DNA of 64,000 nt from Felis catus (taxonomy: Eukaryota), in assembly GCF_018350175.1 (NCBI RefSeq), contig NC_058374.1:48608001-48672000 (forward strand). The letters run 5' to 3'. How positions within the stretch are numbered: position 1 is the first letter of the stretch; the number at the start of each line of letters is the position of its first letter. The position numbers were made by a program, and so were the translations under genes. Shown piece by piece: positions 1 through 64,000 of this stretch. Below the pieces are notes generated by a model that made no database searches, was not told the DNA's origin, and saw only the letters and a list, made by a program, of their open reading frames with translations.

Positions 1-299
1 GACTTTGCAGGAGGAAAGGGCGAATCTTGCTGGCTCAGGCTGCTGGTCGTTGTGGTGGGTAAGCAGTGAGGGTGTGAGGACACCCGGTGGCAATCTGTCC
101 CTACCATGTGCCCAGAATGCACCGTCTCTCTGTGACCTGGCAATCTTGCCTCGCTCTGGGGACCAGCTTCCCGTAACCCCCCACCAGGGAGACCACACTC
201 CAGGCCTCTGGCCTTCAGTGGTGCCCAGACTCCCTCACGTGCTTGCTTCCCCAGAGTTGATCTCCTGGGGTCCTTTCCTTGAGGTCAGCGAGAGTGACA

Positions 300-432
300 G
301 GCAGGCCACCTGCCTGCAGTGTGGGGTTCACACTACGAAGATAGCATTGAGTAGTTGTGACAGAGGCTGTATGGCTCACAACGCCCAAAATATCTACCAT
401 CTGGCCCTTTACAGAAAGTTTGCTGATCCCTG
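300..432 (+). mobile_element. hAT-Charlie DNA transposon fragment (MER58-like)
   Basis: Diagnostic end sequence tatctaccatctggccctttacagaaagtttgctgatccctg. Confidence 0.7.
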
Positions 433-1132
433 TTCTAGTCTAATAGTGGAAACGAACAAATAAAAATACAAAATAAAAAAACCAAATAAATGCAAAGCAT
501 CTATTTAAATAACTGGGTTGCTCTAATAAATGTGGTATGTTATTCTTTGCTTTTTTTTGTTAACCATAAGGTTTTTCATGAACATGTATTTTATGAATAA
601 ACTCTCAGTACAAATTATGGATTTTAAAATCCTACGATCTGTGTTACTCAGTAATAAGAACGGCTATAGATGTTGGGTTTGTACTCTGCATTTTGATTCC
701 CTTATCACTCAAAAAAGCCAACAAGTATTATTTGAAGGTATGGAGTTTTTTGTCTGTACGCTTTATTTTTTGTTTTGCAGTTAAGTCCCTAACTATGGCA
801 ACCTTTATCAACTCCCAGAAAAAAGTCCAGCTTTCATAAAGATAGAATGACCTTTTCGTTTGTGGGTAGTGTATTTTATAAAATCAGACAGGATTTCAGA
901 GCTATTTTAATATCTGTTTTTCCCTTCTCCCTGCCTGAATTTTGGTTGTTACCTTCTTTCTTTACTCTCATTCCCCATTTTATTGGAGCCAAGGTTGCTG
1001 GGTGAAGTGATAATAATGGAGTTAATCCTGTTTTTCCCTGGACTCTAATTTTTCTTGAGATTCTATGGATATAAACACTATCGCATTCTAAGTTTCCTCC
1101 CAAAACATTGGTATACAAATCCCCAAAACAAA

Positions 1133-1358
1133 TTTTTTTTTTAATTTTTTTTTTTAACGTTTATTTATTTTTGAGACAGAGAGAGACAGAGCATGAACGG
1201 GGGAGGGGCAGAGAGAGAGGGAGACACAGAATCGGAAGCAGGCTCCAGGCTCTGAGCCATCAGCCCAGAGCCCGACGTGGGGCTCGAACTCACAGACCGC
1301 GAGATCGTGACCTGAGCTGAAGTCGGACGCTTAACCGACTGAGCCACCCAGGCACCCC
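1133..1358 (-). mobile_element. CanSINE (felid SINEC_Fc type)
   Basis: tRNA-derived head (revcomp ggggtgcctgggtggctcagtcggttaagcgtccgact), CT tract, A-tail; inserted in the tail of the adjacent SINE. Confidence 0.95.
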
Positions 1359-1364
1359 ACAAAA

Positions 1365-1559
1365 TTTTTTTTTTAACGTTTATTTTTGAGAGAGAGAGAG
1401 AGAGACAGAGAGCGATCGGTGGAGGGGCAGAGAGGGAGGGAGACACAGAATCCAAAGCAGGCTCCAGGTTCTGAGCACAGAGCCCGACGCAGGGCTGGAA
1501 GCCACTAACTGTGAGATCATGACCTGAGCCCAAGTCGGATGGAACCACCCAGGTGCCCC
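1365..1559 (-). mobile_element. CanSINE
   Basis: Same SINE body, more diverged; flanking ccccaaaaca repeats. Confidence 0.9.
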
Positions 1560-2464
1560 AAAACATTTTTTTTTTTTTTTGCATCTCACAGCACTATTCA
1601 AGTGTTAATTCTCCTAGTTATCAGTTATTTATCTCTTGTAAATGTGATACAATTCTTACTAAATAGGGATTCATTATGGTAAATTGCAATACAAGACAAC
1701 TTTTAGGCTTCGGAAGCCTAATGAGGGGAAATAACCTGTTTGAATATGGTAACAGATCAAGGAAAAACATGTATGTGGGAATCCATGGTCTTTTCTTTGC
1801 AAACTTATTATTTTTTTTAAACAAAATGTTTTTCCTATTAGGGTCGCAGCACTATTAAGGTAATCAGTTGATATTTAGTATTTCTAACCTTTCAGAAAAA
1901 ACATTTCCACTTTTAAAAAACTCATTTATAAGATTTTTAAGAAGATTTTTTAAAAAGATTATAAAGATATGATGAAAAGGTCTTTCACTGCTACGTGGCA
2001 TGTAATAGCCGTCAGATTATTTTTTTCCAAATTGTTTATTAGCACAGGTTAAATAAAATTCTTTTAAAAATTAGTGTTGGTAAATACTGTATTCAAGGTA
2101 TGGGACAGAAGTGATACAGACACATGCTTATTTCTTGAAATTTCCCTAAGGACCTTGAAGGTAGGAACCTCATCTGATTTTGCTTTACACTGTTTTCCTA
2201 GCACCTAGCTCACAGCAGGTGCTCAGCAACTATCTACAGAATGAATAGTTTATTTCTCATGTCTCCTTAAGCCAGGAGATACCTCATTCCATCAACTACC
2301 CTTTCATTCTCCAACCTCTCCTTCTCTACTGTCCATTGACCCTCAGCAAAATTGAGCATGCTGATCAAGCAAAACCCTTCTGCTCAGCCAGTCTTCAGCC
2401 ACCTGCCCTCTGTCCTACCTACTTCTCTTCACAGCCAAACTATAAGGCATTCTTAGAAATAAGA

Positions 2465-2685
2465 GGGGCACCTGGGTGGCTCAGTCGCTTAAACGGCCGA
2501 CTTTGGCTTGGGTCATGATCTCGTGGTCTGTGAGTTTGAGCCCTGCGTCGGGCTCTGTGTTGACGGCTCGGAGCCTGGAGCCTGCTTTGGATTCTGTGTC
2601 TCCCTTTCTCTCTGCCCCTCCCCTGCTCACACTCTTGTCTCTCTCAAAAATAAATAAACATTAACAAAAAAAAAAAAAAAGAAAA
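2465..2685 (+). mobile_element. CanSINE
   Basis: Head ggggcacctgggtggctcag, A-tail, TSD agaaataaga. Confidence 0.95.
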
Positions 2686-4271
2686 GAAATAAGAGAACTG
2701 TGGTAGGGAGACTTATTTTGGTCTCATAGAGGTCCCAGCTCTGACCTTTGCTAAAAGTCCTTCATCCTAGGGATGGAAAGAACAGAAAGATTTCCCCACA
2801 GCTCATTTATACCTTCCTGAACCCAGGACTCGGTGTGTAGAAATTATCCATACCTCTGCTCAGTGACAGCTTTGAACTCTAGCAGTGCTGCCGTAAAGGC
2901 CTGTCCTCCAAACGGATTCTGACTGACGACCCTTTTCATATAGTAGATGTGCTGCAGTCAGAATTGAGGACACAACCTGAGTGTGCAGTTGTATATGAGG
3001 TGGTGATTGTGGCATCTTCTGTGGCCTGAAGAATTACTTGATGAAGTAAAAGAAAGTTTAAGAAATATTACAAAAAAGTCTCCCAACTCTATATAAAGTG
3101 GTATTTTATAAAGAGCACAAACTGGAATATACAAAATGAGAATTGAAACTAAACGAAACTTTGGGTGTCGTCTAGGACTTTATGCTGATTCTACGCCATG
3201 GCAGAATATTGTTGTGGTGATCCTTCACATCTTAAGCCCAGGAAAAAGAGTAAAAGGAGTTTCAAAATGACTTTAAGGGGCAATTAATGTGTAACAAAGT
3301 GACACTTTGAGAAGGAAACAGTAATATTTATCCATATTATCTGCTTAGAGATTTGTATCAAGCTTAGCAGTGATCAAACCAGTTTTTTGAAAACATGACA
3401 TAAATTATGATCCTGATGGTTAAGTGCCGACTCAGAATCGACCCAAGTTTTGAACTGCTGATTCCCTTTTCCTGCAGATATGGCTAACATATAAAATGTG
3501 TCAGATTGTGCAACTGACCTTTCATACAATTAAACTAGTGATATTAGGAAATGACTTTAAGATAAACTGTCAACAGCTCCCTTAATAAATGTGAAAACAC
3601 AAATCTCTTGGACAAAAATATAAATTTTAAGCAAGAACATTAAAAATTTGCAGACCAAATACCGAAGAACAATTGTTTACACTTAGATTATAATGTTGAC
3701 TTGATGATGATGTAACTGTGTCTCAATCTTGTATCTAAATGATAAAAGATTCAATTCACTTACTGGCCTGCACTGATTATACCAAAAACAAAAACCTCCA
3801 AATGATCCATAGACTGCTTTGACAGGATTTGCTTTAACCCGGAGTAACTTCCAAGAAAAAGTCACATACACAAATCTCAGAACAGAAATGTAAAAATCCA
3901 TCAAAGAAATCACCCTCAAGAGAAGAACAGCCTTATTGTGTTATTTTACTATCTTTTTAGGATGTCACCAATTTTTGATGACTCACATGACAGGTTTTTA
4001 AGATCTAGTGGAAAGAATAGGTACACTTAGCCTAAACTCAGTGTATACATGGTCTCCTTGGGCTTGTACATGTGTCTTTGTTCGTAGAATATTCACACTT
4101 TGGGCCACTGGATAAGTCACACAAACCTTTTGGCTTCAATATTCTCATTTGTAAAATGGGGAAAGTATCTACGAACATCATTTCCCAGGATTACTGGCTA
4201 GATGAATTAGTTAGAAAATGGTACTGATGTAAATTAATAAAATTAAGCATCCTTACTCATTTTATGTGCTT

Positions 4272-4656
4272 TTATTTTTTTTAATGCTTACTAAGTTTTG
4301 AGAGAGTATGCACACACATGAGCAAGGGAAGGGGAGACGGAGGATCTGAAGCAGGCTCTTCATGGACAGTAGAAAGCCCGACGTGGGGCTCGAACTCATG
4401 AACCCCAAGATCATGCATGACCTGAGCCAAAGTCAGATACCTGGGCATCCCTCATTTCATGTGCCTTTTTTAGTATTATTTTTGAGAGGGAGACAGTGCA
4501 AGCAGGGGAGGGGCAGAGAGAGAGGGACACAATCTGAAGCGGGCTCTGGGCTCCAAGCTGGAGGCGCAGAGCCTGATGTGGGACTCAAACTCACCAACTG
4601 TGAGATCATGACCTGAGTCGGTCATATGCTTAACTGACTGAGCCACCCGGCAACCC
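4272..4656 (-). mobile_element. Two tandem CanSINEs (approx. 4272-4451 and 4466-4656)
   Basis: Two SINE bodies separated and flanked by copies of ttatgtgctttt. Confidence 0.85.
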
Positions 4657-5077
4657 TTATGTGCTTTTACTAATAAAAGCTTATACAACTGACAATGCAA
4701 TAAAGTAAAAGAAGTAACCTTATCTGGTTATCTAATGATTTAGAAATGGTTTCAAAGCTTTTTATCATCAATTAGTGTCAGCTCACAAAGCTCTGGGAAA
4801 GCAAATAGTCTTTGAGAAGACTCATCTTCCACACAATTAATAACCTCTCAATTTCTCCAAAGCCAATAAGATTAATTCTGAAAGAAAGTAATCCTCTTTT
4901 CTTGATCCCTTAAAATTTAAAACTTAGTTTTAACCATATCTTCAATCAGAGTTTCATTGTGTACCAGCTACGGTAGTTCCTTAAAACCCAAGTTTTAAAT
5001 ACTGGTTTCTTTTCTGCCCATAACACAGGTATATTTATATATTACCAGTAACACAGAGGATGTCTTGGTGTAGAACA

Positions 5078-5091
5078 TTTATTTATTTATT
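5078..5091 (-). terminator. WBP11: WBP11 polyadenylation signal (three overlapping AATAAA)
   Basis: Plus-strand tttatttatttatt about 560 nt past the WBP11 stop codon. Confidence 0.7.
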
Positions 5092-5644
5092 CCATGAAAC
5101 ACTCAAAGTTTAGGTCAGTGGGAAATAATTTTAATCAAAGAATTGTACAATTTCTTCCCACATATCTTGCTTTGTATTAGGAAATGACATTGCGATCCAT
5201 TTCACTAAAATATTACAAAATATTTACAAGAAAATATTAAAATAACTCAAACACAAAAGGCAAGATGGGGTAAAATAAACTGTTTTTCAGAAATCTCTAC
5301 TCCAGTGCCCACAGCACACAAGAAGAGAATCCTAACAAATAAGTAACAAAGATCCCCCGATCACGTTTCCAAAGAACTGGAGAAGGGGAACAAACGGGAT
5401 GAAAATGGTGGCATGAAGGGAAAGGATGTTAGCAGCACGGCTTCAATAACCAATCTATTCTGAACGAAATAACTCTGTCTTATATGCAACAAATTCTGAA
5501 CAAGGCTAAGTTTTAGGATATTCCTTGAACTGAAATGTAAAAATACCCTGACAGTGAAAGTAGCTCTTTCACTAAGTTTAGCAAGAGCCTCTTTCCCCAC
5601 GAACCACTCATGTGAACAGAAACCTGTTCTGGCATTAAAAGCTG

Positions 5645-6078
5645 TCACAGTAGCCCTTCCATTTCTTTCATGAAAGCTTCATAAACATCATCCTTAGTTT
5701 GCACTGAGACCGGGACAGATGGACCAGATTTGGGGGCTGCTTTGGCAAGAGGCACAGCAGAATCATCCTCTGACTTTCTTTGGGGAGCAGCAGCGGCCCC
5801 TTTATTCTCCCGACGTACCCTCAACGCAGTGGGCACGAATCGAGTAATCTCTGCCTTGGGATTGGTGATCTGTGGCTTGGCACTGATGGTTGCGGTGGCT
5901 TTCTTCTCAATGGTGGCTGCGCTTGTATCATCCGCCTTGGGTCGCTGAATCAAGTTGGGTGGAGCACTTAGAACCCCCGGGTTCGGCAAGGGAGCTGGTG
6001 GGAAAAGCCCAGGTGGGGCAGGTCCAAGTGGAGGCACCAAAGGTGGGCGCATCATGCCAGGACGGGGTGGAGGGATAC
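5645..6078 (-). CDS. WBP11: WW domain-binding protein 11 (SIPP1/NpwBP), exon 12 (last coding exon)
   Basis: Acceptor tttag|GT; encodes IPPPRPGMMRPP...DDVYEAFMKEMEGLL*; 434 nt. Confidence 0.97.
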
Positions 6079-6278
6079 CTAAATGAAGGCGAAAACGGGC
6101 CGATGAATACTACGTGAAGCCATTTTAACCATTAAAGATGTTAAAAACATAGGTTGACAATTTTTAAAAAATGGGCAATTTAGAAAAAATAAGCTAAAAT
6201 CATACTGCTTGCTTTTGAAACTCAGGAATACTTTTTGATAGGAAGGAATATTTTATCATGAAATTGTATTCACTTTCA

Positions 6279-6502
6279 TTTTTTTTTTAATTTTTTTTTT
6301 TTTAACGTTTATTTATTTTTGAGACAGAGACAGAGCATGAATGGGAGAGGGTCAGAGAGAGAGGGAGACACAGAATCTGAAACAGGCTCCAGGCTCTGAG
6401 CGGTCAGCACAGAGCCCGACGCGGGGCTCGAACTCACAGACCGTGAGATCATGACCTGAGCCGAAGTCGGCCGCTTAACCGACTGAGCCACCCAGGCGCC
6501 CC
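6279..6502 (-). mobile_element. Young CanSINE in WBP11 intron 11
   Basis: Near-consensus body; 19-bp TSD gaaattgtattcactttca (6260-6278, 6505-6523). Confidence 0.96.
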
Positions 6503-7479
6503 AGGAAATTGTATTCACTTTCAGTGTGTGTCCCTGTACTTATGTTTTCTTCCTCTCAGAGTAATGTACTATTTTAATCTATAAAGTTGACAACACCAAC
6601 TGGTTTCAAGTAGGATGTCACCTTTGTCAAATTTCAAATCTGACAGCCCAAGACACTATACTAGCTGTGTAATGCAGATACTATCAAGGCCAAGGTTTCA
6701 TTCTCATGCATTATTTACTGATTTCCATACCATTCCTCCCCTGAAAAAAGTAGCCCCATGGGCAGGAAATGTAATTCTAACCTTGGAATGAGAGAACGTA
6801 ACTAATCACAGTATGTCACCACCACTGGAAAAGAATTCGTGTCCTTTTGATGGTTCAGACATACCATTGTCATTTACCCAGAACCTCCAGATTATTTTTC
6901 TTCAAACACCACTTTTAAGATTGAATATAAAGTACCAAGTTTCACAGAACCTAAGATGCTATTACTTATACAGATTCATAATTATTCTGGATACCACTGA
7001 GAATCGGGGGGGGTTAAAAGCAGGCTTTCACATTAAACCGTGAGTCAATGTAATAAACTAGAAATACACATACCACACAAACTAAGAGTGCAAGGAAATC
7101 TGCATATTTCACACTGATACTGGTTAAGAGAGGAGGGGGAATCTGCCTTATAATTTTAAACTTTAAATTCATACTCATGTAAATAAATAGAATGACTTCA
7201 CAATTAGAAGCGTTGCCTGTCCCTGTCTGTGCAAAACACCCTACTCAAATGGAGAATTTAATCCAAGGTGGTCTTTGGCTGGGAAAAATCCCTCATACGA
7301 CAGACAGAATCCAATGCAAATACCCTTTGGAAAAACTCAACTTCAACCTACGCCAAAAGCGATTTAAAAGCATTTTAGAATACCCCTTGACTTCAGGATA
7401 TCGAAATGTGACAATATGTCTTAGAGCAGGATGAAGTATGTGGTAGTCAAATTTTTGTAGTGTAAATCAAGAGCTTTAC

Positions 7480-7662
7480 CTGGAGGCGCAGGGGGAGGTA
7501 GCCTTGGTGGGGGTCCCCGAGGAGGAGGGCCAGGAGGCAGACCTGGAGGTGGACCTGGGGGAGGACCAGGGGGCCGGCCTGGGGGTGGGCCTGGAGGTAA
7601 AAGTCGGGGTAAAGGCCCTCGGAGCCCTGGCATTCCAGGTGGTCTCAGGAATGGAGGAGCTC
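7480..7662 (-). CDS. WBP11: WBP11 exon 11 (proline-rich)
   Basis: cag|GA ... G|gtaaag; APPFLRPPGMPGLRGPLPRLLPPGPPPGRPP; 183 nt. Confidence 0.96.
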
Positions 7663-8332
7663 CTGTAAACAGAAAAACGGCAAATTAGCGTAAGACAAAT
7701 AACATATGAAGTAGGTAACTGTGGTATAAAGGTAACTCTGATGTGGTCTGACTTATCATTTTAACTTGAAATCAGGTAACTTCAAAAACTGACCAAAACA
7801 TATGTGGAAACTGAATTCATTCAACAAATATCTGAGCACCAGATAGGGTAGTAATTTTGTTATGGATCATTTCTGTTTATATCCCAGCACTGAAAAAAAA
7901 CATAATCACAGCTCTGCTGGGCTAGACACTGTACAAAGATGAGAAGAATTCTTAAATTTCCAAAATAAAGCTGAAAATGGAATACAGAGCAGGGTGCTTT
8001 AAGAACTCCCCTGAAACACAGTAAGATATTGACAAAGACCACTGAAAAGGGTGTAAGATAGGTAATTTGCTTTTGCACCACCAATTGGAAAAGGATAAAC
8101 TCAAGTGAAAAAACTTAACTGGCCAACTGCAGGATGAAGAACTATAAAATCATAAATGGCCAAGAAGTTCGCATTTTAAATAAACTTCTTATACTGGTAT
8201 GCCAAACTACATTAATACTGATCACTTTTATCTCTGAAGACTGACATCCAACAATTCCCAACCAAAGAAGGATACTTGATAGTATTTACTGTGCCCTAGT
8301 CTCACTAGCTATCAATTTAGAATTCGGCCAAC

Positions 8333-8414
8333 CTGTCATATTAAAAAGCAGTACTAAAGAAACCCCCCGTTTCGTATTCCAGTTTCCGCCTGCGAACGTC
8401 AGAAGTGAAGAACC
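8333..8414 (-). other. WBP11: Candidate NMD-inducing (poison) cassette exon in WBP11 intron 10
   Basis: Acceptor tcttcttttttcag|G, donor CAG|gttggc, 82 nt, in-frame TAA at 8341-8343, CpG-rich. Confidence 0.45.
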
Positions 8415-8630
8415 CTGAAAAAAGAAGACCTTTGGAGAAAAAGACGGCTGTCGTAAGTACTATGAATTGCAAATAGTGCTGTAGGAATAAATCGCACTTA
8501 TCCTTTCTCTCTTAGGGTATCAGGAGAAAAGAAAACATCAGCACTAATGATGTATATTTTTGAAATGACTTCATCATTCTAATCACAGAGAGATGTAATT
8601 ATTTTTCACAATACCGAAGTGCTAATTTAC

Positions 8631-8924
8631 CTGGAGGTGGTCCAGGAGGAAGGCCAGTAGGTGGTCCAGGTGGCCGTAAAGGTGGAGCAGGGGGTGGTCC
8701 AAGAGGAGGTGGTCCTGGCATGGGAGGTGCTTGTATCTGAGAAGGAGGAACAGACTGTGGGGGAGCTTGCTGCTGTGAAGAGGCAGCAGATGTGCCATCA
8801 GAAAGAGATTCCTCTTTATGCTGTTTCTGTGATTGCTTTTCCGCTTCAGAATCATCAGAATCATCTTCATCATCATCCTCTGAAAATTCTTCTACTTCTC
8901 GTCCCTCCTCTGGGATTTCCTGAC
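8631..8924 (-). CDS. WBP11: WBP11 exon 10 (acidic and proline-rich)
   Basis: tag|GT ... G|gtaaat; QEIPEEGREVEEFSEDDDEDD...PPGPPP; 294 nt. Confidence 0.96.
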
Positions 8925-9341
8925 CTAAAGGAAATTTTAAACCAGGTAAATGGGACTGATTCATTTTTTACAGTCTGCAAAAAAGTGATGCCTGAAGACA
9001 CATGCTCAATTCAGTGCTTTCTTACAATTATCTCAATAGTCTTCTTCAGTAAAATACTTAGATGTGGAAGAATCAAACAGTATTCCACTCATCTATGTTA
9101 CTGGAGCAGAATAAGCCCAGGCTTTTGAACAAGACCGACCTGGATCTAAATGCCAGTGTAACAACTTACTAGCTGGGCAACTCTGGACAGCTTACCTTAA
9201 TGTCTCCAAACCTAACTTTTGTAAAACAGGATTTATTATTTACTTTAGGGTTGCTGAGACACTAAATGGGAAACCATATGTAAAGGAACTAGCAGGAGGA
9301 ACTATCCAAAAGGTGATTTCACGCCTCTTTCCCAGTTTTAC

Positions 9342-9443
9342 CTGCCATTCGAAGCATCATGGCTTGAAGAGGAGTCAGCTCCTTCATGTTCTTCTTTTTC
9401 TTCCTTGATTTTCCAGGCATATCTGCAAATCTTACACTCAGAC
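9342..9443 (-). CDS. WBP11: WBP11 exon 9 (SVRF PP1-docking-type motif, basic cluster)
   Basis: aag|GT ... G|gtaaaa; LSVRFADMPGKSRKKKKNMKELTPLQAMMLRMA; 102 nt. Confidence 0.95.
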
Positions 9444-9639
9444 CTTAGGGGCCAGGGGAGGGAGAGAATGGGGTAGATCAGGAACAACAAAATTCAGTAA
9501 ATGCTTACTATAGAATGCTATAAAGCACCAGATATGATGGCTGCCCACTATTTGGCAGAAGTTAAGTGCTGAAAGAGCCATATAAAAGGTAATAGAAGAA
9601 GTGCCTACTGGTGGTAAACATATGCAATTGTGATTTCAA

Positions 9640-10570
9640 ATCCATCAATTTTAAAAACTTGAAGAATACCATCAATATCTTTATGCCTGTAAAACTGAAA
9701 ACCCTGATAAAAGACAGTTCTCTCTAAAAATATAAATTACAAAAATTGGCCAGAGAAGAGATAAGACCAGAATTTATAAAATTGAAGTGGTAGTTAAAAA
9801 TCTTTTTTTAACCTGGCCCAAATAATTTTTACAAGGAACTTCAGGCAAACGTGGGAGTTACAGAAATTTCCTGTAAAAGGGCACAGGAAGAGATGGAATG
9901 CAATCCAGAACTCATGAAGCCAGCACAACCCTGATACCAAAACTAACCTACTATAAGATACAGTTGACCCTCGAACAACATGGGTTTGAATTGAGTGGGT
10001 CCACTTATGCATGGATTTTTTTTGTGATATAGTACAGTACTGTAACTGTACTTTCCTTATGAATTATTAACACTATTTTCTTTCCTCTAGCCTACTTTAT
10101 TGCATGACTGTAGTATATAATACACGCAACAGACAAAATGTGTGTTCATCAATGGTTTGTGTTATCGGTAAAACTTCCGGTCAGCACTAGGCTATTAAGT
10201 TTTGGGGGAACCAAAAGTTATGCACGGATGTTCTGATTGCACACAGGGTCGGTGCTCCTAACCCTGGTGTTGTCATACCCACCTGTATAACCAAACAGAA
10301 TCTAACAGTGTTTTAAAAGAAAAATACATCATAAACATGTAGGGTTGGTCCCAGAAATGCAAGGTGAGGTTTAACATTAGAAAAGCCATGAATATAGTTC
10401 ATTACATTAAACAACTTAAAAACCATAACATCCCACAGATGCTTAAGAATATTTATTACAAAAACTCTTAGCAAAGTAGGACTAGAAGGGACCTTTTTAA
10501 CCTGATAAATCAAGCTATCTACTAGATGCTATTAAACATGTTGCCAAAGGGTACAACATTGGAAGCAATC
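9640..10570 (+). mobile_element. Old L1 ORF2 remnant interrupted by a Tigger element
   Basis: Degenerate L1-like A-rich sequence (ccctgataccaaaact; cccagaaatgcaagg; aaagtaggactagaaggg). Confidence 0.55.
9961..10285 (+). mobile_element. TcMar-Tigger non-autonomous DNA transposon (Tigger2/MER8-like)
   Basis: TIR start cagttgaccctcgaacaacatgggtttgaa, TA flanks. Confidence 0.8.
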
Positions 10571-11674
10571 TTTGTTGGTAAACATTTACAAAGTTCCATG
10601 TGGGCAGGGCTTTAGTTGTGTTCACTTTGTATCCTTTGTCTAGGAAAATTCCTTGCATACAGTACAAAATGAACAAATATTAGATGAATGTCAAATTATA
10701 GTTAGGATAGCCACTTTCAGCACATGTACACTGATGAGTATGTATGAGTAACAAAAGGTGGCAGAAAAAGGGAAAAATGAGGCAAAGGATCACACAATGC
10801 CAGAGAAAAATGGAGCTGCTGTGGCTCTAAGGACTTGCTATTTTTGAGTGCTAGCTCCTATGTAAGTCCTCCATAACTTTTCGTTACCAGCTCTACACAC
10901 CCCTTTAACCAAGCTTTTTGGTTTGCAACCATGATTTTTAAGAAATATCAGAGGAAAGATCTGTCATCATTATAAATACATCAGTAGTATTACTAACACA
11001 TAAATATGGTATTGTAGGTTACAAAAACAATTTTAAAAGAAACTGCAAGACTACAGAGGTGTGAGAGATTATTATACATTTTGCACTGCTCAGTTTCTAT
11101 CATGATGCTTAACATTTTCTTGATGAATATCATAACTACTTTTTAAAAGTACACGTAACTCAGTCCGATTTTGTAATAATCAAATGGACACATAACCTAC
11201 ATTTTGGATGTTTCCATTACATCATGACTCACTTGCAAGTGTACCTGAATTATAATTGTGGTCTGGTTCATGTGAAGACACAACGAACACAGAAAACTTA
11301 AGTTATTTAAACACACTTATTAAAAAACAAACAAACCAACAATGTGAATATGGCTTTCTCAGTATGGTTGTGTGCTTATTCTCCTTTTTTCCTACAGATC
11401 CCCATAAAAGTACATCCTCATGCTGTTGAAATAGTTATTTTTCTCCCCAAGTGGACTTTATTACATACACTGCTTAATTTATTTTTCCATCACAAACATC
11501 CACCGAGTACTTAGTATGTGTCAAGAACTTTTAAGATTGAGATACAAAGATGAATGGAGCTATGATCCTTCCTTTCAAGATATTCACAATTATTTTTACA
11601 GATGTGTTAATAAATCAAGACCTTTGTCTTGTGTATTTATTGATCAATACCATGGACCTTTCATCAGCACATAC

Positions 11675-11866
11675 CTGACTTTTTTTCTTCATTGTTGTCT
11701 CTTTCATTATCATCACGGTGCACAAACTCATCCCCTTCACTTTCTCCATCTGATCTGTCAGTGTCGCTGTCATCAGTACTGTCATCATGCTTATCTTGAT
11801 CCATGTCCTCAGGATACCCATCATCTTCACTGGTGCTGGAAACATCGTCGTCATGACCCCGTTGAG
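11675..11866 (-). CDS. WBP11: WBP11 exon 8 (acidic)
   Basis: cag|CT ... G|gtatgt; QRGHDDDVSSTSEDDGYPEDMDQDK...EEKKS; 192 nt. Confidence 0.96.
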
Positions 11867-12525
11867 CTGACAAAGTAGGAGGGAGCAGGAAACAAGTATT
11901 ACTATTGGATCCTCCACATACACACGGGGTCTCAGAGCACAGAAAACTATTATTTAACTCAGAATGACCTACCTGTTTCTGTACGTTCTGTATATGAACC
12001 TACAGATTCTGGTTCTGTATATGAACCAGAAAGGTTCTGTATATGATATGAGCTGTTCATACCGTCTAACAATATTTCCATATGGTAACAGTTTTAAAAC
12101 CTTTTTGATAACGTAAGGTATTTTTTAAAAGGTTTAAATTTGAAAACAAATTCTATATGTGGAAACTTGGATGCACACACATATACAAGATATTTGTTTA
12201 TATAGAGAACATATAAAACTATGTTCTAGTCTGAGGGCAATAAAACTGAAAAGGAAACAAGTATCTGAATCTTAAGGGATTGTTAGTAAGAAGGTGACAT
12301 CTCTTAATAGAGCCTATTTTAAAACACAATAAACATTTCTATATTTTCTTATGTATGATGCTTTTACTTAAGCAAATTCTGTGACTTATCCGTCTGTTAG
12401 TATGTACATGTAATCCTCATTCATTTTCCAAGTTCTGAGGATGGTAAACAAGATGTTAAACAGGGCCAGCTTAAAAAATGACAGTAGAAAGGTTGTTAAA
12501 AGCAAAAGAAACAGTCACTCCTTAC

Positions 12526-12725
12526 CAAGTTCCGGACTATACAACATGTCTTCATCCCGCCTACGAGGGGGAAGATCTAGAGCAAAGCCCACTTTACGGC
12601 CATACATTTGCAAGACTTGAGGAGGTGGTGGGCCAGGGGGAGGACCTGGAGGTTTTCTGCCAGGGGGCAAACGTGGAACACCATGACCGAGAAGAGGAAG
12701 TATAGAAACTGCCCGCGTTGGAGGT
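12526..12725 (-). CDS. WBP11: WBP11 exon 7 (RKVGF PP1-docking-type motif)
   Basis: tag|A ... G|gtaagg; PPTRAVSILPLLGHGVPRLPPGRKPPG...YGRKVGFALDLPP; 200 nt. Confidence 0.95.
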
Positions 12726-12935
12726 CTATGAAGAAAATTTTACAGTTACCACGTTAATAATGAGAAGATATTTATTTCCTCTCTTCAAACATTTTTAAGG
12801 GATTTCTTCACATTTAATCAGGCGGGGCACCACTTACATTCACATTGCCTTTCATTTCCACTACAATAATTTTGGCACTGGATAGTCAAAAGGTACTTTT
12901 AATAATGCTATCTGATGATGCTACCGCTTCCTTAC

Positions 12936-13069
12936 CCATAGGCTGAGGTCTTTTTAAGGATGGAGGGTGGCTGGGCACCAGGAAGTGGAATGTCCTGGAT
13001 CAGAATGTTGGAAGGAGCGTGCGGCATATCTGGCAAGGGAATACTCTCCACTTCTACGTGCTGAGCATT
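12936..13069 (-). CDS. WBP11: WBP11 exon 6
   Basis: cag|AAT ... GG|gtaagg; NAQHVEVESIPLPDMPHAPSNILIQDIPLPGAQPPSILKKTSAY; 134 nt. Confidence 0.95.
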
Positions 13070-13589
13070 CTGAAACAAAATTTTTCAATGGTATGATAAG
13101 AGCAAGCCACAAACTCACCACTAAAAATTAACCACCTGCTGCTTCATAAACTGGATTTGCTTTCCACTTAACGTAAAGTATCAGGAAAAAATATCAATAC
13201 CAGTATTTGTCAATATTTCCAAAACCTGTCAATGAATGGAAAAAAAATCCTTATCACCTCTAAAAGAGACAAACTCTGCTGCTCTTCTCCCTCCTATCAT
13301 CAACTTATCCTTTTGGGTTATGGTTTGAAATAGCTGTTTATGGAAATCCAACTATTAAAAGTATCTAGCACCAAAGCCACCCTTTTAAATGTTCTGGATG
13401 ATAAATAGCACTTACCAATTAACTTAGAAATAGCATATAACCCGTGGAAGAGCTTGGGTTTCTAAAGTTAGTCTGCCTTCGTTGAATTTCTGCTACACAC
13501 TAGCTGTGTGACTAAGCAAAGTTACTTTAGTTTCCTTATCTATAAAGCAGGACCGATACTACCTACTTTATAACAACTATATCATTTTT

Positions 13590-14045
13590 TTTTACATTTT
13601 TGAAACAGAATTCACAGTGAAATGTATAAATTGTTTTGACAAATGCATATAGTTCATATTCCTGTCGATCCCTAACAATATCCCACAGCAACCACTGTTA
13701 TAAATTTTTTCATCCACAGATTAGTTTTGCCTATTCTAGAATGTCATACAAATGGAATAACTATGAAAAGAAGTTCAACATGTTTTGACACATATCCATG
13801 AAAAAATTTTTTTATCCCATGTGGTTTTGAGTATCAGTAGGTCATTCTTTATTGCTGAGTACATTCAATTTTATAAATATACTAGTTTGTTTATCCATTA
13901 TCCTATTAATGGACATGTGGGCTATTTCCAGTTGTTGGCTATTACTGTGTTGGCAGATGGATTAATTTCTCTTGTGTAAATATGTAGCATTAGATTTGCT
14001 GGCTCATGGAGAAGGTGTATGTTTAGTTTGACAAGAAATTGCCAA
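13590..14045 (-). mobile_element. Old L1M 3' fragment
   Basis: Typical L1 3' antisense text (ttattgctgagtacattc; ggacatgtgggctatttccag). Confidence 0.7.
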
Positions 14046-14257
14046 GGGGCACCTGGGTGATTCAGTCGGTTAAGTGCCTGACTCCAGCTCAGGTCATGAT
14101 CTCATGGTTCGTGAGTTCGAGTCCCACACCCGGCTCTGTGCTGACAGCTCAGAACCTGGAGGCTGCTTTGGATTGTTTGTCTCCCTCTCTCTCTCTGCCC
14201 CTCCCTGGCTGTGCTCTCTCTCCCAAGAATAAATAAACATTAAAAAAAAAAAAAAAC
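14046..14257 (+). mobile_element. CanSINE in WBP11 intron 5
   Basis: Head ggggcacctgggtgattcag, CT tract, A-tail. Confidence 0.93.
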
Positions 14258-14332
14258 TGTCAAGAGGAAGAATACGACCAATTCTCACACTGTCAATTTT
14301 AAGAGCAAATCTAAAAACATTTTAGTTTCTCT

Positions 14333-14512
14333 NNNNNNNNNNNNNNNNNNNNNNNNNNNNNNNNNNNNNNNNNNNNNNNNNNNNNNNNNNNNNNNNNNNN
14401 NNNNNNNNNNNNNNNNNNNNNNNNNNNNNNNNNNNNNNNNNNNNNNNNNNNNNNNNNNNNNNNNNNNNNNNNNNNNNNNNNNNNNNNNNNNNNNNNNNNN
14501 NNNNNNNNNNNN
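14333..14512. other. Assembly gap (180 N)
   Basis: N run. Confidence 1.
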
Positions 14513-14546
14513 TCATTTAACTGTGGTTGCTGCACTGGGTTAAACT
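14350..14546 (-). CDS. WBP11: WBP11 exon 5 (only the first 34 nt visible; end inferred inside the gap)
   Basis: ctctcag|AGTTTAACCCAGTGCAGCAACCACAGTTAAATGA = (E)FNPVQQPQLN; 197-nt size inferred from the recalled human protein. Confidence 0.8.
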
Positions 14547-16269
14547 CTGAGAGAAAAGAGTAGATATTCAAATTAAACACAAAAACTTGTTTCATTTAGG
14601 TTATCAACTAACTATATAATTTAATATAATCTCCCTATATGCTAAAACTTTTAAAAGGGACCTAGACCAAGTATATACTTCTAAAATTTACTATAAAGTG
14701 CAACAGACATTTGTTGAAATTCCACCCTTTTAAGATAGCCATTAATTTTACTTTCTTTTATAAAAACAGCACCTAATTGATTTCATCATCACTGTAATAA
14801 AAATCGATTTTCATTCCCTTACGCTAACAACTTGCTATATAGTGAGACTTCAGTCAGACCTGACTCTGTCCTTTAATTCTGAGATCCTGGGCACTTTACT
14901 TGAATTCTATGGTCTTTAACGTCTTCATCTGGAAAATGGGGACATCACCTACTTTACAACAAAGTCTGATGACTTAATGGGATCACAAATAAAATATCCA
15001 GTAGTGTCTACCTCCCCACTTACTTATTTTTATAGTGGACTGGTGTCTAGTTACCATACAATCCTTTCTCTTTCCATGTGTTCAACATAGGGCTTCATTT
15101 CAAGTCTTCTGCCCCAAGAGGGATTATCAGCACAAGACTCCCAGGCTTGCCTGGTCAATTATACCTGCCTCCCTCCACTCCCCCTGCCAGTGACTGACTC
15201 AGAGATCAAATGGCACATGATCCAAACTGAAACTAGATACTTCTCTGAGATTTTAAATGTGGATGTGGAGATTTTAAGTGTGGATCCCTCATAGGAGGGA
15301 TAAAATAAACCTAAAGCTGTGACCTTGTGTCCCACTAATTCCACACACACATATCTCACCTTCCATCCCAAGAAGTTCATTAGCAATATACTGAATGAGG
15401 CTAACAAGAGAGTAGACCAGACAGACACATGAGAGCTTCCCTCTGGGATTTACCAACTATGGGAGTCAATGTACATATTTTTTCTGCCTACACTAGTTTA
15501 TACTGAGTTTTATAAACTGTGTTAAGTTTTATAAATTGTAATTAGAGCCCTGATCAACAGTGTTCCCTTCTTTTTTTACAGATAGCAAGTTTAATTATCT
15601 TCTTCCCTAAATCCTATTAACCTTGGTGATTTATTTGGAAGATACAGTCTTACATCACACACTATTCTTAGTGTGATTAATACAAGTGTTGAATGCCTGA
15701 GTTTTAATCCCAGCTTGCCACTTCCTAACAGCACAACCTTGAGTAAAGTATGTGCCTGAGTTTCCTCACTCATACAACAGGTGGAACACACCTACCCAAA
15801 AGCTGTTGCAAGGGTTAAATAACATCTGGAAAAAAATTGGTAAATAGCAAGATAAGAACTCAATAAACCTCAATTGAGACTATTATCTCCTTTAAAACCA
15901 CAAAAATCATTGAAGTCATGTTAATAGGTAATGTCTTGACATCTCAGGGACAGCAATTGTCCATGGTAATATTTAACGCAGAGGCAACAAGTGGGATCAG
16001 TTACACGTGAACTGGGAAACATCTGGGATACGCAATCTGACCCAGAACTCTTGCCCCAGCTAAATGCACAAGATTTGCCACATTATTTAACAAAACTTCT
16101 AATACCATAATCCCACATAACTGGATTTTAAAAATTCATTTAATGTATTGTTGAGACCCACTGTACCTCTTTTGCTTACTATCTGAGTTTTGGCAAACCA
16201 CTAAAACTGGGAACCTTTGCTAACAAAACTTGGAAAAATCATTTCATTATGCAATTAAAAAAAAAAAAG

Positions 16270-16745
16270 GTAGAAGCAAATGTCCATGAACAAATAAATG
16301 GATAAAGATGTGGTATATACATACAATGGAGTATTACTCAGCAATCAAAAAGAATGAAACCTTGCCATTTGCAACAACGTGGATGGAACCAGAGTATATT
16401 ATGCTACGTGAAATCAGAGAAAGACAAATATCCTATGACTTCACTCACATGTGGAATTTATGATACAAAACAGATGAAGGGAAGCAAAAATCACACAAAA
16501 ATAGGGAGGGGGACAAAACATAAGAGACTCTTAAATACTGAGAACAAATGGAGGGTTGCTGGATGGGGTGTAGGTGGGGTGATGGGCTAAGTGGGCAAGG
16601 GGCATAAAGGAGGACACTTGTTGGGATGAGCACTGGGTGTTATACACAGAGGGATGAATCACTGGCTTCTACTCCTAAACTCATTAATGCACTATATGCT
16701 AACTTGGATGTAAATTAAAAAAAATAAAAATTAAATTAAAAAAAG
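16270..16745 (+). mobile_element. Carnivore L1 3' end (5'-truncated)
   Basis: ORF2 C-terminal text (gaaaccttgccatttgcaacaacgtggatggaa), 3' UTR and A-rich tail. Confidence 0.9.
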
Positions 16746-17453
16746 GTAAAGGAGGCAGAAAAATAAAAAATCCCATGTTCTGAATGGATCTTTGTGGGTT
16801 GGGATAAAATTTCCAGTGGTAGCATCACACAGACAATTCTCAAGCAACTTTGATTCAAGGAAAGATAACAAGTTATTTGTATGATTCTAGTTATAAAAAA
16901 ACTTGTGACACTGAAGATGCATATGAAGAAACTGAGTAAAATTACTCAAAGAAATGTGAAAAAAGGGAGAAATCCTAATACGATATTCTATAAAATTAGA
17001 TTTTAAGTATTTGATGACTTCTACCACCTTACTAAGTGGGTCAAGTGTCTGATCTTCTCATTGGGAAAAATGGGAAACTGATAAATTCATGGTGGGATAA
17101 TACTTAGATGTACGTTGTAGTTGCCAAAATTAAAAACCAAAACAAACAAAAACCTCCAGAATTCAGTCTTGTCTGGAAAAAACAGGCTTTCATTTTTGAA
17201 CTGGTCAAAACAGGCTTTCATTGCTTCAATAACAATTAGTTCAAGCTAAATAAATGGGATTCATCTTACACTAGGTAAGATCTTCAGTGTGCAAATCGCT
17301 CCCTACCCCTCCATTTTAGTCTTCCTGATACTAAAACTAAGCCTAACTGTCAAATGTCATCATGCGTTTGTTTTACTCAGGCCTGTGCTGCTCTCCTCAT
17401 TACCTGCTTGCCTGCCTCCATGTATAAGACTGTTATACCTGCTATGAAATCTA

Positions 17454-17585
17454 NNNNNNNNNNNNNNNNNNNNNNNNNNNNNNNNNNNNNNNNNNNNNNN
17501 NNNNNNNNNNNNNNNNNNNNNNNNNNNNNNNNNNNNNNNNNNNNNNNNNNNNNNNNNNNNNNNNNNNNNNNNNNNNNNNNNNNNN
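17454..17585 (-). other. WBP11: Assembly gap (132 N), inferred to contain the 94-nt WBP11 exon 4
   Basis: Expected peptide NKKQRMMVRAAVLKMKDPK... not seen elsewhere between exons 3 and 5; frame and length arithmetic need 94 nt. Confidence 0.75.
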
Positions 17586-18401
17586 ACTATGTCAAGGAAC
17601 TGGACACCCATATGAGTTTTTATTTCCATTTGCATCAAGAATCTGAATCTATTTGAAATGAAGCCAAACTTCTCCTCGGTTTCTGATCTCGTTTCAACCA
17701 CCACAACCAAAGCTATGTAATTTTTTGCTCTCAAATATTTCAACTTTAGACAAAAAGATAAATGACCATTACTATGTGTGCTTTCTTAGGCAAGTATTTC
17801 CTTCAATTTTGTGAGGTCTTTAGCAATTACTTAAAAAAAATCTTAGTTTTTTTAAGCTTAATTCTAAAACTATATATTAGAGAAAAGTTTTGCAGATTTG
17901 ATACTGAACAATGAACTAAGAAAACCCCATTAAAAGCTATTAAAAATCTGCATTCTCTCAATGTGTTAAGGCATGATACTATAAATACTTTTTTATTCTG
18001 GGAAAACACTTCGCCAGAAACTCGACAGCTACAAAATGAAAAAAAGGAACCCACAAAACTATTCAGAACCATATTTATTTCCATTCACTAATTCAGTAGC
18101 TTTTAACAGAGCAATATGCCTTAATAGCAAAAAGAAATTCCTTTCAAAGATATTTAACTCACTGGGAAAGATAATCAAATAGACAATGTTACAATAACTC
18201 CTCATGAGCTTAACTGCAAAGTTTTTTCAGTTCTGTTTCCAAATATGGTATTTTGGCTTAGTAATTTTATGGTCTGTTAGAAGCAGTATGAAGTATCTTC
18301 CCTGACAAATAATTGTAAATATTGTTTTGAAATCCAGTAATCCCAAATAGTAAGATGTGCCAAACACCACTATGGCTCATAGGATGCTTCTGAAATCGTA
18401 C

Positions 18402-18433
18402 CTTCTTTAATTCTCTCTTCCGGGCTTCTTTTC
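18402..18433 (-). CDS. WBP11: WBP11 exon 3 (32 nt)
   Basis: aag|GA AAA GAA GCC CGG AAG AGA GAA TTA AAG AAG|gtacga = (R)KEARKRELKK. Confidence 0.93.
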
Positions 18434-18466
18434 CTTTAGAGACAGAGAAAACATAAAACTTTCAAA

Positions 18467-18620
18467 TCTTGAACACTAACATTTTCTCCAACTTAATACA
18501 GATTAATTCTTATTGTGGGAGGTTGTCCTATGCACTCCAGAATATTTAGGAGCATTTGTGGGCTCTACCCATTAGATGCCAACAGCACCCTTTAATTATG
18601 TCAACCAAAAATGTCCTGAC
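18467..18620 (+). mobile_element. MER20-like hAT DNA transposon fragment
   Basis: ttgtcctatgcactccagaatatttaggagc...ctctacccattagatgccaacagcacc. Confidence 0.7.
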
Positions 18621-18919
18621 AAGTTTTTAAGCTTCTTAAAAAGTAACTATGAATCTGAAAGAAAAAGATGTCACTCTCTCTGCCCTTTCCCCCAATCATG
18701 CACACACTCTCTCAAAATAAATAAATAAACTTAAAAAAATATGGGTACTAATTTTTTTGCATGTTTAAAGTTTTCATCATGTACTCCCAAGAACACTGGA
18801 TAACTTCATACAACTGACTCCTAGCACAGCTGGTTTTATAATTAAGGCATATTAGATTCTCTAATGTTTGCAATTTTATCACTCCTCTTCTTTATCATTC
18901 CATACTAATGGACACTTAC

Positions 18920-18983
18920 GGGCTTGGTCTGTAGGGTTCATAAATTTTCCACTCTTGGTGGATGATGTAGATCTCCGTCCCAT
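18920..18983 (-). CDS. WBP11: WBP11 exon 2 coding part with start codon (exon begins at about 19051)
   Basis: aacATGG; MGRRSTSSTKSGKFMNPTDQA(R); donor C|gtaagt; acceptor tttgcag|G at 19051. Confidence 0.96.
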
Positions 18984-19792
18984 GTTGACAACTTGTATGA
19001 TTTACTTGTTCATAAAAAAAAAAAAAAAAAAAACACAACAAAACCAAAAACCTGCAAAGACAAAGAAATAGCTTATTTTTCCTCTATTTACAAAGTGTCT
19101 TCCATTTTATGTTACAAAACTTCTACCAATCTCTTGAAAAGAAACATTGCTTTGATTATTAACTTTTTAAAATGGATCACAACAGACCGACTCTGTCAAC
19201 TGAAAAGAATCAGAATATGCTTTGACAATATGGGGACAAATCATGCCTACGAAAAACCATTAGATCTTTTCCTCCACCCTTGGTTTCTATTTAGGGTGAA
19301 AGGGGAATCAAAAGAGAATGGTGGTAATAATGTGAGTTCAAAAAAACAGATAGCTCATTCTTGTCTCTCTCCATGGTTTTTCTTGTCATGTATTCCCAAC
19401 ATCTTTAAGACAGTAAAAACTCATTAATTTAAGGCTATTTTATTCAGATTTCATTCTAATTCAGATAGAATTCTTGACTCTCAAGAGCTTAAAACATAAC
19501 TAAAGGTGCAAATATTAAAAATGAAAAGTATTATATGAAGGAGTGTCCAAGAATGTCAAGACACACATTTTTACTAGCACCCACTTGATTCCTGATTTGT
19601 GCTTTTTAAGATAACTGAAAGGGATGATCGTGCTTGAGAGAAAATATTTTGCAAGTCAAGATTTTTACTAATCTGAGACATTATTATATTACTTCTTTCT
19701 CGTTCCAATTAAGGGTTAACTTTTTAATGCTTACCCTTCCCAATAATAAAGTTGACAAATTTACTTTCTTTTGAAAGTAGACTTTTATTTAT

Positions 19793-19825
19793 CTTTTTAA
19801 ATTTTTTTTTACACATTTCTTTCTT

Positions 19826-19869
<44 letters not shown>

Positions 19870-20035
19870 CGCGCGCGCGCAAGCAGGGGAGGGGCAGAGA
19901 GAGGGAGACACAGAATCCGAAGCAGGTTCCAGGCTGTCAGCACAGAGCCCGACGCGGGGTTCGAACCCTCAAACCGTGAGATCGTGACCTGAGCCGAAGT
20001 CGGACTCTTAACCGACTGAGCCACCCAGGCACCCC
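19793..20035 (-). mobile_element. Young CanSINE in WBP11 intron 1 with expanded (GA)n and (CG)n
   Basis: 16-bp TSD tgaaagtagactttta (19772-19787, 20036-20051). Confidence 0.95.
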
Positions 20036-20559
20036 TGAAAGTAGACTTTTAAAGGGTGGGAAAGGGAAGATCATGAGATAAAATTTTTAGTAGCCTATAC
20101 AAGTAATTATACCTCCCCTTCTTCCTCGTATGAAGATTTTGTCAAGAAAAGTTCACTAGTTAATGCCTCTTTCAGCAAGTGTTCAAATGCCTTGATTTCT
20201 GCTAAATGCTTCAAAGCTTTTCCAGTGGCAACTAATTCACCCTGCGCAGGATTTCCTTCACAGAAAAAACTGGGAGTCGGGGAGAAAGGAGGTGGGAACA
20301 AGCAACATTAGCAGAAATATAGGCTCCCCTAATCTTTGATGACTTGTATCTTTTTTGCTATTTTCTCAATTACCCTCAGGCTCCTGTTTTGACCTTCCTC
20401 TCCCGCAACTGTAACAAAGAACAGATACTAATTACAGAGGATTTCTACAGAAGACCATGGAGCCTTAGTCTGCACGAACTACTTTTGGTTTAAAAGCAGA
20501 AACGACAGGGAAACTGGGCCACAAAACCCTGGGGAAACTAAATTTAACCGAAGAGGCAG

Positions 20560-21400
20560 CAGTGGGACGGAGCCCAGTTTACCAAGGGAAGCAACAGCAG
20601 CAGCAACTGCCGAAACCATAGCGACGGTTGACCCTGACTCGAGGTACAAGAAGACGTCAAATCTAAAGCGGCCGGTCAACGAGCACAGGCAGGAGGTGGC
20701 GCTAACTGACTCGGGTGAACAGCTGCTGAAACGCTGGAAGCCGCACCGCCCTTGGCTCGAAGATCCCCCGGTCCGCGACCCGGGAGACCCAACCGCGGAG
20801 AGGAAGAGCGGAGCTGACGGGCCTGGTGTCCCCGAGGCAAACGCGCGGGCCCGGAGAAGGGTCGGGAGAGATGAAGGAACGGAGTGGAACAATCCTGCAC
20901 ACTCACAATTCTGCTGGGTTCCTGGGACTGCAGGAAGCGGGCATGGGACGATTCTTGGCCTCTTTTACCTCGTAGGGGCCTTCACCTCTGCCTCCCGGTC
21001 AGCAACCCTGCCACCGCCATCTTGAAACCTCGCGCCCCTCCGCCATCCTTACGTCACTTCCTATCCCTATTGCCGAAGATCTTAGCGTTTCTCCGCCCTG
21101 GTACCATAGAGAGGAACCAAGAACTCCCGGACCAGAGTCTTCTTCCGCTCCGGATTAATACCGAATTGGTTGACTTTCTGGTAAGAGCCCGCCCCCCATT
21201 TGGCAGAACCACGTTAATTGACACTTCTTTAGACCAATAGAAATAAGGAAAGCGAAGCAAGTTGGCTAGGTGATTGGCTGATGAGAAGACTACTTTCCCT
21301 CTAGGACCGAGACATTCTGACTTAATTTCCGGGGTCTCCGTCACGTTGGGTTGGACGGGACGATTCCAGTTAGCTGTTTTGCGGTGTTTCTTTTGGCCAG
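20560..21400. promoter_or_regulatory. CpG-island bidirectional promoter for WBP11 and C12orf60
   Basis: High GC and CpG; YY1 motif CCGCCATCTT 21014-21023; ETS-CRE-like ACGTCACTTCCT 21051-21062; CCAAT boxes 21165, 21234, 21273; ZNF143-like ACTACTTTCCC 21289-21299. Confidence 0.85.
20969..21090 (-). other. WBP11: WBP11 non-coding exon 1 (5' end approximate)
   Basis: Donor GAG|gtaaaa at 20969/20968 inside the CpG island. Confidence 0.7.
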
Positions 21401-23446
21401 AATTATATTAGTTTTTGGATTTTGGATTTTTTCGTGATGTAAGCGCGTGCTGTCTCTTTTGGTTGTGTCTGTTTGAGAGCGGGCCCCCAAATTGCACTTG
21501 GTACTGTGTTTGTTGCTCTTTGCTAGCGTCATCCGTCTGGAAATTTTATAGGCACACAGAACATTTTGTAGATTTGAGCAAGTTAGTGCCCGTTTTAGAG
21601 TTCCAGATTGTTCATCTACGATAAATTAATCTACTACAGTAATCTACAATAAGTTTTTGAGGAGGAAATGTGGAGATACGTCTGCAATTTTAAATCTAGA
21701 AGTGGCGAGGTTGATTTATGTTGGCTCCTTTCCCTTTTGGTCTTTTCACCATCTAGAAGTCCTTTATGATGTCATTATACCTATATACGGATTTTCACTT
21801 AGGTCTAGTCTTTCATCCTTCCCTGCTATCTGCGGTTTGTCTGACACTCCTCCCCCTTTCCCCTTAAAGGTAAGCTCAAATATTTAAAAATTTTACTTTT
21901 AAAAGACTCCCTTGGTTATTTCTGATTTTAATATCCCTTAATAGGAAAATATTTTAGATATAGTTCTTACTATCAATTATTGTAAATACTCCAACATTGA
22001 AGGAGATACATACTAATTTTAGCAGCAGAATATTTAAATGTGCACTTAAGCATTTAAGATCGGTTCCTTACCTAAACTATCCTTTGTTTTAGAAATTTTC
22101 CCGGTTTGGTTTTGGACCGAATTTTGAGTCCCAGAAAGCATTAACAAGGTATTGTAGTTTAGAACTTGTAAGTTAGGTAATAAAAAAATAAGCTTTAATT
22201 TTGAATGTGAACAAATTTAGTTTGCAACTAAGTTTAAGAAGCAGTGACAGAAGAGAAAATGAGTACATTTTGAAACATTAAAGTATTTCATCTAGCTTTT
22301 TAATTTTGGGGACATGATGAGATTTTAAAATCTCAAGACATTTCTTTTATGCAAAAAATAAACTGTAACAAACACATTCTTGCATCAACAACTTATTAAT
22401 AATTTTGTGACTAGAACCTAAGAGTCTCAATGGGTAGTTATTGGCGAAAAAACACTTGTGTCTGTAGAAATTAACTGAACCATTAGGCCTCAACCTCTGG
22501 ATTTTTCTGAAATCAGGTAATTAATGAAATGGGCCACCTAACGTTTTATGTAGCAGAGGTAGCTTCCATTCTGATAGTATTGAAAATGAAATTTCATTTT
22601 TCTGAAAACTCAGGGTAATAAAAATTATGACTCTCCTTTAAATGACAAAGTGACAAATTCTTAAGAGAGTAACAGCTTCCTCCCCTGCATCCTAAATGCA
22701 TGTTATGTAAGTGTAGCTGGGGTTTACATGTTTTCTTTTTAAATGTTCCAGAGGGTTCACACGTTCACATGAGGGATAATTTAATCATCACACCACAGTT
22801 GGTCAGGGTTGATTGCCATTATAGAAACAGAGCCTTTATCTTTTTAGTTTTAACTTTTATCTTTTAAAAAATCCATCCAGGTTATAGCGTGTGATTAGTA
22901 GAAGGTAAAGAACCATTGTGTTCTTTCATGATTGGATTGTTGCAAAACCATATTTCAGTCTCTTCCAGTTTATAGACAATTGGATTTAACCTGATGAACA
23001 AAATTATGGTTGCATTTCTATTTCATTCAAAGGTCACAGTTTGTCTAGGCAGCAGTTACCAAGTACATCGCCTTAGAACTAAATGATGTCTGAAGCTAGT
23101 AGTAGAAACAAAAGTCAGTGTAAATTTTAAAGATTTGAGGAATTAGAAAAGGAAAAGGTAACCCTTACACCTGCTCTCCTACAGTAGCATTAAACCTAAT
23201 GTTGATCTGGTACAGCAGTGTAAGAAGGTATCCTGGGATATAATTTTACCCCACAGGGTCTAGCACCAGCTGATTTAGGCATTCATTGTTGATACAAAAC
23301 TCTAGAGGCATCTAGTTTCAGCATCTCTAAACCATCTTTCCACGTTGTTAACTGTATTTATGTCCATGTTGGAAACGTACAGAAAATGAACCTAATCAAA
23401 GAAGCAGAACACTGTTGTTGAGAAGCAGAAGTGGCACAGTGGCTGT

Positions 23447-24127
<681 letters not shown>

Positions 24128-24942
24128 TCAAATATAACTTCTGAAAAATAAAGTAGTAAATATTCACTAAAACTTTTGAAAAATAGCTGCTGTCTGCATA
24201 CATTTGACCAGGAAATCTTATACTGTATGAATAGAAAAATAGCACTGTGCTGTCTAAGGAATTCCTTAGAAAATTCAACAGGTTCTTCAAAACAATTAGT
24301 TTTATGAAACTTAGAGTCAGTGGATGGAAATGTGGGTAACAGAATGCAACCTGTTGGTGCATTAATTAGGGCACTAGCTTTTTGTGGTGGAGAGAAATCC
24401 TAGATAGGAAACATTTGTGTTTATCAAGTATCTTATTTGACAAATGTGATTATTTCCAAGTAATATTTAATAGCATTTGACATACTGTGTAGTTAGCCCT
24501 TGGTTTCCAGTGCTCCTTAATTTTCCCAAGCCCTAGTCACCTACCAGATTGATTTCTTTAATATTTGGAGTTAAGTTACTAGGGCCAGAAGAATAGTAAG
24601 ATCTGAGTTTACAGGGCTATTAATATTTGATTTTGTTTGTATACTGTTACTTTATACTATTCAAGTCACTCTGTATGTCCTTACAGGCAATTATTTGGTC
24701 TCTAAACGCAGGGGCCATCCAAAGGCAACACAGATGTAACATTAGAATCTTTACACAAAATTTTCACAATAAGAGCACATATTCAAAATTCTTTAGATTA
24801 AAATCTCCCTTGGGGAGAAAGCGTTCATGGTGCCGGACACAGTGTAGTTATGACTACCTCTGTAGTGTCCATTTGTAAATCTTGTAAGTTATTTAGACTG
24901 GTCTGTAGTGCACTTGGGCACTATTAAGTTTAGCTAGAGGGA

Positions 24943-25355
24943 GGGGCGCCTGGGTGGCTCAGTTGGTTGGGTAACCGACTTTGGCTCAGGTCATGATCTC
25001 ACAGTTTGTGAGTTCGAGCCCCGCGTCAGGCTCTGTGCTGACAGCTCAGATCCTGCAGCCTATTTCAGATTCTGTGTCTCCCCCTCTCTCTACCCCTCCC
25101 CTGCTCACGCTCTGTGTCTCTCTGTCTTTCAATAATAAATGTTAAAAAAAAAATTAAAAAAAAAGACTAGCTAGAGGGATGCCTGGGTGCCTCAGCCAGT
25201 TAAACGTCTTACTCTTCATTTCGGCTCAGGTCATGATCTCAGTTTGTGATATTGAGCCCTGTGTGGCCTCCACGCTGACAGCATGGGGCCTGCTTGGAAT
25301 TCTCACTTTCCTTTTCCCTGCTTTCTCGCTGTCTTTCTCCTTCTCTCTCTCTCTC

Positions 25356-25382
<27 letters not shown>
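24943..25382 (+). mobile_element. Two tandem CanSINEs (24943-25164, 25176-25382)
   Basis: Two heads and tails; repeated tagctagaggga target. Confidence 0.9.
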
Positions 25383-25386
<4 letters not shown>

Positions 25387-25996
25387 TAGCCTCAGTAAGA
25401 AGACAATACCATTTCGTGAAGGTAGTAAGGAATGAGTAGCAAGAACGCACCATCAAATAAATAAAATGAATCTGGTAGGAGCCTCCTTGTGTTTGTACTT
25501 CTGGTTCAGGGTACTATGTAGAGAAAAAACGAACAATCACGTTCTGAGTTTATTTGGGTGAAAAAGTTTGAGTCCTGTAAGAACAATGTTACTCCATATG
25601 CATTTGAATAGGCTTACTATGTGCTTGGCCAGTCTATTTTTAGTTTAAAATTCTCTTGGGAGAAAAGAGAAAATGAAATCTGTATGGGGTCTGGCACATT
25701 CTGTCTTGAGTAAACAACATCCTGAGGAATTCAGGCCCTATCTATTCTGGGACCATGGGTCTTGGCCTAGATATGAGGAACCTCACAAGCATGGAATGAA
25801 GGAATGGAGATACTTTTTTCTCAAGAAAATAAATATGAAAATAACCTATTCTCCAAGTCATAAAGATACCATTTGACAATGGAAAGGGGTACACTTTTTA
25901 AAAATGGATAGGGAACATAATTATTTATGCTTTTAAATTTAGAAAAAAAATGTCTCAATACCCCTGATAGCATAAATTATCATGGCAAAAAATTCA

Positions 25997-26204
25997 TTTT
26001 TTAAAAAAGTCTATTGATTTATTTTGAGAGAGTAAGAGTGCAAGTGTGGGAGGAGCAGAGAGAAAGGAAGAGAAAGAATCCCAAGCAGACTCCATGCTGC
26101 CAGTACAGAGCTGGACGCAGGACTCGAACCCACAATTCTTGAGATCATGACCTGGGCCTAAATCAAGAGTTAGACCCTCAACCAATGGAGCCATCCAGGT
26201 GCCC
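25997..26204 (-). mobile_element. CanSINE (older)
   Basis: Diverged SINE body; flanking aaattcattttt repeats. Confidence 0.85.
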
Positions 26205-27972
26205 TAGTCAGAAATTCATTTTTATATTTGATTCAGATCCGGCACACCCATGTGTTACACAAATTGCCACAAAACTGTACTTAGAAAATATCTCAAGTTC
26301 AATTAAAGAAATGGCTGAGGGTTTATTAAATACTCCCCAAACACACCATTGGGTTGCAAACTGCACTTCAATAACCACGAATCTGGACTTTGATTTCTCT
26401 TTTATCTTCTTGAAATTTTCCCTTAAACTTGTTTCTTTTTTTGGCTCTGAGTTTTCAGATATTATCATGAAGTGAAAACTACAGTTTCTGACTTTGAATT
26501 CAGAAGATCATCAACTACATTGCTATTCAGATATTTAGGTGAGAGGAGTCGTTCTTACCCTGAAAAAGCATAAAATATCTCTAGCATCTATCCTATGCCA
26601 TTATCTGAAGGCATGGCTTCCAGAAAAGGTGTGTGGTCCTATGTATGTAAAGATAAACAAATGGAGAGATGAGTCTGCCTTCTGGGTGGGAGGGTGAATA
26701 CTTCCAAGTGGTCAGTTTCTTCCCAGTTAATTCACTGTGTTAGCACAACTTGATGAATGAATCATAAAGTAACAATTAATCAGGATGTTGTTTACCTGAG
26801 GAGAATATGTACCAGATCCCACACAGATACAGAGGACTCCATTTTCTCTTTCTTTTCTCCCAAGGGTTTAAACAAAACTAAATAGGTGAGGTTTCCTATT
26901 TTTCCAGGAAAAGTAATGATGGGAATTTTTCCTCCCTCAGTATTAAAACATTATGAAAACAATCAGTATTGTACGGGTATAAGAATAGATGAACTCCTAG
27001 AACAAAACAGTTCTGAAAACAGATCCTTTTATATATTTGATAAATAATAAACAGAATCTCAGGTTGATAGTAATTGAAATTATTATTCTGTGAATGTTCC
27101 TGGCATAATAGACTAGTTTGGGGGGTTAAAAATTAATTTTAAAAAGTTAATGTAATATATGTAAAAAATTATAAAGTAGCTAGAAGAAAATGGATAATTT
27201 TCAGATGTTTATATGGAGGAGGACTTTATACACTTAAAGCCAAAGTAAAAAGTTACACAAAAATTTGATTAACAAGGATGACCATGTAAAAAGAACTAAA
27301 AGAAAACTGGGAAACGTGCAAGAAAAACGAAGTGTGAATTTTCAAAGAGTGTTGTAATAAATAAGAAAAACAGTAGTAATCTAATAGCTAAATGAGCAAA
27401 CAACTTTAAACAGGACAGTAAAAGAATAGTAGCTAATTAATTGATGAAAAAACTTAAATCTTAACCTGAAAGACAGTATTTCAATTATATTTTCTTTCTT
27501 TTATATACCCAAGGCGTTACACCTGCACTTTTATACCCTTCTTCCCAGTTTCCAGATATCAAGCTATAATTTTGTGCCAGTAACAATTTTGAATAAGAGA
27601 CACCATGACTTGCTCAGAATTGTTTTTCAAATCTAATCAAAAATGACTTTTATTTTTTCTGAGTTGGGCTTACCTTTCTAGCTCCTTTTCTCTTGGGGAA
27701 GGGTGTTGAAAAGTTTCCTCTGGTACTGAATAAGTTCAAGATTATTTTTATCCCAACAGTGAGGTAAACACTAGAGAATTAGGTGGAGGAGAGGTAGGGT
27801 TTTAAGGTGAAACTAATGAATTATTTTTGGACACGTGAAATTTGAAGCTGGTGAAGGAAGCAGTTTAATAATTCAGTAACAATTTATCTAATGGACTAGT
27901 ACCTTACTATGTCTAAGAAAGCATGCTAGGCTCTATAAAGCACACAAAAATGAAAAAGTACATGGTCCCTGC

Positions 27973-28220
27973 TTTTTTTTTTTATTTTTTATTTTTATTT
28001 AAAAAAAATTTTTTTTTCAACGTTTATTTATTTTTGCGACAGAGAGAGACAGAGCATGAATGGGGGAGGGGCAGAGAGAGAGGGAGACACAGAATCAGAA
28101 ACAGGCTCCAGGCTCCGAGCCATCAGCCCAGAGCCTGACGCGGGGCTCGAACTCACGGACCGCGAGATCGTGACCTGGCTGAAGTCGGACGCTCAACCGA
28201 CTGCGCCACCCAGGCGCCCC
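27973..28220 (-). mobile_element. Young CanSINE (SINEC_Fc type)
   Basis: CpG-rich near-consensus body; TSD atggtccctgctttt. Confidence 0.95.
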
Positions 28221-28339
28221 ATGGTCCCTGCTTTTATGGCATTTCCAATCTAGTTAGGTAGTTAAGACATTTAAAAGTACACGTGGAGTTGAAAGTAATG
28301 TGTCATTTGAAATTATAGGCTTGGTGCTTGACTTGTGCA

Positions 28340-28850
28340 CATTCAAATTTTATTTTATTTTAATTTTTTTTACCAGTTTCTACAAATTATTTATTATATT
28401 TTTTTAAATTTCTATTCTATTCTAAATATTTATTGTCAAGTTAGCTAACATACAGTGTGCTCTTATTTCAGGAGTAGGTTCCCATGATTCATCACTTACA
28501 TGCAACCAGTGCTCATCCCAACAAGTGCCCTCCTCAATGCCCATCACCATTTTCCCCTCCCCTCACCCCCCCATCGACCCTCAGTTTGTTCTCTGTATCT
28601 AAGAGTCTCCTATGGTTTGCCTCCCTCTCTGTTTGAAACTATTTTTTCCCCTTCCCTTCCCCCATGGTCTTCTGTTAAGTTTCTCAAGTTCCACATATGA
28701 GTGAAAACATATATCTGTCTTTCTCTGACTGACTTATTTCACTTAGCGTAATACCTTCCAGTTCCATCCACATGGCTGCCAATGGCAGGATTTCATTGTT
28801 TCTCACTGCCAAGTAGTATTCCATTGTGTATATAAACCACATCTTCTTTA
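28340..28850 (-). mobile_element. Carnivore L1 3' end (5'-truncated)
   Basis: Antisense L1 3' UTR and ORF2 end (ORF track MWFIYTMEYYLAVRNNEILP...). Confidence 0.9.
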
Positions 28851-29139
28851 TCACATTCAAATTTTGAACAACCCACAGGTTAATATATATTAACACTGGG
28901 GCCATATGGAAATATTCAGTCATCTAGGGAAGGTTAACAATTTGTACACTTTAAAGCTGTTACTCTTAAATAAGTGTTTGATATTTAGAGGAGAGGTTGC
29001 AAACCACATGGAAAAACAGCTGACAATATGCAGCATTTCTACTATTGCCCATGACAATTTAGCTTCGACTCTCAAATTGCTTACTTCACTCAGCAAAACA
29101 AAAGCCTTGCAATTAGTTGGAGCCACTCTTCTTCTTCTT

Positions 29140-29347
29140 CTTTTTTAAATCTTTATTTATTTTTGAGAGAGACAGAGCGAGACCGGGGGAGGGTCAGAGA
29201 GAGAGAGGGAGACACAGAATCTGAAGCAGGCTCCAGGCTCTGAGCTGTCAGCACAGAGCCTGATGCAGGGCTCGAACTCACAGACCATGAGATCATGACC
29301 TGAGATGAAGTCAGACACTTAATCGACAGAGCCATCCGGGTGCCTCG
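29140..29347 (-). mobile_element. CanSINE
   Basis: SINE body; ggagccac flanks. Confidence 0.9.
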
Positions 29348-29467
29348 GAGCCACCCTTCTTGAAGATCATAGTGTTACTTGGGCATGCCTCAAGTGATGT
29401 CTTACCAACAATACACTTCACTTACCTAAGAAGAGTTCTGGGTCGTATACTTCTTCCTATCTTTATT

Positions 29468-29633
29468 NNNNNNNNNNNNNNNNNNNNNNNNNNNNNNNNN
29501 NNNNNNNNNNNNNNNNNNNNNNNNNNNNNNNNNNNNNNNNNNNNNNNNNNNNNNNNNNNNNNNNNNNNNNNNNNNNNNNNNNNNNNNNNNNNNNNNNNNN
29601 NNNNNNNNNNNNNNNNNNNNNNNNNNNNNNNNN
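29468..29633. other. Assembly gap (166 N) abutting a young SINE
   Basis: N run. Confidence 1.
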
Positions 29634-29990
29634 ACGGGGGAGGGGCAGAGAGAGAGGGAGACACAGCATCGGAAACAGGCTCCAGGCTCCGAGCCATCAG
29701 CCCAGAGCCCGACGCGGGGCTCGAACTCACGGACCGCGAGATCGTGACCTGGCTGAAGTCGGACGCTTAACTGACTGCGCCACCCAGGCGCCCCTTAACG
29801 TTTATTTTTGAGATGGAGAGAGAGCACGCAAGTGGGGGAGAGACAGAGAAGAGAGCAAGACAGAAGATCTGAAACGCCTCTGCACTGGCAGCACAGAGCC
29901 CGATGTGGGGCTCAAACTCACGAATCATGCGTGAGATGATGACCTGAGCCAAAGTGGGACACTCAACCGTCTTAGCCACCCGGGCGCCCC
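29634..29990 (-). mobile_element. Two tandem CanSINEs
   Basis: Young SINE head at about 29794 abutting the tail of a second SINE. Confidence 0.9.
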
Positions 29991-31219
29991 AGGGATGACC
30001 TTTTAAACATTGACTTTAAAATTCAATCTTTCAAAAATCATTTCAAAGTCATTTTATAAAAGACATTTAAAGATTGGCACCTACAGGTAGCTAAGTGGTA
30101 TACACTTCATCCAATTCTTACTTATTACCTGCACCTTTTGTGTGGTAAATGTGAGTTTTACATTATTTGTTATCACATGATAGTGCTCCCTGTCAATGAA
30201 AAGAATTCACTTTATGCAATTAGCATCCACTTCTTAACAGCAGAGTTTGTACTGTTGTTTGAGTTATTTTATTGCTGTGGTTCATGAAATAGGTTCCAAA
30301 GATTCTGGGGCAGCCTGATAGAGAATTGCTGGCCAGCAGGCGGAGCTCGTGGTCTCTGGCATGCCTGTTTTTCCAGAGCCTTTGCTGAAGCAGCTATGAT
30401 TTCTTGTTGCTGTATATGGACTGTGGGTGCATAAAATTTTATTTGATGACAGAGTTCTGTTGCTAAAAGGAAGTTTGGAAATCGCAGGTATTTTTGTCTT
30501 GGGAAATTGGAATGTGAACAAAGACTAGCTTCAGTGGATTCTTACTGAAATTAACCTTGTCAATTTTGTTGAAATGAGAAGTCAACATTCAAGACAGAAG
30601 AGCGTATAAATGGTAGAAATATATTGATTGTATCTAAAAGTTAAGATTTATTTAGTGATACTATACAATTGTTTTAGTTTTTTTCAGGGAAGGAACCACC
30701 TTACAAAGTGAAAATGTATTGATTATCACATGTTCAAATAAAAAATTCTCAGGATACTTTTGTGAATAATAGTAGTTAAATGTCAAGTGTCACAGAAATT
30801 TAAAGAGGGAAATTATATTGAGGTGTTCAGAGGAAGCTTCATGGAGAAACACATGTGATATGTGTTTTGACAGATGGTAGAATTATAATATGAAGAAATT
30901 AAAAGATTTGATAAAAAAGTATTTTAAAATATAAAGTCAATAGCACTGATATATAAGCACTTTAAAATAGGAGAAAAACACCCATTAACCTATCTTAATT
31001 TTTTTTTTTTTTGGTTATTCCTTTCTAAAGTTTGTTTAAAGGTGCAAGTAGTTTACAAAGTTGCAATAACAGTGTAAGTAAAATTGTCATCTTATATTAA
31101 TTTACCTCAACACTTTCCTTTATTTCTAGTTTTATAATCATTATATAAAATATTCCATAAGATATCTATCATAATTTAATAAATATCCAATTGTTTCCCT
31201 ATCATAATATTCTTTAACA

Positions 31220-31430
31220 TTTTTTTTTAATGTTTATTTATTTTTGAGACAGAGAGAGACAACATGAACAGGGGAGGAGCAGAGAGAGAGGGAGACACAG
31301 AATCTGAAGCAGGCTTCAGGCTCTGAGCTGTCAGCACAGAGCCCAATGTGGGGCTTGAACTCACGGACCGTGAGATCATGACCTGAGCCGAAGTCGGATG
31401 CTTAACCGACTGAGCCACCCAGGCACCCCC
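31220..31430 (-). mobile_element. CanSINE
   Basis: TSD atcataatattct. Confidence 0.93.
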
Positions 31431-32194
31431 CCCATCATAATATTCTAATGGACATTTTAATACACAGGTTTTTTTCCCCTTTTCAATTATCTGGATTATT
31501 TCCTCAGGATAATTTCCAGAAAATTCTATAATCCATGGGAAATAAAGTTTTTATTGCTTTTGATAAGTATTGCCAATTGCACTCCAAAAACTTTTACACT
31601 ACCATCAAAAATAAATTTTTACAGCAGGACACTGTGTATGTTTCAAAGTCAAAGATGGTTCTGTTAAACATTGTTAATTTGGGGAGCATGCAGTTAAATT
31701 TCAAAAAGTTTTTGCTTTTGTAGAAATACATAGTGAATATGTTAATGATAAAACGATATGCTTGATCTCTGAGATTTGCTTCAAAATAATCTGGAAGGGA
31801 GAGTGGAGTAGGGTTACAGAGGATATAAAATCAACCTTGTTTTGATAATTTTTGAAGCTACATTATGGGTAAATGGGAGTTTATTTTTTTATTATCTCCA
31901 CTTCTGTGTATGTTTGAACTTTTTCCACAATAACAATTAAAGAAAAAGATAACTTCTCAGCCTCTAATGTTTAGTCATTTGTGCTCTCTGAGGTTTTACA
32001 TTTCTCTAGGCTGTTACTTTTCCTCACTATCCATTTTGGGTCCGGCGATCATACAAGTTTCACTTATTTGGGAACATGGGAAGAGGGTATAGGTGAAGCC
32101 CGAAGCTTTTCAGGAGAAAATAACAGCTATTAACTCGTTCTGGGCCTCCTTCTATAAATCAAAACCATGGCCTTTAACTGAAAAAACAAAATCA

Positions 32195-32412
32195 GGGGTG
32201 CTTGGGTGTCTCAGTTGGTTAAGAGTACAACTTTGGCTTAGGTCATGATCTCACAGTTCATGAGTTCAAGCCCTGCATCGGGCTCTGTGCTGACCGCTCA
32301 GAGCCTGGAGCCTGCTTCAGATTCTGTGTCTTACTCTCTGCCCCTCCCCGGCTCATGCTCTGTCTCTCTCTCAAAGATAAACAAACATTAAAAACAACAA
32401 CAACAACAAAAA
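32195..32412 (+). mobile_element. CanSINE
   Basis: Head, CT tract, (AAC)n tail. Confidence 0.92.
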
Positions 32413-33060
32413 TAAGAAGCTGATCATGGTGTCATGACACTGTTTCCCATGTGAGTTCTTCTAAAAAATATTTCTGACTAGGGAGAGGAGTATCAAGGAC
32501 TTATCAAATGCTCAGGTGAGAATCTTCTACTTATGTGCCTTAAGGAATTAAAAAAATTAGTAGACAATGTTTCTTGCCCTCAAGAAGATGACAGTCAATT
32601 TGGAGATACACAGCAAATGCTAATGATATTTAAATGTAACATGAAGGAGCAGAAGCAGTATAAATTAAGTAGTAGTAGATTATACGTTTCTTCTTTTACA
32701 GATTCTCAGTGCTTATATTGGTGTTAAAGACAAGAGGAAATGTTACAGTCCATGTAAACAGTACACATTCACATAGGTATCATTTCTTCTTTAATCCTAA
32801 TAGTGATGTCTTTACTGCTTTATCTTCCCCTCTGATTTAATCAGTCCTATGAGCTGTTACTTTTTTTTTTTTTTTAATCTGGTGTCTTCAGAGAAATAAT
32901 CACAAGGAAGCTGACATCAGATCCTCTTAAAACAAAGTTGTTTTGTGACTATATTATATTTATGGCTAGGATTCAAGACTGACATGTTGTTTAAGGAACC
33001 CTTTAATCCGGAGAAACAGAATATCATATCAATACTAGTAGAAATATCCATATTGCTTAC

Positions 33061-33160
33061 CTTGCTGTGTTCCTGAGTTCAGTAGCCCCAGCTTGTTTAG
33101 GAGTATTGCTGAAGGGCTTTTTCATCTGGTTTCATCCGGATGTTTCCGTGGAATGTGATG
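33061..33160 (-). other. SMCO3: Probable SMCO3 non-coding exon 1
   Basis: Strong donor AAG|gtaagc at 33061/33060 in unique sequence; TATA-like ctataa motifs upstream (about 33165, 33210). Confidence 0.5.
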
Positions 33161-33668
33161 ACTTATAGCCTTTGCTAGTCTCTGCTGGGTCCCTCTGCCT
33201 GTCTGGTTTATAGACAATTTCTGCATTCTTTGTTCTCAGAATTCTTCTATTTCCTGTGTAATATAAAGTCAGTGTATGTTAAGTAACATAATTAGAAAGA
33301 CTAGTAAAGTAGTGAGCCATTTAATTTTCTGTTCTTGAATGGACTTCATTGTTGAAGGGCTGTACAACTGAACTAATTTCATTCAGCAGAGAAGATGACT
33401 CTGATCGCAGCTCTCAGATTCTGGGATTCTGTCCTGTCTGCTATTCCAGACATCAAGTTTCCTTTAGCTTCTGTTGCATTTATATTTCCATCTGTTGCTG
33501 GTGGCTTTGGGTTCTCAAGAGATGTAAATCCAGATACCTGCAGCCAAATGTGATTTGTGTGTAGAAGTTCTGCTCTTTATCACTGTCTCTCATTGCGTTG
33601 GTGAATGTCTTGACAACAGAAAAGCCCGAAAGACCAACCTGACTCCTTTCCCTTAAAGCTTAGATCAT

Positions 33669-34104
33669 GGGGTGTCTGGGTAACTCAGGCCATTAAGCAT
33701 CTGACTTTAAAAAAATGTTTGTTTATATTTGAGAGAGAGACAGACAGACAGACAGATGGAGTGTGAGTGGGGCAGAAAGAGACAGAGACAGAATCTGAAG
33801 TAGGCTTCAGGCTCTGTGCAGGCTCTGAGCTGTCAGCACAGAGCCTTACACAGGGCTTGAACTCACGAGTGGTGAGATCATGACCTGAAGTCAGGCGCTT
33901 AACCGACTGAGCTACCCATGCACCCCAGTGTCTGACTATTGATTTCAGCTCAGGTCATGATCTCATGGTGACAAGAGATTGAGCTCTGCACGGGGCTCTG
34001 AGCTGAGTGTGGAGTCTGCCTAAGATTCTCTCTTTCCCTCTCCCTATGCCCCTCCCCCACTCATGTGTGTGCTCTCTCTCTCTCTCTCATTAAAAAAAAA
34101 AAAA
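33669..34104 (+). mobile_element. CanSINE interrupted by an oppositely oriented CanSINE (33706-33926)
   Basis: Outer head 33669-33705 resumes at about 33930; duplicated tctgact. Confidence 0.85.
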
Positions 34105-34436
34105 TGCTTTGATCAGAGTCTTCTATGCTTCTTCATCTAGATTCTGCCCTAATACCCACTGGTTCCTCTACAGCCGGCAGGGACACCTCAGACGCAGGAA
34201 AATCAGTCAGTCCCCATATAACTTAATGGAAAAAACACAGGCTTAGAATTGGACCGTCCTGATTTTGTGTACCCCAAGTATCACTTCCTAGCTATGTAGC
34301 CCTGGGAAAGTTACTTAATCTAATTTTTTCTCATCAGTGTGATTTGAGTATTAGTTTGTAATTTATGGGTTGTCATTATGTATTGAGTGAGATAATGCAT
34401 GTATAATATGGCAAAAACTTATTAAATGGTAGCTGT

Positions 34437-34593
34437 TCTTATTATATTATATTATATTATATTATATTATATTATATTATATTAACAACACTAATTATAT
34501 TAACAACACTAATTATTGTTAATTATTAATTGTTAATTAACAATTAATTATAATTGTTAATTATTGTTAATTATTATATTAACAACACTAATT
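34437..34593. repeat. (ATTAT)n plus direct and inverted AT-rich repeats
   Basis: About 9 ATTAT units, three attatattaacaacactaatt copies, perfect 24-bp palindrome 34525-34548. Confidence 0.9.
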
Positions 34594-34824
34594 TCTGTTG
34601 CTATTGAATGGGTAGAGGATATAGAACCAAATCCAACTAGAAAATGTGTAAAATGTAAAGATGCTGCTCTATAGTTTTAAAGAAGGATTAAGTGGGGTGT
34701 TATTTTACTTTTGTCCCAGTGGGTCATTTTGCACTTGACATATCCTAGGGCTTACCATGTACAGGCATGGGGGGAAAAAAGAGAAGAAAGATGTGTAGAC
34801 AGTGTATTGAAAGTAAGTATGGAT

Positions 34825-35049
34825 GGGGCGCCTGGGTGGCGCAGTCGGTTAAGCATCCGACTTCAGCCAGGTCACGATCTCGCGGTCCGTGAGTTCGAGC
34901 CCCGCGTCAGGCTCTGGGCTGATGGCTCAGAGCCTGGAGCCTGCTTCCGATTCTGTGTCTCCCTCTCTCTCTGCGCCTCCCCCATTTATGCTCTGTCTCT
35001 CTCTGTCCCAAAAATAAATAAACGTTGAAAAAAAATTAAAAAAAAAAAA
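34825..35049 (+). mobile_element. Young CanSINE
   Basis: TSD aaagtaagtatggat. Confidence 0.95.
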
Positions 35050-36477
35050 GTAAGTATGGATGGATAAGTACAATTTCAATAGGTGTGGAGGGGGAAGGAG
35101 TGGGAAGAGATAAAGCAGGTGGAGGGAGTACTGTGAACAAAGGAGCTAACAAAGTATTGTAGAGCATTTCCAGGGAACAAAATTAATCCACTAGGCTGGT
35201 GGCACAGGATCTATATGAGAACAGTGAAGGGAAGGCAAGTAGTGAAAAATTGAAAACAGTTTGTAGATGACCTTAAATGCCATTCCGGGAAACTGTATTT
35301 TATTCTCTAGGCAATACTGAATTATTGAAGGTTTTTTATTATGAGATAATATGAGGAGGTTTGGATTTCAGGAAGGTTACTTCGTATAAAGTGCATTAGT
35401 GGGTATAGCCAATAATGTAACTCCAGTGCCTACAGTAACTGGAAAAAACATATTAGCTGAAACACTTAGTGTAAGACAGTAGGGTGTAGAGGGTAACTGT
35501 CTACTTTAAAAAGGACAGCTGTAGCTCCAGACGATTTTTCTGACTTATAACATGGGCTTAGTGCTGCCAGTTAATCTCATTTTTTTTTCAATCATCAATA
35601 GCAATCCAGATTTCTATCTTTCAGTTTTTGAATTTAGCAGTTGATATGCATTTTGAAACTACTTTATGGTGGGTCAAACAAACCACATCTGCTGGTTGGG
35701 CTTTACCTGTGGATTGCTGGTTTGTGACTCCGGGGCCAGTGTTCACAATCCTGTCTTTTTGTATCTCCTCTGGAATTCTACTTGTGAACGTTGTTTAGAG
35801 ACATCAACACTCCTCTCTGAAGCGGAAGAGGAGGAATTGCAGTGAAGGTACAGAAACATTCTGAGGCAAGAGAGACTCTGATGGAGTTTGCATCAGATGG
35901 CCTTGATCTTTGGAGTGTAGCACTCTACCTTCTTGGTCTGCTATTATCCACCTCTCACAGCTATCTGATAGTTACTTTATATATTCTGTCCAGGATTTTT
36001 AGTTGTACTCAATGGGAAAAGATTGGATGGAGTGTGCTTGCTCTATCTTAACTGGAAGCAGAGCCCCTCTATGTAATTTGTAAGACTTATACCATCTTCT
36101 CCACTAGATTGGATAGTTATTGAGGATAATCTCTGAGAATAATGCTACTCCATATATCAGCACATCTAATTGTGGATCTAGCACACAATATTCAATATGA
36201 GACTTAAGTTCATTGAAGCACCCCTACTTTATATATTTATATATAGAAAATATATATTTATATAGAAAATATATATTTTAATTATTTTTGCTGTTTTTTT
36301 TAATTAAAACACAGGATCATTTCTGCTTTATAGCTTGGGTAGCTTTCCTACCCTTGACAGGAGTTACCTCCACATTTAGATTATACTTTCAGTCTCCCTA
36401 TGGTAGACAAATATAATTTTAGTTTTGATTCGGATTACTACTTTGTTTTGCAGTGCTGAAACATTTTTGTTGGAGAC

Positions 36478-37212
36478 ATGTCTTCAGAATCAGAAAAAGA
36501 TAGAGACAGGCTGGTTCAAGCTGCCCAAAAGTTCTTCTTTCATATGCAAGATCTTGCTTCCTTCACTAACATACTTATTGAATTGTTTAACTGCAGTATG
36601 AATACTCAGATCAACCACATGACTGTGAAAGAAGATGATAATATTAAGGATGTCTTTGAACAAATGTTCAAAATTTTAAAGGAGATGCAATCTGTACTGG
36701 AGGCAAAGTATGACCAAATGCAAAAGGAACCTTTATGTTCCCAGATTGCAACAGCTGTTTGTTCCATAGTTGAGAAGAACACCAATGTAAAGGAGTTGCA
36801 TCAGTCAGCTAAAGAAATGTTCAAAAATGTCCACACACCAATCATTGTCTCTGTGCTGAATAGTAGTAACATCCTGGGGAGTTTAGAATCTTCCGTCTCA
36901 TCCTTGATGAAATATCCCATCATGAATCTTCGGTTAAGTGACCTCTATAGAAAAGACACCAAAGAGCAATCAGATGCCACCACATCTGAGAAAAGCACAA
37001 GCCCAGGGCCACCCCAAAGCAGTACAATAGACACCTTGAAGAAGTTGCAGGGTGCGCCGAAAACTGAGCAAACCAAGAATACCATCAAGTCCACTGCAGA
37101 TCAGCTGGAGCAAATTGTCAAAGCTTTGCTACCAATCTTAGAGGTCCTCCAAAAAGTCATAAGCACTATGGAAACCAAGACGCCTGTGCCTAAGAAGACC
37201 AATGACCAGTAG
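36478..37212 (+). CDS. C12orf60: Uncharacterised protein, C12orf60 orthologue, 244 aa
   Basis: Intact ORF MSSESEKDRDRLVQAAQKFFFHMQDL...; acceptor ttttgcag| at 36454, 24 nt before the ATG; synteny. Confidence 0.92.
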   Translation: MSSESEKDRDRLVQAAQKFFFHMQDLASFTNILIELFNCSMNTQINHMTVKEDDNIKDVFEQMFKILKEMQSVLEAKYDQMQKEPLCSQIATAVCSIVEKNTNVKELHQSAKEMFKNVHTPIIVSVLNSSNILGSLESSVSSLMKYPIMNLRLSDLYRKDTKEQSDATTSEKSTSPGPPQSSTIDTLKKLQGAPKTEQTKNTIKSTADQLEQIVKALLPILEVLQKVISTMETKTPVPKKTNDQ

Positions 37213-37364
37213 GAGTGCTCATTTCTGTCAGAGAATCAGTTTGAGTCCTGTGAAATTTTGGAGTATGTTCTAAGACCTTTCATGCTAGAAATGTGTTATG
37301 TTGAGACATAAGTGCAAAGAGTAGTCACCCAACAGACCATTTACCTTGAATTTTGCTTTATTCA

Positions 37365-37370
37365 AATAAA
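37365..37370 (+). terminator. C12orf60: C12orf60 polyadenylation signal
   Basis: AATAAA about 150 nt after the stop. Confidence 0.65.
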
Positions 37371-37526
37371 AATAATCAAAGAAAGCCTGCTTGAAGTGGC
37401 AGTTACTAAAGATAACATTTTGTTCAGAAAATCAAGGTAATGTATTACGTTTGAGGATGTTTCTAAACGTTACCTGTCATCTTAAAACAGTTAAAATAAC
37501 CCCAAACTAATTTCCACCCTTAGTAA

Positions 37527-37744
37527 TTTTTTTTTTAACATTTATTTACCTTTGAGAGACCGAGAGAGACAGAATGTGAGCAGGGGAAGGGACAGAGAGA
37601 GAGGGAGATACAGAATCAGAAGCAGGCTCCAGGCTCTGAGCTGTCAGCACAGAGCCTGACGTGGGGTTCAAACACATGCACCATGAGATCATGACCTGAG
37701 CTGAAGTCGTACACTTAACCAACTGAGCCATCCAAGCACTCCCC
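37527..37744 (-). mobile_element. CanSINE
   Basis: TSD acccttagtaatt. Confidence 0.92.
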
Positions 37745-37976
37745 ACCCTTAGTAATTCTATTTCTAGATACTGCAGTGCGAAATCCAGGTAAATGTCAAC
37801 GTTATCATTAGATAATCTGGCAGAAACTACTGTTGAGACAGGACACGTATAAAATAAACTTCTGCATTTCTGTCCCTTATATACCCATCTCTGGAACATT
37901 AGTGCCTTAACTCTTAGATGCCATCAGTAAATACTTTTGGTATGATTTATCCAGAAGTGATTGATTGATTGATTGA

Positions 37977-38201
37977 TTTTTTAATGTTTATTTTTTATTT
38001 TTGAGAGAGACAGAGACAGAGCACAAGTGGGGGAGGGACAGAGAGAGAGGGAGACACAGAATCCGAAGCAGGCTCCAGGTTCTGAGCTGTTAGCACAGAG
38101 CCCGACACGGAGCTTGAACTCATGAACTATGAGATCATGCTCTCAGCCGAAGATCATGACCTGATCGTGATGCTTAACCTACTGAGCCATCCAGGCGCTC
38201 C
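37977..38201 (-). mobile_element. CanSINE
   Basis: SINE body; ccagaagt flanks; (GATT)n tail. Confidence 0.9.
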
Positions 38202-38552
38202 CAGAAGTAAATAAGAACAATGAAGGAAGAGTAGTTGTTTTCTTGCTTACTTGACTAAGACCAGAGCAAACAATTTATTCTTGTCTGTTTCCTACTGAAG
38301 TTTTGTGATTAGGAACTATTGGAGGTTGAAAATGGAGTCGCTGTAACCTTTCATGAAGACTGAAACACTTGTAGGATTTCTGAGATGTGCTTTTATGGGG
38401 GAAGAAAAGTTAGACAAGTCCCTTTGCCTACCAGAAAGTCTTTGACGCTCATTCAGTGGGAAGAAGCATATGCTTTCAACATTGCCATATTCTACATGAA
38501 CCTAATAAGAACTTCATTGAGAATAAGAAAAGCAATTAGTAACTTGCGTTCT

Positions 38553-38768
38553 TTAAAAAATTTTTTTTAATGTTTTATTTATTTTTGAGAGCAAGAGAGA
38601 GCATGAGCGGGGGAGGGGCAGAGAGCAAGGGAGACACAGGATCCGAAACAGGCTCTAGGCGCTGGGCTGTCAGTGCAGAGCCCGACGCAGGGCTCGAACT
38701 CACGGACCTCGAGATCATGACCTGAGCCGAAGTCCGACGCTTAACCAACTGAGGCACCCAGGCGCCCC
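38553..38768 (-). mobile_element. CanSINE
   Basis: Near-consensus body. Confidence 0.92.
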
Positions 38769-40934
38769 AGTAATTTTAGTTCTTTATTGGAATTTTTTTT
38801 TCTGAGAATACCTAAGTTTTTTCCTCGTGTAAACATTTTCTCATCTAAAGCTTTAAGTCCCATTTTCTTCTTTAAAGAGAAAACATATTTCCTTATACTT
38901 AAAAAAAGTCTGCAGCATGAGAAACTAAAAGGGAAAGAGATGGTGGGCATTTGATGGAGGGGGGAAGATGGCACTCAGTTTGTGTACTTTTTAGCCTGCG
39001 ATGCAGTCACTTCCACCAAGGTTCCCAGGTCACCTCCTCAGTCATGGCTACTTTGAAGTGGCACTTTTGCTAACCTGAGTCAGGAGCTCAGCTCCAAAGC
39101 CAAGGCTGTCATTGGAATCACCACTATAATTTTAAGTTAGGAATCTCTTCCTTGCTCCCTAACAATAAGACCTTCAGAACGTCCTGTGGCAAGGGCCATG
39201 GGGATTTTGACCATTTCCAGGGTTTAGAGGGTTTGCAAAAAGGATGAGGTTCATTACATGGAGTCTGCAGTTTCTCTCAGCTCCAACGCTGAAACCTTGT
39301 TTGTTTGCAATAGGTATCCATTAATAGCTGTCTTATTTTGAGGACATTCTTGAGCTGATCCATTTCTATCCTGACTTCAAAAATACGCATATATAAATGG
39401 GAGGAGGGAGACGTGGCTCTCACTTTGTTACTTTTTCTGAAACTGTGTGTATTCAGGTTTTCACCTGCTTTCTCTTGGTCTTAAGATTGTGTCCCAGGAT
39501 ATTACAAGAGCAGGGGGAGTCACGTGGAAATGAATGGGACAAGGGCCAAGAAAAGTCTTAGGCAGTCTTTCTGTGAAATGACTGGAAGAATGACTGGTGG
39601 CAGTTCTAGGGAAGTCCTCACCACATGTCAATGGGAACGACAGCTAGTGTCATCCCTTGACCTCAGAGATGGGCAGGGCATCAGTAAGAGTGGTTTTCAG
39701 ATGCTGGTGGCTCCTGTGAGGCTGGCCATCACTGACAGTGCCTCTCACAGATATTCCCCCACCACCCAGGACCGCTAATCTTCCCACATTGATGACTTCT
39801 TGGTGGCGGCTGCTTCCCAGCCTGTGGAGATACTGTGTGTGTGTCGGTGGGGAAGCCTCACTCCTTTCAAACCTATTACTCTTGTTTAATGTTTCTCTCA
39901 AATTCTTTGTTTTGGGTTCCTCTCATTTTCTATCAGTTCCTCCAGGTTTTGAAAAGCAGCATGGGGAAGACTCATTAGTTTCTACCTCTTATCTAGTTTC
40001 AGTCCTCAGGGGCCATGAGCCCAGTGTGAACTAACTGAATGAAGCATAAGTGGGGACAAAAATGTGAACTGCCATAAAGCAAAACAAAATGAAACACAGG
40101 TAATGTTTCATTTACTACGAGGCATTTACTACGAGAAAATAAAGAAAAGAAGGAAGGAAAGAGGAAGGAAGGAAAACAAGGAAGGAAAGTAGGAAGGGAG
40201 TCCTGTAATGCTTGTAATGCTTTTTTTTCTTCACGTTTTCTCACTTGCCAGTGTTTGGTACGTGTTGGCATCTCTGAAAGCATCTAGTTCAATGAATGTT
40301 TGTTGAATTTTACCAAATCAAGAGCTGGTTCATAGAGCATAAGTCAATTTGATTCTGATCATGACACAACTCAGGCCAAGAATCCTGGCTCCCCAGGCAA
40401 ATCAAACTCTACAGAAATTTTCTTTCACTGGCTTTATTATTTTTCAAAGTAATAGCAAACAGAGAAATTCACGACAATCAGGTAGGCATATTAGAACACT
40501 AAATTATAAAGATAAAAATAAAATAATAGATGAGGCCAGATAACTTTTTGTGTACACAAAAAGGAGAGAAGCATGTTTTATTTTAATAAAAATTACTATA
40601 GGAGGTAAATACTATGCAACTTTATAACACCAGCTCTTTTAACAATTCATGTGAATTTGTGCACAGTCAAGTGTCCATTTTATCTTCAAAGGTATCCCGG
40701 AAGAAAAAAAAGAGCAGAAATTACAGTGAAATTTTTGAAAGTGATGTCCTAAAATTTCATGAACTTAGACTTTGAATTGATTTAAATCAACGGTGCACTT
40801 CACGGTTTTCTTGCACAAAAACTGTGGACCATAGAGAGAGATCAAGGGAACGTAAACTATGGACATTCATCCTTAACCTACAAATCTACATAATTCAAGG
40901 GAATAACTTCTATCTCTGGAGATTTGTTCTATAA

Positions 40935-41105
40935 AGCAGCGGCAGGATCGTAATCCCATAAGTCACAAGCCTGGAGGGCTTCTTAAACATAGGTTCTAAG
41001 TTTCTGATTCCATGGATTGGGATCAGGCCCTAGAGCTCACATTTCTAACAAATTCTTAAGGGACACTGATGCCGCAGGTGCTGGAGGCATGTGTTAAGAG
41101 TCACC
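40935..41105 (+). mobile_element. MER5A-like hAT DNA transposon
   Basis: catttctaacaaattcttaagggacactgatgccgcaggt. Confidence 0.65.
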
Positions 41106-42924
41106 TATTTAGAATGTCTTATTCAGAAAACTGATTTCTCATGGAGATCCAATGCATTAGACTGCCTTTTTAGCTTGACTGGGTGACTCTTTCCTTTCTG
41201 GTCCACATTACAGCTTCACTCTACCAGACCTACTTCCTGACCCTTACGTACACTGGTCATTCCTATATCCTCCGACTCTCTCCTGCTCAGGTGTCTCATT
41301 TCTACCCATCTGAACCCCTTTCTCAAGCCTCATCTCTGATAGAAAGCTGTATCCAACCATAGGTCAGAAGGATCTCATTTTTCTCTAAACTTCAAGTGCT
41401 TATTTGTATGCACGATGACACTAAGCACTTGACACATACCTACACTTACTATCTTCTTCCTCTAACCCCTTGCTCCACTCCCAGTGTTCCAAGACCTCGT
41501 TCAAATCCTGCCTCCTCCCTGAAGCCTTCCTGGCATCTCTTCTTGCCTCAGTTTGAAGGAGTCTCTCTTTTGAACTATCATGAACAGAAGGCTTGATTTC
41601 CCCCTTTCTTTTGCTATTTCCTCTGTGACTCTATGTTCTTTTTTTAATTTCTCCCAAGAGATTGTAAACTCATGGAAGATCTGGCCTACGATATTCAACT
41701 TTTAATCCCCAAAGTGTTTTGTACATAGTATGGTTCAATAAGTGCATTTATGTGGCACAGAAAAAAAAATTACATATGCAAGATGTTGGCAGGCTTTTCT
41801 ATTGCTTCACTGAGGCTCACAGCAAAGCTTCTTCCCAGAGTCAGGCCTGCGGGACTCTACTCAGTAGCCACTAACCTGCCAAGGTCCCTGGGCAATAAAT
41901 CAGGAATATTGTGTTTATGGAAATTTTATCCTTGCTTTATTAGGTATAGAGACCAATGTAAGCTAGGTGACAGAGATGCGCTTGGCCCTATTCTCAAAAT
42001 TCCGTGTAAAGTATTAGATGCCTGAATTCTCTACCAGGTGATTTTAGGCTAATTCTTCACTGAGTCTCTTCTCTCATGGCACGGTCCTTTTAGAAAGTTC
42101 TCCTGGGGTCAGTTAAGCTGATTTTACTTTCGTTGTTTCTTACTCAAATCTCAGAGGGGCTAAGTAGCATAGACTTTCAAAATTCAAAGGTATAGAGCTA
42201 GCCCTCACTTTCACTCCATTTAGCCCAATACTAAGGTCTTTGGAAATCCGCTAAAACAACCCCATTGCCCCACTCATATTGTATTCTACTGAGGTGAGTT
42301 GGAGAACATTCCCAGCTGTGAAGTTCGTTGATTTATACTCCCTTTCACTTAATTATTGTCACATAGTGGCGACTCAGTGTATCTTTGATATGTGCTTGGT
42401 TATCAGACTTTTTTTCTCCTACATCTTCTCCTTTATCTCCACACACATCTACGTACATTCCTAATAAATGTACTTACATTTTTGATGCTGACTTAAAATC
42501 CAATTTGCCGTAAAGTTCTTTCTAAATTAATATATGAATTTAAATTCTCACTTCTGTAGTGTTTTAGAAACACGTGCAGCACCTACTACTGGCAGTGAAT
42601 GAATGAGATTTCACTAACATCTTGTATTAACTTTCCCTTTTATTTCTCAAGTTTTCATATTTCCTCCTATCTAAGACTACACTGGTTTGGTCCTGAATGC
42701 TGATAAAAATCTCACACTTTAGTTATGCCTCTGGGCTTCAAAGCTTTTCCATCTGATGAAGAATTTGGTCTCTGCTTTCGAACTCAAGCTTCTCTGGTTT
42801 GTTCCTACTTAGGATTGCTAAAAAAAATAATGGAGAATCCTTGTATTCATGATTCCTTTAATTGCTTAAGGTAGGATATTCAATTCATATTATTTATGCA
42901 AATATACTATTTATTGATTTCTGT

Positions 42925-43290
42925 AATAAAAAAAGCCCAGGAGTCCAGTTTCAGGCACAATTGGATCTAGGGGCTCATTTACTCTCATCAAAATGGTTTC
43001 TTTTCATTCCTCAATTCTTCCTTCATTGTGTTCGCTCCATTCTCAAGGAGATAGAGTCTCCCCTGCTGGTGGCAAGATAGCTGCTTAGTAGCTCCAGGCT
43101 CCTACTCACTCTGCTTTCATTAATCTTCACTCAAAAAAAAAAAAAAAAAAAAAAAGGCTCCCACCCCACTCCCAATCCTGATGCCAAAAAATTACCATGA
43201 TTGTATCTCACTGGCTCTGGCTGGGTCCTTTTCTATTTCAGTATGAATCTCTGTGTCCACGGAGAAGAAATATACGGAGTTACAGGTCCA
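42925..43290. mobile_element. Old ERVL-MaLR (MLT1-like) LTR fragment in the ART4 3' UTR
   Basis: tttcaggcacaattggatctaggggctca; ggtggcaagatagctgc; tctcactggctctggctgggtc. Confidence 0.5.
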
Positions 43291-43421
43291 CTCACAGGCA
43301 GTGGGCTGGGCCAGCTCCGTGTCAGTTGGTGACTGGACAGAGTGATTCCCCAAGGGTATTCAGGGTGCCCTGGCTGGCGTCAAGCAAAAGGGCACAGAGA
43401 AAGCAAAACCACAAGGTTCCT

Positions 43422-43513
43422 TTATACTCTACTTTTGGAAGAGATGACGACACTGGTCAAGAAGGAGAGAGAAGCAATAACCATGGGAGCTGGGTTGTAC
43501 TTTTTGCTGGAAG
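43422..43513 (-). CDS. ART4: ART4 exon 3 (GPI-anchor signal)
   Basis: tttttacag|CT; (A)SSKKYNPAPMVIASLSFLTSVVISSKSRV*; 92 nt. Confidence 0.92.
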
Positions 43514-44130
43514 CTGTAAAAACAAACACAAAGTTAGAGATGTTTTAGGTGGCAAGAGAATTTTTTTTAAATGACCTCATTTCTCCTTTGATTCACTTTT
43601 TTTTAAAGTTAGAAAATTCCTAATAAAAGTATTTTAAGTTGGCTACTTAAAAAAAATATTCTTTTAGATATTTTCTAACAGAACTCAGCTTGTTTATTTT
43701 GCAGATGATGAAACAGGCACCAAGAAGTTCAGATATTTACTGCAGGTTACCCAGCTAGTAGGTATTTGAGATCTCCTGATTTGCCACCTTTATTATCATC
43801 AGCAGCACTCCCCCCATCACCCTTACCCCCATCTAATTACCATCAGCTTCATCATCATTATGAAAGCTAACATTGATTAAACAACTCATTCTGTGCTATG
43901 ATCTATTTTAAGCACTTGCTATAGATGAACTCATTTAATCCTCACAGGAAATCTATGCAGTGTTTATTCTTCATTATCCCCATTTTTCAGTTGGTAAAAT
44001 GGTGACACAAAATGTGGAGAAATTTACCAAACATCACACATCTTTTTAACCACTATATTGTTTCTCCATACTTTGCATGTCCATTTTTTAATGACAAAGT
44101 GGGCCAAGGGTATTCACACAATCTTGCTTG

Positions 44131-44152
44131 GTGTGTGGTGGTGGTGGTGGTG

Positions 44153-44180
<28 letters not shown>
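44131..44180 (+). repeat. (GTG)n/(GT)n microsatellite
   Basis: Read directly. Confidence 0.95.
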
Positions 44181-44183
<3 letters not shown>

Positions 44184-47100
44184 GCCTACACATGCATGCT
44201 CTTCACAGGAAGTATGGGGAAGGTTAGCAGGCAGTTAGATGTGGCTCATGGAAGCAAGACTGGAATACAAGAAACTATGTCAGGTATCACTACTAATTGG
44301 GAATTTAATGGGATGAGGATATAGAATGAGTTGGAAGATGGAAACCTTTAAAAAAGGCTCTAGATAAAGAGTGGAATCGCCTTTTTAACCAACCTTCACT
44401 GATTATTTAGAATAGAAAAGATGTTTAGGGTAGGAAGACTTTCAGCTCTGTGATTGCCTATTTAAACATCTCATTTGATAGGACAACCTGATGATGGATA
44501 AATATTTTTCCACTACTTTCACATAATAATGCGTAAAATCCTTTGAGTTTCCTGGAATTTCTCGGAATTCTATATATGCAAACGATATTTAAAACCCCAG
44601 TTTTCACCAATAAGAGTAGACACGGAGAGTTAATAGTGGGTACAGATTTCTAAGCTTTTGCCAAACTTTGTGTAAAACTATATTATCTGAACTCTCACAG
44701 GGACCTTGGAACCATTAATACCACTGTCTCAGGTTATTCATTATTCACTTCTTGTTTTGTTTTCTCTTCATTCAGGCTGAGGTCCCAAGGACCTCTGACC
44801 CTGCCTTTCCTCACTTTTTAACGGGATGAGATTCTACTGGAGAATTATCAGAAAATATTGATTGACAGCAAACCAATATAGCAGGTAGAAACTATGGTTA
44901 TTGGAAGGAATTAGCTTTGGTCTTGAAGCTTTGCCCCTAGCCTACCTTTACCATGCTAGTCACTTTCACTGGGCCCCAGTTTTCTCATCTGTAAAATGAG
45001 AGCACCTCGAGGTGTTTGGAAATACTCGGATCACTGTCATTCCACTTCGTTTCACAGCTATTACAATGAGGCTCAAAGAAGTGACAGACATACAGATATT
45101 ACTATTTTGAATCATACTCATCCTTCAAACCACCTATTAAGCCCCTTTCATAATAACCAGGATATTAAAAAAGCTTACTTTAATTTTATTTTCTCAGCTA
45201 AAGTAACTTTTCTTTCCTCTTTTGTTCCTTTTTTCTCTACCTTTCTTACAGTCATTAAATTTCTACCTCACACTTTATTATTTTTTTGCACAGGCAATAT
45301 CTTTGTTTAGGAGAATAAATGAAAAACATCTGTGAATTAAATTCAATGCAATCTACAAAATCTTTCATTTAAGGATAACTCACATTAAATTGACTTTTGT
45401 ATTTGTTTTTACTTTTCTTCTAGACTATCTATTTAATACTTTGTGTTCCCTCTGTCCCTAGTAGAGTATTTTTCAAATTGGAGTTTGTGATGCATTGATG
45501 CCTTGTCATGACCATCACTCTTTAATAATGTCATAAAATGGGTTAGAATAAAAAACACTCTAGTTAAACGGCATGCAAAATGGTAACTAATTGTCGTGTG
45601 TGTGTGTGTGTGTTTGTAATTTATGTGTATGCAAAGTGAGTTATAATCTAGTCACAGTCACAGAGGATTAAGACTAATGGTAGGTTCTTAGTAATATTTT
45701 TGAACAGCAAATAAATCTCCTGAAAATACTCTATAGAGAAAACTGTCATGGGCTTTTTGTCATAAAGCATGGGAAAAAGTTGTACTTTTGTCATTTGTAA
45801 GCTGCATGATCTCACATAAGCCATTTAACCTCACTAAACCTCAGTATTTACATCAGTACAGTGGGGTCAGTAACCCAATGTACAGGGTGGTGGTAAGAAT
45901 TAAACAGATAATGTGTGTGAAAACCTTTTGTAAATGAAATTGCTACATAAATATCATTTTACTAGTGACTTATAACCTCAATTTGGTCATCTATACCTTA
46001 GGGTATACAGCCTGGGGAGAACATATGATTATTATACCTTTTATTTAATGAATTCTGAATCTGCGAATTATACCAGATTGTTCAGAAAGAGTCAATCCCT
46101 TGAAAAAAACAGAAAAAGCTAAAACTGACATACAGCGTATCTAGGTAATCTGGTATTTGGAGCCGAATGCTATCTATAGCTCGTTTCTGTCAAAATGCAG
46201 AGATTAATGAGTGTCATTATTTTAGAGAGTTATCTAGGAAAAAGTTGGCACTCAAACAATGGCAAGCATTGTTTCTTCCACCTCTTCTTTTGTTTTATTT
46301 TTAACTCTCAATGTCACTGAAGCACGCATTTGTGCCATTAAACTATTATTCCACTTCCATGTGCAAAGTACTTTGCAGAGTTTTTCAATTGTGTTTGAGA
46401 GAGTGGATACCAAGTACTACCACAACATTCCCTCTTGCCCCATTTTATGAATAAAGAAACAGGCTTATAGGCTGTCATTTGCACAAGGCCACGTAGCTAT
46501 TAACATATGTCCAGCCCATCCTGGCTCCAAAGTCTCTTCTCTTCCCACCATGCTGTGGTGGTTTCCACCATCCTAGATTCATTCAGTTACTCATTCTTTC
46601 ATGCATTCGGGTGAGATAGACACTATCTTTCAAGAGTAATGTGATATCACAAATAGGGAAAACTTGTTTGAGATAAAGCCCAGAGTCAGAGAACACAGGA
46701 AACAGGAAGTTAATAAAATAAATAATATGTAACAGTAATAGTAGCTGTAAGTTTGGAGTACTTACTAGCATCAGGTATTGTTCTAAGAGCTTTTACATGC
46801 ATAAGTCATTTTATACTCACTAGAATCTTATAAGGTAGGTTTTTATTAAAATTTCCCCCTGTGTTACATATAAAGAAATGGAAGCATGGAAGAACTAAGC
46901 CATTTGTCCATGTCCTTACTGCTAGTAACTGGCAAAGTTAACATGTAAAACCAGGCTTGCTACAAACAATTGACTGTATTTTTTTCTAGAAACATGCTTA
47001 AGAATTTTGATTATGTGAAACATTTTAACAAATAAATCCTTCCTTGTGAATCCAACGATATAGAACAGAGCATGTATTTGTGTGTGTACAGATTTTTGGC

Positions 47101-50079
47101 ACGGATTATTTTCTTGAACAAAGCAACATTTAAGGACAAATAACTGACATAACATATTTCGAATGTTTCAGTGAGCATGAAAACATCTGTTTCTATGGTA
47201 ACCAGTATAGGTCATATGAGGGGTGAGAGAAGAATTAGAAGGGAGAGCTGTTAGTTTAGAATGTCTTAAATGATTTGTCTTTTTCAAATTGACTCACTTA
47301 AATATATTATGCTACCAATTTGACCTGTTGACTCTCTGAAGGCAACAGATTCCTGGGTGCTCTTTGAACTTGGGAATTGTAGTTACAAGTTAACAGAACC
47401 AATTTTGAAATAAATTGAAGGACTGAAGAAGCTATGCTCTCTAATCTACTGTCTTTTCATTGGGAGAATTATGGTGTCCTGGCTGACCAATTTTAAAGGT
47501 CTTCGTGTTGTCTTTCAAATATGTTGTCTGTCAGATTAAGAGGGAACAGGAGAGGAAACAAGTCACTGGCTGAGAGGGAATTGTTGAGACATAAGATAGT
47601 TTGTGGCTTCTGCTCAGGAAAAAAATTGAAGGGATAAGAAACAGTTGAGAGGACTCCGGTTTCATGAGGAATTAGATATCAGTAGAATACCATCTGTGCA
47701 GCCCTAGACTGAGGTTGATGGTGAACAATATCAGTTACCTAGAAAAACAGGTCTGGAGAGAGTCCACTGATTTTACTCCCTTCCAGTGAAGGACTCCCAG
47801 AAAAGAAAAACACACGGCCACCTTCCTCCTTCCTTTGTTCATGTATGGATCAATCCAATACTGCTCCAAGATATTGGGATAAGTGGAGTGTTACTTGTTA
47901 GTTAACAGAAATGACTTCAGGAAATTTCAGAAATAGCTTACTCATTGAGAAAACAAATACCACTGCAGTGAATGGCTGCAAGCATTGTAAAATTAATCAA
48001 ACTTTTTTTGTAGTGAGTAGAGATAGGTGGATATTGGTTGTGTTTGTCTCAAGATTAGTCTTTTTGTCCTCAACTAAAGTGTCTATGCTAACCACCAGCC
48101 AATGGCAGCCTTGAGGCTTCCCTCAGTTGGCTTCCCTAAGGGGTTTAGGGAAGGCAGAACCAGAGGATGGAGGAGCCTTCTCTGCAACTTTCAGCCAGAA
48201 CCAAAGGAGTCAAAGGAAGAATGGCATCACAGCAGCTTGGGCTTGTTCCTCTCCCTCTTTCAATCTCCCAAATAGTTTTGTAGTTGTGCTGGCTGGGAAG
48301 ACACTCCAACTCCAGCTCTTGGCCTACCATGTAATGCCTCTGACCAAAACATCACCTTCTATGACCAGTGGTAGTTTCATTCCACCATTTACAATTTCTT
48401 CCCAAGACTGCACAGTTGGGGAATTTCTAGGAAAGATTTAGGTATAATAACTCACATTGCAAGTGCCCACATTCCAGATCATTTATATTGTGGCTACAGC
48501 TCCTTAGTTTTTGACTAGGGGTTGAGCTTTCTAGAATATTTTCTTATTCTAGTAAGTATTGAAACTGTTTTTAGTCAATTGTGTTATCTGGTCATCTGAC
48601 CCAAGGCCCAGGTCATGTAGAGGCATTGAAAGAGAATGCCTCATTTATTCACTTACTTATTCAACAAATACAGATTAAGTACCTCTATGTTCCAGGAAAC
48701 TAAAATTAATATTGGTTAAGGCTTATTTACCATATACTATATGCTAGGGAATGTAGAAATTCTTTAGTGTTTTATTTTATTTTCCCAAGAGCCCTGTGGG
48801 GCTCTGTTATGATGCTCCTTACATAGCTGAAGAAACATAGGGAGTTTAAGCAACTGGATTGAGAACACAGCTAAAACGTAGTACCAGTTGGACAGGAATT
48901 TAGACAGAGTGGATCTGGGGTCCACGTGCCTGGATTCCATGCCAAGCTCTTAAATACAATGTAGTCATATCCTGGCTCACAAAAAGCTTACAGAGCAGTA
49001 CAAGATTATTGATTCCCTTAAGTATGATTTGTGATTCCAAAGATCCAGTCAAGACCAACCAAGTTTCCAGAATCTAGTGATATGCATGGCTACTCCAGCT
49101 AAGCCTTAACTCAAAGTTGTGCTTGAGTTGTTTCCTGACGGGAAAGCAAGGGTCATTAATTTGGTGTGGAGGGTCTTGAAACACCTTTTCTTTGAGACTT
49201 ACAGAGAAGAGAGTATGGATAATTGTTTGTATTATATTCTCCTTTTTCTCAGTTTCCTGAAAGCTACAAACATCATGAAATTAATACATTTTTTTGGTAA
49301 TAAGTAGAGATAGGTGGATATTGGTTGTGTCAATGCCCTACAACTTTTTACTTAATATATTTTATTGTGCTCATCAACCTAGTAGAAAAATTTTTCTGTC
49401 TCAACTTCATCATGATGAGGATGAAGCAACCATGTCATAGTCAAGTATAGTTCCAAAGAATCCTGGAAACTGGCTATGAATGTTCTCATTTATTATCAAA
49501 ATCTCACTGTTTTCTTCATACTCTAGTGTTTCATATTCTCCTCTGCAAACACTAATCTCTTGGTTCTGTGGAACAGATACTCATTTCACGCATAGTAGTG
49601 CCTATCACACTTCCAAGGAGAGGCAGGAGGAGATAAAAGTATTGATACGTCACCTCTCCCCTGGTCTGTGTTTGCAGATAGCACCAGAGTGAGCAGGCCC
49701 AAGACTTCAGCCTGGATGATAGTTTCAAGATCTTTGTAACACTGTAGCCCCCAAATTTTGAGAAACGCTGACAGCCTGAATTACTAACAGTACCGATAGT
49801 GATGGAGTGGAGAAAGATTCAGGGATATTTCAAAGGTAGACACTGCAGTTGTGTGAGTGGGAATGAGTGCACAGGTGGATAAGGACGGTCTTCCTTCTGA
49901 ATCAAACAGGGCACAGCACTTGCTACAGAAGTACCCTTTTGTGCAGTGACTGTGGCTGGCAACATACAGGGATGGAAAGGAGTCAGCCATGTATTTTTCT
50001 AAAAAAGGCCTTAACATATATTTTTGTTTCATGATGTCTCCAATTCCTCCTGCTTCAGTTCATTTTTTTTCATGGTATC

Positions 50080-50690
50080 ATCAGAGCTCTTGCTCAAATA
50101 CTGCTCTAATCGATGTTCCATTCCTTAAAAACTTCCAATGACTTCCCATTATCTATAGCATGAAATTTGAAAAGTCCTCAGCATAGAATACAAGAGTTTT
50201 AATGGTCTAGCTCATCTGAATCTTCCCACTCCAATCAATCCCATATTCCCTTTCTACTCTTCCTATGTCCTACACCTCCTACATTCCAATCATCCAGAAT
50301 CGTGGAGATTCCCTAAAGACACCAGCTATTTGAAATCTGTGATTCAGCATATGCTGTTTTCTGCTTGCAATGGCTTTTCCTCTCTTCTTTCACTGAAAGC
50401 CCCCATTCCTACTTCAAGTCCCATGTGGTTCTCTATTCTGAAGCCTTTCTTACTTTCTCCAGAGACAATGAACAGCTTCCTGCATAGGGAAGCCACAGCC
50501 GTTGCTTAAACATCTGGTGTGTTGCTTAGTGCTTTTGAGTGTGGACAGTTGTTCATATTTCCATTTCTCATTAGCCTAAAAATCTCCCTAGGATAATGAT
50601 CTTGCTTTATTCATTTCACATTGCCTGGGGTCTCCCATCCCAGTTCCTGGAACATAGAAGATAGTTAATAGATAAGAGTGAATGAATAAA
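50080..50690 (+). mobile_element. Ancient L2 fragment
   Basis: cttaaaaacttccaatgacttcccatt ... cagttcctggaacatag ... gtgaatgaat tail. Confidence 0.55.
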
Positions 50691-51069
50691 TCATGCTTCC
50701 TGCTTTACTTTCAGCACTCCTTATTCCTGTAATGGCCATGACAAAAAAAAAATGAGTTAGAGGGAGAAGGTAAAAATATTATATTTTATGTGCTATTTTT
50801 TTCAGTAGAGGTTTACTCTCTATGTCTAGAATGCCCCACTGCAGAAATACATTTTTTTTTCTAGAGGTAGTTTAGCAGAAAGAAGAGAAGGGAAACCAAG
50901 AAAGAAGGCAGGTTATCTCTAATCTGTCAGTTCCACCATCCCTGAAGGCCAGTTTCCATGGTTTTGGCCTTTCCCTCAACAAACTTACCCAGAAAAATAA
51001 CTTTTGTAAAAGAACAGTGGTCTGTGATCCTGATTAGAGTGGATTCAATTTAGATCAATAATATAATAC

Positions 51070-51778
51070 CTTTTAGTAGCTGACAGTTATATGTGCTCTG
51101 GTTCCCAGCTGACTGCAATTGCAACCAATTTCCTCTTGGGTTGTAGCTCATATTTACAACTTTGAACAACTCATAGGGAGGGACCAAGACCTCCTTCTTG
51201 ACAGAAACTTCTTCTACAGGTGCACCCAGACAGGTGAATATGGTAAATAGAGTTTGGTTTTCAGACTTCTGTGTGTCTTCTTTTCGGAGGGAGGTGGAGA
51301 GGAATTGGCCAAATCGGATGGTGGCACCTCTGTAGGCTTCCAAATTGATACCCTTCATCTCATGATGCACCTCATAACACAATGAGTTATTCTTCCCGAC
51401 TATCTCTTTCCTTAGCAGCTGGATTGCTGAGGTCAGGTAGTAGTGTAGGTATTTGAAATGGAATGAATGTTTATACTGCCGTGGAGTCCTAGTAGCACTG
51501 GCCATGGCTCTGATGAAGTCTGTGCGAATGCTATTGTTTGATGTATAAACTGAGATGGCCACAGCATGCGTAATATTAATGTTCTTGGGGAGATCTTTTG
51601 CTTGGTTCAACCAGGTTAAATAGGCATTACTCCAGACCCTGTAGTAATTTCTATGTGTTTCTATTTCTTTTGTGAAATAATCCCCTTGACTTAGCTTCTC
51701 CATGACCTGCTGGCTGCATCCTTGGTACTGATCATCAAAGGAATTTGGTGCCAAGTCAAAGTTGATGTTAATGGCAAC
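51070..51778 (-). CDS. ART4: ART4 exon 2, ecto-ADP-ribosyltransferase 4 (Dombrock glycoprotein, CD297) ART-fold domain
   Basis: tag|GTT ... G|gtatta; 709 nt; SFDDQYQGC, FHFKYLHYYLTSAIQLL, RFGQFLSTSL, TLFTIFTCLGAP, KKEVLVPPYELF. Confidence 0.96.
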
Positions 51779-53555
51779 CTATAAGAAAAGAAAAATATTG
51801 ATTTTAACCATTCATATCAGATGGTAGGTGTGGTGGCTGACTTGCTATACTCCATAAAGCCAAGTCTTTGCTTCAAAACTTATTTGCTGAAGTAAGTTTC
51901 ACTCATATTCATTACACACTGCCCCCGTATGCCCTGCATCAGTGACCTGTGTTAGAGATTGGATTTGGGTTGATAAATATTAGTAAAAGCTCAAAAAACC
52001 CTCATCTCCTCAGGGAGGAAGTGACCCTTCTTGTGTAACCAAAAACAGTATTTTTGCACAGGGAGTACTTTGAAGAAAAAAATTGTAATCTTAAAGTTTA
52101 TGTATACCTTCTGTTTCCCCTGTTGATTCCCTCCACATTCTCTCATGGGTGTTAAGAAATATCTCTGTAGGTGAATACTTAAAACCTATATTAAGTCTTT
52201 GAACTTTATTTAAGAAAAACCTTCAGTGATGAGTAATGTTGGGTTCTCCCAAGGGGGCCCCAGTATATAACAGCCCTCTTTTCTGACCAATTGAAAAAAT
52301 TGAGGGGGGTGGGAAAGCATATATGAAGGTTAAATTAACATCTTTACTACTGAACTGTTGGGGTACACATCTTTAGGTCTGATGGAAAGTAGATTTGCTA
52401 AGAGTAAACCTCAGAATGAGGCAGACCTGCCTACTTAGCTGTAGACAGTGTTGGACTGTGGTCCTGCCCAAAGTAAGATTCTGGTCATGGAGGTACACGG
52501 AGCTCATGCCCTTTGCCATCAGGCTAACTCCCAGGAAGAAGAGCAGACTCAAACTCAGAATACCCAGTTATTAATCCTAATGTTACCAATCAAGTAAATT
52601 TGCCCAGCTCCAGAGGAGAAGTACAGTGGTCAGGAGTGTGCCGAAGATAGTTCCTCCTCTTAGGAGACAGGAGTGGGAAAAACATTTTCTCATTGGTAGT
52701 CCATAGAATGTTACTTATTAATATCTAGTCCATATTAAACTGAGGTTAGAGATTTGAATACAAATTCATTAAGCATCATCAGTCCATATTTTTTAGAGCC
52801 CTATTTTCAATTATCCAAATTCCAAGATGTTTTCTTCTTGGCAAAGAAACTGTGCTTTTCTAATAGACAGTACTCATTATATTAGGAGATAGGATTCCAT
52901 CCAGTCAATGTCAAAGATGTTGCAGCTAACACTCAAAAACATACATTTGGTGTTTTTACTGTTATTTATGATGAAAAGATGTTTAGTTGTATGTAAAATG
53001 GAAAAGACTTTTAAGACTGCTTAATGATTTTAACCAATAGCTCTTTACGGAAGGTTTACAAATAGTTCTACAGAATCTATTTACGCCAAAAGAAGCCAAA
53101 ATCAATAATATCATGTTCTGTTCAATCCTGTAAGCTCTAAAAACTTTACTATATTACTCGATCTCAAATATGTACTTTGTTATCTCTTAACAGTAGGTTA
53201 TTTTTCCTTATGCAGAACTTTATAATACTTCTTGTGACTTGATCCATATGACACAGTCTAAAGTCAAATAGGCTATTTTGCACCACTTGTCCTACAGAAG
53301 CAGTGTTTCACTTAAGTTTTATGGAGAATCAAGAAAAGAATACTATGCCCCTAGCTTCCATAATGCCAAATTTATAAACTCTAAAGAATTCCACAATTGT
53401 TGATCATTGTTTTCAACCCCCTTCACTAAGCATTATTTGTTAAAATGTCTGAAAGAAATTAGAACCAAGTGCCTAAAGGTCATTTAAAGGTTGTCACCAG
53501 GAAAGTGCCCCACTGGGGCACTCACCGTAAAGAAATCTCTTCAATTGTGCCCTAC

Positions 53556-53741
53556 CTCAGAACTCCCAGAGGGTGTCTGCAAGGCAGAGAACAGCATCAG
53601 GAGAGGAAGCTGCTTTGGAAGGAGCCAGATTCTCAGCACAGGGGCTGTAGGAGTAGTTGGGAAAAGAGTCCTCCTGCATCTGTTGGTCAATGGATGGTAT
53701 TTGTTTGTGTTAAAAGTACTTCTTTGCTCTTGCGGCTTCAT
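53556..53741 (-). CDS. ART4: ART4 exon 1 (signal peptide); start codon uncertain, first in-frame ATG at 53741
   Basis: PLTNRCRRTLFPTT...LRIWLLPKQLPLLMLFSALQTPSGSSE|gtaggg matches the ART4 N-terminus; phase-0 junction to exon 2. Confidence 0.8.
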
Positions 53742-53939
53742 CCTGAAACGAGTGTTCAGTGTTCTCCTTTGGGAACCTTCCTTGTTCACATCTTGTTGAT
53801 GACTACCAGCCAGCAGTTTTCTGAGGGAAGAGATCAACTCCAACTTACTTGCAGAGCTGATATTTCTGTGAAGTAGCCAGATCTGTGCACCAAAAAAGGG
53901 ATTCTAAAGTGAACTTGTTACGTTTCCCATAAAAAAAAA

Positions 53940-54215
53940 ATCCCTTATCTAGTCTGTGTGGGGGGAATTCCAAAGGCCTGTTAAAGGTCAGGCTCAGCAA
54001 CTCAACCTTAACTTTCTCAGGAAGACAGGAAAAGGCACAAGCTGTACAGCGTCCGGGGCCAAGCGACATTATCTTGAGCTGCAGGGTTTCATCACGAGTG
54101 ATATGATTGGCTCCCACAGGTTGCTGGAAAGATGCCACCTCAAGGTGGGTCTATGTCAGGTACATTTGGTGCCGCTGATAGGCCGCCCCTGCCCAGAAGG
54201 GGCTGATAAGAAGCA
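53940..54215. promoter_or_regulatory. ART4: ART4 promoter, GATA/KLF motif cluster
   Basis: WGATAR at 53945, 54069, 54176, 54204; GC box ccgcccctgccc at about 54183. Confidence 0.55.
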
Positions 54216-54641
54216 GCACACCTTTTAGGGTTACTGTCAAAAAGAAGGCTCTCATTGCTGCTTTCCCACGATAGCCTTGAAACTCTCTAATCCAGAAACT
54301 ATTCCTGTTGGGGTCACAGCTCTTCTGTTTTCTCTTCTGAAGGCATCAGATCCTCTATCCACACTATTTCAGTATAGTGAATCCTACTGACTACTGTCAG
54401 AAGACAGCCTCTGAACAGCTGACATCAATCAAAAGCAGGGTCCAGTGTGCTAAGTTAATGCAGCACAAGTGTTCTGTTAGACACTCTCAGGCACTTCCCT
54501 CTCTAGTTTGAACATCTTTCATCTGTTCCCAATCATTGGGATAATTGTTTTTCTTGCAAATCTTTCCCATTAACACTTCCCATTTCACTATTTAACTGTG
54601 AAGAGAGACTAAATCTTGTTCTTAGAAATTCTGGTATTTTT

Positions 54642-54853
54642 GGGGGTGACTGTGTGACCCAGTCTGTTAAGTGTCTGACTTTGGATCAGGTTATGATCTC
54701 ACAGTTCATGAGTTTGAGCCCCACATTGGGCTCTGTGCTGACAGCTCAGAGTCTGGAACCTGCTTTGGATTCTGTGTCTCCCTTTCTCTCTGCCCTTCTC
54801 CCACGCACGCTCTGTCTCTCTCTCTCTCTCAAAAATAAATAAACATTAAAAAA
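54642..54853 (+). mobile_element. CanSINE
   Basis: SINE body; TSD-like gaaattctggtatt / gaaattatggtatt. Confidence 0.9.
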
Positions 54854-55047
54854 CCCATGAAATTATGGTATTCTTTTCAGCATCCTAAAATAGTTTGTAA
54901 TCTAAATTTTCTGATGATCACAGCAGTTCTGTCTCATGACAGAAGTTCAGAGTATTCACACAAGTATAAAAGGGGATACAAAATTACGCATAACCTATCA
55001 CCTGGATAAGGGTACTATTTAGATTTAGATTTTGGTATTACACAATA

Positions 55048-55073
55048 CACACACACACACACACACACACACA
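55048..55073 (+). repeat. (CA)n microsatellite
   Basis: Read directly. Confidence 0.95.
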
Positions 55074-55759
55074 TTTAGGACTGAATTAATATAGTATGCG
55101 ATTTTCATACTCTTTTTTCCCTTAACATTTTTAATGTAAGCACATCTCCCTATAGTTTAATAATTATTGAAAACATGACTTTTTTTTATAGCTGCACAGT
55201 ATTCCACCATAGGTGCTACAATGCAATGAAATATGGAATGGATCCATGCATCCATCTCAGAAACAGACTGATCAATGAATAGAACATAATAGTACCTCCC
55301 TTATTCAACGCTTTGACCTGTTTTTAATTCTTACAACAGCTTCTGGCCCTGAGAAATCAATCAATCAATTAAATAAACAAATAAAAACAATTATCATTAT
55401 TTGTGCCAAGGTTTATTGAATAAATATCTTACATTTAGCTTGCTTTCAACTTTGTGCTATTATAAGCAATGATTTGTGAGCCTGTTTGGGACATAAATCT
55501 TTGTGTGTTTCTCGCAACTTTAAGATGCAAATCTGGAGATGTGACCACAGATCGTTGAAATGCATATTTTTTGGACTTAAAGGAAAACATGATAAAATAA
55601 ATATCCCTTTTAAATTCTTAAGACTTTTAAATTCTTAAGATTCCTCATTATCAACCATCAATTTGGGAGACTGAGGTGTGGTGAAGAGCACTAGAGTCTG
55701 AAAACTTGAACTATGGGCTTAATTCTACAGCTTGCTGGCTGGATCAAGAAGAATAAACA

Positions 55760-55999
55760 GGCTGGCTTAGTGGGTTAAGCGTCAGGATCTTGATTCTGGC
55801 TCAGGTCATAATTTCCAGGTTCATGAGATCAAGCACCGCATTGGGCTCTGCACTGACAGGCTCTGTGCTGACAGCGTAGAGCCTGTTTGGGATTCTCTTT
55901 CTTCATCTCTCTCTGCCCCTGCTCCCCACCCCCCAAATAAATAAACAAAAAGAAGAAGAAGAAGAAGAAGAAGAAGAAGAAGAAGAAGAAGAAGAAGAA
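55760..55999 (+). mobile_element. CanSINE with (GAA)n-expanded tail
   Basis: SINE body followed by about 16 GAA units (55950-55999). Confidence 0.88.
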
Positions 56000-56619
56000 A
56001 CAGCAAGTTGTGCTGAGCTTCAGTTTCCTAACCTTACAGGGTTGTCAAAAGTAAGTAACAGTTACCTTTTATTGGGAGTGTACTGTTTCAAGACCCTTTT
56101 TTTAGTATCTCAACCTACAAGACCACTGTGAGGAGATAGTTTAACTTCCATGTCACAGGTGCATTTCCTGAGGCTGTGTGAGGTTAAAGAGACTGTCAGT
56201 GATCACAGGTTCATTCCTCTCCTCCCATTGGCTCCCTGTCTCCAAAAACTCTAAAGGAGTCTGTCATTTTATTTCTATTGTCTGTAAACATTTGCTAGTT
56301 TTCCTTAAGTGTGACTTCCACTTCCAGAATAATACCACTAGGGGGAAGCAGGAAACCTTGTAACCTTTTTATACAGCTCCTTTGTCCAGAATTTAAAGGA
56401 GCTGGAAGAGAGAGACAGAGACAGAGCAGAGAGTGGGTCTAAGAACAGTAGTGAGAAGTTGAGACTATTGTCGTTGAGCTGATTAAAGAGAGAGGGAGGC
56501 AGGGATGGAGGAAAGGAAGAGAGAACTCTGACAATAAAATGGAATAGGGAAAGACAAGAGGTCTGATGTGTGTGTGTGTACGTTTTTGGATTAAAATGAA
56601 AACAATATTTTCTGATAAT

Positions 56620-56639
56620 GTTTTTTAAAAAATATTTAT

Positions 56640-56684
<45 letters not shown>

Positions 56685-57460
56685 GAGGGAGGGACAGAGA
56701 AAGAGGGAGAGAGAATCCCAAGCAGGCTCTGTGCTGTCAGTTCAGAGTCCAATGAGGGGCTTGATCTCATGGACCATTGTTGCAGGATTCTTTACCTCAA
56801 TACCCCGGGGTTCGTTGTCTCCCTGGCTTGAAGAAAAGAAGTAGAATGTAAAAATGTGAGAAGTGAAAATGTGCAGCAGGCAAAAGTTTATTACAGTGTA
56901 AGATTAGAAAGTAAGAATAGTATGAAAGCTCTCTTTGCAGAGAAGGAGCATGTGAAAATGAATGCCCCCGACTATAGGCAAGGCTCTTTGCTTTAGAAGG
57001 TTCCGGTCAGTCCCCCCATACTTTCCCCCTTGTTTCTTCTCAGTTTTCATCCTTATTGGCTTGATAACTCTAGGTGCTGGGTTGTCCATTCCTGGTTGGT
57101 TCGATTCCATTGTGTTAGGAGTCCGACTATGGTCATACTATCCCTTGTATAACATAAGTTTTATGTTTACTTCTTTTAGTTAGGTATTTTGACTGTCAAA
57201 TTCCTGAGGAGAACCTGAGGGGGAGGAGGTGGTATCTGTTAACATTCTTAAGAAGAACCTTAGGCCCGAGGGAGCTTTCTGTGGTCAGATGCTCCCAGCA
57301 TTGTTCCAAAATATGTGTTGTTTTTCACCCTGGGACCTCAGGTTCTAACCTTTCCCTCCCTGCCTATTTTATCCTACCTTTCCCTTATCATACCCAGAGA
57401 TCATGACCTGAGCCGAAACCAGGAGTCAGATGCTTAACCGACTGAGCCACCCAGGCGCCC
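56620..57460 (-). mobile_element. CanSINE split by an LTR insertion
   Basis: SINE 3' part 56620-56777 and 5' part about 57395-57460 are colinear. Confidence 0.85.
56778..57390 (-). mobile_element. Solo ERV LTR (ERV1-like)
   Basis: TG...CA termini (tgttgcagg / cccttatca), minus-strand AATAAA at about 56887 and CCAAT at about 57055. Confidence 0.7.
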
Positions 57461-58131
57461 CTTTCTGACAATATGTAGAGTCATTAAAAAAATCATCTTT
57501 TGCCTTGGGGCTATTTTATGAAAGTTCCCATGTGATAATTTAATATTAGTTCATTTAGAGCTGGGAGTTCACTCCATTATCATTTTCTTGATACCCAGTT
57601 CCTCAAAATGCAATCTATCTCTGCTGTCTTGATGGGTAAAAGGGACGTGGGCTTTGAAATCGCACAGAACTGTGTTGGTATTTTGCCTTTATGTCTTCCT
57701 TCTTTTTGTGAATTTGAACAAGTTATGTTGGTTCTCAGTCTCATTTTCTTCACATGTAAAACTGGAGGTGGTATCACTCTTATAGGGCTGTGATGGCAGT
57801 GAAATTGAGATACTCTATAAAATATCATGGAATGGATCCATGAACCATACTGTCTTGGAAGCAGATTGATTAGTGAATAGAGAGGCACTTTGGTTCAATT
57901 CCTAGTTCTATTATGACCTTAATGTCTGACCACGGGCACAGTATTTTACCTCTCTGCTCCTCAGTTTCCTGTTTCTTAGTGCCACTGACACCAGCTTCTC
58001 AAGGCATGTGGGCTCAGCTTACACTCTACTCAGATTTGTGAAGACCACCAACTCACAGGGTGTCCAACAAAGTGAAAGTTAATTTTTATTATTTTTTTCC
58101 CAAATAAACAACTGTTTAAGAAAAGGTTTTC

Positions 58132-58146
58132 AAAAAAAAAAAAGAA

Positions 58147-58186
<40 letters not shown>

Positions 58187-58189
58187 AAA
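58132..58189 (+). repeat. (AAAG)n microsatellite
   Basis: Read directly. Confidence 0.95.
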
Positions 58190-58770
58190 GGTTTTCTAGA
58201 ATAAATTCTAAACATTCTAGACTAGTTTTGTAAAGCTACTAAAGCTACTTTTGGAGCATAGGTTGAAGTAGTCCTAGAGGGTCTTGTCCCAGGGGAACTG
58301 TGTCCTTTGCCACCAACCTAAAGGTTTTGTAATGGCCCTGAGTACTTCCTGTTTGGATCTTAGTAAACTCCTTTGGACCCGTGTCAATTTAAGGCCAGAA
58401 ATCCTTGCCATCTGCCAGAAATCCTTTGTTATCCAAAGGAAGGTAGTTTGATGCAGACCCCCAAATTTGGTAATTTGGGATGGTTTTAACATCTTGTTAG
58501 TTCTCTTTTACCCTCAATACCCTTACAGAAGTGAGCAAAACTTCCTTAATCATTTCATATTTTTATAACTTTTATTTAGATAAAGATTTTAACTCACAGA
58601 AACATTTCAAGTCTGCACAAGGAACATGCATATGTCCAAGGAATTCCCCCATACCCTATCCATAATAGATAGCACACATGTTTAGATTTCTAGATTTTCC
58701 CCCACTTGCTCTATCATTCTCTTACTTTTTTTTTAAACCACCTGAGAATTAATCATAGACATCATCCCCC

Positions 58771-59125
58771 TGTGAAAAGATAAACTGAGGCATATTAAAA
58801 ATGTTAAGAACTTATTTGTGCAAAAATAGATTCAAATCAGGCAGCACCAGACCAGAAGTGATTAGGAGAGCTCCACCAATAGGGTCCAGAGGCAAGATTT
58901 TTATGGAGAAAGGCGGAAGCAAAGCAAGGACATTATTTGATTGGCTGTAGTGTAAGCATTTGCCTCATTTGGGAAAGCTTAGTTGGCTGTTTGTGATTGG
59001 TTGTCTTTAGGTTCTGCTTTCTTAACCTTGAGGTCTTTACATGCTTAGGTTTTGGTTTGCTTACATAGGCTATTAAGGTACTAGAACCTTCTCAGTCAAA
59101 TGACTTCCTTGTTTAACTAATGTAC
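58771..59125 (-). mobile_element. Solo ERV LTR
   Basis: tgtgaaaagataaactgaggcatattaaaa start; ttttat (TATA-like on minus) and two gattgg CCAAT boxes. Confidence 0.65.
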
Positions 59126-59202
59126 TTCACGCTTAAATACCTCAGAATTTATTTTCTAAAGACAAAGATTTTTTTTTTACATAACCACAATACAATTACC
59201 AA

Positions 59203-59905
59203 TGATGATGTTTTTTTGGGGTGATAGTGGGGTTCGTGGGGTCCAGAGCCAATGACCAAGAAAGAATTCTTAAAGACGTCTTTGTTGCAAAAAGGTGATT
59301 TATTGAAGCACGGGGACAGGACCTGTGGCCAAGAAGAGCTACTCTGGACCACAGGAGAGACTGGTTATACACTATGGGGTCGGGGGAAGTAAAGTCGAGG
59401 GGAAGTTTCCTGTGAGATTTTCATATGCTAAGATTACAGGATCCTGGAGGCCTAGCTATTGTCAAGCTAAGGTTGTTTTTCCCTCTAGCAAAGCATTGAC
59501 ATTAAGATAATAAGGAGTTTCTGGAGAAACTTTGCTCTGCCAGCCTCCAGTATTGGTCAAAGGGCTGCAGGTTATAAGGAAATTGGGTTCTATCTGCCAT
59601 TTCCTTCTGCCTTTGTTTCTCACATCACTATGAAGGGGTGATGCTGGGGCTCCAGGAAACGGAGTCTGTTGGTTTCTGGAGATTAGGCTATTGATAAGAT
59701 TGCCTTTTTCTTGTGATTTACTAAGATATTTGTCAATAGATGGAGACTCAAATCCTGCAGGACTATGATCTCTATTGGTTATCCCTTTGTTTTTCTCCTT
59801 TCCTTCATTCTTGGGCAGCCAGGAGTGCCCAAGGAATATCACAAGTATGGCACCTGGGGGATGGGGGAGCGTTTGCGGCCTGTCAGCTTGGCTTATGCTC
59901 CCTTA
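59203..59905 (-). mobile_element. Carnivore ERV1-type solo LTR
   Basis: gaccaagaaagaattcttaaagacgtctttg...ggggacaggacc; TSD accaa (59198-59202, 59906-59910); minus-strand AATAAA 59299-59304. Confidence 0.8.
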
Positions 59906-60431
59906 ACCAATATCAAGAAATTTAACATTTATACAATACTATTATCTTACACATAGTCCAGAAATGATTTCATCAACTCTTCCTATAATTTCCTTTCTGG
60001 CTATTTTCCAGGATCACCCTTTGCATTTAGTTGTCAAGTTTCTTTAGTATCTTTAAACTGAAACATTTTCCTCAGTATTTATATTGCTTTTTGACCTTGA
60101 CGTTTTTGAAAATTATAGGCCAGTTATTCTGTAGATGTCTCTCATTTGGGGCTTCTCTATTATTTCCTGATGATTAGTTTCAGGTCATAGAGTTTTGGCA
60201 GGGAAATCACAGAAAAGATGTGCTATCCCAGGAGGCACTTGCATCCATTAGTTCAATGTATTTGTAATAATAGTTGTTAGATCAATAGCTTCATTATGAA
60301 GCATATTGTCTAACCTTTCTTATTTCCACTTTTTTTTTAAGTATAGGACCTTAGTGTTGGGAATCGTCTTCTACCCACGGTGAATTTCCCCCTCAACATT
60401 CTTACAGAATAACTTCTGTTGTGTGTGTTCT

Positions 60432-60648
60432 TGTAATATTGAGATTTATAGCAAATAAATATTTGCTCTTGTCCATGGTTTGTGGCACACACACATGGTT
60501 TGTAATTTCTTAAGCACTAAGAGCTATAGGGACATCTTTTCCAGTTCCTCAAATAGCTCCAGAGCCAAAGGGTAAAATTGGTGTCTTTTGTTATTCCAAA
60601 CAATTCCACTGAGGTTATGTTAATGAAGTGGTGTTTTAAAGGCCCTAA
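60432..60648 (+). mobile_element. MER21-like LTR 5' part, cut by the L1 insertion
   Basis: tgtaatattgagatttata...gtgtcttttgttattc...tatgttaatga. Confidence 0.55.
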
Positions 60649-61204
60649 GGAGGTTCTAGTTCAAGATGGCCACTTTAGGAAGACTGAACTCACCTCCTTC
60701 GGGGAACACACCAAATTAAACTTATTAACAGAACAATTCCTCCTGAAGAACTGAGGGCTGACTAAACAGCTACTGAGCAACCAAAGATAGAGAGAATGGC
60801 ATTGGAACTGCAAGAGAGACAGAGACACAGTAACTAATGGAACCCCCGCCATTGAGGCTGCAAACATAGTGGGGAGGGATAGTACTGAGGTTCTGGGAAT
60901 AGATCCCTGGGTCCTTGAGCACAGGACAAAAACCATGGTTTAAAAGGGCAACTAGCATATAAAAGAGACAACGCTAGAACCCTGGCAAGTGGTGGAGGAG
61001 CTTTGGGAAACCTTTCCATGTCAGAGGGACATGGTTTACCTTTTCACCCACCTAGACCGAGACAGGGTCTGGACACCGAAACAGACAGGTGCGGTTGTCT
61101 CGGTGAGCCTGGGACTTAAGTGAGCCCCGGAGTCACAAGCCCACATCAGCGCTAGTCATGCTGGGGCACAGAAAAAGGAGCTGAGTTTTAAAAGGTCCCA
61201 GGAA

Positions 61205-61324
61205 GGGGCACCCGGGTGGCTCAGTCAGTTAAACTGTCTACTCTTGATCTCAGCTCAGGGTCATGAGTTCAAGCCCCCCATTAGACTCCATGCTGGGCGT
61301 GAACTGTACTTTAAAAAAAAAAAA
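61205..61324 (+). mobile_element. Short CanSINE (no CT tract) inside the L1 5' UTR
   Basis: ggggcacccgggtggctcagtcagttaa head and A-tail. Confidence 0.8.
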
Positions 61325-63437
61325 GGGCCAAGGAGATGTGGGAATGCTCTCCCCATGCCACCTTAAAATCCCACACTGGATCAGGGTCTGGACATCATAA
61401 GGTATGGGTTGGGATGGCATAATTGGTGGGTCCAGATGCCATAACTGGTCAGTTGGATTGGCACAGAAAGCTTATGACCTCAGCAAGTCCAGGGTCGACA
61501 AACCCCCACCAGCCCTAGCCATGCTGGGACACAGAACTGCAGGAACATTCTCTCCCCCTCCACTTTAAAAGAACAGACCGTAGGAAGGTCAGAATACCAT
61601 AAGGTAAAGTGTTCGTTGCCATAAAGGGCAGGTTCAGAATGCATCCTTGGAGGGTCCTGATGCCCCAATGAGCAGGTCTAGAAACCATAACTGGTGGATC
61701 CATTCATCACAGGGAACTTGTAACCTCAACAAGTGCAGGAACCTAAAGCCCACACTACCCCCCCCCCCCCATCACACTGAAGCACAGAAAAAAAAAAAGA
61801 CGAGGTTTAAAAGGTCTGAGAAACTGTGGGAAAGTTCTCTCCCCATCTACCTAAAAAGGCCAGACTAGAGCAGAGTCCAGCTCACAGAGAGGTTGTGACT
61901 TCAGCGAGACCAGGGTCCATAAGCCCACACCAGTCAACCTTTGGTGTTGGGGTATAGAAAACACGTCGTGATTTTGTGGATTTTTAAAATTTTTTAAATA
62001 TTTTTTTAATTCAACATATATATTTTTTATTTTAAAAATTTGTCTTGTTTTCTTTTTATTTTTTGGTTTTGTTATTTTCTTTCTGCTTTTTTCTTTTCTA
62101 TAATTTTTTCTTTTCTTTTCTTTTTTCTATTATTATTAATTATTATTATTATTTTCTTTATTCTTTCTGTAAAAAGTCATAGTTTAAAGGAGACTGCACA
62201 CTGAAAACCATAAAACATTGATGAAAGAAATTAAAGATGATACAAGCAAGTGGAAAGGTATCCCATGCTCATGAATTGGAAAAATTAATGTTGTCAAAAT
62301 GTCCATATTACTTAAAGCAATCTACAGATTCAGTGCAATCCCTATCAGAATATCAACAGCATTTTCCACAAAACTAGAACAAATAATACTAAAATTTTTA
62401 TGGAATCACAGAAGACCCCAAACAGCCAAAGCAATCTGGAGAAAGGAGAACAAAGCTGGAGGTATCACAATTATGGATTTCCAGATATACTACAAAGCTG
62501 CAGTAGTCAAAACAACAGATACTGGGGAAAAAAGACACATAGATTAATAGAACAGAATAGACACCCCAGAAACAAACCCACCTTTATATGGCCAATTAGC
62601 CTATGACAAAAGAGGCAAGAATATACGGTGGGGAAAAGACAATTTTTTCAATAAATGGTACTGGGAAAACCTGACAGCTACATTTGAAAGAATAAAACTA
62701 AACTACTTTCTAATATTATACACAAAAATAAACTCAAAGTGGATTGAAGACCCAACTATGATACCTGAAACCATAAAATTCCTCGAAGAAAACACAGACA
62801 GCAATTTCTCTGACATCAGCCGTCACAACATTTTTCTAGCTATATCTCCTAAGACAAGGGAAACAAAAACAAAAATAAACTATTGGGACTACATCAAAAT
62901 AAAAAGCTTTTGCACAGCAAAACAAAACAAAAGGATAGCCTACTAAATGGGAGAAGATATTTGAAAATGATATATCTGAAAAGGGGTTGATATCCAAAAT
63001 ATATAAAGAATTACATAGCTCAACACCAAAAAACAAAAAACAAAAACAAAAACAAAAAAACCCCAAATAATCCAAATAAAAATGGCCAGAGGACCTGAAT
63101 AGACATTTTTCCAAAGGATACATCCAGATGTCCAAGATACATGAAAAAATGCTCGGCCTCAGTGATCATCAGGGAAATGCAAATCAGAACCACAATGAGA
63201 TATCACCTCACACCTGTCAGAATAGCTAAAATCAAGAAGACAAGAAACAAGTGTTGGCAAGCATGTGGCGAAGAAAGAACCCTTTGTGCACTATTGGTCA
63301 GAATGTAAATTTTTACCGCCACTGTGGAAAATAGTATGGAGGTTCCTCAAAAAATTAAAAATAGAAATTCTATATGATCCAATAATTCCACTACTGGGTA
63401 TTTACCCAGGAAAAATGAAAACACTAACTTGAAAAAA

Positions 63438-63587
63438 NNNNNNNNNNNNNNNNNNNNNNNNNNNNNNNNNNNNNNNNNNNNNNNNNNNNNNNNNNNNNNN
63501 NNNNNNNNNNNNNNNNNNNNNNNNNNNNNNNNNNNNNNNNNNNNNNNNNNNNNNNNNNNNNNNNNNNNNNNNNNNNNNNNNNNNNNN
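63438..63587. other. Assembly gap (150 N) within L1
   Basis: N run. Confidence 1.
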
Positions 63588-64000
63588 CATTTGAGACAAC
63601 AGGGATGAACTAGAAGGTATTGTGCTAAGTGAAATGAGTCAGACTGAGAAAGACAAATATTATATGACTCCACTCATAAATGGAGTCTTAAAAAATAAGT
63701 GAAAGCAAAATCAGAACTATAAATACAGAGAACAAACTGATGGTTGCCAGAGGAGAGGGGATAGGGAGGTGGGCAAAATGGGTGAAGGAGAGAGGGAGAT
63801 ACAGGTCTCTGGTTATGGAATGAGTAAGTCACAAGAATAAAAAGCAGGGCATAAGGAATACAGTTAATGATATTGTAAAAGCAGTGTAATAGCACAGATA
63901 GTAGCTATACTAGTGGTGAACATAATATAATGTAATAACTTGTCAGATCATTAAGTTGTACATTTGAAACTAGTATAACATTGTGTGTCAACTATACTCA

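What the first reader, a model, noticed from the sequence alone, without database searches (positions are those of the whole stretch)
8333..8414. Candidate poison exon in the splicing factor WBP11 (intron 10)
Seen in sequence: on the minus strand, a polypyrimidine acceptor (tcttcttttttcag|G) and a donor (CAG|gttggc) bound an 82-nt segment. Spliced after exon 10 it reads G-FFTSDVRRRKLEYETGGFFSTAF-stop (TAA 8341-8343), well over 50 nt upstream of the exon 11/12 junction. About 9 CpGs lie in 8325-8495 in a non-repeat intron, and I see no obvious SINE or L1 in this intron. Established: splicing regulators often autoregulate through conserved NMD cassette exons. Inference: a WBP11 dosage-feedback switch.
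Basis: partly seen in the sequence, partly recalled or inferred. Interest (0 to 1): 0.72.

Follow-up and report, generated by a model that had tools for sequence, protein, structure and literature searches.

The report
Candidate WBP11 poison exon, use unproven
Intron 10 of this mammal's WBP11 splicing-factor gene holds an unusually CpG-rich 82-base stretch with a strong splice acceptor, a weak donor and an early stop codon, which likely acts as a rarely used exon that would send the message to destruction, but no RNA evidence shows that cells splice it in.

Summary
The anatomy is confirmed: an 82-nt segment (8414-8333, minus strand) in WBP11 intron 10, bounded by AG and GT, with TAA 191 nt upstream of the last junction. 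The CpG patch is beyond chance: 9 in 171 nt against 1.1 expected, the only such patch in 54 kb of unmasked window. The splice-site pair alone is not: 20 other pairs this good occur in 128 kb. A random 31-nt core falls inside such a pair 1-10% of the time. The donor is weak (MaxEnt 5.52), and a second in-frame acceptor lies at 8429. Use is unshown. I have no junction reads; 0 of 157 proteins examined carry the exon's peptide; human RT-PCR across exons 7-12 gave one band without NMD block. One orthologue, seen only as translated intron, is modestly conserved at the acceptor, not ultraconserved, and differs at the predicted branch A. Verdict: plausible low-inclusion NMD exon (0.45); WBP11 autoregulation about 0.2. 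I found it neither in print nor earlier in this scan on other DNA.

The parts
8631..8924 (-). WBP11 exon 10 (294 nt), ends in phase 1; donor CAG|GTAAAT, MaxEnt 8.76
   Evidence: MaxEnt value of this 9-mer from PMC7039186 Table S5
7663..8630 (-). WBP11 intron 10 (968 nt), single-copy, no match to the window's common SINE
8453..8459 (-). Predicted branch-point motif, A at 8454 (-25 from acceptor 8429, -40 from acceptor 8414); this base is changed in the one orthologue seen
   Evidence: motif scan; codon comparison with P0001
8429..8447 (-). Upstream alternative acceptor (first exon base 8429), same frame, would give a 97-nt exon with the same stop
   Evidence: matrix score 9.9
8415..8428 (-). 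Pyrimidine tract and CAG of the main candidate acceptor (matrix score 13.1; exon 11's own acceptor 11.2)
8333..8414 (-). Candidate 82-nt cassette exon, 5 CpGs within 8368-8398, in-frame TAA at 8343-8341
   Evidence: inclusion not shown
8327..8335 (-). Candidate weak donor CAG|GTTGGC, MaxEnt 5.52; the best-scoring internal donor of intron 10
8325..8495 (.). CpG-rich patch: 9 CpG, GC 43%, CpG observed/expected 1.12
7480..7662 (-). WBP11 exon 11 (183 nt); its junction with exon 12 is the last exon junction

Best explanation
The 82-nt segment is likely a low-inclusion cassette exon: in a minority of transcripts it would be spliced between WBP11 exons 10 and 11, its stop codon lies 191 nt before the last junction, and that message would be removed by nonsense-mediated decay. 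Shown: position, splice-like signals, frame, stop, CpG excess. Inferred: that the strong acceptor (8414, or 8429) and the weak donor (8333) are used. Inferred from the established 50-55-nt rule: decay. [quoted passage not shown] If translated, the product would be 460 residues and lack the exon 11-12 region.
For: The only region with 8 or more CpGs per 171 nt in 54,152 unmasked bases coincides with the segment. A random 31-nt core lies inside a comparable pair in 1.1-1.8% (same summed score) to about 10% (looser cut-offs) of positions. The acceptor is among the top 5 of 8,776 AGs, with a branch-like motif upstream. In one other mammal (P0001, translated read-through) the 84 nt from 8491 to 8408 need at least 9 changes without indels, against at least 22 in 99 nt further upstream; residues F-R-V across the acceptor are kept, compatible with a kept AG. 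NMD geometry is met. WBP11-dependent introns have weaker 5' sites (PMC7039186 section 15), and this donor scores 5.52 against 8.76 for exon 10's.
Against: No junction reads were obtained. 0 of 157 proteins (118, 39) carry the exon's peptide; direct peptide searches found nothing credible. Human amniocyte RT-PCR across exons 7-12 gave a single band in control and patient, and no cassette product is reported among 83 patient clones, without NMD block (PMC13200368). In P0001 the predicted branch A (8454) and the CpG at 8445 are changed, and the third exon-side codon differs by 2 bases before the ORF ends; the residue-identity contrast (20 of 28 vs 17 of 33) is not significant, p 0.13. Pairs as good occur about 0.16 per kb. 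WBP11 is absent from the supplements searched of six NMD/poison-exon papers; the control names SRSF3 and SNRPB were absent too and the other five had no control, so this is weak.
Confidence: 0.45

Rival explanations
1. A pseudo-exon. The CpG patch is a DNA-level or lineage-specific feature (a small unmethylated factor-binding site or young unique sequence), and the AG/GT pair round it is the chance kind that introns hold in numbers; any inclusion is splicing noise without regulation.
For: Comparable pairs occur at 0.16-1.1 per kb depending on cut-off; the donor is ordinary (386 of 6,549 GTs reach it). In the one orthologue the CpG at 8445 reads as decayed, the predicted branch A is changed and the sequence differs just inside the segment. 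There is no protein, catalogue or RT-PCR trace.
Against: Co-location of the window's only such CpG patch with a top-ranked acceptor on the sense strand has a 1-10% chance. The acceptor-side flank looks better kept than the upstream intron (not significant).
Confidence: 0.35
2. A decoy element. The strong acceptor and weak donor would engage spliceosome parts without completing inclusion and so slow removal of intron 10; the regulated product would be an intron-10-retaining (or intronically polyadenylated) RNA, with a stop 10 codons into the intron.
For: Two RNA-derived proteins of another mammal (P0122, P0123; 3 contigs each) have the coding exons through exon 10 spliced and then read 9 residues into intron-10-like sequence, so retention of this intron is on record while cassette inclusion is not.
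Against: Late introns are often still unspliced in assemblies of total RNA (general knowledge). Intron 10 is not among the 2 WBP11 rows of the intron-retention table of PMC7039186. Nothing ties retention to this segment.
Confidence: 0.2

Closest known systems
SNRPB (SmB/B') PTC-containing alternative exon, autoregulation of a core spliceosomal protein (described in PMC10087933, one introduction passage read)
   Same: Intronic PTC-bearing cassette in a general spliceosome factor whose loss-of-function causes a congenital syndrome; inclusion would rise with more of the protein.
   Different: SNRPB's exon is shown to be included, NMD-sensitive and autoregulated; here none of the three is shown.
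Ultraconserved poison exons of SR proteins, TRA2B, U2AF2 (PMC4379411 abstract; PMC8091538 passages)
   Same: Splicing-factor host gene, PTC upstream of the last junction.
   Different: Those lie in near-invariant sequence; here the upstream flank has at least 9 changes in 84 nt in one other mammal. WBP11 is not an SR protein with its own RNA motif (recalled).
Cryptic, unannotated poison exons in conserved intronic elements (PMC11632617 abstract and section 15)
   Same: Unannotated, similar length (their median is 94 nt), expected to be visible mainly on NMD block.
   Different: Those were selected by split reads and phastCons; this candidate has neither, and WBP11 was not found in the one supplementary file held.

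Membership tests
Poison (AS-NMD) cassette exon of a splicing factor | Lies in an intron of a splicing-factor gene between usable AG and GT sites | tested here: met
   acceptor strong, donor MaxEnt 5.52
Poison (AS-NMD) cassette exon of a splicing factor | Inclusion gives a stop more than 50-55 nt upstream of the last exon junction | tested here: met
   191 nt, in silico
Poison (AS-NMD) cassette exon of a splicing factor | Spliced in: junction reads or cDNAs on both sides | tested here: inconclusive
   No reads were laid; 0 of 157 proteins carry the peptide; human RT-PCR single band without NMD block
Poison (AS-NMD) cassette exon of a splicing factor | Inclusion isoform rises when NMD is blocked | not testable with these tools
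   No NMD-blocked data reachable for this locus; catalogue supplements gave no WBP11 row, mostly without a positive control
Poison (AS-NMD) cassette exon of a splicing factor | Splice sites and stop conserved across mammals | tested here: inconclusive
   One orthologue, protein-level only, reaching 3 codons across the acceptor; AG compatible, donor and stop not visible
Poison (AS-NMD) cassette exon of a splicing factor | Inclusion responds to the host protein's level (autoregulation) | not testable with these tools
   Only indirect: WBP11 aids weak 5' sites
Ultraconserved-element poison exon (SR-protein type) | Near-invariant exon and flanks among mammals | tested here: not met
   At least 9 changes in the 84 nt from 8491 to 8408 in P0001's source; exon body and downstream flank not visible
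Intronic snoRNA or other Rfam RNA | Match to an Rfam family; stable fold | tested here: not met
   0 of 11 weak matches overlap 8333-8414 and none reaches its gathering score; folding z +1.49

The most novel reading that the evidence does not exclude
WBP11, a haploinsufficient spliceosomal B-complex protein, limits its own level through an unannotated mammalian poison exon in intron 10 whose weak 5' splice site reads out WBP11 activity; blocking that exon with an antisense oligonucleotide would raise WBP11 from the intact allele.
Probability: 0.2. Interest if true: 0.6.

Novelty: new member of a known kind. Interest (0 to 1): 0.36.

Why it matters
WBP11 loss-of-function variants cause a congenital malformation syndrome by haploinsufficiency (PMC13200368, passages read). 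A real, conserved poison exon would be a place to look for deep-intronic disease variants and a handle for raising expression by exon blocking. It would also extend NMD-coupled autoregulation to another non-snRNP B-complex factor. The class itself is well known, so the gain would be a new instance, not a new principle.

Tried and rejected
RNA reads: 24 runs were listed for 8250-8560: 18 hold half of the sampled words or more and 6 are on record as RNA (shares 1.00, 1.00, 0.65, 0.50, 0.12, 0.08). No reads were laid, so these shares say nothing on splicing, retention or conservation. Orthologous DNA: exon 10 as protein found no locus in metagenome contigs (598 pattern matches, 0 confirmed), and an exact 24-base motif found 0; both are uninformative. 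Peptide of the segment: 2 candidates, none at E<=10 among longer proteins; none among 30-98 aa proteins; 2 hits among 1.84 billion representatives, both repetitive proteins whose scores sum over 4-5 stretches, rejected as chance. Coding role: no significant Pfam match in 4 of 4 frames tested (best E 0.067). Small RNA: rejected. Repeat origin: no match in the own genome beyond itself; old MIR/L2-type relics are not excluded. The first shuffle test (1% of 200 shuffles give a pair) was set aside because its cut-offs were the candidate's own scores; replace it. The splice matrices are recalled approximations, and three exon edges were mis-set by a base and gave no score. Papers: 0 hold WBP11 + poison exon or WBP11 + nonsense-mediated + cassette exon; 3, 1 and 14 listings for and 40 of 64 for one search were seen as titles and abstract starts only, none on this event. 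bioRxiv supplements, subscription journals, VastDB and GENCODE could not be searched, so an existing annotation is not excluded.

Full report
Setting. The window is mammalian and lies at G000:C16:48608001-48672000. WBP11 runs on the minus strand. tblastn with two named orthologues places exons 6-12 at 95-100% identity. A processed retrocopy on another contig (L003, about 92% identical over exons 10 and 11) joins exon 10 (8924-8631) directly to exon 11 (7662-7480), which confirms the constitutive junction. The numbering matches human c.1310/Gly437 as the start of exon 11 (PMC13200368 section 15).

Observation. The segment 8414-8333 is 82 nt, follows a pyrimidine tract ending in CAG and precedes CAG|GTTGGC. 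Read after exon 10 it adds 23 residues and stops at TAA 8343-8341, 191 nt before the last junction. There are 9 CpGs in 8325-8495, 5 of them within 31 nt inside the segment, and 4 in the rest of the 968-nt intron. The intron has no match to the window's common SINE and is single-copy in two own-genome searches, which miss old repeats. Two things were not noted before. A second acceptor at 8429 is in the same frame and sits 25 nt from a branch-like motif (A at 8454), against 40 nt for the 8414 site. And the donor is weak: this 9-mer scores MaxEnt 5.52, against 8.76 for exon 10's donor, as listed in Table S5 of PMC7039186.

Chance. With SINE-like sequence, five WBP11 exon regions and the CpG island masked, 54,152 bases remain with 6.5 CpG per kb. 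The patch is the only region with 8 or more CpGs per 171 nt (expected 1.1; single-window p 2.6e-6; observed/expected 1.12 at 43% GC). That is real. The splice pair alone is not unusual: by a recalled approximate matrix, 20 other acceptor-donor pairs in 128 kb (both strands, true exons included) reach the same summed score, and 0.8-1.1 per kb pass looser cut-offs. The acceptor is in the top 5 of 8,776 AGs, the donor one of 386 of 6,549 GTs. The informative quantity is co-location: a random unmasked 31-nt core lies inside a pair of the same summed score in 1.1-1.8% of positions and inside looser pairs in up to about 10% (17-18% at the loosest cut-off tried). This favours an exon moderately; the feature was picked after the fact.

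Is it used? Not shown. 24 runs were listed for the stretch but no reads were laid, so junctions are untested. Of 157 proteins retrieved (118, 39 more, the latter a partial listing of 10 clusters that included 2 unrelated short proteins), none carries the segment's peptide. Three direct searches with the segment's frame gave nothing credible. NMD isoforms are rarely in protein sets, so this is weak. What the records do show at this intron are two other events. P0122 and P0123 (3 contigs each, another mammal) have the coding exons through exon 10 spliced and then 9 residues that fit read-through into intron 10. P0008 and P0126 skip exon 11 in frame. In human amniocytes, RT-PCR from exon 7 to 12 gave one band in control and patient, and no cassette product is reported among 83 patient clones; NMD was not blocked (PMC13200368 sections 8 and 15). 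My inference: a predicted null acceptor allele showed as only 4% of clones there, so decay at this position may be strong enough to hide a minor exon.

Is it conserved? I could obtain no orthologous DNA. One indirect read-out exists: P0001, an ORF from another mammal that runs from intron 9 through exon 10 and 76 codons into intron 10. Against the window, the 84 nt from 8491 to 8408 need at least 9 base changes with no indel (20 of 28 residues identical); 99 nt further upstream need at least 22 (17 of 33). The contrast is not significant (p 0.13). Residues across the 8414 acceptor are kept and are compatible with a kept AG. Against the exon reading, the predicted branch A and the CpG at 8445 are changed, and the last codon seen, just inside the segment, differs by 2 bases. 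The flank is therefore modestly conserved at best and not ultraconserved. The exon body, stop and donor are not visible. Six of the representatives that read on into intron 10 from more distant exon-10 sequences or gene models (P0028, P0029, P0037, P0047, P0053, P0062) gave no alignment better than E 0.015 to this intron.

Other identities. No Rfam family matches the segment, it folds no better than shuffles (z +1.49), and four frames tested have no significant Pfam match.

Mechanism. Most likely (0.45): a minor cassette exon defined by a strong acceptor and limited by a weak donor, giving an NMD substrate. [quoted passage not shown] That loop is inference and I put it near 0.2. Rivals: a pseudo-exon over a DNA-level or lineage-specific CpG patch (0.35), or a decoy that slows removal of intron 10 (0.2).

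Literature. Full-text searches found 0 papers with WBP11 and poison exon and 0 with WBP11, nonsense-mediated and cassette exon. Searches gave listings, seen as titles and abstract starts, none on this event. WBP11 was absent from the supplements searched of PMC7347940 (8 files), PMC10123112, PMC11632617, PMC13247117, PMC8091538 (2; control gene names also absent) and PMC11188260 (12 of 13). Of PMC7347940, PMC10123112, PMC13247117 and PMC11188260 I saw only these supplement searches and, for the middle two, a listing. Earlier notes of this scan held no look-alike stretch and no WBP11 finding.

Verdict. A correctly described, somewhat better-than-chance candidate for a known kind of element in a dosage-sensitive gene (haploinsufficiency: PMC13200368). 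Its use, conservation and regulation are unproven. Interest 0.36.

Noticed in passing
L003 (G000:C18:132784879-132788175): Processed WBP11 retrocopy, about 92% identical over exons 6-12, exon 10 joined straight to exon 11, with a SINE-like insert of about 210 nt inside the exon 12 part.
   Followed up: partly
window 7480-7662 (exon 11); P0008, P0126: Two protein records skip exon 11 in frame (183 nt), removing a proline-rich block.
   Followed up: no
window 8599-8630; P0122, P0123: RNA-derived proteins of another mammal are spliced through exon 10 and then read into intron 10, pointing to retention or intronic polyadenylation of this intron.
   Followed up: partly
window about 11867-12525 (intron 7): In PMC7039186 Table S5 a human WBP11 intron, by donor motif and length probably intron 7, goes from 0.1% to 9% retention after WBP11 RNAi; this may be self-dependence or an effect of mRNA knock-down.
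   Followed up: no
window 8924-8945: Exon 10's own acceptor scores very low on the matrix (1.2) although it is a constitutive site.
   Followed up: no
window 60959-61247: Second-densest unmasked CpG patch (7 in 171 nt), next to the start of a SINE-like stretch.
   Followed up: no
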